Source: Ignavibacteriota bacterium (GTDB taxonomy: Bacteria > Bacteroidota > Ignavibacteria > Ignavibacteriales > Melioribacteraceae). Taken from it: a stretch of 64,000 bases of DNA. A model generated the notes under the pieces. It worked only from the letters and a program-made list of their open reading frames with translations, ran no database searches and had not been told where the DNA came from. Positions within the stretch are counted from its first letter, which is position 1. The number at the start of each line of letters is the position of its first letter. Shown here piece after piece: positions 1 to 64,000 of this stretch. A program made the position numbers and the translations under genes. The stretch spans positions 1,422 to 65,421 of the forward strand of contig PAAX01000001.1 in assembly GCA_002698995.1 (NCBI GenBank). The letters are read 5' to 3'.

Positions 1-1
1 T

Positions 2-169
2 ACAATTACTACTTTCAGAGGGAATGTCTCAAAAATAAATAAAAAGCTCAGAGAAGTATTGAATAATGAAATTGTATTTAATGAATACAGAGTCGTTTCA
101 GAGGGTAAAAGAGGGGCTAAATTTTATGGGATAAAAGCAAATCCAACTAAAATCAAGATTATAAAATAA
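2..169 (+). CDS. 3' end of an ORF truncated by the window edge, product unknown
   Basis: Frame 2 is open from the first base to TAA at 167-169 (...FNEYRVVSEGKRGAKFYGIKANPTKIKIIK*). No start is visible and no motif is recognised. Confidence 0.3.
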   Translation, partial: TITTFRGNVSKINKKLREVLNNEIVFNEYRVVSEGKRGAKFYGIKANPTKIKIIK

Positions 170-189
170 ATTGCCGCAACATTGCCAAA
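167..189 (+). promoter_or_regulatory. 23-nt conserved motif TAAATTGCCGCAACATTGCCAAA upstream of hsdR (copy 1 of 2)
   Basis: 21/23 identical to 8700-8722. Both copies begin with the stop codon of the preceding ORF. Both lie exactly 23 nt upstream of a second shared block, TTAATTTT(AC/GT)ATTA (212-225 and 8745-8758). The motif contains the direct half-sites ATTGCC N5 ATTGCC. Confidence 0.35.
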
Positions 190-230
190 TTAATTCTTTA
201 AGAATTATTACTTAATTTTACATTACAATT

Positions 231-2495
231 ATGAAAAATTCATCAGAACAAGATGCACGTATTCGAATTGATGATCAGCTTAAAAAAGCTGGTTGGGATA
301 TAACTAATATTAGAGCGGATGTTCCTCTTAGATTAGATTCACACATTAATGAGCCTACTGTTGAGTATAATGTCAATAGTAAACTTGGTAGAGTAGATTA
401 TGTACTTTATGCTGATAATGGTAGACCATTAGCAGTAATCGAAGCAAAAAGGTCTGCACTTCAACCTTATAGTGCAAAACAGCAAGCATTACCTTATGCT
501 AAAAATATTGGGGCGCCTTTCATATTTTTAACAAATGGTGAGTTGATATATTTTTGGGATTATCAGAATGATGATGCAAGAACTGTTAATTCATTTTATT
601 CCCAGAGAGACCTTCAAAGACTCCTTCATTTGAGGGAAAGTAAATTACCTCTTGCTACTGTTGAGATACCTAATACATATATAAGAAACGGTGAATTAAG
701 AACTGTGCGTGAATACCAGCAAGATGCAATGAAGGCAATGGATCATGCATTTGAATTAGGTAAGAAAAGATTTTTAATAGAACTGCCCACAGGTACAGGG
801 AAAACTGATTTAATTAGTTTGTACCTCAAAAGACTAATAGAAGCTAATAGAGCTGAAAAAATTCTATTTCTTGTGGATAGAGAACAATTAGCAAAGCAAG
901 CATTGGAAGCATTAAATGATATAATGAGTAATCAATATGGAAGCTATTGGTTAAAACCTGGAACTATTAGGGAAGAAAAACAAATAACGGTCTGCTTGCT
1001 GCAAACAATGATATCGAGATATGATGAATTCAGTAGCGGTTATTTTGATGTTGTTATAGCTGATGAATGTCATCGTTCAATTTATGGTTCTTGGCAAACT
1101 GCTTTAACACATTTCGATGCTTTTCATATTGGGCTTACCGCAACTCCCGCAATGTATATTGAGAGAAATACATTTCAATTTTATCACTGTAAGAATGAAT
1201 CACCAGATTTTACTTTGCCTATTAAAACGGCTTTTAAAAAAGAATTTCTAGTTCCATATAAATTTGCTGAAAGAATTACTGTTTTAATGTCCGAAGGTGC
1301 TGATAAAGAAGACGAGCATTATGATCCTGCTCAGTTTGAGAAAAAATGGACAAATGAGAAGTCCAATAGATTAATGATGGAGGAGTTTGACAGATTAGCT
1401 CATGAAAATTACAAAGATTTGGCGTCTGGATTAGATGAAGGCCCTGGTAAAACCATTGTATTTGCAATAACTAAGAATCACGCTGCAAGGTTAGCTCAAT
1501 ATCTTAATGAATTGCACCCTGATACAAAGGGTAAATATGCTGAGGTAATTACCAGTGATATTTCAAATGCGGATGAGTTAATTAGACAATTTAAACGAGA
1601 GTCTTATCCAAAAGTTGCAGTGAGTGTAGGTATGCTGGATACTGGATTTGATTGTCGAGAAGTAATAAATCTTGTAATGTGCAGAAGAGTGCGTTCACCA
1701 ATTCTTTATCAACAGATGAGAGGCAGAGGAACAAGAACTTGTCCGAGGATTGATAAGAAAAAATTCATGATCTATGACTTTTTCGAGAATCATAAATATT
1801 TTAATGATAGTGATACCGATATTTTTTCAGGAGTAGGTGGAGGCTCTTATAAAGTATCCAAACCTCAGAAGCCTAAGACGCCAAGAGAACTCATTGAACT
1901 AGGTCTAGAAGATGAATGGCTTTATAGTGTTAATTATGTTGAAGTTGGTCCACAAGGAGAACGAATAGATAAAAAACAATACATTACTAATTGGGAGAAA
2001 ACAATCAGTGATTCTGAAGATGATCCAATTATTAGCAAAATAAAAATGCAGGCTAAGGCGGATGATTCCGAAAAAGATAAGTATGCTCTCTCTAATAATG
2101 AAGAAAATCTATTAACCTCTAGACTTAATAATCCAGACTATTATTTTAATGAGAACAATTTAAGACAAGCATATCGTGAACCAAGTGGAAATATAATTGA
2201 TTTTATCAAATATGCATTAGGTTTATCGAAACAAAAGTCTAAGAACGAAATTATTACTGAAAATTTTAATGCTTGGTTAGTAACAAAATCATTAACGCCT
2301 GAGCAAGCACAGTATTTAGCAATTTTGAAAAACAGAGGAATAGTAAATGGTAAGGTTGAAATAGATGATCTATTCAAACCTCCACTTTCAATACTAAATG
2401 CTGCTGGATTAGGAATTGAACTATTTGGTGAAGATGGCTTGAAAACGGTAATTAATGATATGAATGCTATTTTATTTAATGTCAACGCAGGATAA
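231..2495 (+). CDS. hsdR: Type I restriction enzyme R subunit (HsdR)
   Basis: N-terminal PD-(D/E)xK core (RVDYVLY...LAVIEAKR). SF2 helicase motif I ELPTGTGKT, motif II IADECHRS and motif VI QQMRGRGTR. C-terminal EcoEI-R-C-like tail. A 3-nt gap separates it from hsdM. Confidence 0.9.
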   Translation: MKNSSEQDARIRIDDQLKKAGWDITNIRADVPLRLDSHINEPTVEYNVNSKLGRVDYVLYADNGRPLAVIEAKRSALQPYSAKQQALPYAKNIGAPFIFLTNGELIYFWDYQNDDARTVNSFYSQRDLQRLLHLRESKLPLATVEIPNTYIRNGELRTVREYQQDAMKAMDHAFELGKKRFLIELPTGTGKTDLISLYLKRLIEANRAEKILFLVDREQLAKQALEALNDIMSNQYGSYWLKPGTIREEKQITVCLLQTMISRYDEFSSGYFDVVIADECHRSIYGSWQTALTHFDAFHIGLTATPAMYIERNTFQFYHCKNESPDFTLPIKTAFKKEFLVPYKFAERITVLMSEGADKEDEHYDPAQFEKKWTNEKSNRLMMEEFDRLAHENYKDLASGLDEGPGKTIVFAITKNHAARLAQYLNELHPDTKGKYAEVITSDISNADELIRQFKRESYPKVAVSVGMLDTGFDCREVINLVMCRRVRSPILYQQMRGRGTRTCPRIDKKKFMIYDFFENHKYFNDSDTDIFSGVGGGSYKVSKPQKPKTPRELIELGLEDEWLYSVNYVEVGPQGERIDKKQYITNWEKTISDSEDDPIISKIKMQAKADDSEKDKYALSNNEENLLTSRLNNPDYYFNENNLRQAYREPSGNIIDFIKYALGLSKQKSKNEIITENFNAWLVTKSLTPEQAQYLAILKNRGIVNGKVEIDDLFKPPLSILNAAGLGIELFGEDGLKTVINDMNAILFNVNAG

Positions 2496-2498
2496 TCA

Positions 2499-4238
2499 AT
2501 GAACCAAGATTTAAGAAGAAAATTAGACAGAATTACAAATATTCTATTTGCAGGTGGAGTAAATAATCCCATCACATATATTGAACAAATATCATATTTC
2601 ATTTACCTTAAACTTTTAGATGAGAGAGAAAATGAAATAGCCTTGAAGGGAAGGTTAGGTGGCAAAAATATTACTTCACTTTACCCTGGACAAGCTGAAA
2701 AATATAAATGGTCTAGTTGGAGACATTTTTCTGGTGAAAAGCTATTAAAAGTTGTTCGTGATGATGTCTTTCCATACATGGCAAATGTAAATAGTGATAA
2801 TACTCATATAGCAATTTACTTTAGAGATGCTGTACTTCAAGTTCATGATCCTAATATTCTTAAGCAAGTAATTGATGAAATAGATACAATTAATTTTTCT
2901 AGACTTGGCTCGGATGTTAAGGGAGATATTTATGAATATATGTTGACTTATCTTAATACAATGGAAGGTTCATTGTTGGGGCAATTCAGAACACCAAGAC
3001 AGATAAGAAAAATGATGGTTGAAATGGTTGATCCAGATATTGGTGATACAATTTATGATCCAGCTTGTGGAACTGGTGGGTTTCTTATAGATGCCTTGGA
3101 ACATATTATGGCAAAGTATTCAGAATCAAAAGAAGAAGTTCCAATTTATGGTGAAGAATGGTTAATAAACAAATACCTCGATAGATTATCAGATGATGAG
3201 CAGCTTCAATTTGAGGATGAGGAGTTTTCTTTTGACAATAATCTGAAGTTAAGAACAAAGTTATTAAATGAATTAAAAGAAGAGAACAAAAACCTACAAA
3301 CTTACCTAAAAGGAAATGGCGATCTTATCCCAAATTGGGAAATTCTTGAGCAATCGATTTATGGAGTTGATGTAAGCAGACAAATAATGAGAATTGCTAC
3401 GATGAATATGGTTCTTCATGGAATAATGAAAGCAAATATTAAGAGAGGTAATACACTAAGTGAAATGGGGGGTTTGACTGATGATGATCTCTATAGAAAA
3501 TACAAAGTGATATTATCTAATCCTCCTTTTGCTGGAGTATTACCAAAAGAATCTATAAGAGAAAACTTACCTACCAATACAAAAAAGAGTGAATTGTTAT
3601 TCCTTGCTGTAATGATGGATCAATTAGCTGAAGGCGGGACTTGTGCGGTTATTGTTCCCGAGGGTCTATTATTTGGTTCTACAAATGCTCATTTGGAGCT
3701 TAGAAAGAAACTTGTTGAACAGTTTAATCTTTTGGCTGTAGTTAGCTTGCCTGCAGGTGTTTTTAAGCCTTACGCAGGTGTTAAGACTTCAATTCTGGTA
3801 TTTAAAAGACCTTACAAAGATTCTTTATTTTCCGATAAGGTAGCTACAGAAAAAGTCTGGTTTTATGAGATTAAAAATGATGGATATGATCCCGATAAAA
3901 TAACTGGTGGAGGAAGACCAGAGACAGCGGAAGCAAACGATATACCTAGATTTATGAGAGAGTGGAAAAATTTCAAGAATAGTAATTTCAAAGAATTTCC
4001 TGGAATTGAGGGGGAAACAAGACTACCACATAATTCTAGGGAACCAAAATGTTGGTGGACTAATATTGGTGAAATATTAGATAAAAATTATAATATATCC
4101 GCCTCAAATTATAAGCCATCTATTGAAACATTAAATAGTGAAATTGAACCATCAGAAATAATCAACAACATACTTATTATTGAAAAAAATATTGTTAACA
4201 AATTAGAATCTTTAAGTAACAATTTGCGAAATGACTAA
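2499..4238 (+). CDS. hsdM: Type I R-M N6-adenine DNA methyltransferase subunit (HsdM)
   Basis: Motif I DPACGTGGF and motif IV LSNPPFAG. The N-terminal region is HsdM_N-like. Overlaps hsdS by 8 nt. Confidence 0.9.
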   Translation: MNQDLRRKLDRITNILFAGGVNNPITYIEQISYFIYLKLLDERENEIALKGRLGGKNITSLYPGQAEKYKWSSWRHFSGEKLLKVVRDDVFPYMANVNSDNTHIAIYFRDAVLQVHDPNILKQVIDEIDTINFSRLGSDVKGDIYEYMLTYLNTMEGSLLGQFRTPRQIRKMMVEMVDPDIGDTIYDPACGTGGFLIDALEHIMAKYSESKEEVPIYGEEWLINKYLDRLSDDEQLQFEDEEFSFDNNLKLRTKLLNELKEENKNLQTYLKGNGDLIPNWEILEQSIYGVDVSRQIMRIATMNMVLHGIMKANIKRGNTLSEMGGLTDDDLYRKYKVILSNPPFAGVLPKESIRENLPTNTKKSELLFLAVMMDQLAEGGTCAVIVPEGLLFGSTNAHLELRKKLVEQFNLLAVVSLPAGVFKPYAGVKTSILVFKRPYKDSLFSDKVATEKVWFYEIKNDGYDPDKITGGGRPETAEANDIPRFMREWKNFKNSNFKEFPGIEGETRLPHNSREPKCWWTNIGEILDKNYNISASNYKPSIETLNSEIEPSEIINNILIIEKNIVNKLESLSNNLRND

Positions 4239-5328
4239 AGTTAATATTAAATTTGAACTTGCTATAAGTGATGAGACCGGTGGAAATAAGAAGGTCAAAA
4301 AAAATGAATACTTAGTTGACGGAAGATATCCAATTATTGATCAAGGGAAAGAAATTATATCTGGTTATACAAATGATGAAAACAATCTTTTCAAATTTAA
4401 TCAACCCTTAATTTTGTTTGGAGATCATACACGAATATTCAAATACATTGATTTTCCTTTTTGTCTTGGAGCTGATGGTGTAAAAGTATTACTTCCACAT
4501 AAAAGTTTTGATGCAAAGTATTTGTATTATTTTTTTAATACTCTCAACATTGATAGCAAAGGTTATAGTCGACATTTTAAGTTCATAAAGAAATTTGAAA
4601 TACCCTTAATTGCCAAATCAGAACAAAAAAGAATAGTTGAAATATTAGATCAAGCTGATGAAATAAGACAATTACGTAAACAAGCTGATGATAAATCAAA
4701 TGAAATAATCTCTTCACTTTTTTATAAAATGTTTGGTGATTTAGAAAAAGATACACTACTGCATGAAGTAATGGAACTTAAATATGGGAAGGGATTACCT
4801 AAATCAAAAAGAAGAAAGGGCAATATTCCTGTTTATGGTTCAAATGGAGTTGTGGACTACCATGATAAACATTTTATGAAAAACGATACAATAATTGTAG
4901 GAAGAAAAGGCAGTGCAGGGGAAGTTCAACTTGTCCGAGGAGCAAGTTGGCCTATTGATACAACATTTTATACTGAAATAATAAAAAATGATGTAGAATT
5001 AGAATATTTATTCTTCGCATTGAAGCAACTTGATTTGAGAAAGTTTGCAATTATTACAGGGGTTCCTGGAATAAATAGGGACACTATACTTAATCAAAAA
5101 ATTGCTATACCTGATCCAAAGTTACAAAGTAGATTTAGTCGGATTTATAATCAAATATCAGATTTAAATGAAAAACAACAATGCTCAAGTAACAGCATTG
5201 ATTCTCTTTATACTAATCTTTTATCTAAAGCTTTTGATGGTAGTCTTACAGAAAGATGGCGTGAAGGTAGAATGAAAGAATTGTTACAAGAGATGGAAGA
5301 GCAAAAGAAATATTTAGGAATTAATTAA
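4231..5328 (+). CDS. hsdS: Type I R-M specificity subunit (HsdS)
   Basis: Two target-recognition halves are separated by the conserved helical spacer EQKRIVEILDQADEIRQLRKQADDKSNEI. A second spacer lies at the C-terminus (LQSRFSRIYNQISDL...LLSKAF). Position follows hsdM. Confidence 0.85.
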   Translation: MTKVNIKFELAISDETGGNKKVKKNEYLVDGRYPIIDQGKEIISGYTNDENNLFKFNQPLILFGDHTRIFKYIDFPFCLGADGVKVLLPHKSFDAKYLYYFFNTLNIDSKGYSRHFKFIKKFEIPLIAKSEQKRIVEILDQADEIRQLRKQADDKSNEIISSLFYKMFGDLEKDTLLHEVMELKYGKGLPKSKRRKGNIPVYGSNGVVDYHDKHFMKNDTIIVGRKGSAGEVQLVRGASWPIDTTFYTEIIKNDVELEYLFFALKQLDLRKFAIITGVPGINRDTILNQKIAIPDPKLQSRFSRIYNQISDLNEKQQCSSNSIDSLYTNLLSKAFDGSLTERWREGRMKELLQEMEEQKKYLGIN

Positions 5329-5338
5329 GGCAATCAAA

Positions 5339-7777
5339 ATGAAATTGCATGAAGCAATTCAGCAAGTACTTTTAGAAGAAAATAGAGAGCTAAACTCTTC
5401 TCAAATTGCTCACAAAGTTAATCAGAAGAAACTCTATACAAGAGGTGATGGCCAACCTGTTCCTTCAAGTCAGATAAGTGCTAGAGTGCGGAAATATCCC
5501 GCACTATTTAATTATAATGGTTCTATTATTGGATTAAAACAATGGCTCGTCAAAAAAGAACATAGTGTAAATAAAATGAAATTGCATGAAGCTATTCAAC
5601 ATATATTATTAGACAAAAATAGAGAATTAAGTGCATTCCAAATTTCTAAGATAGTTAATGAAAAAGGACTTTATCAGAGAAAGGATGGGCAACAAGTTCC
5701 ATCAAAACAGGTTCTTGCAAGAGTAAGGAATTATCCACTTTTATTTTATAGCGATAATAATAGGATCGGTCTTAATGCATGGAGATTAAAATTTGCTAAC
5801 AAAGAAAGTTTACTATATAAAGAAATACTTTATATACTAGAACAAAATAGTGAAGCAATGGATCCAAAAGTCATTGCGGATACAATAGTTAAGAGAGAAA
5901 TATATTTTAAGGATGACAAAACCAGAGTAAATGCTGAAGATGTATTATTTGAAATAAGGAAAAATGAAAATACATTTCAAATTATTAACGGCTTGGTTCA
6001 ACTTTCAAACTGGGACTTTGATGAGGATTATATCAAGGAGGCGGTTTATGATATTATGGTTAAAGAGGAAATAAGTACTAAGGATGAATTAGATTTTAGT
6101 AATTCACTGAAGAACTTTAGAGTCGGCAACTTCAAACCATATAATCATTCTCAATCATTAAAATTAAAGCCAATAACTTTGCTCTTTGGACCTAATAGTT
6201 CTGGGAAATCAAGTTTAATACATTCTATTTTATATTTACAAAATGCATTTGATCAAAAAGATTTAGATCCTCATTATATGAAAATTAGCGGTGACTCAGT
6301 TGATTTGGGCGGTTTTAGGCAACTTATACACAGGAATGATATACAAAGACGATTAGAATATGAAATTGAAATTGACAAATCTCAGCTTAACACAGAATTG
6401 CAAAAAACTTTAATGGAAATTAATTCAATTAAGCTAAAGATTGAAATAGGCCAACCACTTAAAGAAAAATTCAAAAGACAAATTATCAAAGCTCATGAAG
6501 ATGGACAATTCTTTTATGAAAACTCACCAACAGGGGAATTTGAATCTGTTGGTAAACCTCGAGTTCAAAAGTATGATATAGTGCTCGATGAAGAAACAAT
6601 GTTAAGCTTTGGTTATAGAGGAAATGATTTGTTTAAAATTGATCAATTCAATTATTCTAATAAAATAATATCGAAAATTATTCAAGCAATAATTTTAAGC
6701 AATACTACGACTAGTGAAATAGATGATGATGATTATAATAAAGTGCAGGATTCTATAGATAATATATTGAGCGAGTTTTACGTTTTAACGACTGATATAA
6801 TACCCAGCAGAATTAGAACTATCTCTAAAACGACAATGGATAAGATCATTGCCATTAATAAAGAAAATAGAGAATTGGAATTTGCAAATACTATTAGAAT
6901 GTTTTTACCAGTGGCTTTAAATGAAATTTTAGAGGGTCTTTATGATGTTGCGAAATTGTCTTTATCCACTTTGGTTTATCTAGGACCTATTCGATCTTAT
7001 CCACCTCGTCATCTATCATTTGAAGCAATTAATAATTCTAATTACCAATCTGGTGGTGCTCTTGCTTGGGATAAATTAAGAGACAATGAAGAAGTCAGAA
7101 AAAAGATTAATGCTTGGTTAAGAAATACTGGCAAATTAAAATCAAGGTACCAAATTGAAGTAAGAAAATATGTTGATCCAAAAAGCAATGAGTTTAATTC
7201 TGTTTTAGAAGATATAGAATCAGAACAGAATTTTGAATTAGAAAAATTAGGAAATTGGAATGGTCTTCCAATTGACAAGATTATAGATAGTATGAAGAGT
7301 GACGCAGTTGAGGGAATTAAGGAACTTGTACTTGTAGATTCTGATGGAACCGTAGTAAGTCATAGAGATGTTGGCTTTGGAATAAGTCAGGTCATTCCAG
7401 TTCTAGTATACACTTTAGCCAATAAAAATAAAATAGTTATGATAGAACAACCGGAAATTCACTTGCATCCAGCGCTTCAGGCAGAGCTTGGTGATGTAAT
7501 GATTGAAAGTGCTTTAGGAGAAAACAAAAATACACTTATTCTTGAAAATCATAGTGAGCACATGATTCTACGAATACTAAGGAGAATTAGGGAAACATCA
7601 AGCGGAGAACTACCAGAGGGTAAAATTCCAATTAAACCAGAAGACGTATCAGTTATCTACATTCAAAACACTAGGGAAGGTGCAGTATTAAACAATATAC
7701 CTATTACTGAAGACGGTGATTTTTCGAAGCGATGGCCAGATGGGTTTTTCCCCGAAAGAGCAGAGGAACTAAACTAA
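5339..7777 (+). CDS. ABC-type (AAA_15/AAA_21-like) ATPase with three N-terminal HARE-HTH-like winged-helix modules and a DUF3696-like C-terminus
   Basis: wHTH modules span aa 1-69, 80-148 and ~156-225, each ending GL..W or QLSNW. Walker A LLFGPNSSGKSS. Walker B/D-loop IVMIEQPEIHLHPALQ. C-terminal HSEHMILRILRRIRE...WPDGFFPE. It starts 10 nt after the hsdS stop. Confidence 0.8.
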   Translation: MKLHEAIQQVLLEENRELNSSQIAHKVNQKKLYTRGDGQPVPSSQISARVRKYPALFNYNGSIIGLKQWLVKKEHSVNKMKLHEAIQHILLDKNRELSAFQISKIVNEKGLYQRKDGQQVPSKQVLARVRNYPLLFYSDNNRIGLNAWRLKFANKESLLYKEILYILEQNSEAMDPKVIADTIVKREIYFKDDKTRVNAEDVLFEIRKNENTFQIINGLVQLSNWDFDEDYIKEAVYDIMVKEEISTKDELDFSNSLKNFRVGNFKPYNHSQSLKLKPITLLFGPNSSGKSSLIHSILYLQNAFDQKDLDPHYMKISGDSVDLGGFRQLIHRNDIQRRLEYEIEIDKSQLNTELQKTLMEINSIKLKIEIGQPLKEKFKRQIIKAHEDGQFFYENSPTGEFESVGKPRVQKYDIVLDEETMLSFGYRGNDLFKIDQFNYSNKIISKIIQAIILSNTTTSEIDDDDYNKVQDSIDNILSEFYVLTTDIIPSRIRTISKTTMDKIIAINKENRELEFANTIRMFLPVALNEILEGLYDVAKLSLSTLVYLGPIRSYPPRHLSFEAINNSNYQSGGALAWDKLRDNEEVRKKINAWLRNTGKLKSRYQIEVRKYVDPKSNEFNSVLEDIESEQNFELEKLGNWNGLPIDKIIDSMKSDAVEGIKELVLVDSDGTVVSHRDVGFGISQVIPVLVYTLANKNKIVMIEQPEIHLHPALQAELGDVMIESALGENKNTLILENHSEHMILRILRRIRETSSGELPEGKIPIKPEDVSVIYIQNTREGAVLNNIPITEDGDFSKRWPDGFFPERAEELN

Positions 7778-7778
7778 A

Positions 7779-8702
7779 ATGATAAAAGAATATGCTCTTG
7801 ATCCGCAAGTAATGGCTAGTTGGGATAACTTTAGATTCTTTAGTTCGCAATTTGGCTGTCAATACGGACGGATGATATCAAAATTTCCGAGTGGATGGAA
7901 AAGAATAGTATTTGAATTATGTCAAAATAATCATGGTATAAGTGAAATTCAGTTAAAGAAAATTGAAGTAAATCTTTATCAACGAGAATTTGACCGTAAA
8001 TTTGTAAAAAATTCTAGGGATTATGTTAATAGTTTAGGATGGATTGAGAATGCATTACGTTCTAACCAGAATAAACCTTTTCATGCAATTATAAGCTCTG
8101 AAGTGAGAGAGAGTGTACAATTGGTAGACGATATAGACGATTCTAATGAAAAATGGAAAGTGGATATAGGTTTACCCGTACCAAGAACTGCTAATCATTT
8201 TGTAAAAGTTTTCACCCCATTTTTTCTCTTAGCAAATGATATAATTTTTGTTGAACCACATTTTGATCCACATACATCTAAATGGTATCGAGCTTTTCGA
8301 ATCTACTTCAGGAAGTTATTTGAAAATGGAAAACGATATCGAAAAATAGAATTACACACTTCGGCTAAAATGACTCCAAAAATATTTGCTGATGAATTTA
8401 TTATCAAGTTTGAGCAGTTTTTCACCGAAAATTACGGAATTCATGTTTATTTATGGGAACGAATCGATAATAACGAAAATTTTCATCCTCGATATTTGCT
8501 GACAGAAGTTGGAGGTCTGAGAATTGATTATGGTTTTGATGACATAAGTGAAGATGAAACTACTGATATTTCTTTACTGAGTGATATAGTCTATGAAAAA
8601 AGAAAAAGTAACATTGAAGAATCCTCTACTGTATTTAATTTAGTTGCAAAGATTCTGTTTTCGAAAAAAAATACTAGGTTGACATACTCTATACTTCAGT
8701 AA
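7779..8702 (+). CDS. Hypothetical protein, translationally coupled partner of the ABC ATPase
   Basis: The ATG lies 1 nt after the ATPase TAA stop (7775-7777). The ORF is 307 aa with no motif I can assign. Coding potential is judged from length, coupling and composition. Confidence 0.75.
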   Translation: MIKEYALDPQVMASWDNFRFFSSQFGCQYGRMISKFPSGWKRIVFELCQNNHGISEIQLKKIEVNLYQREFDRKFVKNSRDYVNSLGWIENALRSNQNKPFHAIISSEVRESVQLVDDIDDSNEKWKVDIGLPVPRTANHFVKVFTPFFLLANDIIFVEPHFDPHTSKWYRAFRIYFRKLFENGKRYRKIELHTSAKMTPKIFADEFIIKFEQFFTENYGIHVYLWERIDNNENFHPRYLLTEVGGLRIDYGFDDISEDETTDISLLSDIVYEKRKSNIEESSTVFNLVAKILFSKKNTRLTYSILQ

Positions 8703-8722
8703 ATTGCCACAACATTGCTAAA
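8700..8722 (+). promoter_or_regulatory. 23-nt conserved motif TAAATTGCCACAACATTGCTAAA (copy 2 of 2)
   Basis: See 167-189. It sits in the 75-nt gap upstream of the HARE-HTH/GIY-YIG-like gene. Confidence 0.35.
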
Positions 8723-8777
8723 ACTTTATATCCTCTATTTGTATTTAATTTTGTATTAGAAATTAAAAAGAGGATAT

Positions 8778-9614
8778 ATGACACTCCACGAAGAAATAAA
8801 GAACATACTTTTAGAAAATGGTAAGCCACTAACCACTTCTCAAATTGCTGACTTTGTAAATGATCGAAAAATATACTTAAAAAGAGATAATTCAAAAGTA
8901 TCCTCATTTCAGATTCATGGACGAACTAAAAATTATTCCAATATATTCTTAAGGAATAAAACTATAGTTGGACTTAGAAATCGTGACGAAGCTTTGATGA
9001 ATTCAGATGAGTTTAATTCCGAAGAACCAAACTATCAAGCAAATAATCCAATTATTAATTTCATGTTTAATCAGGGCCATACCGAATTTAATGATCTTAT
9101 AAATGTAGATAAAATAAAGTTTCTGATTGATAATGGGTTTATAAATTTGGGCAAAATAAAACATTTATTGATAGAAGGGCTTCCGCAAATTTCAGAACTT
9201 CAATCAAGTGGGCTTTATGCTATTACAGCTTATGAAAATTATAAACCGAGCTATTATAACCATCAAGAAGCAATTGAAAATGGGAATGTAGTATCGCCAT
9301 GGGAAGCTTCGAGATTAATAAATAAATGGGTAGATGGGGCAGAGATCCTCTATTATGGACTTGCTGGAGCGAAATCAAGTCGACCATTAAAAGTAAGGTT
9401 GAATGATTTACTTAAACATGCATTTGGTGATATAACTGAAAGAGGTCCACATAAAGGGGGAGAAATAATATGGCAATTAAAGAATTGGCAAGATTTTGAA
9501 TTATGGGCACTCCCAACTGGAGCACCACCAGAACCCAGAGATAAAGAATATTTGCTGCTCAAGAAATTTTACGAGACTACAGGGAAACTGCCATTTGCTA
9601 ATAGACAATTTTAA
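8778..9614 (+). CDS. HARE-HTH-like winged helix fused to a GIY-YIG-like nuclease domain
   Basis: N-terminus MTLHEEIKNILLENGKPLTTSQIADFV...IVGLRN parallels the modules in the 5339 ORF. The C-terminus has SGLYAIT ... ILYYGLAG ... RLNDLL ... PHKGG ... DKEYLLL ... LPFANRQ, matching the GIY / YIG / R / H / E / N order of GIY-YIG nucleases with a long insert between GIY and YIG. Confidence 0.6.
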   Translation: MTLHEEIKNILLENGKPLTTSQIADFVNDRKIYLKRDNSKVSSFQIHGRTKNYSNIFLRNKTIVGLRNRDEALMNSDEFNSEEPNYQANNPIINFMFNQGHTEFNDLINVDKIKFLIDNGFINLGKIKHLLIEGLPQISELQSSGLYAITAYENYKPSYYNHQEAIENGNVVSPWEASRLINKWVDGAEILYYGLAGAKSSRPLKVRLNDLLKHAFGDITERGPHKGGEIIWQLKNWQDFELWALPTGAPPEPRDKEYLLLKKFYETTGKLPFANRQF

Positions 9615-9629
9615 TAAAGAGGTAATAAA

Positions 9630-10994
9630 ATGAGAAGTAATTACACTGAAGTAATCGAATGTCCTAAGTGTGGAGAACAAATTAAATTGACTGAGGCCTT
9701 GATAGGTCATATTGAATCAGATCTTAAAAAAACCTTATCAGAAGAAAATAATCAAAAAATTGAACAAGCAAAGAAAGAAGCCGCTAAAAAGGCATTAGAA
9801 GAACGTGAAAATGAATTTGTAGATTTGAGAAATCAACTTGCAGAAAAGCAAACAAAAATCGATAAGCTTAATTCCAAAGAACTCGAATTGAATAAGAAAG
9901 CAAGAGAGTTAGAAGAAAAAGAAAATTCCATTACCAATGAATTGGAAAAACGCCTTAACAGTGAGAGGACTAAATTAATAGCACAAGGACGTGAACAAGC
10001 TACAAAGAATGTAACGCTTGAAGTTCAAGACCTAAAAGAGCAACTTAATGAGGCAACTAAAAGGGTCGAAAATTTGACGAAAAAAGAACTTGATCTTCGT
10101 AAGGAAAAGCGAGAGTTAGAAAATGCTAGGAAGGAATTGGAATTGGAAAAACAGCGAGAAATAGATTCAATGCGAGAAGAGATTTATAAACAAGCAAAGA
10201 ATGAGTCTGATGTAGATTACAAATTAAAAATTAGGGAGCGAGATGAGCAGTTAAAGCAGATGAATAAAAAGATTGAAGAACTTCAAAGAAAAGCTGAACA
10301 AGGATCTCAGCAATTGCAGGGTGAAGCACAAGAATTAGAACTAGAAGATTTTTTGAAATATAATTTCCCTTTAGATGATATAGAACCCATTGCCAAAGGT
10401 CAAAAAGGTGCTGATATAATACAAAAAGTTAAAAATGAATTCGGGGCTGAATGTGGTATAATATTATGGGAATCAAAAAGAACAAAGGATTTTGGAAATA
10501 AATGGATAGCTAAATTAAAAGAAGACCAGAGAGAAACCAAAGCAAATATTGCAGTAATTATTACGGAAGTACTTCCAGAAAATATAAATAATTTTGGAGT
10601 GATTGATGGAGTATGGGTAGGGAGTTTTCAATCAACTCTTGGTATTGCCACAGCGCTGCGTGAAAATCTTATCCAAATATTTAACCTACGTCAATCAGAA
10701 GTTGGAAAGAATCAAAAGATGGACGCTCTTTATGGATATTTAACGAGTCATGAATTTGCACAAAGAATTGAATCAATTATTGAAGCATTTGATGCTTTGG
10801 AGGGACAAATTAAAACCGAAAGAAAAGCATTTGAGAAACAATGGAATGAAAGGGCTAAACTGCTCTCTCAAGTAATGAAAAATACTGTTGGTCTTCATGG
10901 CGATCTAAAAGGGATAATAGGCAAAACCTTACCTGAAATAGAGGGATTATCCTTAGAGGACAAGTCATCTTTCTCTGAGCTAAATTTAATTTAA
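9630..10994 (+). CDS. DUF2130-family protein (zinc-ribbon N-terminus, long coiled coil, restriction-endonuclease-like C-terminal domain)
   Basis: CPKCGEQ at the N-terminus, then about 230 aa of E/K-rich coiled coil. C-terminus reads GADIIQKV...GIILWESKRTKDFGNKWIAKLKEDQ, a D...ExK-type core typical of DUF2130. An SD-like AGAGG lies upstream. Confidence 0.7.
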   Translation: MRSNYTEVIECPKCGEQIKLTEALIGHIESDLKKTLSEENNQKIEQAKKEAAKKALEERENEFVDLRNQLAEKQTKIDKLNSKELELNKKARELEEKENSITNELEKRLNSERTKLIAQGREQATKNVTLEVQDLKEQLNEATKRVENLTKKELDLRKEKRELENARKELELEKQREIDSMREEIYKQAKNESDVDYKLKIRERDEQLKQMNKKIEELQRKAEQGSQQLQGEAQELELEDFLKYNFPLDDIEPIAKGQKGADIIQKVKNEFGAECGIILWESKRTKDFGNKWIAKLKEDQRETKANIAVIITEVLPENINNFGVIDGVWVGSFQSTLGIATALRENLIQIFNLRQSEVGKNQKMDALYGYLTSHEFAQRIESIIEAFDALEGQIKTERKAFEKQWNERAKLLSQVMKNTVGLHGDLKGIIGKTLPEIEGLSLEDKSSFSELNLI

Positions 10995-11120
10995 CTTGAT
11001 TATACATTAAATCAGACACAATAAAATAGGATTAATTTCAAAATGAGTGAACATTGAATGTAGTTGATTATCATATTTTTTTGAATCATTTAGAATTAAA
11101 AATATACCTAACTAATTTTT

Positions 11121-11143
11121 GGCAGCAAACTTAATTTGCTGCC
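11121..11143 (+). other. Perfect 9-bp stem hairpin GGCAGCAAA-cttaa-TTTGCTGCC
   Basis: Read directly from the sequence. Only a weak T-tract follows, so a terminator role is uncertain. Confidence 0.3.
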
Positions 11144-11346
11144 TATTTATAGTAAGATAGAAAATTTAATAAGAACGTAAGATTCAGAAATTCTGTTTTT
11201 GAGAATAATATTATTAATGAACAAATCGAATTCGATGTTTAAGTTAAAGTGTCACTCTTTTGTCACTGGTTTTAATAAAATGCTCGATTTTGGCGTGAAT
11301 TCGCAATAATTATAGATTATGAGCAGACTCCCTGACTCTCCGCGAG

Positions 11347-11382
11347 AGCCTGTTTAATTAAGTTTAAGCAGGCTTTTTTATT
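11347..11382 (+). terminator. Rho-independent terminator-like hairpin plus T-tract with no adjacent ORF
   Basis: AGCCTGTTTAA-ttaagt-TTAAGCAGGCT (one G-U position) followed by TTTTTTATT. It lies about 350 nt after the DUF2130 stop and about 200 nt before the next gene. Confidence 0.5.
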
Positions 11383-11576
11383 ATCTCCAATAGAGATCAT
11401 AATACTCAGTACCTTAATAAGTTAATTGGAAGTCTTCTTTTTTGATTTTTTTTAATTAACGGCATCGAATTAAATATTTAATTAAAAGTTCAAATTCCTC
11501 TCTTTATTAATTGTTAGAATTATTCTCTTGCAAACATTTAAGTGGTTTATTAACTTTGAAATAAAAAGTACTTTGT

Positions 11577-12194
11577 ATGAGAAAAGAAAAAAATTACATT
11601 CAAGATATTGCTGAAATTCGCTCTATGATGGAACGATCTTCCAAATTCCTTTCGCTATCCGGATGGGCTGGTGCAATGGCTGGTATTTATGCTTTAATCG
11701 GATTTTATATTGTTAATTCCATTCTGGATTTTAATCCCACTTTAATTTTGTACGATACAATAGATTCATTTCCCATTATTAATTATGTCTTTATTACGGC
11801 GATTTTAGTTTTAGTGCTTGCAGTTGCAACTGCAGTTTATCTTTCTTACAAAAGAGCAGTAAAAATAGGCGAGAGTATCTGGAATTCTACTTCTAAAAGA
11901 CTACTTGCCGATATGGGAATACCGTTAGCAGTTGGCGGAATTCTGATTTTAATTTTCATTTCAAAGAATCTTATCGGTTTAATTATTCCTTTTACGTTAC
12001 TCTTTTATGGTTTGGCTTTATACAACACAAGCAAGTTTACTTATAATGAAGTAAAGTACTTGGGAATTATTCAGATGTTACTGGGATTAATTGCTCTATT
12101 ATTTATTGAGTATAGTATTTATTTTTGGGCACTTGGATTTGGAATGGTTCATATTATTTATGGAGTTTATCTTCACTATAGATATGAAAGGTGA
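11577..12194 (+). CDS. Integral membrane protein, function unknown
   Basis: Several hydrophobic helices. 4-nt overlap with the downstream regulator gene. Confidence 0.7.
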   Translation: MRKEKNYIQDIAEIRSMMERSSKFLSLSGWAGAMAGIYALIGFYIVNSILDFNPTLILYDTIDSFPIINYVFITAILVLVLAVATAVYLSYKRAVKIGESIWNSTSKRLLADMGIPLAVGGILILIFISKNLIGLIIPFTLLFYGLALYNTSKFTYNEVKYLGIIQMLLGLIALLFIEYSIYFWALGFGMVHIIYGVYLHYRYER

Positions 12195-12490
12195 AAATGC
12201 TGATTGATGAATTACATAAGGCATTTGAAAGTCGTGTTAGACTTGGGATTATGTCAGTTTTAGCAGTAAACGATAAGCTCGATTTTAATTCACTGAAGCA
12301 ATATCTCAATGTAACTGACGGTAATCTTGCAAGCCATATTAAAGCTTTGGAAAAATTAAAGTTTATCGGTGTAGAGAAATCTTTTATTGACAGGAAACCA
12401 AACACAAAATATTACATTACCAAAGAAGGGAAGAAAGCTTTTAATCATCATCTTAAAGCGTTAGAGAATTTAATAAAAGCACAGAAGTAA
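12191..12490 (+). CDS. Small winged-helix transcriptional regulator
   Basis: RVRLGIMSVLAVNDKLDFNSLKQYLNVTDGNLASHIKALEKLKFI is a typical wHTH recognition segment. Confidence 0.7.
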   Translation: MKMLIDELHKAFESRVRLGIMSVLAVNDKLDFNSLKQYLNVTDGNLASHIKALEKLKFIGVEKSFIDRKPNTKYYITKEGKKAFNHHLKALENLIKAQK

Positions 12491-12552
12491 CAAAATTTTT
12501 TATCAATCAACTTTGTAATTCAAAGTTCTTTTATGAAAATGGAGAGGAAAAA

Positions 12553-13137
12553 ATGACAGTAAAAAATGATTTATTAAAAGCGGCATATATACCGGCAATT
12601 GCTTCAACACTTTTCTTAATTATTCCTTTAACTGGAATGTTGCTGAACACAGGAGTTAACTGGGGATTTTTTGATTTTATTTTTGCCTGGGTGCTTATTT
12701 TCGGTTCGGGATTCACTTACAAATTTATTACTTCAAAAATTAGTAATACAAAATATAAAGCTGCTTTGGGAATTGCTGTTTTTACATCTCTGTTTATTGT
12801 ATGGTCTAATCTTGCAGTTGGTATTATTGGTTCGGAAGATAATCCGGTTAACTTAATTTATTTTGTTATGTTATTTGCAGTTATAATTGGTGGAGTTGCC
12901 GTCAAATTTCAGCCAAAGGGATTGTCGATTTTAATGCTTGCTGCTGCAGCTGCTCATGGTCTTATTCCTTTTGCCGCAGTTCTTTTAATTGGAACAGAAA
13001 ATATAGAACGATTCACTCGTGAGATGAATGCACTGATTGTAATACATTTATTCATAATTATGTTATGGACAATTTCCGGTTTATTATTCAGATACTCTGC
13101 CCAAGATAAATTAAAGAATGAAGAAATAAGTAAATGA
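12553..13137 (+). CDS. Integral membrane protein, function unknown
   Basis: Five to six predicted TM helices. Confidence 0.65.
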   Translation: MTVKNDLLKAAYIPAIASTLFLIIPLTGMLLNTGVNWGFFDFIFAWVLIFGSGFTYKFITSKISNTKYKAALGIAVFTSLFIVWSNLAVGIIGSEDNPVNLIYFVMLFAVIIGGVAVKFQPKGLSILMLAAAAAHGLIPFAAVLLIGTENIERFTREMNALIVIHLFIIMLWTISGLLFRYSAQDKLKNEEISK

Positions 13138-13220
13138 AATTTACCGTACTTGGATGTTTTTTGAAAAAAATCGGAAATGAATGAGTTCAACAAAAAATTA
13201 AAATAGAATTCATTTTTTTC

Positions 13221-15896
13221 TTAAAAGATTACTCTAAATTTTGAGCCGAAACCTTTTTTGCTTTCAACTTCTATATGTGCATTGTTCATTTCGCAATAGT
13301 TTTTAACAAGAGCTAATCCTAGTCCGTTACCTTCAAATTTTCTGGAATAACCTTGATACTCTTGTCTGAACGGCTCAAATATTAATGATTTATTTTCTTC
13401 ATTAATTCCTATGCCGGTATCGGCAACTTCTGCAATTAATTTTTCTTTATTGAAGTAAGTTATCACTTCAATTTGTCCTTTATTAGTATACTTAATTGCG
13501 TTATCAATAAGGTTGGCAAAAATTTGTCTTATTGTATATTCATCAACTGTAATTACAGAGGAATCATTACAAAGATTTGATTTTAGTGTTAAACCTTTTG
13601 TTTTTGCGGTTAATGAAAACTCGGCAATCAATTTTTTAAGAACTTCATTAATATCAACTTCTTGAGGATTATAATCATAACTGCCGGCTTGAACATCCGA
13701 CATATCAAGGATTAGATCAATTGTTCTAATCAATCTGTTTCCGGCATTAGAAATAATATCAAAACTTTCTTTTAGATCTTCATCAATATCATTACTTATT
13801 TCATCTTTTAATAAACTTGTAAAACTAAGCATTGCATTAATAGGAGTTCTAATTTCATGTGACATCTGCGCAAGGAACTCAGATTTAAGTCGGTTCGATT
13901 TTTCTGCTTCTTCTTTTGCTTTTTTTAATTCTTCTTCATGAATTTTCTTTTCTGTAATATCTCGTATTACTACTAGTACAGTATCTTCTGAATTTTTGAT
14001 TATTCTTGCATTGAAATATTTTGTTCCGGCTGGGACTTCAAGGTAATAATCAAATTGAGTAAGTCTATCATTTCTAATTGTAGAATTAATTGCATCCATA
14101 TATCTACTTACTAAATCAGCTTCTAAAAATTGATTTATATTATTGCCGATTAAAGTAGATTTTGGATTTACCAGCAGTTCATCTTTAGGTGTGTGAATGT
14201 CAACATAATTTCCGTCTTTATCCAGTACAAAGAGAATATCCGGAATTGTATCAATAAGTGATTTCAATCTTTTTTCATTCTTCTCGATTATTTCTCTATT
14301 TAAAATTTCGGAAGTAATATCTTCTTTGTAACCATATGCTTCGTATAAATTTTCATTTATTTGTTTGCATAAACCTCTTGATCTTATAAATTTTATTTTA
14401 TTAGAATTAGTTATAATTCTGTACTCAACATCAATATTATGAAATCGATTTTTTACACTCTCCTTAATTTCACTATATAACTTTTCTTTGTCATCAGGAT
14501 GAACATAATCAATATAATTTGCAAAGCTGTTTCCTATTTTAGATTGAGGTCCAACTTCAAGCAAATCATTTATAATAGGGGAGAAGTAATTTGAAAGAAT
14601 ATTAGCATCTTTGTCAAAAGTTGTTTTCCAAATGTTAATCGGTATTGATGAAACAACTCTTTCATATTCTTCAAGTATTTGTTCTTTTGCATTTTCTGCA
14701 TTTTTTCGTTCATCAATATTTTGAATAATTCCAATTACTTTGGTCGGAATTCCGTTCTCATCTCTTTGCGATATTTTTCCGGTATCGTGGTACCAAAAAT
14801 ATTCATCTTGTGAATTTTTTATTCTGAACTCAACATTGTATGAATCTGCTGAACCATTTAAATAATTTTGAAGTGCGGTACTTGTTTTTTTTCTGTCATC
14901 GGGATGCATAATCTCAAATACTGAATTATAACTGCTTGGTGCATTTTTACCAGAATAACCGAGTGTTATATTTCTGTTTGCATCGGAATGAATTTCTCCG
15001 CTTTTTATGTCCCATTCCCACCACGAAAGTTTTGCAGTATCCATAGCGAGATTAAGTTTTTCAACAATTGATAAGAGCTTTGCTTCCGAATCTCGAATCT
15101 GCTCTTCATTATTCTTACTCTCAGTTATATCTTCCTTAATTCCCAGAAAATGAGTTATAATATTGTTGAAATCCTTGATAGGAGTAATTGTTAAATATTC
15201 CCAAAAGTATTCACCATTTTTCTTTCTGTTGCAGATTTCACCTTCCCAGCTTCTCCCCGAAAGTATTGTTTCCCACATTTCTTTATAAAAGTTTTTATCA
15301 TGATTCCCGGACTGAATAAAATTAAGTTTTTTATTCTTAACTTCTTGAAAAGAGTAACCGGTTAGTTCCTCAAATTTTGTATTAACGTAAATGAGTCTCC
15401 CTTCAATATCGGTTACAACAACTGTTGCCGGAGAACTTTCAATTCCTTTGGTTAAAATTTCTAAGCGTCTGTCTGTATTAATCTTGTCGGTTATATCAGT
15501 AATAAAACCATTCAGAAAAATTGCATTTCCTAATTCGTCATATTCAATTAAGGTAAAATCATCAACCCATTTAGGTTGTTTATCTTTAGTTATTATTCGG
15601 TATGGTTTATGCCGGTAAGATTCATTTTTAAGATTAATATTCGCTAAGATTTCATTCTGAACTCTATTAATATCATCGGGATGAACAATTACATCATAAA
15701 GTTTTTTCTTAGTATAAAATTCGTCTACTGAATAGCCGTAAAGATCAATGCAGTTTTCGGTTGCATATTTAACATCCCAGTTCTCGGAAACCTTCCATCT
15801 AAAAAATACAATATGACTTTTAGAAAATACTTTTGGAAGAACTGTTGAAATGTCGAATTGCTCTTTAACTTCTCCTTTTTCTTTCTCCATACTCAA
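13221..15896 (-). CDS. Multi-PAS sensor histidine kinase
   Basis: H-box SHEIRTPINA, N-box NLIDNAIKYT, G-boxes DTGIGI and GNGLGLA. Repeated PAS/PAC segments upstream. Confidence 0.9.
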   Translation of the reverse strand: MSMEKEKGEVKEQFDISTVLPKVFSKSHIVFFRWKVSENWDVKYATENCIDLYGYSVDEFYTKKKLYDVIVHPDDINRVQNEILANINLKNESYRHKPYRIITKDKQPKWVDDFTLIEYDELGNAIFLNGFITDITDKINTDRRLEILTKGIESSPATVVVTDIEGRLIYVNTKFEELTGYSFQEVKNKKLNFIQSGNHDKNFYKEMWETILSGRSWEGEICNRKKNGEYFWEYLTITPIKDFNNIITHFLGIKEDITESKNNEEQIRDSEAKLLSIVEKLNLAMDTAKLSWWEWDIKSGEIHSDANRNITLGYSGKNAPSSYNSVFEIMHPDDRKKTSTALQNYLNGSADSYNVEFRIKNSQDEYFWYHDTGKISQRDENGIPTKVIGIIQNIDERKNAENAKEQILEEYERVVSSIPINIWKTTFDKDANILSNYFSPIINDLLEVGPQSKIGNSFANYIDYVHPDDKEKLYSEIKESVKNRFHNIDVEYRIITNSNKIKFIRSRGLCKQINENLYEAYGYKEDITSEILNREIIEKNEKRLKSLIDTIPDILFVLDKDGNYVDIHTPKDELLVNPKSTLIGNNINQFLEADLVSRYMDAINSTIRNDRLTQFDYYLEVPAGTKYFNARIIKNSEDTVLVVIRDITEKKIHEEELKKAKEEAEKSNRLKSEFLAQMSHEIRTPINAMLSFTSLLKDEISNDIDEDLKESFDIISNAGNRLIRTIDLILDMSDVQAGSYDYNPQEVDINEVLKKLIAEFSLTAKTKGLTLKSNLCNDSSVITVDEYTIRQIFANLIDNAIKYTNKGQIEVITYFNKEKLIAEVADTGIGINEENKSLIFEPFRQEYQGYSRKFEGNGLGLALVKNYCEMNNAHIEVESKKGFGSKFRVIF

Positions 15897-16058
15897 TTTT
15901 CCGAATTCAAATAGCGTTATAACTTTATTATCGGTAATTATATGAAATAATTGAGGGTAAAGTTGAAATTAAATGGACTGTAAATACTGATATTATTTGA
16001 AATAATGATTAGAAAAAGTAGAGATTCCGTTGTAATTACGGAATCTCTATTAATAATT

Positions 16059-19000
16059 TTATTTTCTGATAGGATCTTTAGGTGGTTCGGGAAGCTTATA
16101 GTTATATTCTTTTATTTCTTGAATTATGACCTCTATTGCTTTTTCAAGCTGAGCATCTTTCCCTTCGTATTCTTCTGCGGGATCGTTATCAACATAAATA
16201 TCCGGTTCTACTCCAATTCCTTCAATTATCCAATTTTTACCTTCCGTATCATAAGGACCAAATTCCGGAGTGTTCAAATAACCACCGTCAACAAATGGAG
16301 TTGATCCTGCAATACCAATTACTCCTCCCCAGCTTCTTTTACCTATTAATTTGCCGAGTTTATGTTTTTTGAATCTGTATGGAAAAAGATCACCATCGGA
16401 AGCAGAAAATTCATCAAGCAGAGTAACTTTGGGACCCAAATGCATTTCACTTGGATTTGTGCGTGGAGGATTATTTCTAAATACACTAACCATTGCAAGT
16501 TCTCTTCTTAATCTTTCAATAAGCATCGGCGATACATTGCCTCCGCCGTTTCCTCTAACGTCAATTATTAATCCCTCTTTATTTAGCTGTGGATAAAAAT
16601 GTTTAACAAATTCATTTAATCCTTCAACTCCCATATTAGGTACATGGATATATCCAACTTTACCATTTGATGCTTCATTCACTTTTTTAATGTTTCCCTG
16701 CACCCAGTTATAGTAATACAGAGATGATTCATCAGATATTGGAATAACGGTTACTTTTCTTGAACCTTTTTCTGAAGGAGATGAATTAACTTCAAGAACT
16801 ACCTGCTTATTTGCTTTATCAATTAATGCTTCATAAAAATTATTTAATTCTTTGGTGGAAATTCCGTTTACTGAAATTATATAGTCCCCTTCATTAACAT
16901 TTACACCCAATTCAGTTAAAGGTGATCTCAACTCATCATCCCAGTTTGCTCCTTCAAGAATATTTTTTATTTGATAGTATTTTGAATCTTTATCGCGTAC
17001 AATATCAGCTCCGAGTAATCCTAATTTAATTTTATCTATCTGCGGATAATCTCCTCCGCCTACGTAAGCATGACCAATATTTAATTCGCCAATCATTTCA
17101 CCAATTACATAAGTTAAATCAATTCTGTGATTTACATACTTCAATAATGGCTCATACCTTTTCTTCATTTCTTTCCAATCAACACCATGCATATTTTCAA
17201 CATAGAAGAAATCCCGCATTTGTCTCCAAGCCTGATCGAATATCTGAGCCCATTCTTCTGTTCTTGTCAGATTCATTTTTAGATCATTCAAATTAAGTGA
17301 ACTGCTCAAATCCAGTTTTCCTTTAGGCAGATCAGTTATATAATAATTGCCGTTTGTGTTTACTAAAATTTTCTTTTCATCTGCAGAGATTTCGTATCCG
17401 TTAATATCACCAAGTTCTGTTTCTTTCTGCTTTTTAAGATCGTAAACCATAAACTTAGTTTTACTATCGTCACTTCCTCTGCGGAGGTAATAGATATTAT
17501 TTTCTAAAGCTTTCAGACTGAAATAATTGGAAGATTTAACCGGGAGTTTAATTATTCTATCAAGTATTCCATCAAAATCAACTTTTACTGATTTGTTTTC
17601 ATCATTAATTTCTTTTTTCTCATCAGTTGATTTACCATCTGTTTCTTCTTTTATTTTTACTTCGTCGTTTGTTGGTTCAAAAGGATTTTTCACTTCCTTA
17701 TTCAAAGCAATAAGATAAATTCCATCCATATCTGTATAAGCATGATTCCACTCTGTCCAACTGTAGGTAGGACTAAAATTTCTAGCTGAAATAAATACAA
17801 CAAAATTTCCATCTGAAGAAAAAACGGGAGATGATGATGAATTCCATCCATCAGAAATAGGAGTAACTTTTTTATTCTCCAACGAATAGAGATAAATTTT
17901 ACTCATAGAATTTTCTTCCGGTTTAGAGAAAGTAATCCATTTACTGTCCGGAGACCAATCTGCAGTAAGAGTTCTTCCTCTATCGGATTTAAATACTAAT
18001 ACTTCATCTTTGGATTCAACATCAACATATTTAATGTTAAGTTCTCTATCAGTCCATAAAATCTTTTTACTGTCCGGCGACCATGCAATTCCATATTTAT
18101 AAGCACCTTTGCTGTTTGTAAGCTGAATTTCATTTTCGCTTCCGTCTTGTGCTGTAATATAAATTTCGTCTTCACCGGTTTTATCAGAAATATAGGCAAT
18201 ATACTTTCCATCAGGTGACCATTTTGAATTTCTTTCATGAACTCCTGAACTGTTGGTAAGATTTCTCGTAATTCCTTTTTCAGAAGGAACTGTAAAAACA
18301 TCTCCTCTTGCACCAAAAAGTGCTCTATTTCCATCCGGAGAAATTTCATAATTTGAAATATCATTCTTAACGGAAATAAGTTCAGATCTGTTGTTTAAAA
18401 AGTCTTCGTTAATAGTTATTGTAATTTTATTATAGCTGTTTGAAGATGCATCAAACACATAAATATAGCCGGCATTTTCAAAAACAATCAGGTTACTATT
18501 TATTGAAGGAAACTTTATATCAAAATCAGTGAAGTTAGTATGCTGAACGGTTTCCTTAGTATTCAAATCATATGAAAAAAGATTCATTCTTTTATTTTCA
18601 TCTCTATCGGAAAGAAAATAAATCTTATCATTGAACCACATTGGAATTATATCTTGAGCTTCATTATTAGTAATGTTTATTGTTTCCTTTGTTTTGAAAT
18701 CATAAACCCAAATATCATCAGCCATTCCGCCGCGGTATTTTTTCCAAGTTCTAAATTCTCTGAAAACTCTATTGTATGCCAGCTTGGAATCATCACTAGA
18801 GTAACTAGCAAATCCACCTCTTGGTAAAGGAAGCTCTGCTTCAATTTCCGAATTGAGATTTGCGAGATATAGCTTTCCTTTAAAACTATTAAATTCTGCT
18901 TTGCGTGATCTGAATAGAATGTTTTTGTTATCGTTTGTCCATCCAATCACTAAATTATTTGGACCCATTCTATCTGAGACATCGTCTCTGCTTAATGTTG

Positions 19001-19307
19001 CAGTATAGGTTAATCTTTTTGGTTCGCCGCCGGAATTAGGAATAACATAAACTTCAGAATTTCCGTCATACTGACCTGTAAAAGCTATCATGCTTCCATC
19101 CGGAGAAAATCTGGGAAAAATTTCCAAACCTTTGTGAGTAGTTAATTTTCTAGCTGTTCCGCCGTTGATAGAAACTGTGTATAAATCCCCCGCATAAGTA
19201 AAAACAATTTGATTACCGTTTGTGGTGGGAAATCTCAATAATCTTCCTTCATCAGCATTTATAATTATTGCTGAAAATAGAAAGAGTACAATCAATATTT
19301 TTTTCAT
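16059..19307 (-). CDS. Tricorn-like protease (beta-propellers, PDZ and S41 peptidase domain)
   Basis: N-terminal signal peptide. TolB/WD40-like repeats (SPDG...). C-terminal S41 core GNGGGNVS ... FSASDGDLF. 1082 aa. Confidence 0.85.
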   Translation of the reverse strand: MKKILIVLFLFSAIIINADEGRLLRFPTTNGNQIVFTYAGDLYTVSINGGTARKLTTHKGLEIFPRFSPDGSMIAFTGQYDGNSEVYVIPNSGGEPKRLTYTATLSRDDVSDRMGPNNLVIGWTNDNKNILFRSRKAEFNSFKGKLYLANLNSEIEAELPLPRGGFASYSSDDSKLAYNRVFREFRTWKKYRGGMADDIWVYDFKTKETINITNNEAQDIIPMWFNDKIYFLSDRDENKRMNLFSYDLNTKETVQHTNFTDFDIKFPSINSNLIVFENAGYIYVFDASSNSYNKITITINEDFLNNRSELISVKNDISNYEISPDGNRALFGARGDVFTVPSEKGITRNLTNSSGVHERNSKWSPDGKYIAYISDKTGEDEIYITAQDGSENEIQLTNSKGAYKYGIAWSPDSKKILWTDRELNIKYVDVESKDEVLVFKSDRGRTLTADWSPDSKWITFSKPEENSMSKIYLYSLENKKVTPISDGWNSSSSPVFSSDGNFVVFISARNFSPTYSWTEWNHAYTDMDGIYLIALNKEVKNPFEPTNDEVKIKEETDGKSTDEKKEINDENKSVKVDFDGILDRIIKLPVKSSNYFSLKALENNIYYLRRGSDDSKTKFMVYDLKKQKETELGDINGYEISADEKKILVNTNGNYYITDLPKGKLDLSSSLNLNDLKMNLTRTEEWAQIFDQAWRQMRDFFYVENMHGVDWKEMKKRYEPLLKYVNHRIDLTYVIGEMIGELNIGHAYVGGGDYPQIDKIKLGLLGADIVRDKDSKYYQIKNILEGANWDDELRSPLTELGVNVNEGDYIISVNGISTKELNNFYEALIDKANKQVVLEVNSSPSEKGSRKVTVIPISDESSLYYYNWVQGNIKKVNEASNGKVGYIHVPNMGVEGLNEFVKHFYPQLNKEGLIIDVRGNGGGNVSPMLIERLRRELAMVSVFRNNPPRTNPSEMHLGPKVTLLDEFSASDGDLFPYRFKKHKLGKLIGKRSWGGVIGIAGSTPFVDGGYLNTPEFGPYDTEGKNWIIEGIGVEPDIYVDNDPAEEYEGKDAQLEKAIEVIIQEIKEYNYKLPEPPKDPIRK

Positions 19308-19400
19308 TAAACCCCCTTTATGAAATGATATAAAACAAGATTTGAAGTATTATTTGGATTTTATTATAATTGCCCTTCAAATAATATAGAAAGATACTAA

Positions 19401-19598
19401 ATGATGAATAAAATTGATGAAAAAAAGAATATTGAAAGATGTAACTGGTGCGGACATTCATTAAAGATTGTTTGGGTTCATGGTCATGGACAATGTTTAA
19501 CTTGCGGAATAAATGTGGACGAATGCTGCAGAGGTGAAAACAACTGTAATTTTCAGAATACTAACAGAGTAAAAAAGAATTTTATAATTGTTTCATAA
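19401..19598 (+). CDS. Small Cys-rich (zinc-ribbon-like) protein
   Basis: CNWCGH...CLTCG...CC pattern. Coding status is uncertain. Confidence 0.35.
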   Translation: MMNKIDEKKNIERCNWCGHSLKIVWVHGHGQCLTCGINVDECCRGENNCNFQNTNRVKKNFIIVS

Positions 19599-19775
19599 AG
19601 CGAAAAATCTCGTTCTGATACATTTACTATTTTAAGATGAAATACCGGATTTTATTTTAGTTCTTAAAATTGTTGAAATTCCTTCCAAATTCACAATCTA
19701 ACTAACAAATACTGTAAACTAATTCCAATAATAATCTTGGCACATCAATTGTTTATTACCTCAAGGAGGAATAAT

Positions 19776-20285
19776 ATGGAATTAGTACCTATAATAAAGA
19801 CATTACTGTTATACGGATCAATCTTTTTTACCGCTGTTATAGTTATTTCTTTTGTACTTTCAAAACTTAAGAACAATAACAAGAGCGAATTAAAGGAATA
19901 TGATCTCGTTCCTAATTATATTAATAAACCTACTGCTGTTAAACAGAATGTAAAAGTAATAAGACGTTCTGAAATAATAGATGATAGAAGAAAAACTGTT
20001 GTAAGAGAAAAACCAACTTACATAAAACCGATTGATGTTAATAGAAAGAGAAAAGATGAAAAAAGGAAATTAGAAAATCCTTCAATTTATTATTTAGATA
20101 GTAAAAAGAATAGCACTAGAACAACAAGAGTAAATGAATTAAGAAATGGTCCTACAATAGAAGAATTAAAATCTGAAACAAATGCGAGAAGATTTACGGT
20201 TTTAAATGAAAATATAGAAAGTAATAATCCTCACACAAGTTATTTGGAAAATAGATTTACAAGATCATTTTCTTATGGTAGATAG
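19776..20285 (+). CDS. Hypothetical membrane-anchored basic protein
   Basis: I prefer the ATG at 19776, preceded by AAGGAGGAATAAT, over the TTG at 19737. One N-terminal TM helix and a K/R-rich tail. Confidence 0.6.
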   Translation: MELVPIIKTLLLYGSIFFTAVIVISFVLSKLKNNNKSELKEYDLVPNYINKPTAVKQNVKVIRRSEIIDDRRKTVVREKPTYIKPIDVNRKRKDEKRKLENPSIYYLDSKKNSTRTTRVNELRNGPTIEELKSETNARRFTVLNENIESNNPHTSYLENRFTRSFSYGR

Positions 20286-20363
20286 AAATTAAAATAAAGG
20301 AGTTTGATTTTTTTGTAAAAAATAAGTATCTACAGAAGTAAATAATCACTAAACTTCTAAAAG

Positions 20364-20849
20364 ATGCTTGAAAAGAATAAATTAACAATTGCCGAAGAAT
20401 ATTTAGAGACAGCGTTTCAATTACAAATGAACGGAAAAATTGATGAGGCAATTGAAAATTACAAACTTTCCATTGAGTTTTTTCCAACCGCACAAGCATA
20501 TACATTTTTAGGATGGGCTTTAAGTAAAAAAGGAAAAATAGAAGATGCTATTATTAATTGTAAAATAGCAATTGAAATTGATCCCGATTTTGGAAATCCT
20601 TATAATGATATTGGTTCCTATTTAGTATCATTGGGCAGAGATGATGAAGCAATAGACTGGTTTAATAAAGCTATTGATGCTAAAAATTATATACCAAGAC
20701 ATTTTCCTTACTACAACTTGGGCAAAGTTTTTGAAAAAAGAGGGAAATGGTTTGAAGCAATTAGCTTTTACAATAAAGCAATTGAACTTGAACCAAACTA
20801 CAAACCGGCAAGCGATGCAGTATCACAACTAACAGCATTAATGAACTAA
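20364..20849 (+). CDS. TPR repeat protein
   Basis: Repeated A..Y..AI...P....A......G pattern (at least four TPR units). Confidence 0.8.
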   Translation: MLEKNKLTIAEEYLETAFQLQMNGKIDEAIENYKLSIEFFPTAQAYTFLGWALSKKGKIEDAIINCKIAIEIDPDFGNPYNDIGSYLVSLGRDDEAIDWFNKAIDAKNYIPRHFPYYNLGKVFEKRGKWFEAISFYNKAIELEPNYKPASDAVSQLTALMN

Positions 20850-20872
20850 CTAATTAACAACTGGAGGGTCTT

Positions 20873-22339
20873 ATGAGGAATACTCTTTACATCTTTCTTA
20901 CTCTTGTTTTATCAACAGCACTTTTTGCACAGGCAACATTAAATCACGATACTGGTTCAATTAAAGTTACCGTTTTTAATAACGGTTATATTGGGCATAA
21001 TGATTTAGGCAGCGGTGCCGGATTTGTATATGATGGTAATGTTGATGCTTTATTTACCGGTGGATTAATGATTGGTCATCCTGCTGCCGGTGTTAATGGA
21101 ATGGTTGGCAGTTTTACAAGCGGTAGTGCAACTGTTATTAATGATATGGTTTCTACTGACGGGATGAATGGTTTTTACAGCGATTCATTCTTCAATCAAG
21201 TTGCTGATGCTTCTTATCAAGATCAAAATTCTGCTTCTCCTCTTGGGTTAAATGTATTACAGGTTTCTTATTCTAATACTGGTGATGAATACATGTTTGT
21301 TAGACTTGTAGTAAGAAACAATGCCGGATTTACTTTGCAGGATGTTTATGTTGGTATGTTTGCCGATTGGGATGTTGGTCTTAACAATTATGATAAAAAC
21401 AGAGGTGGTATTGATAAAGCGAGAAATTTAACATATCAATATGAAAACGGTGGTGCCGCCGATGTAAATTATTATGGTATTGTTGCATTAAACGGATTAG
21501 CTGGAGCAAAAGTTACAACTGCTTCTCCTTTTGATGAAGGAGATATTCGTTTAGTTCTTTATGATTGGATCAGTGCAGTTGATGAAACTCCTATTTCAGC
21601 TGACGGTGATTACAGAACTTATATGGGAAGCGGTCCTTATACATTGCTTGACGGTCAAGCTGTGGAAGTTGGATTTGCTTTTGTTGCAGGAAAAGATTTG
21701 GATGATTTAAAAGCCAATGCAGAAGATGCAGCAGATGAATGGTTAGCCGGTAATGTTCCTGTTGAATTAACTTCATTCAATGCTATGATGACAGGAAGTA
21801 ATGTTAATCTGCAATGGGCAACTGCAACAGAAACCAATAATCAAGGTTTTGAAATTCAGAGAAAAATTGTAAAAGATGGAAATGAAAGTGACTGGAATTT
21901 AGTTGCATTCAAACAAGGATTTGGAACTACAACAGAACCTCAGCAATATTCTTATCAAGATGATATATCAAAATTAAATGCCGATAAAATTTACTACAGA
22001 TTAAAACAGATTGATTTTGACGGCAGATATGAATTTACCGATGAAGTTTTTGTTGAGAATAATATACCACAAGTTTTTGGTTTAGAACAAAATTATCCTA
22101 ATCCTTTTAACCCGGCTACAAAAATCACATTTAATTTACCTGAACAAGATTTCGTTACTTTGAAAGTATATAACATGATTGGTGAAGAAGTTGCTGAATT
22201 AGTTAACGAAATGAAAGAAGCCGGAACTTATCAAGTTGATTTTAATGCAATAAATCTAACTAGCGGAACTTATTTATATGTTCTTAAAGGAGTTAATAAC
22301 AATTCAGTTGATGTTAAAAAGATGATTTTAGTAAAGTAA
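20873..22339 (+). CDS. Secreted protein with a T9SS C-terminal sorting domain
   Basis: Signal peptide at the N-terminus. C-terminus LEQNYPNPFNPATKITFNLPE...VKVYNMIGEEVAELV...GTYLYVLK. Confidence 0.8.
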   Translation: MRNTLYIFLTLVLSTALFAQATLNHDTGSIKVTVFNNGYIGHNDLGSGAGFVYDGNVDALFTGGLMIGHPAAGVNGMVGSFTSGSATVINDMVSTDGMNGFYSDSFFNQVADASYQDQNSASPLGLNVLQVSYSNTGDEYMFVRLVVRNNAGFTLQDVYVGMFADWDVGLNNYDKNRGGIDKARNLTYQYENGGAADVNYYGIVALNGLAGAKVTTASPFDEGDIRLVLYDWISAVDETPISADGDYRTYMGSGPYTLLDGQAVEVGFAFVAGKDLDDLKANAEDAADEWLAGNVPVELTSFNAMMTGSNVNLQWATATETNNQGFEIQRKIVKDGNESDWNLVAFKQGFGTTTEPQQYSYQDDISKLNADKIYYRLKQIDFDGRYEFTDEVFVENNIPQVFGLEQNYPNPFNPATKITFNLPEQDFVTLKVYNMIGEEVAELVNEMKEAGTYQVDFNAINLTSGTYLYVLKGVNNNSVDVKKMILVK

Positions 22340-22365
22340 TTATTCTGAACTAACATTAAAAATTT

Positions 22366-22402
22366 AAAGGGAGCTTTTGCATTAAATAGCTCCCTTTTTT
22401 TA
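22366..22402 (+). terminator. Rho-independent terminator
   Basis: AAAGGGAGC-ttttgcattaaata-GCTCCCTTT followed by a T-run, 27 nt after the stop codon. Confidence 0.7.
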
Positions 22403-22405
22403 TAA

Positions 22406-22741
22406 TTATTCTACTGATTCAAATTTCCTTCCGACAAAGAAAGAGAGTATAAAACCCAGTCCTGTAAAGCCAAAGATAAACATTGGAATCCAAAATTCTC
22501 CGTAACCGTAATCTTCCAATCCGATTCCAAATCCTAAACCTAATCCAAATAAAACCAGCACTATTCCGGTCTTTAGCCAAAGAACAGGATTTCGTTTCTT
22601 TTTCAGAAATTCAGCCATCTCTTGAAATGAAATTCCTTTTTCAAACATTAATTGTCTTTCTCTAAATCGGAGATACAAATAAGTTACAACTATTACTCCA
22701 ATTACTAAAAAACCTATTATGGGTATTAACATTGGTGACAT
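22406..22741 (-). CDS. Small membrane protein
   Basis: Three to four TM helices. Divergent from the ECF sigma operon. Confidence 0.6.
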   Translation of the reverse strand: MSPMLIPIIGFLVIGVIVVTYLYLRFRERQLMFEKGISFQEMAEFLKKKRNPVLWLKTGIVLVLFGLGLGFGIGLEDYGYGEFWIPMFIFGFTGLGFILSFFVGRKFESVE

Positions 22742-22938
22742 TTTATTTTCTCCTTTTAACTGTTCTAAATTTTTCCAAGATTAACTTGTAATTCGTTTTC
22801 TATTGGTTAAGACTATGGCAGTTGACAAAAAGGTTACAAACAAGAATGATTTTTATAAAAAAACTTTTTAGAAATAAACAAATAACTTTAGAAGAAAAAA
22901 TGTAACCTTTAATCCAATCACTTAGTCATAATAAACAA

Positions 22939-23502
22939 ATGAAAAACTTAAGCGATAACCAAATAATAGAATCTATATTAAAAGGGAATCATTCAGATTA
23001 TGCTCTTTTAATTGACAGATATAAAGACAGGGCATTTTCTCTATTAAAAAGAATACTGAAAGATGAGATGGATGCAGAAGAGGCTTTGCAGGATTCGTTT
23101 TTAAAAGCTTTTAATTCGCTTAAAGATTTTCGTATGGAAGCAAAATTTTCTACTTGGTTTTATAAAATAGTTTATAATACTGCTTTAACAGTAATTACCA
23201 GGAAGAAAAGACAAATAGAGAAGCAAATGCTTTCTATTGATGAAGATTTTGAATTGAAAGATGATAACCAAGCATATTCAACTTCTAATGATGCAAAAGA
23301 GTTTGTTCTTAAAATGATTGATAAACTTCCCCCTAGAAATGCTTTGGTTGTTATATTATTTTATATCGATAATTTATCATTGGATGAAATAAGCAAAGTT
23401 TTGGATATTTCTATTGTCAATACTAAAGTTATGCTGCACAGATCAAGAAATGCTTTGCGTGATGTTTTAATTAAACATAATTATCATGAGGAAATTTTAT
23501 GA
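22939..23502 (+). CDS. ECF-type RNA polymerase sigma factor
   Basis: Region 2 (DAEEALQDSFLKAF...WFYKIVYN) and region 4 (LSLDEISKVLDISIVNTKVMLHRSR). Confidence 0.9.
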   Translation: MKNLSDNQIIESILKGNHSDYALLIDRYKDRAFSLLKRILKDEMDAEEALQDSFLKAFNSLKDFRMEAKFSTWFYKIVYNTALTVITRKKRQIEKQMLSIDEDFELKDDNQAYSTSNDAKEFVLKMIDKLPPRNALVVILFYIDNLSLDEISKVLDISIVNTKVMLHRSRNALRDVLIKHNYHEEIL

Positions 23503-24038
23503 GTAAGTTAAACGATGATTTGTTAAACGATGATTTGTTGAACGATTATGTTGATAATAATTTGTCATCTTCAAAAGTTAACGAGATTAATAAAATAATA
23601 AATGAAGATGAAACCGAATTATCAAGATTAAGAGCACATAAGTTTGTTCATCAAACACTCAAAGAGATTCCTGTTGATGAAGCACCTAAAAATATTTCGC
23701 AGTTAGTAATGTCAAAAATTACTGAAGCAATTTCTTTTGATTCTCAAGCTTCAAATTTCTTTAAGTTTGTGATCGGATTTTTTGTAATAATTATTTCTGC
23801 AGTATTTATTTATTCATTTCAAGTACAGACCGATACGGAAGGATCTACTTCATTCCAGTTTTTCGAAAAATTTTTCCACGGATTATCAACTATGCTTCCG
23901 AATTTCCCAAATATCTTTTCAAACTCAAGTATTACAATTATTGGAAGTGCATTAATTATAATTCTATTTATTGCCTCATTCTATATGGTGGAATCACATT
24001 TTCATTTTAAGAAAAAATTAGATCACTTCTCCAAGTGA
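23499..24038 (+). CDS. Putative anti-sigma factor / membrane protein
   Basis: 4-nt overlap with the sigma gene. TM helices in the C-terminal half. Confidence 0.6.
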   Translation: MSKLNDDLLNDDLLNDYVDNNLSSSKVNEINKIINEDETELSRLRAHKFVHQTLKEIPVDEAPKNISQLVMSKITEAISFDSQASNFFKFVIGFFVIIISAVFIYSFQVQTDTEGSTSFQFFEKFFHGLSTMLPNFPNIFSNSSITIIGSALIIILFIASFYMVESHFHFKKKLDHFSK

Positions 24039-24127
24039 AATGATTTAATTTATTAAACAGAATTACTCTTCAAAATTGCCTTTCATACTCTGCTTATCTA
24101 TTTTTCAGATAAAAGAAAAAGAGAACT

Positions 24128-25036
24128 ATGAATTTCAAATCTGGTTACGTTGCAATTTTGGGTCTGCCAAATGCCGGTAAATCTACTTTGATGAATGCTG
24201 TTATCGGTGAAAAATTATCTATCATTACTAGTAAGCCGCAAACTACAAGAAAGAGAATCACCGGGATTTATTCCGACGAAAAAGCTCAAATTATTTTTCT
24301 TGATACTCCCGGAATTTTAGAGCCTAACTATCTCCTTCAAGAAAAGATGATGGAATTTGTAGATAGTTCAATTAAAGATGCGGATTTAATTCTTCTTCTC
24401 CTTGATATTTCTTATGATAAAAAGGGGAATAAGCTTTTTTCTAATAAGACTGTTGATGCAATTTTAGGAAACAAACGAAAAAAGAAAGTTCTGATTATTA
24501 ATAAGATTGATCTTTCTAATCAAGATGAATTGAAAAATATAATTGAGCATTTTGAAAAATTAAAAATGTTTGAAAGTATTATTCCTATTTCAGCCGCCAA
24601 AAATTTTAATGTAGAAACCTTAAAAGAAAAAATAATTGAGCTTCTTCCTGAAGGACCAAAGTATTACCCTGAGGATCAACTCTCTGATGAAAATGAAAGA
24701 TTTTTTGTGACAGAAATAATTAGGGAAAAGATTTTTGAGATATTCAAAGATGAAGTACCATACAGCACCGAAGTAATAATTGATGAATTCAAAGAAAGAG
24801 ATGGAAGAAAAGATTTTATTTCGGCTTCAATTATTGTTGAAAGAGATTCTCAAAAGCCTATTATTATTGGGCATAAAGGGGAATCAATAAAAAAGATCGG
24901 GCAGTTATCGCGCGAATCAATAGAAGCATTTTTAGGAAGAGAAGTCTATTTGGAACTTCATGTAAAAGTAAAAGCAAAATGGCGTTCAAATATTACTCAG
25001 CTTAAAAATTTTGGATATCATACCGGAAATGAATAA
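24128..25036 (+). CDS. era: GTPase Era
   Basis: G1 GLPNAGKST, G3 DTPG, G4 NKID and a C-terminal KH domain. Confidence 0.95.
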   Translation: MNFKSGYVAILGLPNAGKSTLMNAVIGEKLSIITSKPQTTRKRITGIYSDEKAQIIFLDTPGILEPNYLLQEKMMEFVDSSIKDADLILLLLDISYDKKGNKLFSNKTVDAILGNKRKKKVLIINKIDLSNQDELKNIIEHFEKLKMFESIIPISAAKNFNVETLKEKIIELLPEGPKYYPEDQLSDENERFFVTEIIREKIFEIFKDEVPYSTEVIIDEFKERDGRKDFISASIIVERDSQKPIIIGHKGESIKKIGQLSRESIEAFLGREVYLELHVKVKAKWRSNITQLKNFGYHTGNE

Positions 25037-25979
25037 TTCCTCAATTAATGCATTCAGAAAAAGATTTAAAGGAGAAATTGCACTTTTAATTATTACGGTA
25101 ATTTGGGGAGCAACTTTCCCAATTATTAAAGAATCATTAAATGATTCAACTCCTTTCATTTTTGTTGCTGTTAGATTTTCAATCGCATCAATTTTAATAC
25201 TTCCTTTTTTCCTGCCAAAAGTAAAACTGCTAAACAAGGAAACTCTGAAAGCCGGATTGGTATTGGGAGTATTAATGTTTGGGGGATTTGTTACTCAAAC
25301 AATTGGACTTAATCACACAACTGCAACTAAATCCGGATTTATAACCGGCTCTGTTGTTGTAATGATTCCTTTTCTTCAATTTTATATGGAAAAGAAAATC
25401 CCAACCAAAGGAGCAATTTTTGGTACAATATTAGTCTTTATCGGATTGCTTTTCCTTTCAAGCGGAGGAAATGACTTAATCAGTTTTATTACTGATTTGG
25501 GAGGAAGTTTTAACTTCGGCGATTTTATGACGTTAGTCTGCGCAATTATTTTTGCGCACTATGTAGTTTATATTGATATTTATACAAATAAATATGAGTT
25601 TATTTTTCTCTTTTCTCTGCAGATTTTCACTACAGCAATACTTGGTATTTTATCCGCTTCGTTTATTGGAATTTCAGATTTAGGTGAAATTAGATTTGTA
25701 CTTACCGAGAGTTTAATTTTCGGTCTTCTTTATACCGGCATTCTTGCAACTGTGGTAAATATTGGTATCCAGACTAAATTTCAAAAGCTAATTACTCCAA
25801 CTAAAGCCGGAATTATTTATTCTTTCGAACCGATATTCGCTGCAGTTTTTGCATTCTTTTTATTGAATGAGAAAATAAGTAATTTTGGTTTCATCGGAAT
25901 GGGTTTGATTTTCTTTGGATTAATTTCTTCAGAAATTTACGATACATTGTTTAATAAAAATGGAAAAGAAAATAGTTAG
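25011..25979 (+). CDS. EamA/DMT family transporter
   Basis: Ten hydrophobic helices in a duplicated EamA pattern. Confidence 0.8.
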   Translation: MDIIPEMNNSSINAFRKRFKGEIALLIITVIWGATFPIIKESLNDSTPFIFVAVRFSIASILILPFFLPKVKLLNKETLKAGLVLGVLMFGGFVTQTIGLNHTTATKSGFITGSVVVMIPFLQFYMEKKIPTKGAIFGTILVFIGLLFLSSGGNDLISFITDLGGSFNFGDFMTLVCAIIFAHYVVYIDIYTNKYEFIFLFSLQIFTTAILGILSASFIGISDLGEIRFVLTESLIFGLLYTGILATVVNIGIQTKFQKLITPTKAGIIYSFEPIFAAVFAFFLLNEKISNFGFIGMGLIFFGLISSEIYDTLFNKNGKENS

Positions 25980-26244
25980 AGCAGAAATTTTAGTCTCTGG
26001 TTTAGTGCAGGGTGTTGGATTTAGATATTTTGTTTATCAGCATGCAAAAAATCTGGGATTAAAAGGATACACTAAAAATTTATATTCCGGAGAAGTTTAT
26101 ACTATTGCAGAGGGAAGTAAAGAGTATTTAGAAGAACTTGTTAATAAATTGAAAATTGGTCCGATGCATGCACATGTTAAAGATTATTCAGTTAAATGGA
26201 CCGAAAATAAAAATGAATTTTCAGATTTTGAGATAAGAAGATAA
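25960..26244 (+). CDS. acyP: Acylphosphatase
   Basis: VSGLVQGVGFRYFV signature, 94 aa. Confidence 0.85.
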   Translation: MEKKIVRAEILVSGLVQGVGFRYFVYQHAKNLGLKGYTKNLYSGEVYTIAEGSKEYLEELVNKLKIGPMHAHVKDYSVKWTENKNEFSDFEIRR

Positions 26245-26729
26245 TGCAGAATATTAGAATCGGTTTTGGCTATGACGTTCATCAGTTAAGTAAAGATAGA
26301 AAACTATTTTTAGGAGGAATTGAAATTCCTTCAGAACTTGGACTGCTTGGTCATTCGGATGCAGATGTGCTTCTTCATGCAGTTTGCGATGCACTTTTAG
26401 GAGCTTTAGCATTGGGAGATATAGGTAAACATTTCCCTAATAATGATCCGAAGTTTAAAGATATTGACAGTAAAATATTACTTAAGGAATCTTATAAACT
26501 GGTAAAAGAAAAAGGATTTACTTTAGGAAATCTTGATGCATCATTAGTTTTGGAAAAACCGAAAATTCTTCCCCATTTAGAGAAAATTAAGTTAAGTATC
26601 TCTTCAATTTTAGAATGCAGTACTGATCAAGTTTCGATCAAAGCTACAACTTCCGAAAAGCTTGGTTTTGTTGGGAGAGAAGAAGGTGCGGAAGCTTATG
26701 CGACAGTGTTGCTTTTCAAAATAGATTAA
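26244..26729 (+). CDS. ispF: 2-C-methyl-D-erythritol 2,4-cyclodiphosphate synthase
   Basis: IGFGYDVHQL ... GHSDADVLLHAVCDALLGA. Confidence 0.95.
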   Translation: MQNIRIGFGYDVHQLSKDRKLFLGGIEIPSELGLLGHSDADVLLHAVCDALLGALALGDIGKHFPNNDPKFKDIDSKILLKESYKLVKEKGFTLGNLDASLVLEKPKILPHLEKIKLSISSILECSTDQVSIKATTSEKLGFVGREEGAEAYATVLLFKID

Positions 26730-26750
26730 TCATTTCAAAGAGCTTTTTAA

Positions 26751-28394
26751 TTGTTCAAAAAATTCAAAATACCCTTAACACCTGAAGAAAGAATTAAGAG
26801 AAGAAATCATTTACTTCTAGGATTGTTATCCGGTGTACTCCTCGGTATTTCATTTCCCCCAATTCCCTTATGGATATTGACCTTTGCTGCACTTGTGCCG
26901 TACTTCTTTGTTTTAGAAGAAAAAGAAGGATTAGCTGAAATAAATAGATTTACTTATTTCACCATGTTCTTTTTTAATTTGAATACACTGTACTGGGTGG
27001 GCAGCTGGACTAAAGATGCTGATCCATTCCTTATGATTTCAGGAACTGTTTTGATGTTCTTTAATCCTCTCTTGTTCTTAATCCCTTCTACATTTTATTA
27101 TTTTGCTAGAAAATCATTCGGTAAAACTACAGCGCTAATCGGATTTCCTTTGTTCTGGGTGAGTTATGAGTTTCTTTACAGTATAACAGATTTTAGATTT
27201 CCTTGGCTGATTCTGGGAAATAGTCAGTCTAAAAATTTATTATTCATTCAAATTGCCGATATTATTGGGGCAAACGGATTATCGCTGTTGATAATTATTA
27301 TAAATATTCTACTCTATCTTATTGTAAAAGAATATATTGAGAGCAAAAGATTATCAAGCAGTAAATCTGCAATATTAGTGTTATTGATTTCTCTTCCCTT
27401 AATTTATGGGAATTTCAGATTGAATAATTATGAGATTACTGGAAGCAGATTAAAAGTGGGTGTTGTACAGCCTAATTTAAATCCATGGAAAAAGTGGGAA
27501 GCCGGTAATTTATCTGAGCAATTGGATTTATACTTAAATCTTTCTAAAGAAACAATTAAAGATAGTGCGCAAATTATAATCTGGCCTGAAAGTGCACTTC
27601 CGGTTTATCTTCTTTCTTCCAATTATCCTAATGAAGTAAATACTATTCATAAATTTGTTGATGCAAACAATATAATTTTAATAACAGGAATGCCTCATAT
27701 AAATTTCTTCAAAGAGGATGAAGCCCCCAAAAATGCAAAGAGAACAAATACTGGGAAATATTTATATACTTCTTATAATTCGGTTTTGATGTTTAAACCC
27801 AATTCCAGAAAAATAGATTATTACGGAAAAATAAAACTAGTCCCATTTGGTGAAAAGGTTCCGCTTGTTGAACACATTCCTTTTTTAGGGGATTTACTTA
27901 GATGGAATGTCGGTATCTCAAGCTGGAATGTTGGGAATGATACGGTTGTATTTAACACTAATTTAGAAAGCATTGCACAAGAAATTAAGCCGGCTGGAGT
28001 TATCTGCATCGAATCAATTTATCCCGATTTTGTAGCTCAGTTTGTTGATAAAGGGGCAAACCTTTTAACTGTTGTTACTAATGACAGCTGGTACGGAAAT
28101 TCGAGCGGACCTTATCAGCATAAGGAAATATCTGTCCTTCGTGCAGTTGAAAATAGAAGATTTTTAGTCCGCTCTGCAAATGGGGGAATATCCTGCATAA
28201 TTGATCCTTTCGGAAATACTACTATTGAAACCGAAATGTTTACAAAGGATTCATTTGTTGGAGAAGTTAATTTAATTGAAGAAAAAACTTTTTATACAAG
28301 AAATCCATTAATTGTCCCTTACCTCTCTTTAGCTTTTTCAATATGGGTTTTGGCCTTTTACTGGGTTAGAAAATTTACCGGTGGAGTTAAATAA
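26751..28394 (+). CDS. lnt: Apolipoprotein N-acyltransferase
   Basis: N-terminal polytopic membrane part followed by a CN-hydrolase domain (IIWPESALP, VICIESIYPDF). TTG start as given in the ORF track. Confidence 0.85.
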   Translation: MFKKFKIPLTPEERIKRRNHLLLGLLSGVLLGISFPPIPLWILTFAALVPYFFVLEEKEGLAEINRFTYFTMFFFNLNTLYWVGSWTKDADPFLMISGTVLMFFNPLLFLIPSTFYYFARKSFGKTTALIGFPLFWVSYEFLYSITDFRFPWLILGNSQSKNLLFIQIADIIGANGLSLLIIIINILLYLIVKEYIESKRLSSSKSAILVLLISLPLIYGNFRLNNYEITGSRLKVGVVQPNLNPWKKWEAGNLSEQLDLYLNLSKETIKDSAQIIIWPESALPVYLLSSNYPNEVNTIHKFVDANNIILITGMPHINFFKEDEAPKNAKRTNTGKYLYTSYNSVLMFKPNSRKIDYYGKIKLVPFGEKVPLVEHIPFLGDLLRWNVGISSWNVGNDTVVFNTNLESIAQEIKPAGVICIESIYPDFVAQFVDKGANLLTVVTNDSWYGNSSGPYQHKEISVLRAVENRRFLVRSANGGISCIIDPFGNTTIETEMFTKDSFVGEVNLIEEKTFYTRNPLIVPYLSLAFSIWVLAFYWVRKFTGGVK

Positions 28395-28397
28395 AAC

Positions 28398-29429
28398 ATG
28401 AACAATTTTATTGATTTAAGAAGTGATACTGTAACTAAACCATCTGAAGAGATGAGAAAAGCAATGTACAATGCTGAGGTTGGAGATGATGTTTATAAAG
28501 AAGATCCTACTGTTGCTAGACTTGAAAAATTATCTGCTGAAATTTTAGGAAAAGAAGCAGCTTTGTTTGTTCCAAGCGGAGTGATGGGAAATCAGATTTG
28601 TTTGAATATACTTACTAATCCTGGTGATGAAGTGCTATGCGAAAGAGATGCTCATATTTTCCAATATGAATCGGGCTCACCTGCTGCATTAAGTGGAATT
28701 CAAGTTTCTACAATAGAAGGAGAAAACGGAATTCTTTCTCCACAGCAGATTGAGGAAAATATCAGACCTGTAGAAGCATACTACATGGCTCGCACTAAAG
28801 TAGTTGAGATTGAAAATACTCACAACAGAGCAGGCGGAGTAATACAGCCAATAGAAAATATTGAAGCAATTAAGAATGTTTGTGATAAGCACAATTTATT
28901 TTTTCATTTAGATGGTGCTAGATTATGGAATGCTTCGGTCGAATCTGGAATAGCCTTAAAAGATTACACAAAATATTTCATTTCGGCGTCATGCTGTTTA
29001 TCAAAAGGATTGGGAGCTCCTGTTGGTTCGGTAATAGTTGGAGAGAAAGAATTTATAAATCAAGCTTTCAGAATTAGAAAGGCTTGGGGAGGCGGAATGA
29101 GACAAGTTGGAATTTTAGCTGCCGCCGGAATTTATGCAATTGAAAATAATCTTGCCAAATTAAAAGATGATCATCAAAAAGCAAAAATTCTTGCTCAAGG
29201 TATTTCTAAAACCGGCGCCTTTTCAATCAATTTAGAATTAGTTCAGACAAACATAGTAGCATTCAAACCGCTTTATCATAAATCGACTGAAATAATTAAA
29301 AGGGCTAAAGAAAAGGGATTATTAATTTCAGATGGTAAACCGGGATTTTTAAGAGCAGTAACTCATCTTGATGTTACTTTTGAAGAAATTGAAAAAGCTG
29401 TTGAAATTATTAATCAAGTTGTAGATTAA
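28398..29429 (+). CDS. ltaE: Low-specificity L-threonine aldolase
   Basis: DLRSDTVTKPS N-terminus and a PLP-lysine region CLSKGLGAPVGS. Confidence 0.85.
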   Translation: MNNFIDLRSDTVTKPSEEMRKAMYNAEVGDDVYKEDPTVARLEKLSAEILGKEAALFVPSGVMGNQICLNILTNPGDEVLCERDAHIFQYESGSPAALSGIQVSTIEGENGILSPQQIEENIRPVEAYYMARTKVVEIENTHNRAGGVIQPIENIEAIKNVCDKHNLFFHLDGARLWNASVESGIALKDYTKYFISASCCLSKGLGAPVGSVIVGEKEFINQAFRIRKAWGGGMRQVGILAAAGIYAIENNLAKLKDDHQKAKILAQGISKTGAFSINLELVQTNIVAFKPLYHKSTEIIKRAKEKGLLISDGKPGFLRAVTHLDVTFEEIEKAVEIINQVVD

Positions 29430-29438
29430 GGAGATTAC

Positions 29439-29882
29439 ATGGAAGGATTTAATCATTCATTAAACCAAGTTGTTGAATTCCATGAAGTTGATATGCTCGG
29501 TGTATGTAATAATGCTGTTTATTTTAACTATTTTGAAAATGCCAGAATAAAATATGTTAAAGATCTAAAGAAAAAATATAATTTAAAAGAATTGCTTGAA
29601 GGGAATTCTTTTTTTATTATGGTTCATAATAATTGTGATTATTTACAATCAGCTCATTTAGATGATGAACTAATTATTTTTACAAAGATTGATTTTGTAA
29701 AAAACACAAGTTTTGGATTTAAGCATTTGGTATATAAAAAAATAACTGACAAGATTATTGCTAAAGGTGGAGGTGTTGTCGTTCATATTGATAAATCAAC
29801 TCAGACTCCAATTCCTTTACCACAAGAATTCTATGATGCAGTTCAAAATTTTGAAACTGATGTTCTGATTAAAAAAAAGTAA
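29439..29882 (+). CDS. 4HBT/YbgC-like acyl-CoA thioesterase
   Basis: Hotdog-fold size and an N-terminal V.F.E.D..G...N..Y pattern. Confidence 0.7.
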   Translation: MEGFNHSLNQVVEFHEVDMLGVCNNAVYFNYFENARIKYVKDLKKKYNLKELLEGNSFFIMVHNNCDYLQSAHLDDELIIFTKIDFVKNTSFGFKHLVYKKITDKIIAKGGGVVVHIDKSTQTPIPLPQEFYDAVQNFETDVLIKKK

Positions 29883-29909
29883 ATCATTAACAAATAAAAG
29901 TAAATCAAA

Positions 29910-30593
29910 ATGGCTATAGTTTTCGATATTGAAACTGTAGGGTTCGACTTTGATTCTTTAACCGATTCTCAAAAAGAATATTTATTAAGATATGCTGAAA
30001 AAGAAACGGATCCTAATAAACGTCAGGAAATGACAGATGAAGCAATCCGCTATTTAAGTCTTTATCCTTTTACTGCTAAAATAGCAGCAATTGCAATGCT
30101 TAATACCGATACGGAAAATTCTCTGGTCCTTTATGATGGCATTGATGAAGACTGGGAAGTTGAAGAAAAGAAAATAAAGTATTCAGCTTGTAATGAAACC
30201 GAAATGATTTCAAAATTTTGGGAATTTGTCTCTAAGACTGATAAAGTTGTCACTTTTAACGGAAGACAATTCGACATTCCATTTTTAATGCTTCGTTCGG
30301 CAGTATTAAGAATAAAGCCGACAGTAAATTTTATTGGCAACAGATATAATACAACCCAGCATATTGATTTGCTGGAAAAGTTTACTTTTTATGGATTGGT
30401 TAGAAAATTCAATCTAGATTTTTACTGTCATGCTTTTGGAATCGAATCCCCCAAAAGTAAAGGTGTAACCGGAATGGAAGTTAAAGAACTTTACAAAGCC
30501 GGAAGAATAAAGGATGTTGCAGTGTACTGCGGTGAAGATGTTAAAGCAACTTATAAGTTGTATGAAATCTGGAAAAATTATTTGGATGTATGA
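29910..30593 (+). CDS. PolB-exonuclease-like 3'-5' exonuclease (RNase H fold)
   Basis: ExoI FDIET, ExoII FNGRQFDIPFL and ExoIII YCGEDVKATYKLY. Confidence 0.75.
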   Translation: MAIVFDIETVGFDFDSLTDSQKEYLLRYAEKETDPNKRQEMTDEAIRYLSLYPFTAKIAAIAMLNTDTENSLVLYDGIDEDWEVEEKKIKYSACNETEMISKFWEFVSKTDKVVTFNGRQFDIPFLMLRSAVLRIKPTVNFIGNRYNTTQHIDLLEKFTFYGLVRKFNLDFYCHAFGIESPKSKGVTGMEVKELYKAGRIKDVAVYCGEDVKATYKLYEIWKNYLDV

Positions 30594-30630
30594 GTGATAA
30601 CTCAAATAAAGAATAGTTTACTAGAAGAAG

Positions 30631-31317
30631 TTATCCGTTAGATACGTTTTTATGTTTTTGTTTTTGAGGAGTTGAATACTTTTTTACGAAATTTGAAGTA
30701 CTATTCAATTTATCATTTTTTATGAATCCTTCCTTAATTAACAGTTCAACAACAAATTTTAACATATCTTCGGAAATGTTTAATTCTTCTCTTACATTAT
30801 TTAATTCTTCGGTTTGTTTGTCAATTTCAATAAGAAGTTTTGTTATTTTATCGGGATTTAACTCTTGATAAACCTGTTTGTTTTCAATCGGTAAATCTTC
30901 TTTTTCAACCTTACTTTTTACTTCTTTATTGATTTCCCTTCCAACCGGTTCTCCTGTTTTAATAATATGATCAACTTCGGAATCAATCACCATCAAAAGT
31001 TTTTCGTATTGTAAGGTCTCTTTTTTTACTAATTCTTTTAAAATTTCATTACTGGGCATTCTTTTATCATTAGGAAAAGGAGATTGAGATTGTATTGCAT
31101 TCTGCAGAAACTGTGTGAGTTCGGGACAACCATCGGGCAGATTTACTCTTTCATCGGCATACATTCTTAATGGAACAGCTTTATGAGAAGAAAAACAGTC
31201 AATTATTCTCTCAACATCTTTCCTTAATTTTTTTAGATAAGCTAATCTTTCTGCCGGCGTTTGTAGCACATCTAAAAAAAATTTGATTTTATAATAATTG
31301 TATGAACCGAACTGCAT
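30631..31317 (-). CDS. Hypothetical protein
   Basis: 228-aa ORF with no recognised motif. Confidence 0.55.
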   Translation of the reverse strand: MQFGSYNYYKIKFFLDVLQTPAERLAYLKKLRKDVERIIDCFSSHKAVPLRMYADERVNLPDGCPELTQFLQNAIQSQSPFPNDKRMPSNEILKELVKKETLQYEKLLMVIDSEVDHIIKTGEPVGREINKEVKSKVEKEDLPIENKQVYQELNPDKITKLLIEIDKQTEELNNVREELNISEDMLKFVVELLIKEGFIKNDKLNSTSNFVKKYSTPQKQKHKNVSNG

Positions 31318-31535
31318 ATTCCCTTCGAAATAATTACAAGTAATTTTTACTTATTACATTCAACTTCGCTTCTTAATAACTCTAAATAACTCTTAAATAA
31401 AGCATAATTTGGAATCTGTTGAGATATAAGGTTCAATAAATGTGCCTTAATTTTTCAATAAAAATTGCTCTTATGCTTTTTCAAAATTCTCTAACTTTAT
31501 GAAAAATGTTATATTGTATTTCTAATTAAAATTGG

Positions 31536-33770
31536 ATGGAAATGTTAGAGCCGGAAGTTAATTTAGATTTAGCAAAAGAACATGGATTTACTGAAGAAGA
31601 GTATAACTGGGTTTGTGAAAGATTAGGGAGAATCCCAACTTTTACCGAATTAGGAATATACAGTGTAATGTGGAGTGAACATTGCAGTTATAAAAATTCA
31701 ATAGCCCTTCTTAAAACTCTTCCGAGAGAGGGTGGAAAATTGTTAGTCGGTGCCGGTGAAGAAAACGCCGGATTAGTTGATATTGGTGATGGACTTGCAG
31801 TAGCATTTAAAATTGAAAGTCATAATCATCCTTCTGCAGTTGAACCTTATCAAGGGGCTGCAACAGGAGTAGGCGGAATATTAAGAGATATTTTTACGAT
31901 GGGTGCTCGTCCAATTGCTGCATTAAATTCACTCCGTTTTGGTAATCTTGATGATGCAAGAACAAGATATTTATTTGAAGGAGTAGTTAAAGGAATTGCT
32001 GATTATGGAAATTGTTTTGGTGTTCCTACCGTTGGCGGTGAAGTTTATTTTGATGAATCATATAAAGGAAATCCTTTAGTTAATGCAATGGCAATTGGTA
32101 TTGTTAAAGTTGATCAAACTGCATCTGCAACAGCAAAAGGTAATGGTAACCCGGTTTTAATTGTCGGTTCTTCTACCGGAAGAGACGGAATTCACGGTGC
32201 TACCTTTGCTTCTGAAGAGATAAGTGAAAAATCTGAAGCTAAAAGACCATCGGTTCAAGTTGGTGATCCTTTTACTGAAAAATTACTGCTTGAAGCTACT
32301 CTTGAAATAATAAAGAATGACTGGATAATAGGTATTCAAGATATGGGAGCTGCCGGAATTTCCTGCTCTACTTCAGAAATGAGTGCAAAGGGAAAATCCG
32401 GTATGGATATAGATTTAGATAAAGTACCTTTGCGCGAAGAAGGAATGTCTGCTTACGAAATTATGCTTTCTGAAAGTCAAGAAAGAATGCTGGTGGTAGC
32501 AAAAAAAGGATACGAAGATAAAGTAATTGAAACATTTGAAAAATGGGATTTAAATTGTGCTGTTATTGGTACTGTAAATGATTCGGGTATACTTAAAATT
32601 CATCAAAATGGTGTAATGAAAGCAGAGTTAAAAGCGTGGGATTTAGTCCTCGGCGGCGGAGCTCCGGTTTATTATAGAGAGACTAAAAAACCGGATTATA
32701 TTGAAAAGAAACACTCATTCGATTTTAATTCTTTATCTGAATCAAAAAATTTAACTGAAGTATTTGAAAAAGTTGTTTCTTCTCCAAACATTGCATCAAA
32801 AAAATGGGTTTATAATCAATATGATTCAATGGTTAGAACAAACACAATTGTAGGTCCCGGTTCTGATGCTGCAGTGATTTATATTAAAGATACTAATAAA
32901 GCTTTAGCTGCAAAAACCGATTGCAACGGAAGATATGTTTATTTAAATCCAAAAGAGGGGACAAAAATTGCGGTTGCTGAATCTGCTAGAAACGTAGTTT
33001 GTTCCGGTGGTACTCCTTTAGCAATTACTAACTGCTTGAATTTTGGAAATCCATATAAACCAGAGAACTATTGGATGTTTAAGCAGGCAATAGAAGGAAT
33101 GGGAGAAGCATGCAGATATTTTAACACTCCTGTTACTGGCGGAAATGTAAGCTTTTACAATGAAAGTCCAGAAACTTCTGTATATCCAACTCCTACTATT
33201 GGTATGGTTGGATTGATTGAATCATTAGATCATATTACAACGGCAGATTTTAAGGAGGAAGGGGATTTAATATATCTTCTTGGAATTGATAATGAAGAAT
33301 TAGGCGGAAGTGAATATCTCAAAGTTATTTATAATTTGGTTGAAGGAAATTCACCTGCATTAGATTTACAAAAAGAAAAAGATTTACAAACAACATTATT
33401 AAGTTTAATAAAGAAGGGATTGATAAGATCGGCGCATGATATTTCGGAAGGGGGATTAATAACATCATTAGCAGAAAGCTGTATAATTAATTACGAGAAA
33501 CCTTTAGGTGCCGAAGTTCTTATTCCAATAAATAATCGTATTGATTTTTCACTTTTTTCAGAATCTCAATCGAGAGTAATAATTTCAATTTCACCAAAAG
33601 TTAAAGATGCTTTTGAAAAGGAAATTTCTAAATCATTTACACCTTATAAATTTATTGGAAAAGTTGGAGGGGAAAAACTTATTGTAAATCAAGAAATATC
33701 AATAAGTATAAATAGACTAAAAGAACTTTACTATCAATCAATTCCGTCAAGGATGAATGTCACAGTTTAA
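31536..33770 (+). CDS. purL: Phosphoribosylformylglycinamidine synthase subunit PurL
   Basis: [33 protein letters not shown], duplicated AIR-synthase-like domains. Confidence 0.95.
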
Positions 33771-34686
33771 GTTTCTGAAAATAGTTGGTAAATATTTTAC
33801 AACAGCTAGATACAGAAGAGTAATTAATTTTTTTGATCATTACTTTAGAAAGTTGTTTAAAAGAATTGATGAAAACCATATGTATCTTGCTGCCGGGGGA
33901 ATAGCATATTCTATACTTCTAAGTGCAATTCCTTTTGTACTGCTTGTTTTTTCTATCCTTGGAAATATTATAAATCCCGAAACAATAGAAATTCAGTTAA
34001 AAACTCTTATTGATACTGTAATTCCATATCCTCAATATTCAGATTATACCATGCAGTTTATTATGTCTAGAATTACCGAAGTTATTCAATACAAAACAAT
34101 TACTGCTTATCTTGGTGCGTTTGGTTTACTCTTTACCTCAACTTGGCTTTTCAGCAGTATGAGAACTACCTTAAATGGAATTTTTAAAGTAACAGAAAAC
34201 AAAAATGCATTTATTGCTCTGCTTAGAGATTTTGGAATGGTAGTTCTTCTAATAATTCTTCTGGCATTTTCAACCTTCATTTTACCGGTTCTTAATGTAT
34301 TAACAAATGCTGCTGAGTATTCAAATCTTTTTAAGGCTTTTCAACTAAACGAATTAATCGATATTTTATTTTCGATTGGTTCTATTGTTATACTTTATAT
34401 TCTTTTTTTTCTATTTTATTACTTAATACCATACGAAAATTTAGGAAAAAGAGTGCCGGCTGTAGCTGCATTTTGGGCAACTTTATTATGGGAATTAGCT
34501 AAAACCGGATTTGGTTATTACGTTTCAAATTTTTTAAGCAGCGGCAAATTATACGGTGCATTTATATTGATTGTAGTAATTATCTTTTGGATTTTTTATT
34601 CATCAATTTTATTTGTTTTGGGAGCTGAAATAGGTCAGCTCTATAGAGAAAGACAACAGGAAAAAAAAGCTAATAATGATACGTGA
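33757..34686 (+). CDS. YihY/BrkB family membrane protein
   Basis: [16 protein letters not shown] motif and six TM helices. Confidence 0.8.
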
Positions 34687-35140
34687 AAAATTCTTAATCC
34701 AATTATCTAAAGAACATCACGATTTTTTAATTTTAGCACAACTTTTAAAAAAGGATGTACCCGATTATAAAGGTCTGCCCAATAATCTAAATGATAAAAT
34801 TCTTTATGCAAAAGATAAATTCAATTCGAAAATCAAATCCCATTTTTTTACCGAACAGAAAATTTTTGACTACCTAAAAGATGTAGATCATATTTATACC
34901 GAGTTATGCAGCGAATATGAAAATGATCACAAAATAATTGAGAGAATGCTGTTAAACTTAAATCCGAATTTTAGTGACATAGAAAACCTGAATGAAGTCG
35001 GAATAAAGATATATGATCATACTAGAAAAGAAGAAAGACTTTTATTTCAGCAATTACAAAGTACATTAACCGAAACTCAGAAAAAAGAAATAGAAAAAAT
35101 TATAGATAATTCTAAAATTGAAGAAGAGAAGGATTCATGA
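34676..35140 (+). CDS. Hypothetical protein, possibly hemerythrin-like helical
   Basis: LSKEHHDFL-type helix. Overlaps both neighbouring genes. Confidence 0.5.
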   Translation: MIREKFLIQLSKEHHDFLILAQLLKKDVPDYKGLPNNLNDKILYAKDKFNSKIKSHFFTEQKIFDYLKDVDHIYTELCSEYENDHKIIERMLLNLNPNFSDIENLNEVGIKIYDHTRKEERLLFQQLQSTLTETQKKEIEKIIDNSKIEEEKDS

Positions 35141-36498
35141 ATATAAAGTTTCTTCCCTTAGGCGGAGCAGACGAAATTGGAGCCAGTTGTTATTATCTAA
35201 ATATTGAAGGAACTGGTATTTTACTTGACTGCGGAATTCATCCTCGTAAAATTGGTTATGCCTCTTTACCAAATTTAGATATTCTTAAAAATTTACCGGT
35301 TGATTTTTGTATAGTAACTCATGCGCATCAAGATCACATCGGAGCACTTCCAATCTTAATTAAGCAGTATCCTCATGTTAGAATTTATGCAACCAAACAG
35401 ACTGTTGAAATTGCCGAGTATACACTTCACAATGCAGTAAAAATTTTACGCGAAAGTTTGGGAGATACTCCCGAACTTCTATACACACATGAGGAAGTCG
35501 ATCTTCTTGTAAGATCAATGATAGATTACAGGTATAATGAAACTTTTGAAATTATTGGTCTGCGTCATAATTCTAATGAAACTATTAAAGTGAGATTTTA
35601 TGATGCGGGACATATTCTAGGTTCTGCTTCTGTACTTTTAGAGCACGAAGGGAAAAGAATTTTCTATACCGGCGATATAAATTTTAATCCGCAAAGTTTA
35701 ATGCAGACTGCACTTCCTCCTTCAAAACCTGTTGATATTCTAATTACCGAATCTACATACGGTGCAAAAACTACAGAAGATTTTAACGATTGGGATAAGG
35801 AAAGCGATAGATTTATCAATTACCTTAATTCAATTATAAATAAAGGAGGATCTGTATTAGTCCCGGTTTTTGCTCTTGGAAAAACTCAAGAATTATTATC
35901 AACACTTCATAAAAAATTAGTTAAACGAAAATTGACTGATACAACATTTTACACAGGCGGTTTGGGCACAAAAATAAATAAGTTATATGATAAGAATAGA
36001 TTCCTTGTAAATTACAGCGATCCCGAATTTGAACTCAGTAATATAGAACAAACAGATGCATACCAGATAAATGATTTACAAACTTATGTAAAAAATCCCG
36101 GTATTGTTTTGGTTAGCAGCGGAATGCTTCTTAGGAATACATTCTCATACAGTTTATTATTGTATTGGTTAAATCAATCCAAATTTGGTATTGCTTTTGT
36201 TGGTTATCTTGATCCAGAATCTCCGGGATATAAAGTTTTAAATGCCGGTACTGGAAACAAAGTAGAACTTTCCGAAAGTATGGAAGTCAAATGTTCTATA
36301 GAAAAATTTAGTTTTACAGCACATGCAAGAGGTGATCAATTAATTAGTTTGGCAGAACATCTTAAACCATCAAGAATAATTTTAGTGCACGGAACTGATG
36401 AAGCAAAAGATACATTAGGCTTTAAACTGTTGCAAAAATTTCCTAATATTAAATTGAATTCGGCAGCAAAATTAAATCAAATAGAGATAAAACTATGA
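35137..36498 (+). CDS. MBL-fold beta-CASP family hydrolase (RNase-like)
   Basis: HAHQDHIGALP (HxHxDH), later DAGHILGSA, ESTYG and a C-terminal VHG. Confidence 0.85.
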   Translation: MNIKFLPLGGADEIGASCYYLNIEGTGILLDCGIHPRKIGYASLPNLDILKNLPVDFCIVTHAHQDHIGALPILIKQYPHVRIYATKQTVEIAEYTLHNAVKILRESLGDTPELLYTHEEVDLLVRSMIDYRYNETFEIIGLRHNSNETIKVRFYDAGHILGSASVLLEHEGKRIFYTGDINFNPQSLMQTALPPSKPVDILITESTYGAKTTEDFNDWDKESDRFINYLNSIINKGGSVLVPVFALGKTQELLSTLHKKLVKRKLTDTTFYTGGLGTKINKLYDKNRFLVNYSDPEFELSNIEQTDAYQINDLQTYVKNPGIVLVSSGMLLRNTFSYSLLLYWLNQSKFGIAFVGYLDPESPGYKVLNAGTGNKVELSESMEVKCSIEKFSFTAHARGDQLISLAEHLKPSRIILVHGTDEAKDTLGFKLLQKFPNIKLNSAAKLNQIEIKL

Positions 36499-37070
36499 AC
36501 AGTGAATTAGGTTATGTAGAAAAATATGCCGGCTTTTGGAAAAGATTTGTGGCTTACATTATTGATGAAATAATTCTTGGATTAATAAGAACAATATTTA
36601 TTGTGCCGGTTGTAATTTTTACCTCATTTAGTCTTGCACCTTTTTTTGAAGAGAGATACGATCAAAATTTTGTTTTATCAAATTTTCCGGAAGATTTAAA
36701 CGGATCGGAGATTGCAGTTGGATTTATGGTATTTGCAGTAGCTGTTTCAATTATATTGATTGCTCTTATTTCCGGCTGGCTTTATTATGCAATCATGGAG
36801 TCATCACAAAAACAAGCTACTTTTGGTAAAATTGTTTTATCCATTAAGGTAACTGATGTTGAAGGGAACAGAATTTCATTTGGAAGAGCCTCGGCAAGAT
36901 ATTTTGCAAAAATTCTTTCTTCTATCTTTTTTTATATCGGTTATATTATGGCGGCTTTTACTGAGAAAAAACAAGCACTTCATGATATCCTTTCACAATG
37001 CCTTGTTATAAATAACAATGCAGAAATTTTTAGTAAACTTGATGATCAAAGCAATACAGCTTCATATTAA
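36495..37070 (+). CDS. RDD family membrane protein
   Basis: FWKRFVAYIIDEII ... ALHDILSQCLVI. Confidence 0.8.
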   Translation: MNSELGYVEKYAGFWKRFVAYIIDEIILGLIRTIFIVPVVIFTSFSLAPFFEERYDQNFVLSNFPEDLNGSEIAVGFMVFAVAVSIILIALISGWLYYAIMESSQKQATFGKIVLSIKVTDVEGNRISFGRASARYFAKILSSIFFYIGYIMAAFTEKKQALHDILSQCLVINNNAEIFSKLDDQSNTASY

Positions 37071-37130
37071 GTTTGCACTCTTTTTATTCGATAATTTGTC
37101 TTAAAGTTTTTTGAGGAATTTTTTTATTTA

Positions 37131-40100
37131 ATGTTAGATGATTATAAAAATATAAATGGTGATCCCGATCTTTTGATTCGTTTATTAGAAAAAAAAGTAA
37201 ATGATCTTATTCATGAAAATGTTTTGCTGCGGAATGAAAATAAGAATCTAAAGATTACTCTCAATTCGGGAAAAGTATTTTGGTGGGAGTATAATTTAAT
37301 TACCGGTGAAGTAAACATAAATCCGAATTTAATTCAAAACCTCGGATACACATCTGATGAAATTAATGAATTTGATGATCAATTAAAATTTCTTGTTTAC
37401 CCTGAAGATTATTCGAAGCTGATTAAAGCAATTGAAAAACTGATTGCCGGCAATGATAATTATATTTCAATAGATTATAGAATAAAAGATAAGAATGAAA
37501 AAACTGTATGGATCTCAGATACAATTTCAGTTTTTGAAAGAGATGATGAAGGAACTCCAATAAAGCTTCTCGCAATTTCTATTAATAACGATGAGAAGAA
37601 AAGATTTGAAATTGCATTGCATAAAATGCTAAACAACTCATTGTTCGGATTCGTAATCTTTAAGGACGAAAAAATTGTATTTGTTAATGAAAACGCAAGT
37701 AAACTTATCGGTTTTTCAAAAGAAGAAATTCTCTCATTTACAAAAGATGATATTGCAAGAATTATTTATCCCGATGACATTGAACTGTTTATTAAGCAGT
37801 ATAGAGAATATGAAACTTATAATCCGTCAATACATAAATTTATTTTCAGAATTGTTAATAAATCGGGTAAAATAATTTGGCTTAATGCCAATTTTTCTAA
37901 TCTAATTTTTAACGGGAATGAAACTCTTCAGTTAACCTTTATTGATATTACCGATTTAATAAGAACGGAAGAAGAAAAACTACAAATCTCAGAAGATTTT
38001 ATAAAAACTATTCAAGAACTTAACATTCACATTTTCCGCTTCAAAAAAGTTAATGATGAGTTTATAAATACTTTCAGTGCCGGTAAACTTGCAAGTGAAT
38101 TAGATATTTCCAAGTCATCTCACAGCAGAGATGAAAGAAATATTCTTACTGTTTTTGGAAAAGAACATTATGAAATATTTCACGAAAATTTTGAAAAAGC
38201 ATTTGATGGGAATGAAACAGTTTTCAGTTTTTCAAAAAATAAAAAATGGTACACTGTTAATCTTGTTCCTTATCAATTGGATAGCAAAGGAAATACTATT
38301 GAAATACTTGGTAAAATAAATGATATAACTTCACGGTATGAAACTGAGCAGAAAATTAGAAAGACAAACGAAAGATTGGAAATAGCACATTCTGCCGGGA
38401 ACATTGCATGGTGGGAGCTTGATTATGAAACTCAGACGGTTGAATGCGATAAAAATTATGCTACAATATTAGGATTTGATGAAAGCGAATTCCCAATTTC
38501 ATTTGAAGAGAGATTAAAATTAATTCACCCCAATCATCTTCCCGATGTAGAAGAAAAAGTTCAAGAACATATAAAAAGAAAAACCGATTTTTATGAAATT
38601 ACCTATTTGGCAAAAACCAAAGCCGGAAACTACAAATGGGTTTATGACCGGGGAAAAATTATAAGCAGAAATGAGTTTGATGAACCATCCAAAATGATTG
38701 GTGTATTTATGGATGTTTCACAACTGAAAGAAGCAGAAGCTAAATATAAATTGGAAGCTGAAAAGGGAAATGCAATTTTAAAAGCAATTCCCGATTCTAT
38801 GTTTATCTTTGATAAAGAATACAGATATGTAGATTACTATGTTAAAAATCCGGATTTATTATTTGCACCTCCGGAAGAATTTCTTGGTAAAAGAGTTGAT
38901 GAGGTGCTCCCTCCAATAAATAATGAAAATATTCTTGATCAGCATTTCCAATTAGTTACCGAGCATCCCGGAAAAGTAAATACTTTTGAATACTCGGTAA
39001 TTAAAGAAAAAGAACCTCGTTATTTTGAATCGAGAGTTGTATTTACCGGAAGTTTTTATCTTGTAATGGATAGAGAAATAACGAACGAAAAACGTCATCA
39101 CTTAAAAGTAAATGAAATTGCAAAACGATTTAGACTTGCAACCAAAACAGCACAAATGGGAATTTGGGATTGGGATATTTCCAAAGATAAGCTGCTTTGG
39201 GATTCCGGTATGTATAAAATTTATGAAACTGAAAAACACAATTCAATTATCAACTTTGATTTTTGGAGAGTTCGTATTTTTCCCGAAGATAGAATTTTAG
39301 TTGAAAAAGCAATTGAAGATGCGCTTAAATTTGACAAAGAATTTAATCCCGAATACAGAATTGTAACCGGCAGCGGAAAAACTAAATATATAAAAGCATT
39401 TGGACAGGTTTTCAAGGATTCAAATAATAATCCAATTAGAATGATCGGTTTGAATATGGATATTACCGAAAGAAAACTGATGGAAATAGAACTTGAAAAA
39501 GCTAAAGAAAAAGCAGAACAATCCGATAAGTTGAAATCGGAATTCCTTGCGCAGATGTCTCATGAAATAAGAACTCCGGTTAACAGCCTTCTTTCATTTG
39601 CAAGCTTAATTAGAGAAGAAATGAAAGAAATTATTACCGAGGATGTTGAAGAAAGTTTTAAGGTAATGTCCAATGCCGGAAGACGCATTATAAGAACAAT
39701 TGATTTAATTCTTAATATGAGTGAAGTTCAGACCAAATCTTATGAAGCGGTTTACGAGAAAATTGACTTGTATGAAGAAATAATTACAGAACAAAATCAT
39801 GAATTTAAATTTATTGCCAGAGAAAAAGGATTAAATTTCTCGGTTAACAATAATGCTGATAATACTATTGTTATTGGGGATAAATATACAGTCGGTCAAA
39901 TTTTTAACAATCTAATTGATAATGCAATAAAATATACCAGAGAGGGATTTGTAAATGTTAATTTCTACAATAAGAATAAAAATCTTTGTGTAGAAATTGA
40001 GGATTCCGGAATTGGTATTTCAGAAGAGTATAAGAAAAATATTTTTATTCCGTTTACCCAGGAAGATTCCGGTTATACTAGAAAATATGAAGGGAATGGT

Positions 40101-40223
40101 TTAGGATTAGCATTAATAAAAGAATATTGCAGAATAAATAATGCCGAAATCACTTTTTCCAGCGAAAAGGGAAATGGAACAACTTTTACAATTATTTTCA
40201 AAAATTATGAAACCAATAAATAA
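37131..40223 (+). CDS. Multi-PAS sensor histidine kinase
   Basis: H-box SHEIRTPVNS, N-box NLIDNAIKYT, G-boxes DSGIGI and GNGLGLA. Confidence 0.9.
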   Translation: MLDDYKNINGDPDLLIRLLEKKVNDLIHENVLLRNENKNLKITLNSGKVFWWEYNLITGEVNINPNLIQNLGYTSDEINEFDDQLKFLVYPEDYSKLIKAIEKLIAGNDNYISIDYRIKDKNEKTVWISDTISVFERDDEGTPIKLLAISINNDEKKRFEIALHKMLNNSLFGFVIFKDEKIVFVNENASKLIGFSKEEILSFTKDDIARIIYPDDIELFIKQYREYETYNPSIHKFIFRIVNKSGKIIWLNANFSNLIFNGNETLQLTFIDITDLIRTEEEKLQISEDFIKTIQELNIHIFRFKKVNDEFINTFSAGKLASELDISKSSHSRDERNILTVFGKEHYEIFHENFEKAFDGNETVFSFSKNKKWYTVNLVPYQLDSKGNTIEILGKINDITSRYETEQKIRKTNERLEIAHSAGNIAWWELDYETQTVECDKNYATILGFDESEFPISFEERLKLIHPNHLPDVEEKVQEHIKRKTDFYEITYLAKTKAGNYKWVYDRGKIISRNEFDEPSKMIGVFMDVSQLKEAEAKYKLEAEKGNAILKAIPDSMFIFDKEYRYVDYYVKNPDLLFAPPEEFLGKRVDEVLPPINNENILDQHFQLVTEHPGKVNTFEYSVIKEKEPRYFESRVVFTGSFYLVMDREITNEKRHHLKVNEIAKRFRLATKTAQMGIWDWDISKDKLLWDSGMYKIYETEKHNSIINFDFWRVRIFPEDRILVEKAIEDALKFDKEFNPEYRIVTGSGKTKYIKAFGQVFKDSNNNPIRMIGLNMDITERKLMEIELEKAKEKAEQSDKLKSEFLAQMSHEIRTPVNSLLSFASLIREEMKEIITEDVEESFKVMSNAGRRIIRTIDLILNMSEVQTKSYEAVYEKIDLYEEIITEQNHEFKFIAREKGLNFSVNNNADNTIVIGDKYTVGQIFNNLIDNAIKYTREGFVNVNFYNKNKNLCVEIEDSGIGISEEYKKNIFIPFTQEDSGYTRKYEGNGLGLALIKEYCRINNAEITFSSEKGNGTTFTIIFKNYETNK

Positions 40224-40281
40224 AAATTGGATTTATAATTAACTCAACTGTTATTTTTGTGCGATTTAATTTGGAACTGAA

Positions 40282-41172
40282 TTGTTTAAAAAAATAAAAA
40301 GTGATGCAAATCTTTACTCGATATTAGTATTAATTTTTTTATCAATAATTTGGGGAAGTTCATTTATACTAATTAAAAAAGGGTTAATTGCATTTTCTCC
40401 CATTCAGGTAGGGGCAATTAGAGTCTTTTTTGCTTCAATAATTCTTCTTCCTTTTGCTGTAAAAAATTATAAAAAGTATTTTAGTAAATACAAATATTTA
40501 TTTCTGATTTTTGCAGTACTCTCTAATCTCTCTCCCGCAATTTTATTTGCTTTAGCTGAATCTGAAATCTCCAGTTCATTAGCGGGAATATTAAATGCTT
40601 TAACCCCAATATTTACATTTATTGTTGGTGCTCTATTTTTTGGAACTGAGAAAAGAATAAATCAAATATTCGGATTAATTCTAGGAATTTTTGGTTCGGT
40701 TCTTTTAATAGTTGTAGGAAGTTCCGGTGAAATTGGTGAAATTAATTACTTTTCACTTTTTGTAGTTCTTGCAACTTTATTTTACGGAATTAGTGCCAAC
40801 ATTGTAAAAAGATTTTTTCAAGATGTCCATCCAATAGCATTGACTTCATTAGCATTTATGACTCTTATCCCGATTTCTATTATTATTCTAATTACAACAG
40901 ATACTCTTTCGGTGCTTCAGAATAATGAATCTGCTTACGAATCATTATTCTTTCTTTTTATACTTGGAGTTGTTGGAACTGCATTTGCTCTAATTTTATT
41001 CAATAAAGTAATTCAAACAACCTCTGCAGTTTTTGCATCAACAGTAACATATTTAATTCCAATTGTAGCTGTAATGTGGGGAGTAATTGATAATGAACCG
41101 ATTTTTCTTATTCATATAATTGGAATGATTGTTATTATAGTAGGCATCTACTTTGTTAATTATAAAAAGTAA
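40282..41172 (+). CDS. EamA/DMT family transporter
   Basis: Ten TM helices. TTG start as in the ORF track. Confidence 0.8.
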   Translation: MFKKIKSDANLYSILVLIFLSIIWGSSFILIKKGLIAFSPIQVGAIRVFFASIILLPFAVKNYKKYFSKYKYLFLIFAVLSNLSPAILFALAESEISSSLAGILNALTPIFTFIVGALFFGTEKRINQIFGLILGIFGSVLLIVVGSSGEIGEINYFSLFVVLATLFYGISANIVKRFFQDVHPIALTSLAFMTLIPISIIILITTDTLSVLQNNESAYESLFFLFILGVVGTAFALILFNKVIQTTSAVFASTVTYLIPIVAVMWGVIDNEPIFLIHIIGMIVIIVGIYFVNYKK

Positions 41173-41236
41173 TTTACTGCAAAAATATTTTTAGCTGTCT
41201 CTCTTGTTCTGTTAAAAGAACCTATTTATTATTATT

Positions 41237-43756
41237 TTGAAACATCAATTTGTTGAACAGATGGAGAATTATATGAAATTAGCTTCAGCTCCAAGAAAAA
41301 CCCCGCTTAAAACAGAACAATTAAAATGGACTTGCGACCCTGAACTTTTCGAATTAGAAACAACCGAAAAAGCAAAACCGATTGAAGGAATTATTGGACA
41401 AGAAAGAGCTTTGAAGGCTCTAAAGTTAGGAGTTGAACTTAAGAGTCAAGGTTATAATATATTTATAACCGGTCTTTCAGGAACGGGTAAATTTACAACA
41501 GTTAAAAAAATGCTCGAAGCTATTAGTCCGAGCTGTCCTAAACTTTTTGATTACGCTTATGTTAACAACTTTGATGATAGAGACAGACCTATACTTTTAA
41601 CATTTCCTTCAGGAAAAGCGATATTATTTCAAAAAGATTTACAGCAGACAATTCAATATCTGCAGGATAATATTCCTCAAGTTTTAGAAAACGAACCGTT
41701 TACATCTCAAAAAGGAAAATTAATTAAACAGTTCCAGCAGAAGCACAAAGAGCTATTCGGTGGATTTGAAGAAGAATTAAAAAAAGAAAAACTAACTCTT
41801 GGGGAATTAAAGATTGGTGATACTCCTCGTCCCGAAATATTTGCAGTTATAAATAATGAACCCGTTCTGATACATAACCTAAATGAATATATAAATAATA
41901 AAGTTATTACCGAAGAGCAAGCTGAAAGCATTCGAGAAAAGTATAATCAGTACCAGCAGAAACTTCAAACTGTTCTTAAAACCGGCTGGGAAATAAATAA
42001 AGATTTTTCAAAAGAATTAGAAAGCCTTGAAAAGGAAAGTGTATCGCAGCTAATTAATGTTGCTCTTAATGATATTAAGAAAAAATACAAAGTAAAAAAT
42101 ATTAAGGAATATTTAGATCTTGTAGAAGAAAATATTCTAAAGGACTTAGCCATTTTCAAAGGTGTTAAACCTGCACAGCAGCAGACAGAAAACGGCGATA
42201 TAATTGATTATCTAAAAGATTATGAAGTAAATATCATTCTCGATAATTCTAAAGTTAAAGAATGTCCTGTTATTATTGAAACTTCCCCTACTCATACAAA
42301 TCTTTTTGGAAATATTGAAAAGTTTAATGACGGCTACGGCGGATGGTATGCAGATTATTCTAAAATTAAAGCCGGTTCTTTATTAAGAGCTAATGGCGGT
42401 TATCTTGTTATAAATGCAATCGATGCTTTTTCAGAACCGGGTGTTTGGAAAAGTTTAAAGAGAGTTTTGTTATATGGATTTTTGGAAATACAGGATATTG
42501 CAAGTGTATTCCAAGTAACTACAAGTGTACTTAAACCAGAACCAATACCAATAAATACGAAAATTATTTTCATTGGTAATAATTATATCTATTCATATCT
42601 CTCTCAAGCCGAAGATGATTTTAATAAAATCTTTAAAGTGAAAGCTGAGTTTGATTATGAAATGAACAGAAGCGAAAGAACAATTAGCGAATATGTTCAA
42701 TTCATTAAGAAACTTGTTCAATCTGAAGACCTATTGGATTTTGATAAAAGTGGAATTGCAAAAATAACTGAACATGGTGCCAGATATGCCGGTGATCAAA
42801 ATAAATTAACAACACGTTTTTCTTATTTAGCCGATCTTATTCGTGAATCGGTTTTCTGGGCAAAGGATAACGGCGATAAACTTGTTAATGCGTATCATGT
42901 AAATCAAGCTTACCATTCAATGGTTGATAGACAGGGACTTTATGAATCAAAAATGAAAGAGATGATTGATGAGGGAACAATATTAATTGATACTAAAGGG
43001 AAAAGGGTTGGACAGATAAATGGTTTGGCAGTTTACGGAAACGGAAATTTCTCATTTGGCAAACCCTCAAGAATTACTGCAACAACGAGTCTGGGTAACG
43101 GCAATATAATAAACGTTGAACGTGAAGCAGGCTTAAGCGGAAATACTCATAACAAAGGGATTTTAATTATTACAGGATATTTTAGAGAAACCTTTGGAAA
43201 GAAAATTCCTTTATCTTTTACCGCCAGTATTGTTTTTGAACAAGGTTATGGAACCATAGATGGAGATAGTGCTTCTATTACCGAAATATGTGCTTTGCTT
43301 TCTTCTCTTTCATGCGTTCCTATTAAGCAGAATTATGCAATTACAGGTTCGGTAAACCAAAAGGGGGATATTCAACCGATTGGCGGAGTGAACGAAAAAG
43401 TTGAAGGTTTTTATGAAGTCTGCAAGTTAAAAGGATTTACTAAAGATCAGGGAGTTATTATTCCTAAACAGAATATTAAGGATTTAATGCTGAAGGATGA
43501 AGTTATAGAATCAGTGAAGAAAAAGGAATTTAGAATTTATGCAGTAGAAAAAGTTTCGGAAGCAATTGAAATATTAACAGGTATTAAAGCTGGTGAACCT
43601 AATGAACATGGACATTATCCGGTAAATACCCTGTTTGGAACTGTAGAAAAAACCTTAAAGGAAATGCGTCAAGCTATGAAAGGACAGCAGGCGCCAAGCA
43701 ACGCTCAGCCTGCGCAGACAAAAACTCAAACAAAAAAAACTAAAAAGAAGAAATAA
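41237..43756 (+). CDS. Lon-like ATP-dependent protease (LonB/COG1067-like)
   Basis: Walker A GLSGTGKF. C-terminal Lon protease domain with DGDSASITE (Ser) and GGVNEKVEGF (Lys). The start is uncertain (TTG 41237 or ATG 41261/41273). Confidence 0.85.
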   Translation: MKHQFVEQMENYMKLASAPRKTPLKTEQLKWTCDPELFELETTEKAKPIEGIIGQERALKALKLGVELKSQGYNIFITGLSGTGKFTTVKKMLEAISPSCPKLFDYAYVNNFDDRDRPILLTFPSGKAILFQKDLQQTIQYLQDNIPQVLENEPFTSQKGKLIKQFQQKHKELFGGFEEELKKEKLTLGELKIGDTPRPEIFAVINNEPVLIHNLNEYINNKVITEEQAESIREKYNQYQQKLQTVLKTGWEINKDFSKELESLEKESVSQLINVALNDIKKKYKVKNIKEYLDLVEENILKDLAIFKGVKPAQQQTENGDIIDYLKDYEVNIILDNSKVKECPVIIETSPTHTNLFGNIEKFNDGYGGWYADYSKIKAGSLLRANGGYLVINAIDAFSEPGVWKSLKRVLLYGFLEIQDIASVFQVTTSVLKPEPIPINTKIIFIGNNYIYSYLSQAEDDFNKIFKVKAEFDYEMNRSERTISEYVQFIKKLVQSEDLLDFDKSGIAKITEHGARYAGDQNKLTTRFSYLADLIRESVFWAKDNGDKLVNAYHVNQAYHSMVDRQGLYESKMKEMIDEGTILIDTKGKRVGQINGLAVYGNGNFSFGKPSRITATTSLGNGNIINVEREAGLSGNTHNKGILIITGYFRETFGKKIPLSFTASIVFEQGYGTIDGDSASITEICALLSSLSCVPIKQNYAITGSVNQKGDIQPIGGVNEKVEGFYEVCKLKGFTKDQGVIIPKQNIKDLMLKDEVIESVKKKEFRIYAVEKVSEAIEILTGIKAGEPNEHGHYPVNTLFGTVEKTLKEMRQAMKGQQAPSNAQPAQTKTQTKKTKKKK

Positions 43757-45184
43757 ATGAGAAATTTTGTTAAAGCAAAAATATTAGCAACATTAGGACC
43801 AGCAACAGATTCAGCAAATTTTATAAAAGATCTGGTAAAAGCCGGGGTTGATGGAATTAGACTTAATTTTTCACACGGCAGCTTTAAGTATTTCGAAGAA
43901 GTATTCACTAATATAAATCAAGCTTGTGTTGATTTAGCCGCTCCTATTCCTATTCTTATTGATTTACAAGGACCTAAAATCCGTGCAGGTGAAATTGAGA
44001 GCGGTGCTGCAATTCTTAAAGAAGGTAAAACAATAGTTATAACCACAAAAGATGTTATTGGTAATTCGGAAGTAATTTCAACCACATATAAAGAATTAGT
44101 TAAAGATGCTAAAGTTGGAAATAAAATTTTACTTGATGATGGATTAATCCAATTAGAAATAATTTCTAAAAAGAAAGATCAGTTGGTTTGTAAAATTATT
44201 GAAGGGGGAATTCTTAGATCAAAAAAGGGAATGAATCTGCCAGGAATGAATTTATCAACTCCTTCTATCACTGAAAAAGATTTAGAAAATCTGGAATTTG
44301 CATTGAAGCACCGTGTAGATTTTATAGCACTTTCTTTTGTTAGAAAAGCTGAGGATATAAAACAATTAAAAGAATGGCTGAAAGCAAAAGGATATAATAA
44401 ACCGGTAATTGCAAAAATAGAAAAGCCTGAAGCAGTAAATAATTTTGATTCTATACTAGAGCAGGCAGATGGAATAATGGTTGCAAGAGGGGACTTAGGT
44501 GTTGAGATGGAACCATATGAAGTCCCAATAATTCAGAAAAAGATTATTAGTAAGTGTAATGCAGTTGGAAAGTTTGTTATCACTGCAACACAAATGCTGG
44601 AATCGATGATTAACAATCCTATGCCTACAAGAGCCGAAGCATCTGATGTGGCAAATGCAGTGCTTGACGGAACCGACGTTGTAATGTTGAGCGGTGAAAC
44701 TTCGATTGGCAATTATCCAATTGATACTGTTGAAATGATGAACAGCATTTTAGACAGGACCGAAAACTCGAGTCATTATACCAGATCAATTAAAAGGGAA
44801 ATTCCTATAGATGTTGTTTCAAATATTTTTGACGCTGCAGGAAGATCAGTTTCTGAAATGGCTGAACAAATAAATGCAAAAGCAATAGTAGCATTTACAC
44901 ATCATGGTAGAAAAGCAAGAGTAATTTCAAAGTATCGCCCAACGGTGCCAATAGTTGCAGTATCAGATAGTTTTGAAACATTGAATAATCTTAATCTCTA
45001 TTGGGGAGTAATTCCCATATTTTTAGAAAATTTTGAAAAAGATGAAGAGAAATCAATAAAGCATGCTAAAGATTATCTTCTGAAAAATGGAATTGTAAAA
45101 AAGAAAGATATTTTGTTATTTACTTCCGGAGCACCTTTAAAAGAAAAAGGAAGAAAGCATTGGATGTATTTTGAAGAAGCATAA
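43757..45184 (+). CDS. pyk: Pyruvate kinase
   Basis: KILATLGPA, RLNFSHG, MVARGDLGVE and the MLSGETS signature. Confidence 0.95.
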   Translation: MRNFVKAKILATLGPATDSANFIKDLVKAGVDGIRLNFSHGSFKYFEEVFTNINQACVDLAAPIPILIDLQGPKIRAGEIESGAAILKEGKTIVITTKDVIGNSEVISTTYKELVKDAKVGNKILLDDGLIQLEIISKKKDQLVCKIIEGGILRSKKGMNLPGMNLSTPSITEKDLENLEFALKHRVDFIALSFVRKAEDIKQLKEWLKAKGYNKPVIAKIEKPEAVNNFDSILEQADGIMVARGDLGVEMEPYEVPIIQKKIISKCNAVGKFVITATQMLESMINNPMPTRAEASDVANAVLDGTDVVMLSGETSIGNYPIDTVEMMNSILDRTENSSHYTRSIKREIPIDVVSNIFDAAGRSVSEMAEQINAKAIVAFTHHGRKARVISKYRPTVPIVAVSDSFETLNNLNLYWGVIPIFLENFEKDEEKSIKHAKDYLLKNGIVKKKDILLFTSGAPLKEKGRKHWMYFEEA

Positions 45185-45189
45185 TAATT

Positions 45190-46212
45190 ATGATTTCTCA
45201 AAATTATAAATTAGCTGATTGGTGGGAGACAAAAGATAACGGTAAAATTCTATGTACACTTTGTCCCCGCTACTGCACAATTGGAGAAGGGCAGAAAGGT
45301 TTCTGTTTTATCCGAGAAAATATTGACGGTAAATTATATTCAACCGGATACGGAAGACCAATCGGATTTGCAATTGATCCAATTGAAAAAAAACCTCTTA
45401 ATCATTTTTATCCCGGAAGTCAGATATTAAGCTTTGGAACTGCAGGATGTAATTTGGGCTGCAAGTTTTGTCAGAATTGGCATATTTCTAAAGCTAAAAT
45501 TGATGAAACAAATGCACTTTATGCTTCTCCTGAGGATGTGATAAATTTAGCTAAAAACCACAATGTCCCTTCAATTGCTTTTACATATAATGATCCGACT
45601 ATATTTGGCGAGTATGTAATTGATATATCAAAAATTGCAAAAGAAGAAAAAATTAATTCCGTAATGGTAACGGCTGGATATATCGATAAAAAAGCCAGGA
45701 AAGATGTTTATAAATATATTGATGCTGCAAATGTTGATTTAAAAGCTTTTACCGAACAGTTCTATCATAAAATTACATTCTCTCATCTAAATGATGTTTT
45801 AGATACTTTATTTTGGTTAAAACATGAGACCGACATTTGGTTTGAAATTACTACATTATTAATCCCGGATGAAAATGATAGTGATGATGAAATTAAAAAA
45901 ATGTGCGATTGGATTTTAGCAAATTTAGGAGATACGGTTCCGCTCCATTTTACTGCGTTTCATCCCGATTTTAAGATGCGGGATAAATCCAGAACCCCGG
46001 AAGCTACATTAATTAGAGCAAGAAACATCGCACTAAAGACCGGATTAAAATATTGCTACTTAGGAAATATTCATAACAAAGAAGGTCAATCTACTTACTG
46101 TCCTAATTGTAAAGAAAAATTAATTGAAAGAAACTGGCATTCGATTACATCTTCACATATGAATAAATCGAAATGCAGTAATTGCGGTTTTGAAATAGAT
46201 GGGAGGTTTTAA
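45190..46212 (+). CDS. amrS: AmmeMemoRadiSam system radical SAM enzyme
   Basis: CNLGCKFCQNW cluster, N-terminal C..C..C cluster and a C-terminal CPNC...CSNCG zinc ribbon. Confidence 0.85.
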   Translation: MISQNYKLADWWETKDNGKILCTLCPRYCTIGEGQKGFCFIRENIDGKLYSTGYGRPIGFAIDPIEKKPLNHFYPGSQILSFGTAGCNLGCKFCQNWHISKAKIDETNALYASPEDVINLAKNHNVPSIAFTYNDPTIFGEYVIDISKIAKEEKINSVMVTAGYIDKKARKDVYKYIDAANVDLKAFTEQFYHKITFSHLNDVLDTLFWLKHETDIWFEITTLLIPDENDSDDEIKKMCDWILANLGDTVPLHFTAFHPDFKMRDKSRTPEATLIRARNIALKTGLKYCYLGNIHNKEGQSTYCPNCKEKLIERNWHSITSSHMNKSKCSNCGFEIDGRF

Positions 46213-46244
46213 TTAACCAACGGATTAATCCGTTGGTTAATTAA
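46209..46244. terminator. 36-nt perfect palindrome between convergent genes (bidirectional terminator candidate)
   Basis: TTAATTAACCAACGGATTAATCCGTTGGTTAATTAA, overlapping the amrS stop codon. Confidence 0.55.
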
Positions 46245-46291
46245 ATAAAATTAGGCTGCCTTAAAATTCATATTTTCAGATAGCCCTTAAT

Positions 46292-47701
46292 CTATCTTGT
46301 AATTCCAAATAACGATGTTTTTGTTTTACCGTTTGCACCATCAGAAATTGCTTCAATTGTAATTAATTGTTCATTTTCTGTTTTAGAAGTATCAGTAGCT
46401 GTAAAATAGAAAATAGTCCAAGTCTTACTTTGTGTATCGGGAATGGAAACATCAATATCCCCATCTAATTTAAGAGTATTTTCTTCTAAAATGCTAATTT
46501 TTAAAGATTGATTTTCTGACATTGGGTTTCCATTAATATCCATTAAAGTAACTAAAAATTCTTGGGAACCTAAATTTGGAATATCAAAATTATTTGGAGA
46601 TAATGTAATGATTGGTTCAAAACTTTGTATTTTTGCTGTTGAGGCTATAATTATATTTTGATTCTCATCAACTGTTCTTGCTTCAACACTAAAATAACCT
46701 TTACCATATTCAGGAAGATTAGGAGTTGGACCTGTAAGTAAAGTTACAGTCACTGTTCCTAATTTATCAGTTTGACCTGATCCTTCAATAATTCCGCTCG
46801 AAGTCGAAAAATAAACTGAGGTCTGCGGTCTTACTGGATTGCTGTATTTATCACCAACATAAGCAGTAAATTCAATTGGGAAACCTACGACTGAGTATGC
46901 TGGATAATTAACTTTTTCCGAAACAACATAGAAATTATCTGAATATGGCAAACCGCCGTGAATTGCAATTGCAACCGGTTGTGATCTAATCAAACTATTA
47001 TCGGAAGTAAATTCTGCAACAATCTGAATTACACCTGCAATTGTACCGCTTGTAACAAATAATTCTACTTGACCAAATTCATCAGTTAATGCTGAAGCAA
47101 CGGAAAGAAACTCACCGCCGTTTGGTCCCGCACCAATCTTAAATGAAACAGCTACTTGATTTTCGATATTTATAGGAATACCGGTTGAATCCTGAACTTC
47201 AAATAAAAGTCTTGCAGTTTCCGGCGATCCGCTCTCTTTAACTCCAATGCTTGGAACGCTTTGATTTTTTAAGTATATAGAAGCCGGTTTGCCCGGAGTT
47301 GGGATAACGGCTGCAGAAGTATCCTGCATAAGTTTTATATCATCAACGGTTAATGTGCTGTTAGCCAAAATTGCATAAGCTGTAGTTGTATCTTTTAAGT
47401 ATCCGTTTTTTGAGGTAATCAATTTAAGTTCGGTATCACCGGTTAGAGCAATTTGTAATGAGAACTCTCCGGAACTGTTTGTTGATGCGCCTTTTTCAGT
47501 TTCATTAAAAATTAAGCGTACAACTGCATTAGAAAGAACTCCATTTGTGATTAAATCATAAACTTTACCTTTTACCGTGAAATTAGTTTCAGTTGTAGGA
47601 TCAGTTGGAGTTGAACCATCATCTTTTTTTAATTCACAACTGGTTACTAAGATTAAAGTAACGATGATAAATAAAAATGACAGAAAAGTTTTTATTTTCA
47701 T
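46292..47701 (-). CDS. Lipoprotein with carboxypeptidase-regulatory-like and Ig-like repeats
   Basis: I prefer the ATG at 47701, which gives MKIKTFLSFLFIIVTLILVTSC (lipobox). The rest is beta-rich repeats. Confidence 0.7.
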   Translation of the reverse strand: MKIKTFLSFLFIIVTLILVTSCELKKDDGSTPTDPTTETNFTVKGKVYDLITNGVLSNAVVRLIFNETEKGASTNSSGEFSLQIALTGDTELKLITSKNGYLKDTTTAYAILANSTLTVDDIKLMQDTSAAVIPTPGKPASIYLKNQSVPSIGVKESGSPETARLLFEVQDSTGIPINIENQVAVSFKIGAGPNGGEFLSVASALTDEFGQVELFVTSGTIAGVIQIVAEFTSDNSLIRSQPVAIAIHGGLPYSDNFYVVSEKVNYPAYSVVGFPIEFTAYVGDKYSNPVRPQTSVYFSTSSGIIEGSGQTDKLGTVTVTLLTGPTPNLPEYGKGYFSVEARTVDENQNIIIASTAKIQSFEPIITLSPNNFDIPNLGSQEFLVTLMDINGNPMSENQSLKISILEENTLKLDGDIDVSIPDTQSKTWTIFYFTATDTSKTENEQLITIEAISDGANGKTKTSLFGITR

Positions 47702-47883
47702 TTTATTCTCTTTTATTAAAATGATTATGCTTTCTATTATCGAGAAAAATTTAGTTTCTATTAGTCGTAAAGTCAATTATAATTTTTAACTGTATGCTTA
47801 AGATCAATTGAGGAAGGATAAAATTTTTAATAAGCAATGAATGAAACATGATTATTCATTCACTGCCTATTAAAATTAAAGAA

Positions 47884-50052
47884 TTACTTAATCATGCTGA
47901 GTGCAATCCTTCCTTTTTCTTTATCAGCCGAAATTATTGTTACATCAATTATATCACCAACATTAAGCACTTCAATCGGGTGTTTGATATATTTATCGGC
48001 TATTTGGGAAATGTGAAGAAGTCCATCCTGCTTAACACCAATATCTACAAAGGCACCAAAATCAACAACATTTCTTACGGTTCCTTTTAATCTCATTCCT
48101 TCTTCCAAATCTTCAATTTTCAGAACATCACTTCTTAAAATTGGTTTAGGCATTTCTTCACGCGGATCGCGTCCCGGTTTCTTTAAATTCTCTAAAATAT
48201 CCTGAAGAGTTGGAATTCCCGTTTCTATCTCCTCGGCAATCTTCTCAAGATTTTTAGACTTTACAAATAATTCTATCAAAGAACCTTTTTTTGAAATCTC
48301 TTTTGAATCAACTTTCGCAATATTCAAAAGTTTTTCTACTGCATTGTATGACTCGGGGTGAATAAAAGTATTGTCCAAAGGATTTTCTCCGTTTGGAATT
48401 TTCAAAAATCCAACTGACTGCTCAAATACTTTTTCTCCAATCCCTTTTACCTGTAATAATTGCTTCCTATCGGTAAATTTTCCTTTTTCATTTCTATATT
48501 CTACAATATTATTCGCAATATTTTTAGATAGTCCTGATACATAAGTCAATAATGATGCCGAAGCTGTATTCAAATCAACACCAACATAATTAACGCAGCT
48601 TACCACAACATCATCCAGCTTTTTTCCTAACAATTTTTGATCTACATCATGCTGATACAAACCGACTCCAATTGATTTTGGATCAATTTTTACGAGCTCG
48701 GCTAAAGGATCGAGAACTCTTCTTGCAATGGAAATATTTCCTCTTTGTGCTGCTTCTAATTCAGGAAACTCCAGTTTTGCAACTGTTGAAGCAGAATAAA
48801 CTGAGGCTCCGGCTTCATTTGTAATTAAGTAATTACATTTAAGATTATTCTCTTTTATTAATTCGGCAATCATTAATTCCGTTTCTCTGCTTGCTGTGCC
48901 GTTTCCAATAGAAATCAATTCTACATTATATTTCTTAACATAAGCAGCAACCGTTCTTTTAGCGTCGCTCATTTTATTCTGCGGAGGATGAGGATAAATT
49001 GTATTTCCTTCTAAATATTTCCCTGTACTGTCAATTACTGCAACTTTACAGCCTGAAACAAATCCCGGATCAATTCCCATAATAATTTTATCTGCAATTG
49101 GGGGCTGAAGTAAAAGCTGTCTTAGGTTTGAGGCAAAAATTTCAACTGCATGTAAATCTGCATTTTCGGTTAACTGATTTCTAACTTCTCTTTCTATTGA
49201 AGGATAAAGTAATCGAGTAAATGAATCATCAACTACTTCTCTTAATAATTCTTCAAATACGGTTTCATCATAAGTAAGATATTTGTCATAAATTTCAGAA
49301 AGAATTTGAGGTTTATCAAAACTTAGTACAACTTTAAGAAATTTATCTCTTTCTCCTCTGTTTAAAGCAAGAATTTGATACTGCTTGATTTTCTTAATTT
49401 CCATTTTGAAATCATGATAGATTTCATAAACATCTTTTTTATTCTTAGGTAAGTCTTCTGATTTTGTATTTGCTTTTGTTGAGACTATAGTCGATTCTTC
49501 AATTAAAAATTCTCTTACCAACTGTCTTATATCAGCATCTTCCGAAATTCTTTCGGCAATAATATCTTTTGCCCCTTGCTTGGCATCAAATATTGTCTTA
49601 ACCCCTTTTTCTTCATTAATGTATTTTGATAACTCATCATCAAAATTTCCTTTGAATTTTGGATTCTGTAATATAAAATCGGCAAGAGGTTCCAAACCTT
49701 TAGCAATCGCAATTGTAGCGCGTGTTTTTCTTTTTGGTTTATAAGGAAGATATAAATCTTCAACTTCCTGAAGTTTTTCTGCCGCAGTAATTTTTGCTTT
49801 TAATTCGTCTGTAAGTTTACCCTGTTCTTCAATACTTTTTAGAACTGTAGCTTTTCTATCCTCAAGCAGAGTAAGGTAGTTCAATCTTTCTTCAATATTT
49901 CTTAATTGATCTTCATCCAAACCATCCGTTTTCTCTTTTCTATAACGTGCAATAAAAGGAATTGTTGCTCCTTCATCAAAAAGATTTATTACAGCTTTTA
50001 CCTGGTTTACAGTTATGTTTAATTCTTTAGAAACGACTAAAGGAATATTCAT
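47884..50052 (-). CDS. tex: Transcription accessory protein Tex (S1 domain)
   Basis: N-terminal IARYRKE, a YqgF-like centre, HhH motifs and a C-terminal S1 domain (GTVRNVVDFGAFVDIG). Confidence 0.95.
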   Translation of the reverse strand: MNIPLVVSKELNITVNQVKAVINLFDEGATIPFIARYRKEKTDGLDEDQLRNIEERLNYLTLLEDRKATVLKSIEEQGKLTDELKAKITAAEKLQEVEDLYLPYKPKRKTRATIAIAKGLEPLADFILQNPKFKGNFDDELSKYINEEKGVKTIFDAKQGAKDIIAERISEDADIRQLVREFLIEESTIVSTKANTKSEDLPKNKKDVYEIYHDFKMEIKKIKQYQILALNRGERDKFLKVVLSFDKPQILSEIYDKYLTYDETVFEELLREVVDDSFTRLLYPSIEREVRNQLTENADLHAVEIFASNLRQLLLQPPIADKIIMGIDPGFVSGCKVAVIDSTGKYLEGNTIYPHPPQNKMSDAKRTVAAYVKKYNVELISIGNGTASRETELMIAELIKENNLKCNYLITNEAGASVYSASTVAKLEFPELEAAQRGNISIARRVLDPLAELVKIDPKSIGVGLYQHDVDQKLLGKKLDDVVVSCVNYVGVDLNTASASLLTYVSGLSKNIANNIVEYRNEKGKFTDRKQLLQVKGIGEKVFEQSVGFLKIPNGENPLDNTFIHPESYNAVEKLLNIAKVDSKEISKKGSLIELFVKSKNLEKIAEEIETGIPTLQDILENLKKPGRDPREEMPKPILRSDVLKIEDLEEGMRLKGTVRNVVDFGAFVDIGVKQDGLLHISQIADKYIKHPIEVLNVGDIIDVTIISADKEKGRIALSMIK

Positions 50053-50170
50053 TCAAACTCCCGAAATTGTGAAGGGACAAATCAAATGCAAATAAAAAAA
50101 AGTATCAACTTGATTTTTTAAAAAGAAAAATCATCAAGAAGAATTAACCACTTAAGAATTAACCGAATTT

Positions 50171-50593
50171 TTATTTATACTTATTTTTCAAAATCTGGAT
50201 TGCCCGTTTTATCATTTTTTCTAATACTTTGATATTAATATCTTCCAACTTTTTGATATATAGGCAACCCACGCTTTTTTTATACTTTCCTAAATCCGTA
50301 AGAAGATCTTCAAGACCGTCAAAATTACACATAAGATAAATGCTTAAATTCTGCTTACGTGGAGAAAATCCACATAAAAACCAATCTCCTTCGCGCCCGC
50401 TTTCATACTTATAATGATAATTTCCGAAACCAATTATAGAATTACCCCACATTTTGGGTTCTTCTTTTGTAATTTTCTTCATCAATTCAAGAAGCAAAAA
50501 TGAATCATTTCTTTTCTGTTCATTTTCAACCGAGTTAAGAAATTTATCTACGTTTCCTTTATTTTCTTTAGTTTTTAATTCTGCTTTTGCCAT
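50171..50593 (-). CDS. DUF1801 (YdhG-like) protein
   Basis: Size plus the MWGNSIIGFGNYHYKYESGREGDW motif. Confidence 0.7.
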   Translation of the reverse strand: MAKAELKTKENKGNVDKFLNSVENEQKRNDSFLLLELMKKITKEEPKMWGNSIIGFGNYHYKYESGREGDWFLCGFSPRKQNLSIYLMCNFDGLEDLLTDLGKYKKSVGCLYIKKLEDINIKVLEKMIKRAIQILKNKYK

Positions 50594-50641
50594 GCTGTTC
50601 CTTTTTTTTAATTTAGGAAATCAATAATAATTAGAAGGAAT

Positions 50642-50995
50642 ATGATGAAAATTAAAATTTACCACAAACCGACTTGTTCAACAAGTAGAAAAGCTTTGAA
50701 AATGCTTGAAGAAAATAATTCCGATTTTGAAATAGTGAAATATTATGAAGAACGGTTCACAAAAAATAAGCTTAAAACTCTATTAAAAAAAATGAATTTA
50801 GAGCCTTCCGATTTATTAAGAAAAAAAGAAAAAGCTTATAAGGATTTGGATTTTAAGAATCAGAACTATACTAAAGATCAGATTATAGAATTTATGGTAG
50901 AAAATCCAGATTTGATTGAAAGACCAATCATAGAAATAGGGGAAAAAGCAGTATTAGGCAGACCTTTAGAAAACGTAGCAAACTTTATAAAGTAA
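50642..50995 (+). CDS. ArsC/Spx family protein
   Basis: IYHKPTCSTSRKA N-terminus and ERPII near the C-terminus. Confidence 0.85.
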   Translation: MMKIKIYHKPTCSTSRKALKMLEENNSDFEIVKYYEERFTKNKLKTLLKKMNLEPSDLLRKKEKAYKDLDFKNQNYTKDQIIEFMVENPDLIERPIIEIGEKAVLGRPLENVANFIK

Positions 50996-51070
50996 AAAGC
51001 TAAACTAATTCGGAAAATAATCGATAATTGATTTGGTAAAGGATTACACTATAATCTTCATGGACGAAGA

Positions 51071-52921
51071 ATGGCAAATGCAGATCCACATATTCTTGTA
51101 AGAGAATTTGATGAAGAATATCTTCAGCGCGAACTGCTGAATTCGAAGTTCAGAAATTTTGCTAAAGAAAAGTTTCTGAATTTAATTCAGTTTGATGTTG
51201 ATTATATTGATTTTCTTCGGAGAATTTCGATCCAAGAAGCATTTAAACTTCCAATTGAGTTAAATGATTATCAAATAAGAATTGATACGGCTCCATTATT
51301 TTGGCTTTCCGACGCCAATATTTTGGAAAAAGCCGAAGAACTTTTTTTGAATAAAAACAAACGTGTATCAATTGTAAGTGATTATAGTGAAATCAAAAAA
51401 TTCTATTCAAAATGGATCACTCAAAAATCTGAAAAAGAAAAACAGTTTTTTGCCCTTTCCACAATTAATCTAATTGAACGAAACTCTAATGATCTTAATT
51501 TTTTGAAGCATATACTTGCGGCGGTTGTATTTTCATTTGATAAAAGAATTTATGCACCGGATAAGTCAATTGAATTATTAACCAAGAGTGAAGAGAAAAT
51601 TGAAAAATCAAAACTTACCGATGAACTGAAAAATGAATTTTCTTATTTGACAAATCTCTATAAGGGATTTGTAAATTTAAGATCTGAGAGAATAGAAGAA
51701 GCAGCACAAAATTTTGATTTTGCACAGACATTTAAGAACAACGGCGTTTCGGCTAAACTTTATAAGGCAATTACTGAAAATAGATTTAGCAATTATGAAA
51801 ATGCAGTTCAACTGATAAGTGAAATTATTGATTACGATAAAAACAGATTAAACTTTGCGATTGAAAATAATCATCTGCCATTATATAAATACTTTTTAGA
51901 ATCTGCCGCCATCTATAATGTATTTACCGAGTATGAATTTTCATCACTTTATTATGAACTTGAGAATCTTTTTACAGCAGCATTCTTTGGAGAAGATAAA
52001 AAGATTCTTGAACTCAACTTGATGCTGGATAGGTTAAGTGAATTAAAAATTAATGATTACCTCAATGATCAGATTAATAAGAAACGACTCTTCTTGGGAG
52101 AATTCATTAAAAATTACGGTGAGAATAAAAATATTTTAATCACAGATTCATCCTTAAAATTAATAGAGAAATTTGAATCAATAATTGAAGATGTCAAAGA
52201 ATCAATTACTAAAAAGTTTTATGAAGGTGTAGCAGAAGAAATTCGAGTCTTCGATTATACAATGCAGGAAAATCTAAGATCGATTGAATATCTTAAAAAG
52301 GAAAAGGAAGAAGTTAAATCGAAAGTTGGAACCAGGTATAATTTGGCAATTAAAAATCTGGAAGAAAATTATACCGAGACTTTAAAAATACTTGAATATA
52401 AAGTAGAAGGAATTGATTCCAACAAAAATTTAGATCCCTCAAATGCATTTAATAATGCAATGATTTACAATCTGATTATCTCCATGTTAGTATTTATTTT
52501 CGGTGGATTTGCAGGTGCTTTTATTGATAACGGCGGAAGCATGGACGGATTTGCAGCTTTCTTTAGTCAAACTATGCTTTCAGGTTTAAAGTGGGGCGGA
52601 ATTGCTTTTGTTCTTGGCTCAATGATTTCAATCTTTTCTACTGTTTCTGCAGTTTGGGAAAGAGCAAATGAAAAGCAGAGAATTTTAAGACAGATAGCTT
52701 ACTTGAAAAATCAAAAGGAAAGAGAAGTAGATGCATTAAGAAAAGAATCCGATCAGAAAATAGCTTCTTTAATGGAAACTTATGAAGAAAGAATGGAAGA
52801 TTATTTAGAAGCCAATAAATCACTTCAGGAAGATAAAACTAAAAAGTATCAAGAATATAAATTAGAAGCCGATCAGAAAATTGAAAAACTTCATAATAAA
52901 TTAAACGAGATTTTACACTAA
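51071..52921 (+). CDS. Hypothetical protein with two or three TM helices and coiled-coil flanks
   Basis: 616-aa ORF. Hydrophobic stretch at about aa 455-530. No catalytic motif recognised. Confidence 0.6.
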   Translation: MANADPHILVREFDEEYLQRELLNSKFRNFAKEKFLNLIQFDVDYIDFLRRISIQEAFKLPIELNDYQIRIDTAPLFWLSDANILEKAEELFLNKNKRVSIVSDYSEIKKFYSKWITQKSEKEKQFFALSTINLIERNSNDLNFLKHILAAVVFSFDKRIYAPDKSIELLTKSEEKIEKSKLTDELKNEFSYLTNLYKGFVNLRSERIEEAAQNFDFAQTFKNNGVSAKLYKAITENRFSNYENAVQLISEIIDYDKNRLNFAIENNHLPLYKYFLESAAIYNVFTEYEFSSLYYELENLFTAAFFGEDKKILELNLMLDRLSELKINDYLNDQINKKRLFLGEFIKNYGENKNILITDSSLKLIEKFESIIEDVKESITKKFYEGVAEEIRVFDYTMQENLRSIEYLKKEKEEVKSKVGTRYNLAIKNLEENYTETLKILEYKVEGIDSNKNLDPSNAFNNAMIYNLIISMLVFIFGGFAGAFIDNGGSMDGFAAFFSQTMLSGLKWGGIAFVLGSMISIFSTVSAVWERANEKQRILRQIAYLKNQKEREVDALRKESDQKIASLMETYEERMEDYLEANKSLQEDKTKKYQEYKLEADQKIEKLHNKLNEILH

Positions 52922-52934
52922 TAATATTTTTCCT

Positions 52935-53347
52935 ATGTCATTCCAGCCAAAGTGTCTGCCATGCCGCAGGCAATCCGGAATCTCAAAAACAGTATTTCAA
53001 GCAATCTAACTCAAAAAAGCTACGAGGTTTTGTCCAATGGACTCCCTTCTGGAAAAAACTTCGGAGGTTTGCAGTAATATGTAGGGGACAAAATCCGCCT
53101 CGGCGGATCGTCCCCCACAACTGATTAATACTAATTCGATGTAAAATATTGTAGGGACAACTCATGAGTTGTCCCTACTTAAATTCCAGCACACTTATAT
53201 TCTAATTTGTCCATGATTACTGTTAAATCAATAATTTCAAAAACCTCAGAAGTTTGTATGTCAACCATCAGCTCTGATAAAATTAAAAAGTGAGCATAAT
53301 ACCTAAAATCATAATCGTAGAGTCGTTGCGTGCAACGACTTTCCTAC
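52935..53347. repeat. Cluster of heterogeneous short palindromic (REP-like) modules
   Basis: GTCATTCC...GGAATC module carrying a nested insert (52937-52985). Nested hairpin GTAGGGGAC/ATCCGCC-tc-GGCGGAT/GTCCCCCAC (53081-53118). Perfect 28-nt palindrome GTAGGGACAACTCATGAGTTGTCCCTAC (53151-53178). Degenerate GTAGAGTCGTTGC-g-TGCAACGACT (53317-53347). Confidence 0.85.
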
Positions 53348-53419
53348 TCCATAATTAATGGAATTTTTTCTATTAATAATTTTAGCTAGTTTTATATTAA
53401 TTGATTTACGAGACTAGCT

Positions 53420-53863
53420 ATGACATTTCGCAAATATCTTATCTTAATACTTTTATTTACCATTTTATTTTCTTGTACAGATGAAAAAGGGGACAAAAAT
53501 ATTGTCGGTCCATGTATTCATGAATATAAAGAAGCGGTTTTTCACGTTACGTCTGTAAGAGATACAGTTAATGATTCTTTTATAAATTTTGTGAAAATAA
53601 AAAATCTCAAAATTGATGGAGTTGTTCAAAACAACTTTTGGATTACCGGAAATTCTTATTCAATAGCTGTAAGTGATTCTGTTATTTATTGCAATGTCCC
53701 ATTTGGATTTGGATATATGAACGGAACTTATGAATTCACATTAGAAGCTCCGGGTTATGCACCCAAAAATTTTGTAATTACAGATGTTGAATATTCAATC
53801 AACGAAGGGGGCTGTCCATCATACAGTAACGGCGGTAAAAGAGTTCAGTTAGTAATTAATTGA
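53420..53863 (+). CDS. Small lipoprotein, function unknown
   Basis: Signal peptide with lipobox LFSC. 147 aa. Confidence 0.6.
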   Translation: MTFRKYLILILLFTILFSCTDEKGDKNIVGPCIHEYKEAVFHVTSVRDTVNDSFINFVKIKNLKIDGVVQNNFWITGNSYSIAVSDSVIYCNVPFGFGYMNGTYEFTLEAPGYAPKNFVITDVEYSINEGGCPSYSNGGKRVQLVIN

Positions 53864-54137
53864 AATTTTAGTCGAACTTCTAAAATGAAGAAGTTAATCT
53901 TAGCTTGTCTAAAGGTATTTAGTTTTAACCATTAGCTAAAGTACACACACATTTCTAAAAAGAAATATAATTCCATCTTCAATATTATTAAACCAATCTT
54001 TAGAAATTCCTTTCATTATTCACCATTTTCAAGTAAATTTGAATCGTTGAAACAAACTTTAAAAGAATTTAGAGCTGTTATGTTCGATGTGCTCTAAAAT
54101 AAAACCTCAATAAACTACAAACTAATAAGGAGGCGCC

Positions 54138-54617
54138 ATGCCTGAAGATAATCGTATTGCTATCCAAATACCGGAAGCAGATGTTACCGAAATTAATGCC
54201 GCAATTGAAACACTTAAAACAAAATTGCAGCCTTATCTTATTGCTCTAACCCCTGAAGATAGAAAGATGCTCCCCAAAATGAGTGATAAAACAATTCCTT
54301 TTGTTGATAAAGCTTTAGATTATGCTCAAAATTCTCCTCAATTTGCACCGCAGTATATGAATGTACCTGAAATGAAAATTGATCTTGATGCATTAAATAC
54401 ATTAACCGAATTTTATCGTCCTTTAGAGCAGATTATTTCAGGATTTGATGATACTATGATGCTTAGCGGAAGTGAAGCTTATATTGCCGCTCTTTCGTAT
54501 TATAATTCAGTTAAAATGGCTGCTAAAATGAATGTTCCTGCAGCAAAACCTATTTATGATGATCTTAAAGAAAGATTTAATAGAAAATCCAAAACCGCAG
54601 TTTCACCGGATTCATAA
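54138..54617 (+). CDS. Hypothetical protein
   Basis: SD-like AAGGAGG 7 nt upstream of the ATG. 159 aa, helical, no motif recognised. Confidence 0.65.
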   Translation: MPEDNRIAIQIPEADVTEINAAIETLKTKLQPYLIALTPEDRKMLPKMSDKTIPFVDKALDYAQNSPQFAPQYMNVPEMKIDLDALNTLTEFYRPLEQIISGFDDTMMLSGSEAYIAALSYYNSVKMAAKMNVPAAKPIYDDLKERFNRKSKTAVSPDS

Positions 54618-54660
54618 TTAAGTGATTTATTTCTGTTACATCTAAACTTCTTTTAGTTTA

Positions 54661-55035
54661 AAAACCTCCGAGGTTTATTCCCGAAGGGAGTCCTTTGGAC
54701 AAAACCTCGGAGGTTTGCAGATTGTAGGGACAACTCATGAGTTGTCCCTACAGTAATAGCAGTACAATCAATTTTGGAAATCAATAATTGAAAAAACTAT
54801 TCAAAGGCTGTCACGGTCGCACCGTGACAGAGCAAGGAACAGTTCTAAAGTGAAATACCGATTCCGTCATGGTACGACCATGACGGCCATGGAAATGACT
54901 CATGTCATTCCGGCCGAAGTGCCGGAATCTTAAATGATAATATTGAATAGATTTCCAATAACGTAGGGACAACTCATGAGTTGTCCCTACAGTAATAGCA
55001 GTTCAATCAATTTTGGAAATCATTTAATGAAAAAA
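54661..55035. repeat. Cluster of palindromic modules including a ~75-bp internal direct repeat
   Basis: AAACCTCNGAGGTTT at 54662-54676 and 54702-54716. The 28-nt palindrome at 54724-54751 and 54963-54990, each followed by the same AGTAATAGCAGTnCAATCAATTTTGGAAATCA tail. CTGTCACGGT-cgc-ACCGTGACAG at 54808-54830. CCGTCATGGT-acg-ACCATGACGG at 54864-54886. ATTCCGGC-cgaagt-GCCGGAAT at 54907-54928. Confidence 0.9.
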
Positions 55036-55134
55036 CTACTATTGATTATTTTCTTGTGTTAATACTTGTTTAATTCAGAGAAAATAAAACCCAACGAATT
55101 ATCTCAATAATCAACAGTGCATTATAACCCCATC

Positions 55135-55344
55135 ATAAAGAATCTAATTTTATTCAAAAAGAATCAAAAGCGATTAAAAAAGAGTCGGCATTGATATAAA
55201 AAGAATCAAAGCTGAGTAAAAAAGAGTCAATGTTGATATAAAAAGAATCAAAATTGATTATAAATGAGACAAATTTGGGACAAAAAGAATCAAGCTTGAT
55301 TAAAAAAGAATCAACGTTGACTAAAAAAGAATCTAAATTGATTC
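55135..55344. repeat. Tandem array of 21-bp units, consensus AAAAAGAATCAAnnnTTGATTA (9 in-phase units plus one degenerate leading unit)
   Basis: Units start at 55156, 55177, 55198, 55219, 55240, 55261 (degenerate), 55282, 55303 and 55324. Each has an internal dyad, for example AATCAAGCTTGATT, TCAACGTTGA and GAATCtaaatTGATTC. Stop codons occur in all three plus-strand frames. Confidence 0.9.
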
Positions 55345-55436
55345 TTTTAAGTGGGAGGGGGTACTTCCGAAGTGGGGTGGGGTACTTCTTTAAAGCAGAT
55401 TTTAGACTTTTAGAAACTAGACATAAGATTCTGTAT

Positions 55437-55768
55437 AAAACCTCGGAGGTTTGCAGTACAATATATAGGGGACGAATCCGCCGCAGCGGATCGTCCCCTA
55501 CAACTGATAATATTGAATAGATATTAAATGTTGTAGGGACAAGTCGCGACTTGTCCCTACTTTATTTACATTAAAAGGCTGTCACGGTTGCACCGTGATA
55601 GAGCAAGTATCAGTTCTCATGTGAAATAAAGATTCCGTCATGGTACGACCATGACGGCAATGGAATGGAAATAATTATCAATATTGTAGAGCCGTTGCAT
55701 GCAACGGCTCTACAGCATCTGAAAACCTCCGAGGTTTAGAAAACCTCGGAGGTTTGCTTGAAGCAAGC
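55437..55768. repeat. Cluster of palindromic modules upstream of the type IIG gene
   Basis: AAACCTCGGAGGTTT at 55438-55452. TAGGGGACGAATCCGC-cgca-GCGGATCGTCCCCTA at 55466-55500. GTAGGGACAAGTCGCGACTTGTCCCTAC at 55533-55560. CTGTCACGGT-tgc-ACCGTGATAG at 55579-55601. CCGTCATGGT-acg-ACCATGACGG at 55635-55657. GTAGAGCCGTTGCATGCAACGGCTCTAC at 55686-55713. AAACCTCnGAGGTTT at 55723-55737 and 55741-55755. Confidence 0.9.
55574..55757 (+). repeat. Left copy of the ~180-bp direct repeat flanking the type IIG/DUF559 cassette
   Basis: Aligns with 60301-60479 at roughly 90% identity by eye (about 14 mismatches plus one 5-nt indel). Confidence 0.85.
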
Positions 55769-55887
55769 TTGAATCTCAAAAGTAAATAATAAAGGAATCT
55801 AACATTGCAAACAACATTTTTACTTTTAACTCAATTCTATTATTTTAGTCTTCAATAATTGCTACTAATTGAACGACGGATACCTTA

Positions 55888-58800
55888 GTGATTCTTAAAA
55901 AACTTACACCAAAAGCTGCATTAAACAAAGCTTATCAAAAAATAAAACCTCTCCGAAACGAATTTGAAAATTTCAAAACAGAACTCAACATTTTTATTAA
56001 TTCAATTAATGTTGATGAATCGGAAGAATACAATAAAAAGCTTATTGCTAATTTTTTTGAGAAAACATTTTATTCGGAAAATAATGTTAATACTAAGGGG
56101 AGAACCGATTTAGCTATATATCTTGGTAAATCTGCTAAAGATAAAGTTGGGGTTATTACCGAAGTTAAACATCCTAATAATTCAAGCGAAATGGTTAAAC
56201 AGAATAACCTAAATACAAAAGCGATGCATGAGGTTATCCGTTATTATCTTAATGAAAGAATTGATGAAAAAAATGACGAATTAAAATCTATTGTAATTAC
56301 CAACCTTTATGAATGGTTTATTTTTGATGCTCAAACTTTTGAGAGAATTTTCTTTAAGGATACTGAGCTTAAAAAAGATTACTTAAGCTGGAAAAACAAT
56401 AAAAAAGTAAGCAGCAATACAGATCATTTTTATAATGAAATTGCAAAACCTTTTCTGGAAAAATTAAAGACTGAAATTGAGTTTGTGCATTTTAATCTGA
56501 GTGATTATGATTTTAAGGAGGAGAAGAAACTTATACCTCTCTTTAAAATTTTTTCTAAACCGCATTTAATTAAAGAAACATTTGCCAACGACAGCAACAC
56601 ATTAAACAAACCTTTTTATCAAGAACTGCTTCATATAATTGGATTGGAAGAAGTAAAAGAGGGGAGTAAAAAGATTATCCGCCGTAAAGATGAAACGCAG
56701 CGTTATTCCGGTTCCCTTCTCGAAAATACAATCACAATTCTTAAATCAAAAGATTCCGATCTTTACTTTAACGATAAGGAAAAATACGGCACAACAAGGG
56801 ATGAACAGCTTTTTAATATTGCTCTTGAACTAAACATAACATGGATTAACAGAATTCTATTTCTAAAACTGCTTGAGGCTCAATTAGTAAATTATAATAA
56901 AGGGGATAAATCACATAAGTTCTTAGATTCTTCCCTCATTAAAGATTTTGATATTCTGAGAGAATTATTTCATGAAGTATTGGCAGTTAAAGAAGATGAA
57001 AGAAGTAAGGATATTCTTCCTCAGTTTAATAATGTCCCTTATCTAAACAGTTCACTTTTTGATATAAGCACGCTTGAACGAAAAACAATTGATATAAGCG
57101 GATTAAAAGACCGTTACAAAATTCCCTATTACAGCGGAACCGTTCTAAAAGGGAGTGATTCAAAAAGATTAAATGGTGAGATTTCCACTCTTAAATATCT
57201 TCTCGATTTTTTGGATGCTTACGATTTTTCAACCGAAAGTACCGGTGATGATATTCAAGAAGAAAATAAATCACTTATTAATGCTTCTGTTTTAGGAAGA
57301 ATATTCGAAAAAATTAATGGTTACAAAGAAGGCTCTATTTTTACTCCCGGATTTATTACAATGTATATGAGCCGCGAAACTATACGCCGTGCGGTTGTTC
57401 AAAAGTTTAATGATCATTTAAAAACCTCTTACAAAGACTTTAACGATCTTAAAAAAGAAATTGATATTGATGCCGAAGGGAGAAAAAAAGCAAACCATAT
57501 AATAAACTCATTAAAAATATGCGATCCGGCTGTGGGCTCAGGGCATTTTCTGGTTTCTGCTCTTAATGAAATTATTGCGGTAAAATCCGAATTGAAAGTT
57601 TTAAGCTACCGCGATGGAAGCAGAATACAGCAGTATAAGGTTGAGATTGAGAACGATGAGCTTATTGTTACCAACGTTGAAACCGATGAAATTTTTGATT
57701 ATCACCTTAGCGATAAAGGGAATATTATAGACGAACTTCAAAAAGTGCAGGAAGCTCTTTTTCATGAAAAGGAAACCATAATTGAAAACTGCTTATTTGG
57801 TGTTGATATAAATCCTAACTCGGTTAATATATGCAGACTAAGGCTTTGGATTGAGCTTCTTAAAAATGCTTACTATGACCTCACCCCCAGCCCCTCTCCT
57901 AAATTAGGAGAGGGGAGGGTGAGGTCCTTACAGACTTTGCCCAATATTGATATTAATATTAAACAGGGTAATTCTTTAATAAGCAGATTTGCTCTTGATG
58001 TTGATCTTAAAAAGGCTCTTAAAACTTTTAGATATACTATTGATGATTATAAAAATTTTGTTGCGGGTTATCGTAATGCTAAAACTAAAGAGGAGAAGAG
58101 AAACTTTGCCAGGTTTATTGAGGATATTAAAAAGAATTTTAGAACAGAAATTAATGCTAATGATCCCAGACGTAAAAAGCTTAATGATCTAAGCTACGAG
58201 CTCCATACTAAATTTGAATCCGATAGACTTATTGAAGTTGAACTTTCCGAAGCAGATAAAAAGAAAACGGCTAAGGAAAAAGAAAAACTTGTTAAACAAA
58301 TTGATAAGTTATCGGATGAACTTAAATCCGAAGAGACAGGAGAAATTTATAGAAATGCTTTTGAATGGCGTTTCGAATTTCCGGAAGTGCTTGACGATGA
58401 TGGGAATTTTATCGGCTTCGATGTTGTGATTGGAAATCCGCCGTATATAAGATTTCAAGAAATCAATGATATAAATAAAATCCTATCAAACTATTTTCGT
58501 GAGCAATATATGGTTGCAAATAAAGGAAATTATGATATTTATGTTATTTTTATTGAAAAAAGCATGCAACTAATTCGATCAAATGGGTTTGTAGATTTTA
58601 TAGTTCCTAATAAATTCATGAATGCAAATTATGGTGAAAGTTTAAGAAATATGATTACTTCAAGTCAATCACTTTCAAGAATTGTAGATTTTGGAGAGCT
58701 TCAAGTATTTGATGAAGCTACAATTTACACATGTTTACTAAGACTCAGTAAGAATTGTAGAACATTTAATTATCTGAGAATCGCAAGTATTAAAGATTTA

Positions 58801-59730
58801 AGGCATAGTTTACCTCTTAAATATGAAAAAAGAGAGACAATAAAACTTATTAATAAAGAGTGGAATATTAATAAATTAGAATTAGATGCCCTTTTTATTA
58901 AAATGCAAAATGGTACCATTCCACTTAAAGAGATTACTAAAATTTTTGTTGGAATACAGACAAGTGCTGATCCAGTTTATATTGTAAGGTCAAATAAAGG
59001 AAAGTTCTATTCGAAGTCTCTGAATAATTATTGTCAACTAAATAATGAAATTTTAAGACCAGTATTAAAGGGTAGTGATATTAAAAGATTCTTTTTTAAT
59101 GAAACTACTCAATTTGTCATTATGCCTTATATAGTTGAAAATAATGAAGTAAGCTTAATGCAAGAAAAAGATTTTAATAAAAATTATACAGCCACATTCG
59201 AATATTTAGGACAGAATAAGAGTAAACTTCTGAAAAGAGCAGAAGTTGATATCAATTGTTGGTGGCATTATCCATTTCCTAAAAATATTAAAGAGATGTT
59301 TCAACCAAAAATTATTACTGGAGTTTTAGCAAATAAAGCATCTTTTAATTTTGATTCTGATGGAAAATACACTTTTGTTGGTGGCGGTAATGCTGGTGGT
59401 TATGGGTTAATTTTAATAGATACTTCTTTTAGTTACAAATATCTTGTAGGTTTATTGAATTCTCAGCTTATAGATTTATTCATAAAATCTGGTTCAACAA
59501 AGTTTAGAGGCGGGTATTATTCATATGCAAAAAGGTTTATTGAAAACACTCCGATTAAAAAACCAACCCAAAAACAAGAATCCCAAATCACCGGAATAGT
59601 AGAAAAAATAATAGAGAAGAAGAAAGAGAATCCGGAAGCAGATACAAAGGCAGAAGAGAAGGAAATAGATAGATTGGTTTATGAGTTGTATGGGTTAACG
59701 GAGGAGGAGATAAAGATTGTGGAAGGGTGA
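55888..59730 (+). CDS. Type IIG (Eco57I/MmeI-like) bifunctional restriction endonuclease / N6-adenine methyltransferase
   Basis: N-terminal PD-ExK (GRTDLAIY...VITEVKHP). Motif I CDPAVGSGHFLV and motif IV VIGNPPYI. TaqI-C-like specificity region (IFVGIQTSADPVY, LVGLLNSQLIDLF). Typical tail LVYELYGLTEEEIKIVEG. GTG start taken from the ORF track, so the start is uncertain. Confidence 0.88.
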   Translation: MILKKLTPKAALNKAYQKIKPLRNEFENFKTELNIFINSINVDESEEYNKKLIANFFEKTFYSENNVNTKGRTDLAIYLGKSAKDKVGVITEVKHPNNSSEMVKQNNLNTKAMHEVIRYYLNERIDEKNDELKSIVITNLYEWFIFDAQTFERIFFKDTELKKDYLSWKNNKKVSSNTDHFYNEIAKPFLEKLKTEIEFVHFNLSDYDFKEEKKLIPLFKIFSKPHLIKETFANDSNTLNKPFYQELLHIIGLEEVKEGSKKIIRRKDETQRYSGSLLENTITILKSKDSDLYFNDKEKYGTTRDEQLFNIALELNITWINRILFLKLLEAQLVNYNKGDKSHKFLDSSLIKDFDILRELFHEVLAVKEDERSKDILPQFNNVPYLNSSLFDISTLERKTIDISGLKDRYKIPYYSGTVLKGSDSKRLNGEISTLKYLLDFLDAYDFSTESTGDDIQEENKSLINASVLGRIFEKINGYKEGSIFTPGFITMYMSRETIRRAVVQKFNDHLKTSYKDFNDLKKEIDIDAEGRKKANHIINSLKICDPAVGSGHFLVSALNEIIAVKSELKVLSYRDGSRIQQYKVEIENDELIVTNVETDEIFDYHLSDKGNIIDELQKVQEALFHEKETIIENCLFGVDINPNSVNICRLRLWIELLKNAYYDLTPSPSPKLGEGRVRSLQTLPNIDINIKQGNSLISRFALDVDLKKALKTFRYTIDDYKNFVAGYRNAKTKEEKRNFARFIEDIKKNFRTEINANDPRRKKLNDLSYELHTKFESDRLIEVELSEADKKKTAKEKEKLVKQIDKLSDELKSEETGEIYRNAFEWRFEFPEVLDDDGNFIGFDVVIGNPPYIRFQEINDINKILSNYFREQYMVANKGNYDIYVIFIEKSMQLIRSNGFVDFIVPNKFMNANYGESLRNMITSSQSLSRIVDFGELQVFDEATIYTCLLRLSKNCRTFNYLRIASIKDLRHSLPLKYEKRETIKLINKEWNINKLELDALFIKMQNGTIPLKEITKIFVGIQTSADPVYIVRSNKGKFYSKSLNNYCQLNNEILRPVLKGSDIKRFFFNETTQFVIMPYIVENNEVSLMQEKDFNKNYTATFEYLGQNKSKLLKRAEVDINCWWHYPFPKNIKEMFQPKIITGVLANKASFNFDSDGKYTFVGGGNAGGYGLILIDTSFSYKYLVGLLNSQLIDLFIKSGSTKFRGGYYSYAKRFIENTPIKKPTQKQESQITGIVEKIIEKKKENPEADTKAEEKEIDRLVYELYGLTEEEIKIVEG
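57877..57926. mobile_element. 50-nt GC-rich palindromic mini-element inserted in frame in the type IIG gene
   Basis: GACCTCACCC-ccag-CCCCTCTCCTAA-a-TTAGGAGAGGGG-a-GGGTGAGGTC. About 62% G+C by my count. It encodes DLTPSPSPKLGEGRVRS. The same termini occur in the intergenic copy at 59729-59868. Confidence 0.75.
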
Positions 59731-59868
59731 CCTCTCCCTAAATCCCTCTCCTAAAATTAGGAGAGGGACTTTTAAAATTTGGATTGACTTTTGGGAATTT
59801 GATAGATTTTTTTATTGTAATCCATCTCCACCCCTCTCCGTGTAAGGAGAGGGGCCGGGGGTGAGGTC
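59729..59868. mobile_element. ~140-nt MITE-like element with terminal inverted repeats related to the in-gene mini-element
   Basis: Left end GACCTCTCCCTAAATCCCTCTCCTAA. The reverse complement of the right end is GACCTCACCCCCGGCCCCTCTCC. Internal hairpins at 59744-59767 and 59831-59854. Its first two bases are the GA of the type IIG TGA stop codon. Confidence 0.6.
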
Positions 59869-59915
59869 GAGAAGACGCAGAGTTAAAACAAACACTAAAA
59901 CAAACACAAACACCA

Positions 59916-60287
59916 ATGTCAAAACATTTCAACAGACCGGAGCAAAAACCGATACGGAGAAAATTACGTAGGGAACAAACCTACACAGAAAAAGTAGTCT
60001 GGATGCAAGTAAGAAACCGCCGTCTTATGGGAATAAAATTCAAAAGACAATACTCAGTAGATCAATACATAATAGATTTTTACGCCCCCGATATAAAAGT
60101 AGCATTAGAAATTGACGGTGACATTCATGAACTTCCGGAAGTAAAAGAAAATGATGAAATAAGACAAAAGCACATAGAACAATTTGGCATTCAGTTCATA
60201 AGATTAACAAACGAAGAAATATTAGGGAATCCGAACAAAGCCTTTACAAAACTTGAAAAGAAATTAAAAGAAATAATAAGTCAGTAG
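59916..60287 (+). CDS. DUF559 (Vsr-like) endonuclease domain protein
   Basis: TEKVVW..VRNRRL.G.KFKRQ...YIIDFY.P....ALEIDGD.H ... D..R...... G...IRL.N.E is the typical DUF559 pattern. Confidence 0.85.
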   Translation: MSKHFNRPEQKPIRRKLRREQTYTEKVVWMQVRNRRLMGIKFKRQYSVDQYIIDFYAPDIKVALEIDGDIHELPEVKENDEIRQKHIEQFGIQFIRLTNEEILGNPNKAFTKLEKKLKEIISQ

Positions 60288-60300
60288 AGAATTACTATTC

Positions 60301-60479
60301 AAAGGCTTTTACGGTGGCACCGAAATAGAGCAAGTATCAGTTCTCAAGTGAAGTAACGATTCCGTCATGGTACGACCATGACGGCAATAGAAATAATTAT
60401 CAATATCGTAGAGCCGTTGCATGCAACGGCTCTATAGCATTTAAAAACCTCCAAGGTTTAGAAAACCTCGGAGGTTTGC
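60301..60479 (+). repeat. Right copy of the ~180-bp direct repeat
   Basis: See 55574-55757. It contains CCGTCATGGT-acg-ACCATGACGG (60362-60384) and GTAGAGCCGTTGCATGCAACGGCTCTAT (60408-60435). Confidence 0.85.
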
Positions 60480-60484
60480 AGATT

Positions 60485-60787
60485 GTAGGGACAACTCATG
60501 AGTTGTCCCTACTCTAATGCAGCAATAATTTTAAAAACCTCATGGATTGTTTTAAACAGTCCGGGAATCTCAAAACAAATCTGTTTGGAGATACCGGTAT
60601 TCAGCAAGTCTGAAACCGGTATGACAGCAAGAATCTAATCTGTGTCATTTCAAAAGCTGTCACGGTCGCACCGTGACAGAACCAGTTTTAGCTTCCAAGT
60701 GAAGTAATGATTCCGTCATGGTACGCCCATGACTGCAATAGAAATGGATATTAAATGTTGTAGGGACAAGTCGCGACTTGTCCCTAC
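60485..60787. repeat. Further palindromic modules between convergent genes
   Basis: 28-nt palindrome GTAGGGACAACTCATGAGTTGTCCCTAC at 60485-60512. ATACCGGT...ACCGGTAT at 60591-60622. CTGTCACGGT-cgc-ACCGTGACAG at 60657-60679. A degenerate CCGTCATGG module at 60713-60735. GTAGGGACAAGTCGCGACTTGTCCCTAC at 60760-60787. Confidence 0.9.
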
Positions 60788-60832
60788 TTTATAAATTTTA
60801 ATTGGTATTATACTACAGACATAATAATTATG

Positions 60833-61564
60833 TTATTGAAAGTACCTTTTAATATCGAATAAAATCTTTTGAAAATGATCTTCTCTAATTGTTGAAACAG
60901 TAACTCTAAATTTATGGCTTCCATTTACTGTATCGATATAATTTACTCTTGGTTCCGTTAATACTGAAGCAAAGTGAGAAAGCATAATTCTCTTAATAAT
61001 AGATTCTCTAATTTTGCCAGGGGTATCTTCCGAATTAATAAAAATTTCTGAATCATAATTTTTGAATCTACTTTCTTTTGTAATAAGACTAATATTTTCA
61101 GAAATAAGTTTGGAATAGGGAATAATTGATATTTGTCCGGATTCATTCTCAACTCTTAAAGAGCGGGGACTAATTTTTTTAATTTTACCTTCTACAAAGG
61201 GGGAATAGATTTTCTGTCCTTCTTCAATAGAATTTTCAATTGTAAAAACGATACCGGCTAAAATATCTCTACCTGTAATCCAAAAGAAAATAATAATTAA
61301 GAAACTGCTGACACCAATAAAAACCGGATTAAGGTTAGTATCAACATTATAAAAAAGGTTTAAGCTCCAAAGCAGAAATAAAATCCATATAGAAGCTGCT
61401 GATGCGGTAAAAATTTTTACAGCAATTCTTCTTAATTTTTTTTCCTTACTAAAATATCTAAGCAGTTTACCGGTGTATTTAGTAAAAAGATAAATAGCAA
61501 TTCCAACCAAAGCTGTTTCGGCTAGAACTAAAACGTATGATAAAATATCAAATTCGTATTTCAT
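60833..61564 (-). CDS. Small MscS-like membrane protein (three to four TM helices plus an MscS beta-domain-like segment)
   Basis: The TM helices are followed by GQKIYSPFVEGKIKKISPRSLRVENESGQISIIPYSKLISENI, which resembles the MscS beta-barrel motif. 4-nt overlap with the upstream ATPase gene. Confidence 0.6.
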   Translation of the reverse strand: MKYEFDILSYVLVLAETALVGIAIYLFTKYTGKLLRYFSKEKKLRRIAVKIFTASAASIWILFLLWSLNLFYNVDTNLNPVFIGVSSFLIIIFFWITGRDILAGIVFTIENSIEEGQKIYSPFVEGKIKKISPRSLRVENESGQISIIPYSKLISENISLITKESRFKNYDSEIFINSEDTPGKIRESIIKRIMLSHFASVLTEPRVNYIDTVNGSHKFRVTVSTIREDHFQKILFDIKRYFQ

Positions 61565-63960
61565 ATTATTTCCGATTTTGAAAAGTAATTAATCAAATAA
61601 GGTTCAATAACTTTATTGATCTCATAAATGTTATTATCTCTGCTTTGTAATAAACCGGCATTAATCATTTTATTGAAATTGTTTTCTATTACTGAAATAT
61701 CTTCATTGATTATTCTGCAAGCCTTATTAATATCCATTCTTCTATGGAGGATAAATTGCAAAAGATAGAAAATCCAGTCTTCAGGCAATTTATTTAATTG
61801 AGAATTGCTCAATATTTTTGGATAGTCAATTTCCAGTTCATTACCTTCTATTTTTTTAATATTATTAAGCCAGCCAATTAAGGCATTGCCGACATTTCCT
61901 TCACTAAAATCAAAATAACTATTGAAAAGGTTTGCCAGCTTTAAATCACTTAATCTATCTTCTTCAATTCCATTCAATGTAAAATTAAGTCCGCTTGCTT
62001 GATGTCTGCTAAGTATAATATCTTTTAATTCCTCAGCATCAAAGGGGGTACAATAAACAGTTTTAGAAAAGAGATGATCGAGATCATAAAGCTTTTTAAT
62101 AAAATTATAAGCATGAATACTGCAGTTAACTATAAAAAATATTTGATTGCTGTACTTAGAAATAATTGCATCCAATTCCTTAATTATATCAAAACCATTT
62201 TCGTTTCTTTCCCACCAAAGTTCTAAATCATTAATAATAACAGCTTTGTTTAACGATCTTGAGAAATAACTATTTATATCATCATTAGTATGCAGAGCTT
62301 TCTTTATAATCTCCTTAAATTCAACAAGCCTGCAAGTTCCTCCTAATGGTGCATTCACATTAACAATATTATCAGGATCAAAAAATAAATCGGCTGCTCT
62401 TTTAGAAAGGGCTGATTTACCGGAATTTCGATTTCCAAGAATTAAAAGTGCACCTCCGTAATTTGACTTAAATCTATTATGTGCTTCTCTGCAAATTTCA
62501 AGTTCTTTTTTTCTTCCTATCCACAACTCAGAGTTTACTCTTGAACTGCCTCCAAATAGCTTTTTATAATAGTATGGAAGATTATCAACTATTTCTTTTT
62601 TGGGTTGAAGGCTTTCAGTAAACATGAGCAAGTTAGAAGGATTAAATTCATCTTTTTGTTTGGCATCAATTTTTTTTGCAAAAAGTATTCCTTCAGAGCG
62701 TTTATAAAAAAGTAGTACTAATATATTTTGGAAGTAATTGGATACTTTATTTCTTGCTCTGGAAAATTTATTTAATACTTTTCTGCTTTCAAGTTCCCTT
62801 GAATGAGAACTTAGTTCTGTAGAGGCTTTTAAAATTGAGTATGATGATAGGGAATTGAATGCTCTTTCAAATGCATTATTAATTCCAATAAAATAGTCGT
62901 TTTCAATATTTCTAATTTCTTCAATGGAAGCTGTAATTTTATCAGCCAATTGATTTAATACAAAAATGTAGTCATTTTGTTCATCATCTTCATTCATCAT
63001 TTCTTGGATATTGAAATTTGCTAAATTAACTACATCATGAATATCATCCAGCTTTTCTCCTATTAATTTTTGCGTTTTAAAAGTATTATGCTGGAAGGAA
63101 GCTAAAAATTCGGATTCAATATAATATTCGACTAATTTTCTTAATTGAATGAAAACAGTATCTCCCTCAACAAAATCAATTTTGGAAACAACCTGACTAA
63201 AATTATCACTTGGAATCTCAATTTCTTTTGGAAGCTTACTTATTTCTTTCTGAAGAGTCTCTGAAATTCTATTATAAATAGTAGAAAGATTAATTTCTTC
63301 AGGAATGTTAATAAGAAGTGATTTGGATATTTTTTGCTGCACTGAATCTCTAATAGCTGATTCTGCCAAATTTATTTGTGAAATGAATTTATCTTCAATT
63401 AAATCAAAGAGAATTTTCTTTGAATCATAAATTTCCTTTATTCCGGTTCCTTTCAACTTTTCAATTTCGAATTGGATAATTAAGGAATTGCTGAGAACTG
63501 TAATATTTTTATTAACTACGGTTGTATATGAAGCAATATTTTCATTTCTCAATCTTTCAGTTTTGGAAAGAGCAAATTCTTTCTTTAATAAATAATTAGC
63601 GTCAATGCTCTCAATATCATAAAGAGTCTTTTGTATATTAGTTCTATTCTTTTTGAGCAGATCAATTCTGGCATTATCAATACTAATCTTGAAGTTATTT
63701 ACTACTTCATCAATGCTTACAATAAACTTTTTCAATTCATTCTTTACTTTATCACTCTCTACTTTTGTTCTATTCATAATTACATAATTATCAATAAATG
63801 AAAGAATAGAGGCTTCAAAATTATTTATATCTGAAACAGTTTTGTAAGAATTTTTTTCAATCTCATTTAAGTATAAAAATAAATTGTTGGCTAAAGATTT
63901 TTTCATCATTACTTCAGTGTACTTTGAAAATTTTACATTGGTAGAAATTGGTTTTTTCAA
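61561..63960 (-). CDS. Large coiled-coil protein with a C-terminal P-loop (ORC/Cdc6- or STAND-like) ATPase
   Basis: Walker A LILGNRNSGKSALS. Walker B-like AVIINDLELWW. A long helical N-terminal half. The start lies close to the window edge. Confidence 0.65.
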   Translation of the reverse strand: MKKPISTNVKFSKYTEVMMKKSLANNLFLYLNEIEKNSYKTVSDINNFEASILSFIDNYVIMNRTKVESDKVKNELKKFIVSIDEVVNNFKISIDNARIDLLKKNRTNIQKTLYDIESIDANYLLKKEFALSKTERLRNENIASYTTVVNKNITVLSNSLIIQFEIEKLKGTGIKEIYDSKKILFDLIEDKFISQINLAESAIRDSVQQKISKSLLINIPEEINLSTIYNRISETLQKEISKLPKEIEIPSDNFSQVVSKIDFVEGDTVFIQLRKLVEYYIESEFLASFQHNTFKTQKLIGEKLDDIHDVVNLANFNIQEMMNEDDEQNDYIFVLNQLADKITASIEEIRNIENDYFIGINNAFERAFNSLSSYSILKASTELSSHSRELESRKVLNKFSRARNKVSNYFQNILVLLFYKRSEGILFAKKIDAKQKDEFNPSNLLMFTESLQPKKEIVDNLPYYYKKLFGGSSRVNSELWIGRKKELEICREAHNRFKSNYGGALLILGNRNSGKSALSKRAADLFFDPDNIVNVNAPLGGTCRLVEFKEIIKKALHTNDDINSYFSRSLNKAVIINDLELWWERNENGFDIIKELDAIISKYSNQIFFIVNCSIHAYNFIKKLYDLDHLFSKTVYCTPFDAEELKDIILSRHQASGLNFTLNGIEEDRLSDLKLANLFNSYFDFSEGNVGNALIGWLNNIKKIEGNELEIDYPKILSNSQLNKLPEDWIFYLLQFILHRRMDINKACRIINEDISVIENNFNKMINAGLLQSRDNNIYEINKVIEPYLINYFSKSEII

Positions 63961-64000
63961 CAGTTTATTTTTAAGATTTAGAAATGATTTATTAATCTTG

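Follow-up and report, generated by a model that had tools for sequence, protein, structure and literature searches.

REPs and their BIME mosaics, which together with RAYT genes form REPtrons (PMC2817692, PMC3116915 and PMC3733652), are among the closest described systems to the locus analyzed here. RAYT genes are flanked by their own REPs (Nunvar 2010, PMC2817692), and the GTAG and CGTC heads mark REP superfamilies, as set out by Di Nocera 2013 (PMC3733652). R-M insertions with long target duplication form another such system, in which an R-M unit of <20 kb lies between direct repeats of >30 bp seldom found elsewhere in the genome, and the defining feature is a single-copy empty site. In integron cassette arrays, co-oriented small accessory genes alternate with structured repeats in direct orientation (attC), each a single long imperfect hairpin.

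The window, a stretch of 64,000 nt, comes from a marine Melioribacteraceae-like MAG of 4.23 Mb (Ignavibacteriales) and includes a type IIG R-M gene and a DUF559 gene bracketed by direct repeats, here termed X. The initial annotation had proposed that this cassette was inserted, or can be excised, by recombination between repeat clusters. The X repeats are real, but they are BIME-like REP mosaics in a strain-variable hot spot, with no clean excision found in any relative. The hot spot is REP-dense, with a conserved gene for a 147-aa lipoprotein on one side and cheW on the other.

The likeness to REP/BIME-RAYT systems lies in short, perfectly palindromic units headed by GTAG or CGTC, in intergenic copies clustered in mosaics, in RAYT-like genes that have these palindromes at their own flanks and in a doublet that folds into a REPIN-like hairpin; some copies also form in-frame parts of genes. 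The locus differs from them in its host, which is not a proteobacterium, in its low copy numbers (2 to 70 per family), in three modules (A, B and C) for which no RAYT gene was found and in mosaics that reappear as long direct repeats on either side of gene modules. As in R-M insertions with long target duplication, a single-chain type IIG unit of 4.5 kb lies between repeats of 186 and 191 nt, linked to no integrase or transposase, and the specificity domain undergoes allelic replacement between strains. However, the single-copy empty site was sought in relatives and not found, and the repeats are 11% diverged mosaics of genome-wide repeat families, which the source paper treats as a separate class. 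The co-oriented small accessory genes with structured repeats between them resemble integron arrays, but here the repeats consist of short perfect palindromes strung together and some modules belong to RAYT genes; the integron reading was set aside since there were no attC-like long hairpins and no integrase on the contig.

Repeat pair X and its REP modules

The two copies of X align with 171 of 192 positions identical (89.1%), one 5-nt gap and a longest identical run of 31 nt, in agreement with the annotated direct repeats of ~180 bp, about 90% identity and one 5-nt indel. The right copy begins 6 nt past the DUF559 stop codon. The same module order was confirmed in both copies, namely, hairpin A (GTCACGG...), hairpin B (CCGTCATGG...), palindrome C (GTAGAGCCGTTGC...) and two AAACCTCnGAGGTTT units (D-D) that fold jointly into one 15-bp hairpin. 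The DNA fold z-scores of the copies were -10.6 and -7.9. The A-B part was 86.3% identical between the left and right copies, which were 86.3% and 87.1% identical, respectively, to the non-flanking copy at 54796, while the C-D-D part alone was distinctly closer between the X copies (94.4%). The block reported to recur outside the cassette over 45 nt was recovered as two 59-nt copies with 54 identical positions and a 46-nt identical run.

Apart from these two copies, the complete five-module arrangement is absent from the genome, and the pair is thus not a chance product of abundance, the alternative that the initial annotation had set against its own proposal. As a qualification, the modules of X are common to other clusters, and every one of them comes from a dispersed family. 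Module C was found in both X copies and in one diverged copy at 53316 and nowhere else in the genome, while the A-B unit of ~100 nt has four copies within 6 kb (54796, 55567, 60294 and 60645) and about four weaker ones elsewhere. Genome copies numbered 44 to 69 for D (44 exact), 21 to 25 for E (21 exact), 7 for A and 3 to 4 for B, with C at 2 loci. The modules were clustered, often at contig ends, in numbers far under the >100 copies typical of proteobacterial REP families.

Module E (GTAGGGACAA...CTAC) was present on both sides of a RAYT-like ORF on contig C31, D-D doublets were present at the flanks of a second such ORF on contig C20, and another GTAG palindrome was present at the flanks of a third on contig C10. 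All three ORFs exceeded the Pfam Y1_Tnp (PF01797) cut-off, and their best match was NCBIfam REP_Tyr_transpos (NF047646) at 64.7, 68.4 and 82.5 bits, against a cut-off of 80 bits that places the C31 and C20 ORFs below it and the C10 ORF above. Because the E unit and the D doublet each flank RAYT genes elsewhere, the X repeats are regarded as BIME-like mosaics; modules E and D-D are shown to be REPs of RAYT genes, and RAYT action on them is putative. The heads of C and E are of the GTAG type, and B reads C-CGTC-ATGG..., all in short palindromes. These heads lie within stems, and therefore the REP description in PMC3733652 (short palindromes of 20 to 40 nt with an unpaired GTAG or CGTC head) applies only partly with respect to the unpaired head. 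The remark that no recombinase is visible was borne out, in that the RAYT genes are on other contigs, this contig (C6) has none of the 16 tyrosine-integrase (PF00589) matches, and Pfam revealed no integrase or recombinase among the neighboring genes.

Several overlapping composites around the cassette (D-E, E-tail, D-F-E and linker-E') are locally duplicated (Table 1). The second D-F-E copy (55429-55570) is 82 to 83% identical to the first, and the 147-aa and 159-aa genes lie between the two; the 76-nt E-tail repeats bracket one A-B unit and module G. Genome-wide, ~90 pairs of repeats of at least 100 nt lay on the same contig within 20 kb, all but one in direct orientation, and these bracket HigBA, HEPN-MNT, a Type ISP-like R-M gene and paralogous lipoproteins and also housekeeping genes. 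REP hairpins were observed at the borders of accessory modules comprising two R-M genes, HigBA, HEPN-MNT and the lipoprotein paralogues.

Table 1. Features of the cassette and its surroundings, in window coordinates
Feature	Position	Strand	Basis
D-F-E composite REP cluster, copy 1	53047..53190	+	repeat comparison
E hairpin + 48-nt tail, copy 1 of 76-nt direct repeat (95%)	54724..54799	+	repeat comparison
A-B unit, non-flanking copy (CGTC-tagged REP pair)	54796..54896	+	repeat comparison
E hairpin + tail, copy 2 of 76-nt direct repeat	54963..55038	+	repeat comparison
Outer block, left copy (linker + E' hairpin GTAGGGACAAGTCGCGACTTGTCCCTAC)	55516..55574	+	repeat comparison
Mosaic repeat X, left copy (191 nt; A, B, C, D-D hairpins)	55567..55757	+	alignment, fold
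Type IIG restriction enzyme-methyltransferase, 1280 aa	55888..59730	+	PADLOC, Pfam
51-nt BoxC/TMECO-like two-tier hairpin, in frame (DLTPSPSPKLGEGRVRS), methylase loop	57877..57927	+	hairpin pattern fit
140-nt element, two CCCTCTCC/GGAGAGGG hairpins, complementary ends	59729..59870	+	hairpin pattern fit
Free-standing DUF559 gene (Vsr-like PD-(D/E)xK), 123 aa	59916..60287	+	Pfam
Mosaic repeat X, right copy (186 nt; hairpin A degenerate)	60294..60479	+	alignment, fold
E hairpin, REP of RAYT gene on contig C31	60485..60512	.	repeat comparison
Third A-B unit near cassette, 80-81% to others	60645..60745	+	repeat comparison
Outer block, right copy (linker + E')	60743..60801	+	repeat comparison

Cassette genes and internal hairpins

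Only the 1280-aa type IIG gene, the 140-nt hairpin element and the 123-aa DUF559 gene lie between the X copies, as annotated. PADLOC assigned the 1280-aa gene to REase_MTase_IIG over its full length (890 bits), and the Pfam domains of the protein were DUF7149, DUF7814, Eco57I and TaqI_C. The protein, whose GNPPY motif was invariant in alignment A2, is predicted to be a single-chain type IIG enzyme in which a nuclease region at the N terminus is followed by a gamma-class N6-adenine methylase (NPPY) and, at the C terminus, by a specificity domain. The specificity region (~58451-59578) is swapped between strains, with three alleles.

In the homologue G035, a whole DUF559 domain lies in frame at the same methylase loop that carries the 51-nt hairpin here, with similar hairpins at its flanks. 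The 140-nt double-hairpin element, situated between the R-M stop codon and the DUF559 gene, is single copy in the genome. Both the 51-nt hairpin and this element fit CCCTCNCCC-N-GGGNGAGGG-N3-GGGNGAGGG with at most one mismatch per block, the pattern of BoxC/PIT/TMECO hairpins (Holder 2015, PMC4666352); the difference is that here DUF559 is a separate gene downstream of the R-M gene and the methylase loop has only a solo hairpin. The BoxC/TMECO-like hairpins and the X repeats at the flanks are not related.

The composition check that had been proposed for 55888-60287 revealed no deviation, with native G+C (0.315 versus 0.319), GC3 (equal to that of the conserved neighbor) and tetranucleotide usage (distance at the 72nd percentile). 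The plasmid and phage collections gave no match.

The locus in strains and sister species

Every one of the 8 informative contigs from the window's own population carried the cassette, and L073, L075 and L079 lacked it. The conspecific genome L073 (GCA_019912485.1, 97.6% nucleotide identity) lacks positions 53864 to ~68392 in window numbering and has instead, in order, the 147-aa gene, a 52-nt remnant of the DUF559 tail (score of 59 versus a random maximum of 33), a D unit, an IS256-family insertion and cheW. A putative R-M-upstream remnant in L073 scored in the random range and was dropped. The sister-species contigs L075 and L079 (~89-94%) lack ~55562 to 68392 and have the order 159-aa gene, array, D, F, E' and cheW. 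Their left breakpoint is exactly the outer edge of the left X, with homology stopping at ~55561. The sister-species spacer showed a putative match to window positions 60518-60555, but this too scored in the random range. At the cassette-less loci of L073, L075 and L079 there was no single X copy and no A, B or C module, and the missing DNA amounted to 12.8 to 14.5 kb, not 4.7 kb; X and a further 8 to 10 kb were lacking along with the cassette.

The variant strain L068 retained the repeat-cassette-repeat arrangement. L072 (99.0%) also kept the cassette and has one mosaic A-B unit between DUF559 and E', whereas the window at this site has A-B, C-D-D, E, G and A-B. In L072 the second and third units are fused, which shows a deletion or fusion between two direct A-B units. 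In L069, DUF559 is truncated at an A-B edge, and L075 and L079 have one E-tail (the 76-nt block) where the window has E-tail, A-B, G and E-tail. The comparison shows that the locus is strain variable and that its breakpoints fall at the edges of modules, and it includes two small cases of a filled versus a single state. The proposal of insertion or excision by recombination between repeat clusters was supported as regards strain-variable DNA, joints at module boundaries and the L072 A-B event but not as regards a single-repeat empty site or the extent of the missing DNA.

Forty family- and order-level genomes were too distant to be informative (best flank identity of 38%, no synteny), and in L051, L058, L059, L060 and L062 (70-74% amino acid identity) synteny was broken on both sides and no REP modules were in common. 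L046, in which 54719 is joined to C15:201515 via a 63-nt exact repeat, is most likely an assembly chimera.

Origin of the repeat pair

Our preferred explanation, which we hold with slightly better than even confidence, is that the type IIG and DUF559 cassette is accessory cargo of a REP hot spot and that the X pair is the direct-repeat scar of an old recombination event. X would then be a BIME-like mosaic of CGTC-type A and B, GTAG-type C and a REPIN-like D-D doublet, and the two genes would be hot-spot cargo rather than an autonomous mobile element. Hot-spot DNA may be gained, lost and duplicated via recombination at common REP modules, either by homologous recombination between direct copies or by insertion duplicating an adjoining module, and the same process may have left the X pair. 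A single event is suggested because five modules from at least three families in identical order cannot come from separate REP insertions. The recombination would probably be host mediated rather than RAYT mediated. Recombination of X by X could still delete the cassette, given a longest identical run of 31 nt, though its product was not seen; homologous recombination at 81 to 89% identity is inefficient. The tie between the duplication of X and the arrival of the cassette is one that we infer, as no comparator represents the state just before or after duplication, and X may post-date the cassette since in L073 a D unit comes after the DUF559 remnant, with no A-B-C. Two further observations count against the preferred explanation, namely, that two of the three RAYT-like ORFs are below the NCBIfam cut-off and that the equidistance of the A-B parts of X from the third copy fits old or independent origins as well as one duplication.

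That the cassette can leave through X-by-X recombination, as initially proposed, seems rather unlikely. The full X exactly brackets both genes and is confined to these two sites, both copies persist in L068, the X-Y-X topology has a single-copy comparator 800 bp away in the E-tail block, and R-M genes with long flanking direct repeats and single-copy empty sites have been documented (PMC2853133). Against this, the cassette-less genomes lack 12.8 to 14.5 kb and every A, B and C module instead of retaining one X, the cassette was present throughout the informative population contigs, the copies are 11% diverged with equidistant A-B parts, composition gave no foreign sign, and the plasmid and phage collections gave no match. 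Equidistance, together with the L073 order of DUF559 and then D without A-B-C, would fit a history in which the X copies were seeded or copied independently of the R-M genes, for instance through local REP-cluster proliferation or gene conversion between neighboring clusters. Such a history, corresponding to the third class of Furuta et al., "chance insertions between repeated sequences," would also agree with the crowding of 4 of ~8 A-B units into 6 kb, the local duplication of each overlapping composite and the bracketing of housekeeping genes. We consider it unlikely, as the identical order and spacing of five modules from at least three hairpin families, with C confined to these two copies, indicate that X was copied as a block, and RAYT-type transposition is established to move single REPs or REPINs, not 190-nt mosaics (PMC3116915). 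A functional cis element (terminator, mRNA stabilizer or insulator) selected on both sides of the R-M operon is very improbable. X does contain four very stable hairpins and one compensatory change in hairpin A (C-G to T-A), and REPs are known to stabilize upstream mRNA (PMC3733652). However, the terminator and promoter scan gave sites not above shuffles, with no terminator in X on the + strand (E' outside X excepted), the Rfam search returned sub-threshold chance matches and no family, hairpin A is degenerate in the right copy, and X is absent from the relatives' loci and hence not conserved.

Since a small set of hairpin modules recurs at the borders of many accessory modules, REP mosaics of this lineage might act as portable homology "joints" at which host recombination could swap whole defense cassettes between strains, an idea that we put forward only tentatively and regard as doubtful. 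If true, it would amount to an integron-like cassette economy without an integrase. On the preferred hot-spot explanation, direct repeats around an R-M cassette need not denote a dedicated mobile element, since REP/BIME mosaics in a recombination hot spot can give rise to this arrangement as a by-product. The data extend REP-RAYT systems to a marine Ignavibacteriales lineage and provide natural strain pairs with rearrangement joints at REP-module edges, so that the old question of REP clusters as drivers of gene-content change is now testable in one population, given long reads.

Repeat mosaics on either side of the cassette

The restriction-modification (R-M) cassette, consisting of a type IIG gene, a 140-nt element and a DUF559 gene, is flanked by two copies of a ~190-bp mosaic repeat, here called X. 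Alignment of the copies gave 171/192 identical positions (89.1%) with one 5-nt gap and a longest identical run of 31 nt, and the order and spacing of modules A, B, C and D-D were equal in both. The initial annotation, which had put the identity at about 90% with a 5-nt indel and the same internal module order, was accurate on both counts, and also in describing a further block beyond the left copy that recurs on the right and in finding only the type IIG gene, a MITE-like element (the 140-nt double hairpin) and the DUF559 gene between the copies. Folding of the X copies as single-stranded DNA gave -51.2 kcal/mol (z-score relative to shuffles, -10.6) for one and -39.8 kcal/mol (-7.9) for the other. 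In their A-B part (a ~100-nt hairpin pair) the flanking copies are 86.3% identical to one another, and the A-B copy at 54796 is 86.3% and 87.1% identical to them, so that the flanking pair is no closer. Only C-D-D is distinctly closer between the flanking copies (94.4%).

Coordinates of the repeats, the cassette and related loci (window coordinates unless a contig, C, is named)
Feature	Coordinates	Description
Left X copy	55567-55757	A, B, C, D-D
Right X copy	60294-60479	A, B, C, D-D
Hairpin A		GTCACGGTnGCACCGTGA; in each X copy
Hairpin B		CCGTCATGGTACGACCATGACGG; in each X copy
Palindrome C		GTAGAGCCGTTGCATGCAACGGCTCTAC; in each X copy
D-D		two AAACCTCnGAGGTTT units, pairing together as one 15-bp hairpin; in each X copy
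Outer block	55516-55574 and 60743-60801	linker + E' hairpin; 54/59 identical
A-B units	54796, 55567, 60294, 60645	four copies inside 6 kb
Diverged C copy	53316	
D-GCAGATT-E	54701 and 60462	local duplicate, 96%; overlaps X
E + tail	54724 and 54963	local duplicate, 95%; overlaps X
D-F-E	53047 and 55429	local duplicate, 82-83%; overlaps X
Type IIG R-M gene	55888-59730	1280 aa
51-nt hairpin	57877-57927	perfect, two-tier
Double-hairpin element	59729-59870	140 nt; between X copies
DUF559 gene	59916-60287	123 aa; between X copies
159-aa gene	54138-54617	
Tandem array	55116-55363	21-nt period, 42-nt super-period
HigB-HigA	C17:57076-58345	bracketed by direct pair; 203 nt, 94.6%
HEPN-nucleotidyltransferase pair with neighbours	C26:24523-31290	bracketed by direct pair; 215 nt, 89.8%; includes IrrE-like peptidase
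Type ISP-like R-M gene	C15:201172-201515 and 207307-207897	bracketed by direct pair

The modules of X are not private to the X pair. In the genome (G000; 4.23 Mb, 36 contigs, 31.9% G+C), D has 44 exact copies (69 at ≤2 mismatches), E 21 (25) and A 7, and weaker A-B copies are found on C12, C24, C29 and C31, frequently at contig ends.

A scan of G000 for Y1 transposases (PF01797) pointed to four places. A 171-aa ORF on C31 has module E, GTAGGGACAACTCATGAGTTGTCCCTAC, on both flanks and a third copy in frame inside; a 205-aa ORF on C20 has the D-D doublet on both flanks; and for an ORF on C10 the flanking repeat is another GTAG palindrome. Each of the three scores above the Pfam cut-off, and their best NCBIfam match is NF047646, "REP-associated tyrosine transposase" (64.7, 68.4 and 82.5 bits; cut-off, 80). 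A RAYT gene between its own REPs is the defining REP-RAYT arrangement (PMC2817692), and PMC3733652 distinguishes two REP superfamilies, with GTAG- and CGTC-headed palindromes, the latter having no known transposase. The RAYT-like ORFs flanked by their own REPs, together with the GTAG and CGTC heads, mark X as a BIME-like mosaic built from REPs of at least three families. This accounts for the earlier statement that no recombinase was visible, the enzymes for two module families being encoded elsewhere in the genome. Of 16 tyrosine-integrase matches in G000, 0 fell on C6, the contig of the window (C6:1422-65421). Module E is in frame, as VGTTHELSLQ, within the C31 ORF (L050:1643-1670) and likewise within a 512-aa secreted-protein ORF (C24:193587-195125).

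A composite cassette of native composition

The 1280-aa protein matched PADLOC REase_MTase_IIG over its full length (890 bits) and contains the Pfam domains DUF7149, DUF7814, Eco57I and TaqI_C. Genome G035 encodes a homologue (minus strand of L063:3835-7896) with 47% identity to the window's protein in alignment A2 and as much as 56% where stretches could be matched. It contains an entire DUF559 domain (aa 696-798, 98 bits), which is in frame and positioned between WIELLKNAYY and LQTLPNIDINIK, with CCCCTCC/GGAGGGG hairpins flanking the domain. The equivalent loop in the window is the 51-nt hairpin, translated DLTPSPSPKLGEGRVRS, which belongs to the same family as both arms of the 140-nt element, itself upstream of the free-standing DUF559 gene. 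These hairpins match the BoxC/PIT/TMECO consensus (PMC4666352); G000 has only four such hairpins, three of them in the cassette. Among the 120 best homologues, one (P0125) also carries DUF559. Judged from these arrangements, a DUF559-plus-hairpin mobile unit is suggested, the solo hairpin being its footprint or a non-autonomous derivative. Since a free-standing DUF559 and a solo hairpin occur together in it, the cassette is a composite, an R-M gene combined with a DUF559/BoxC element, and has no relation to the flanking REP mosaic. The fourth hairpin (C4:13795-13827) lies, in frame, within an ORF of 792 aa flanked by tyrosine-integrase genes at C4:11241 and C4:14552.

In composition the cassette looks native. 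Its G+C is 0.315 (genome, 0.319), GC3 of the R-M gene is 0.24 versus 0.238 for the conserved 616-aa gene, and its tetranucleotide distance ranks at the 72nd percentile among genome windows of equal size; the proposed check for deviating G+C and codon usage thus revealed none. Plasmid and phage collections contained no match.

Two other alleles of the type IIG gene (L068; L069-L071; other metagenomes) have the specificity region 58451-59578 replaced, with a common left breakpoint at 58450, homology resuming at ~59580 and 98.9-99.4% identity elsewhere in the gene, a pattern resembling allelic exchange of the target-recognition domain. A paralogue of the 159-aa gene, 82% identical (L061:7031-7510; C18:95033-95509), adjoins another defence islet, made up of a SocA/Panacea antitoxin, a PemK/MazF toxin and an N6_Mtase/Eco57I protein of 1153 aa; each copy thus lies ~1.3 kb from an Eco57I-family gene.

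The locus in its own population and in relatives

The Tex protein shares 70-74% identity with its counterparts in named Melioribacteraceae MAGs and in Melioribacter, and contigs identical to the window come from Tara Oceans metagenomes; by these matches the host is a marine, Melioribacteraceae-like bacterium. Exact-protein look-ups with the flanking MscS-like and 159-aa proteins retrieved 45 contigs from many assemblies (Tara, ENA, Logan), every one 100% identical to the window. Past the left X, 3/3 distinct contigs run on into the R-M gene, and past the right X, 5/5 run on into DUF559; the remainder end inside repeats. An apparent exception, L046, joining 54719 to C15:201515 via a 63-nt exact repeat, was set aside, an assembly chimera being most likely. 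The assemblies L030, L031 and L032, independent of one another, all stop at exactly 56904, inside the R-M gene, which may be an assembly-graph branch from coexisting alleles.

Family-level genomes were too distant for an empty-site comparison. In relatives at 70-74% amino acid identity, synteny was broken on both sides of the region and no REP modules were shared. Closer relatives were reached by way of the 147-aa protein and its cluster at 90% identity, with coordinates beyond 64000 taken from the window-identical Tara contig L027 (cheW start, ~68393). L073 (GCA_019912485.1), a conspecific strain 97.6% identical over 50987-53863, passes from the 147-aa gene through ~300 nt to cheW and so lacks 14.5 kb. 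Those ~300 nt contain 52 nt left over from the 3' end of DUF559 (43/52 identical; score 59, with random scores averaging 21.5 and peaking at 33), a single D unit and an IS256-family insertion. The element (L073:3174-4400; in G000 at C2:92429-93550, ends identical) is inserted at a CTTTAAAA site, window-equivalent ~68392, which is also where the window-specific 12.8-14.5-kb segment ends on the right.

Two sister-species JGI metagenome contigs (L075, L079; 88.5-94% identical) have the order 616 aa, 147-aa-like gene, histidine kinase, 159-aa gene, tandem array, D, F, E', ~100 nt, cheW. Window ~55562-68392 (12.8 kb) is thus missing: X, R-M, DUF559, X, E, G, A-B, E' and the block of MscS, 1695-aa and CN-hydrolase genes. 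Homology stops at ~55561, coinciding exactly with the outer boundary of the left X. The tandem array keeps its position in L075 and L079 and partly in L059; G000 contains eight or more further 41-42-nt arrays (C10, C15, C23, C24, C25, C31, C34).

The cassette is strain-variable, being absent from L073, L075 and L079. This agrees with the earlier proposal of insertion or excision by recombination between repeats, but an empty site with a single X was not found among the comparators examined: L075 and L079 have D, E and F at homologous places, and none of the three loci without the cassette has A, B or C.

Origin of the repeat pair

Recombination at the modules left direct traces in several contigs. 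L072, 99.0% identical over 64000-60648, reads leftwards from the MscS-like gene through E' and a single mosaic A-B unit directly into the DUF559 3' end, without the 351 nt (C-D-D, E, G) between the second and third A-B units of the window. In L069, L070 and L071 (99.4% identical over 55627-58450) DUF559 is truncated at ~codon 61 and fused to an A-B unit. L068 (98.9% and 96.7% identical over two matching stretches) retains R-M and DUF559 with X on either side, both contig ends lying inside module C. Where the window reads E-tail, A-B, G, linker, E-tail, the sister species have one E-plus-tail block, giving a filled-versus-single pair with the same X-Y-X topology as the cassette. Recombination between the two X copies could occur; none was observed.

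We lean towards the view that X is a REP mosaic and its pair the scar of one old event, in which insertion or duplication by recombination, within a hot spot dense in REPs, would have left two X copies, the cassette being carried as cargo of the hot spot and not as an autonomous element. G000 has ~90 same-contig repeat pairs of ≥100 nt spaced within 20 kb, all but one direct, and such pairs also surround paralogous lipoprotein genes and housekeeping genes, one a 560-aa protein that we take to be formate-tetrahydrofolate ligase. The brackets of the Type ISP-like R-M, HigBA and HEPN-MNT loci are 120-340-nt direct repeats built from hairpin modules.

That the cassette is a true mobile unit, entering by long target duplication or Campbell-type integration, seems unlikely to us; the native composition and the comparator loci without X speak against it. 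Independent or chance flanking by proliferating clusters, the third class of Furuta et al. (PMC2853133), is more doubtful still. Single modules are abundant, and the initial annotation had itself raised chance flanking as an objection, but the complete five-module arrangement occurs just twice in G000 and C only in the X copies and one diverged copy, so random placement cannot explain the bracket. A cis-regulatory role of the strongly folding X copies we regard as very improbable. Both kinds of arrangement seen here, REP/BIME-RAYT systems and R-M genes between direct repeats, are already known, and the present locus is a further example.

What the first reader, a model, noticed from the sequence alone, without database searches (positions are those of the whole stretch)
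57877..57926. GC-rich palindromic mini-element inserted in frame inside the type IIG R-M gene without breaking the ORF
A 50-nt segment (~62% G+C by my count, in a much more AT-rich gene) forms a two-tier hairpin. The outer stem is GACCTCACCC/GGGTGAGGTC and the inner stem is CCCCTCTCCTAA/TTAGGAGAGGGG. It is translated as DLTPSPSPKLGEGRVRS. It sits between LRLWIELLKNAYY and LQTLPNIDINIKQGNSL, in the linker preceding the conserved LPN..NI..GNSL block of Eco57I-like methyltransferases. The same termini and inner stem recur in the intergenic element at 59729-59868, so this is a mobile or repeat sequence rather than native coding sequence. It could be a tolerated loop insertion. It could also be an mRNA structure affecting translation, or a recombination or phase-switch point for the R-M enzyme.
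Basis: partly seen in the sequence, partly recalled or inferred. Interest (0 to 1): 0.6.

Follow-up and report, generated by a model that had tools for sequence, protein, structure and literature searches.

The report
Selfish hairpin inside a restriction-enzyme gene
A 50-base GC-rich hairpin sits in frame in a floppy loop of a restriction-modification enzyme gene. It is a leftover or satellite copy of a widespread, apparently undescribed selfish element, built of hairpin ends that often carry a small DUF559 nuclease gene, and relatives of this enzyme have been invaded at exactly this spot many times.

Summary
Window 57877-57926 is a 50-nt, 62% G+C two-tier hairpin (RNA MFE -40 kcal/mol, z = -6). 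It lies in frame in a 1280-aa type IIG R-M gene and encodes DLTPSPSPKLGEGRVRS.

It is an insertion, not native coding sequence. Most homologues have a 5- or 8-aa linker here (KNATE, TKESNYTE).

It is not a repeat family of this genome. All copies, and the genome's only DUF559 gene, lie within 2.4 kb at this locus.

Its termini and inner stem match the ends of hairpin-flanked DUF559 (Vsr-like nuclease) cassettes. Those cassettes sit in frame in leuS, type ISP R-M genes and others across many phyla.

The linker is a recurrent invasion site:
- Half of the 120 closest homologues carry an insert there.
- At least 47 protein clusters carry a complete DUF559 cassette there, including a genome of the same order.

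The AlphaFold model places the insert in a low-confidence loop between methyltransferase motifs II and III.

A natural specificity-domain swap in a near-identical allele has its breakpoints elsewhere, so the recombination-point idea gets no support. The mRNA-structure idea could not be tested.

This scan has already noted the DUF559-hairpin cassette on other DNA, in at least 60 genomes. I found no published description.

The parts
57877..57926 (+). 50-nt two-tier hairpin module, in frame, encoding residues 664-680 of the R-M enzyme. Outer stem 57877-57886 / 57917-57926 (GACCTCACCC / GGGTGAGGTC). Inner stem 57891-57902 / 57904-57915 (CCCCTCTCCTAA / TTAGGAGAGGGG).
   Evidence: Homologues without it. 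Match to DUF559 cassette ends.
55888..59730 (+). Host gene: 1280-aa type IIG restriction-modification enzyme (DUF7149 + DUF7814 + Eco57I methylase + TaqI_C specificity domain). The ORF is intact. Motif I is DPAVGSGHF and motif IV is NPPY.
   Evidence: Pfam. Translation. AlphaFold model and Foldseek hits to CamA, M.BseCI, M.TaqI, BpuSI and PglX.
59729..59868 (+). Composite sibling element: GACCTCTCCC, hairpin A (CCCTCTCC-TAAAATTA-GGAGAGGG), a 62-nt AT-rich core, hairpin B (CCCCTCTCC-GTGTAA-GGAGAGGGG), then GGGGGTGAGGTC. Its first bases overlap the TGA stop of the R-M gene.
   Evidence: The same architecture sits at the R-M stop codon in L009/L010 and, with another hairpin family, in L225.
59916..60287 (+). 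DUF559 (Vsr-like PD-(D/E)XK) nuclease gene, 123 aa, 48 nt downstream of the composite element. It is the only DUF559 gene in the 4.23-Mb genome.
   Evidence: Pfam PF04480 E = 1e-27. jackhmmer over all genome ORFs found one hit. Synteny with the R-M gene is kept in L009-L010, L013, L225 and L226.

Best explanation
The 50-nt segment is a selfish hairpin module, not part of the enzyme's native sequence. It consists of inverted termini GACCTCACCC/GGGTGAGGTC around one CCCCTCTCC-loop-GGAGAGGGG hairpin. This is the terminal module of a hairpin-ended element family that often carries a DUF559 (Vsr-like) nuclease gene.

In the ancestor of this R-M sub-clade, a copy of the composite two-hairpin element was placed in the short linker after the Tyr-Tyr codons. 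That element sits at the R-M stop codon, next to the linked DUF559 gene. The linker lies between methyltransferase motif II (FGVDIN plus helix) and motif III (LPNIDINIK.GNSL).

The copy replaced most of the native 8-codon linker and left no target-site duplication. It later collapsed to one two-tier hairpin in this lineage, by deletion between its two inner hairpins.

It survives for two reasons. Its only open frame is the one in register with the gene. And it is translated into a Pro/Ser/Gly-rich 17-residue loop in a disordered connection on the side of the Rossmann fold away from the active site.

The same linker is hit again and again in this family. It is permissive, and it is flanked by the two most conserved DNA stretches of the gene, which is the logic of a homing site.

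Shown: the insertion, the family relationship to DUF559 cassette ends, recurrence at the site, and the loop location in the model.

Inferred: that DUF559 is the enzyme that moves or copies the hairpins (about 50%). Also inferred: the route was a local copy or gene conversion from the downstream element (about 60%) rather than decay of a full cassette once present at this site (about 30%). Also inferred: the insert is neutral for enzyme activity.
For: 1. Insertion. In 79 metagenomic homologues with DNA, 64 have 5-8-aa linkers with no structure (dG 0 to -5.5) and 15 have 12-31-aa linkers. The nearest empty orthologues read TKESNYSE/TKESNYTE.

2. Variants at the same site in true orthologues. L013 (64% id) has a 90-nt two-hairpin form whose spacer ACTTTTAAAA equals the start of the window's intergenic core. 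L012 (72% id) keeps only the right half.

3. Cassette ends. In L045, L020, L039 and L043 they read GACCTCACCCC-nn-CCCCTCTCC-loop-GGAGAGGGG ... DUF559 ... CCCCTCTCC-loop-GGAGAGGGG-nn-GGGGTGAGGTC. Pfam confirms DUF559 inside LeuRS and type ISP genes.

4. Same site, full cassette. G035, a genome of the same order, has hairpin-DUF559-hairpin exactly between LKNAYY and LQTLPNIDINIK. At least 47 further protein clusters do too. On a tree of 170 homologues the full cassette needs at least 11 changes and empty-versus-insert at least 26.

5. Local link. This genome's only DUF559 gene and all its hairpins lie within 2.4 kb. In L139 the solo linker hairpin is identical to the hairpin flanking a DUF559 cassette 500 nt upstream. 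In L225 the linker insert and the downstream DUF559-linked element share a different hairpin family, GACCACCCCC/GGGGGTGGTC.

6. DUF559 lies within 8 kb of 8 of 120 hairpin loci. Y1/RAYT transposases lie near 0 of 120.

7. The model gives pLDDT below 50 over the insert, between helix 179-194 and the motif III segment.

8. Of 19 distinct long linkers, 15 fold better than shuffles at z < -2.
Against: Most hairpin copies (112 of 120 loci) have no DUF559 gene within 8 kb, so the nuclease link is statistical, not obligatory. No mobility or cleavage has been shown.

The full cassettes found at this linker use other hairpin families (CCCCTCC/GGAGGGG), not the window's family.

No member of the window's own 11-protein clade carries a full cassette in the linker.

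The sub-clade polytomy does not prove a single insertion.

Tolerance is inferred from an intact ORF and a model, not from activity.

No target-site duplication or defined target motif was found, so the insertion chemistry is unknown.
Confidence: 0.72

Rival explanations
1. The element is the solo remnant of a complete hairpin-DUF559-hairpin cassette that once sat in this very linker. Because each flanking hairpin is a palindrome, the two are also direct repeats. Slippage or recombination between them would delete the nuclease ORF and leave left terminus + one hairpin + right terminus, much like a solo LTR.
For: The 50-nt element is exactly terminus + one hairpin + terminus of the cassette ends. 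Full cassettes occupy this linker in G035 and at least 47 clusters. Gains and losses of the cassette are frequent on the tree. Decayed-looking linkers exist, such as P0009 and G031.
Against: None of the 11 proteins of the window's clade has a full cassette here. The 90-nt form in L013 carries the core start of the DUF559-less composite element, not nuclease coding remains. P0010 has an empty linker while a DUF559 cassette sits downstream. The full cassettes seen at this site use other hairpin families.
Confidence: 0.2
2. The hairpin is kept because it does something for the R-M gene at the RNA or DNA level. For example, a -40 kcal/mol structure could pause ribosomes or destabilise the mRNA, damping expression of a toxic enzyme after transfer to a new host.
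For: The structure is very stable. Hairpin-forming inserts of different sequence recur at the same place in many homologues, which could be read as selection for structure.
Against: About half to three quarters of homologues have no insert and no structure there. The inserts belong to known dispersed hairpin families found in unrelated genes and between genes. There is no U-tract, terminator or Rfam match. Full nuclease cassettes at the same site point to invasion rather than regulation. The apparent conservation against L009 only reflects an allele about 99% identical overall.
Confidence: 0.08
3. The in-gene hairpin and the intergenic element, 1.8 kb apart and sharing 23-24 nt in inverted and direct orientation, act as a recombination or phase-variation switch. 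They would invert, delete or exchange the 3' half of the gene, which encodes the catalytic motifs and the specificity domain.
For: A 24-nt match of 96% identity links the two elements. A published survey lists 'Eco57I restriction-modification methylase' and 'DUF559 domain-containing protein' among annotations enriched in predicted programmed inversions (PMC9881135).
Against: The natural recombinant allele (L009-L011) has its breakpoints right after NPPY (about 58450) and about 130 nt before the stop (about 59600), not at the hairpins. Three independent contigs are co-linear with the window. No recombinase gene was found in 46-64 kb. There is no silent partial gene copy downstream to shuffle with.
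Confidence: 0.04
4. It is an ordinary REP/REPIN-type element moved by a Y1 (RAYT/IS200-like) transposase, unrelated to DUF559.
For: The genome has six Y1-like ORFs and many REP-like palindromes of its own around this cassette. L012 has a Y1_Tnp gene just upstream of its R-M gene.
Against: The element lacks the GTAG/CTAC head that the host's own REPs carry. None of the 120 hairpin loci has a Y1 gene within 8 kb, against 8 with DUF559. No Y1 gene is on this contig near the locus.
Confidence: 0.05

Closest known systems
Rickettsia palindromic elements (RPE; Ogata et al. 2000, as summarised in the MITE review PMC10969869)
   Same: Both are short palindromic selfish repeats inserted in frame in protein-coding genes. 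They are translated as extra loops, absent from orthologues, and thought to be compatible with fold and function.
   Different: RPEs are about 100-150 bp, AT-rich like their genomes, confined to Rickettsia, and present in tens of copies per genome. This module is 50 nt and GC-rich in an AT-rich genome. It occurs in many phyla at low copy number (0-23 per genome in this order) and exists only at one locus here. Unlike RPEs, its family forms the ends of cassettes carrying a nuclease gene.
Vsr-like / EDxHD homing endonucleases (I-Bth0305I; PMC2677866, PMC3239194)
   Same: DUF559 shares the Vsr-like PD-(D/E)XK fold class (PMC3424549). The cassettes sit at fixed, conserved sites of conserved genes and come and go on the gene tree, as homing elements do.
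   Different: Known members live in group I introns, inteins or as free-standing genes, so the host product is restored by splicing. Here there is no intron or intein, and the hairpins and the nuclease are read through in frame. Hairpin-only derivatives exist. Cleavage activity of DUF559 is untested.
REP/REPIN elements with RAYT transposases, and MITEs in general (PMC3184786, PMC10969869)
   Same: Both are small hairpin or inverted-repeat modules. They are non-autonomous copies that outnumber the protein-coding partner, and composite two-hairpin forms resemble REPINs and MITEs.
   Different: There is no GTAG head, no Y1 transposase association (0 of 120 loci) and no target-site duplication. 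The elements are frequently intragenic and in frame, and the associated gene is a PD-(D/E)XK nuclease, not a transposase family known to move DNA.
DUF559-hairpin cassettes noted earlier by this scan (e1-1112384, e1-796479, e1-2093932, e1-1436891 and others)
   Same: They share the same kind of nuclease gene and double-hairpin inverted ends, in frame in queA, ileS, leuS, priA, mnmA and an R-M gene. I reached the same cassette independently from this window before reading those notes.
   Different: The item here is the hairpin-only (solo) form, with the nuclease gene 2 kb away. New in this report: the fixed, repeatedly invaded linker of one type IIG family, and the co-variation of the in-gene hairpin with the downstream DUF559-linked element.

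Membership tests
In-frame palindromic selfish repeats (RPE-like / intragenic MITE) | Hairpin-forming palindrome, more stable than chance | tested here: met
   MFE -40 kcal/mol, z = -5.96, 0 of 200 shuffles fold as well.
In-frame palindromic selfish repeats (RPE-like / intragenic MITE) | Absent from orthologues at the same position | tested here: met
   Most homologues have 5- or 8-aa linkers. The nearest empty orthologues are P0010-P0012.
In-frame palindromic selfish repeats (RPE-like / intragenic MITE) | Keeps the reading frame, with no stop codon | tested here: met
   The linker is 51 nt and only the used frame is open. The ORF of 1280 aa is intact.
In-frame palindromic selfish repeats (RPE-like / intragenic MITE) | Multi-copy dispersed family within the same genome | tested here: not met
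   The only copies are the in-gene one and the two hairpins of the intergenic element 1.8 kb away. The family is dispersed across other genomes.
In-frame palindromic selfish repeats (RPE-like / intragenic MITE) | Terminal inverted repeats plus target-site duplication | tested here: inconclusive
   A 10-bp inverted terminus is present. No duplication flanks the in-gene or intergenic copy, and the native linker is largely replaced.
DUF559-hairpin cassette family (provisional class of this scan) | Termini and subterminal hairpin identical in kind to cassette ends | tested here: met
   The ends GACCTCACCCC..CCCCTCTCC-loop-GGAGAGGGG / ..GGGGTGAGGTC occur in L045, L020, L039 and L043.
DUF559-hairpin cassette family (provisional class of this scan) | DUF559 ORF between the two hairpin ends | tested here: not met
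   The in-gene element has no ORF and is a solo form. The DUF559 gene lies 2 kb downstream, next to the sibling composite element.
DUF559-hairpin cassette family (provisional class of this scan) | The same site is occupied by full cassettes in homologous genes | tested here: met
   G035/L006 and at least 47 protein clusters with PF04480 in the linker.
DUF559-hairpin cassette family (provisional class of this scan) | DUF559 nuclease acts on the hairpins or on the empty site | not testable with these tools
   This needs biochemistry or a mobility assay.
REP/REPIN-RAYT | Conserved GTAG/CTAC head and linkage to a Y1 (RAYT) transposase | tested here: not met
   The element has no GTAG head, whereas the host's own REPs do. 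A Y1 gene lies near 0 of 120 hairpin loci.
Intrinsic transcription terminator | GC-rich stem followed by a U-tract | tested here: not met
   No terminator-like site in 57600-58200. The stem is followed by CTTACAGAC.
Programmed inversion / phase-variable R-M switch | Inverted repeats plus recombinase plus alternative orientations in a population | tested here: inconclusive
   A 24-nt inverted match exists. No recombinase is nearby. Three metagenome contigs are co-linear. Read-level data were unavailable.
Type IIG restriction-modification enzyme (host gene) | Single polypeptide with an N-terminal nuclease region, a gamma-class N6-adenine methyltransferase (motif I, NPPY) and a TaqI-like specificity domain | tested here: met
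   Pfam finds DUF7149, DUF7814, Eco57I and TaqI_C. Foldseek matches CamA, M.BseCI, M.TaqI, BpuSI and PglX. Enzyme activity was not tested.
Known structured RNA families (Rfam 15) | Match at gathering score | tested here: not met
   There is only a sub-threshold chance hit to a miRNA hairpin model (24.9 bits against 77).

The most novel reading that the evidence does not exclude
DUF559 nucleases and two-tier GC hairpins together would form a distinct, pan-bacterial class of mobile element. It would need neither intron nor intein, because it enters permissive loops in frame. The motif II-III linker of this type IIG R-M family would be one of its fixed homing sites. Hairpin-only copies such as this one would be non-autonomous satellites, seeded and kept in concert by the DUF559-linked copy next to the gene.
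Probability: 0.45. Interest if true: 0.8.

Novelty: new variant of a known kind. Interest (0 to 1): 0.6.

Why it matters
1. Defence genes themselves are colonised by small selfish elements at a precise, conserved position. This gives a natural experiment on a homing-like life cycle: empty site, full nuclease cassette, hairpin-only form and decayed remnant all occur among relatives.

2. The work ties an orphan protein family (DUF559) to a specific DNA structure, which makes its function testable with simple cleavage and copying assays.

3. It marks a naturally permissive insertion site in type IIG enzymes. The linker tolerates up to about 400 extra residues, which is useful for engineering.

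4. It explains annotation oddities. R-M enzymes end up named 'DUF559 domain-containing protein' or 'very-short-patch-repair endonuclease'. It may also explain why such proteins score as inversion targets in surveys.

If the element is only a tolerated remnant, the local biology is ordinary. The wider pattern is what is of interest.

Tried and rejected
1. Genome-wide copy count. I expected a repeat family and found only this locus, so 'abundant native repeat' is rejected.

2. Rfam at permissive E-value. Nothing real was found.

3. Terminator and promoter scan. No terminator was found.

4. Special sequence conservation of the hairpin against P0003/L009. This looked significant at first (1 difference in 50 nt against 13% mean divergence). 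I rejected it because L009-L011 are about 99% identical to the window outside a swapped specificity block (99.3% over the 5' part). P0003 and P0004 are therefore not independent orthologues.

5. Recombination breakpoints at the hairpins. Rejected by the same comparison.

6. Y1/RAYT association. 0 of 120 loci.

7. PDB sequence search. It aligns only from NPPY onward and says nothing about the linker, so the AlphaFold model and Foldseek were used instead.

8. Single-sequence phmmer for DUF559 near hairpins gave 7 of 120 loci and jackhmmer gave 8 of 120. The link is real but covers a minority of copies.

9. A tree of DUF559 proteins labelled by hairpin family was considered and dropped, because both sets had been selected by the trait being tested.

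11. Literature searches for DUF559 (25 papers, none describing hairpin-flanked or in-frame cassettes) and for Vsr-like homing endonucleases found no prior description.
Full report
**Observation**

Window 57877-57926 reads GACCTCACCC-CCAG-CCCCTCTCCTAA-A-TTAGGAGAGGGG-A-GGGTGAGGTC. The MFE is -40 kcal/mol, z = -5.96, and none of 200 dinucleotide shuffles folds as well.

The element lies in frame in ORF 55888-59730 and is read as D664-S680, DLTPSPSPKLGEGRVRS. The other two frames of the element contain stop codons.

The ORF encodes a 1280-aa type IIG restriction-modification enzyme with DUF7149, DUF7814, Eco57I methylase and TaqI_C domains.

The intergenic element at 59729-59868 has the same right terminus and a near-identical left terminus. 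It holds two inner hairpins of the same kind around an AT-rich core.

**Not a repeat family of this genome**

The assembly is 4.23 Mb in 36 contigs, at 31.9% G+C. Across all of it, the inner-stem and terminus motifs occur only at this locus. One unrelated weak match to the relaxed inner-stem pattern lies on another contig, and so does one stray 10-mer.

The motif is nevertheless common in the group. A stricter pattern was found in 74 of 151 genomes of the same order, at 0-23 copies each. A reversed-pattern control gave zero matches in every genome.

The hits came from Ignavibacteria/Melioribacteraceae, Bacteroidota, Cyanobacteria, Chloroflexota, candidate-phyla-radiation groups, Alphaproteobacteria, Verrucomicrobiota and others.

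**It is an insertion**

The 120 best protein homologues align perfectly on both sides (LRLWIELLKNAYY and LETLPNIDINIK.GNSL). They differ only in between. Sixty have a linker of 8 aa or fewer, mostly KNATE or TKESNYTE. Sixty have longer linkers. The tree needs at least 22 changes of this state.

DNA for 79 metagenomic homologues shows two classes:
- 64 short linkers with no structure (dG 0 to -5.5).
- 15 long linkers with raised G+C.

Of 19 distinct long linkers, 15 fold better than their shuffles at z < -2. They belong to several unrelated hairpin families, for example GTAGAGACG...CGTCTCTAC, CTGCCTAGCCGGCAGGCAGG and CCCCTCCC...GGGAGGGG. All begin right after the Tyr-Tyr codons.

**A caution about the closest homologues**

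P0003 and P0004 (83% protein identity) are not independent orthologues. Their contigs L009-L011 are about 99% identical to the window (99.3% over the 5' part) through the upstream region, the gene, the hairpin, the intergenic element and the DUF559 gene.

The exception is a block at about 58450-59600, which is only about 50% identical. That block starts just after NPPY and covers the specificity domain. It is a natural specificity swap whose breakpoints are not at either hairpin.

**True orthologues show variants at the same site**

- L013 (P0008, 64% id) has a 90-nt form with both termini and two inner hairpins. Its 10-nt spacer, ACTTTTAAAA, equals the start of the window's intergenic core.
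- L012 (P0005, 72% id) keeps only hairpin B plus GGGGGTGAGGTC.
- L225 (P0009) has a decayed insert of another hairpin family.
- P0010-P0012, in the same 11-member clade, have the empty 8-aa linker.

**Link to DUF559**

The ORF at 59916-60287 begins 48 nt after the intergenic element. It is a DUF559 (Vsr-like) protein, Pfam E = 1e-27, and it is the only one in the genome.

Several of the hairpin loci from other genomes show hairpin-DUF559-hairpin units:
- Free-standing in L043.
- In frame in leucyl-tRNA synthetase genes (L020 and L091 at one site, L045 at another).
- In frame in type ISP R-M genes (L039, L109).

These come, and Pfam confirms them.

The cassette ends read GACCTCACCCC-nn-CCCCTCTCC-loop-GGAGAGGGG on the left and the mirror image ending in GGGGTGAGGTC on the right. 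The window's 50-nt element is exactly left terminus + one hairpin + right terminus.

Solo hairpins of the family also sit in frame in an M19 dipeptidase, an altronate/galactarate dehydratase and a methionyl-tRNA synthetase.

DUF559 lies within 8 kb of 8 of 120 hairpin loci. A Y1/RAYT transposase lies near none.

**The linker is a fixed invasion site**

G035 is a genome of the same order. Its orthologous R-M gene (53-56% id) carries a complete hairpin-DUF559-hairpin cassette exactly between LKNAYY and LQTLPNIDINIK.

A search with that region found at least 47 further protein clusters of this R-M family with 150-400-aa linkers holding PF04480 at the same place. Named sources include Cryomorpha, Niabella, Hydrotalea and Ekhidna.

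On a tree of 170 homologues built without the linker:
- The full cassette needs at least 11 changes, 6 of them forced by well-supported branches.
- Empty versus any insert needs at least 26 changes.

A second site, near residue 510, holds DUF559 cassettes in other members. In L139 a cassette at that site and a solo hairpin at the 663 linker share an identical hairpin.

**Local relationship**

R-M-DUF559 synteny is kept through the window's clade: the window, L009-L010, L013, L225 and L226. L226 has an empty linker but a hairpin-flanked DUF559 cassette 1.2 kb downstream.

In L225 the composite element at the R-M stop codon and the linker insert both belong to the GACCACCCCC/CCCCCTCC/GGGGGTGGTC family. 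In the window both belong to the GACCTCACCC/CCCCTCTCC/GGGTGAGGTC family.

The in-gene hairpin therefore co-varies with the DUF559-linked element next to the gene. That points to local copying or gene conversion.

**Structure**

An AlphaFold model of residues 465-1280 was built with 63 homologues (mean pLDDT 80). The insert falls at model residues 200-216, and pLDDT is below 50 over residues 204-213. It lies between the helix that follows motif II (FGVDIN) and the motif III segment.

Foldseek matches the model to CamA, M.BseCI, M.TaqI, BpuSI and PglX. In a Rossmann fold the helix-to-next-strand connections lie opposite the cofactor site; this is established knowledge, not measured here. That fits tolerance of the insert.

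**Mechanism proposed**

A copy of the composite hairpin element beside DUF559 entered the linker in the ancestor of the P0001-P0009 sub-clade. It replaced most of the native linker without a target-site duplication. In this lineage it later collapsed to one two-tier hairpin.

It persists because it is in the one open frame and encodes a flexible loop. Recurrence at this site follows from two things: a permissive loop, and flanks that are the most conserved DNA of the gene, which is homing-site logic.

That DUF559 performs the cutting or copying is inferred, not shown. The alternative route is decay of a full cassette once present at this site. It is the main rival within the same framework.

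**Other rivals**

- A regulatory RNA or DNA structure remains possible but has no positive support. There is no terminator and no Rfam family, and most homologues lack any insert.
- A recombination or phase switch is not supported. The breakpoints lie elsewhere, the contigs are co-linear, and no recombinase was found in 46-64 kb.
- A REP/RAYT origin is not supported.
- Native coding sequence is excluded.

**Comparison with what is known**

The nearest published kind is the Rickettsia palindromic element and other intragenic MITEs (PMC10969869). The nearest protein relatives of the associated nuclease are the Vsr-like/EDxHD homing endonucleases (PMC2677866, PMC3239194; PMC3424549).

I found no paper describing hairpin-flanked, in-frame DUF559 cassettes.

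The scan's own notebook holds at least 60 earlier notes of such cassettes on other DNA. I read these after reaching the same link from this window.

New in this report:
- The hairpin-only form.
- The fixed linker site in one type IIG family, with counts.
- The co-variation with the neighbouring DUF559-linked element.

**Verdict**

The element is a tolerated selfish hairpin of a DUF559-associated family, lying at a recurrent invasion site. I rate it a new variant of a known kind, with interest 0.6.

Noticed in passing
window 58450-59600: A near-identical allele (L009-L011, from three metagenome runs) matches the window at about 99% through the upstream region, gene, hairpins and DUF559. The exception is this block, which is only about 50% identical. 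It starts just after NPPY and ends about 130 nt before the stop. This is a natural swap of the target-recognition domain, that is, a change of specificity.
   Followed up: partly
window 55574-55757 and 60301-60479: The R-M + hairpin element + DUF559 cassette is bracketed by direct repeats of about 180 nt. These are built from the host's own REP-like palindromes (GTAGGGACAAGTCGCGACTTGTCCCTAC, GTAGAGCCGTTGCATGCAACGGCTCTAC, CCGTCATGGTACGACCATGACGG, AAACCTCGGAGGTTT). The host REPs carry GTAG heads, and the genome has six Y1/RAYT-like ORFs elsewhere.
   Followed up: partly
window 59728-59730 and L225 3848-3850: In both the window and a 61%-identical orthologue, the TGA stop of the R-M gene overlaps the first bases (GA) of the composite hairpin element. 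This holds even though the two elements belong to different hairpin families.
   Followed up: partly
L224 (G060:C20:13500-30500): A prophage-like region of about 15 kb contains terminase- and portal-sized ORFs. It holds 14 copies of the hairpin-plus-GGGGGTGAGG motif, all on one strand, between genes at spacings of 0.3-1.7 kb.
   Followed up: partly
P0024, P0049, P0101, L139 (about residue 510 of P0001): A second in-frame DUF559 cassette site exists in the same R-M family, just before methyltransferase motif I. It is flanked by TPLNPLSRG-type or CCCTCTCC-type hairpins.
   Followed up: partly
P0187, P0190, P0196, P0216 and others: DUF559 domains also sit inside type ISP enzymes, type I HsdS and HsdM proteins of Bacteroidota. 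Many are annotated only as 'DUF559 domain-containing protein' or 'very-short-patch-repair endonuclease'.
   Followed up: no
L208 (metagenome homologue): This homologue has an in-frame stop inside the conserved LRLWIELL motif (LRL*IELL), so it is probably a pseudogene or a sequencing error.
   Followed up: no
PMC9881135, table of enriched annotations: 'DUF559 domain-containing protein' (odds ratio 14) and 'Eco57I restriction-modification methylase' (odds ratio 16) are enriched among predicted programmed-inversion targets. The inverted hairpins that flank these cassettes might contribute to that signal.
   Followed up: no
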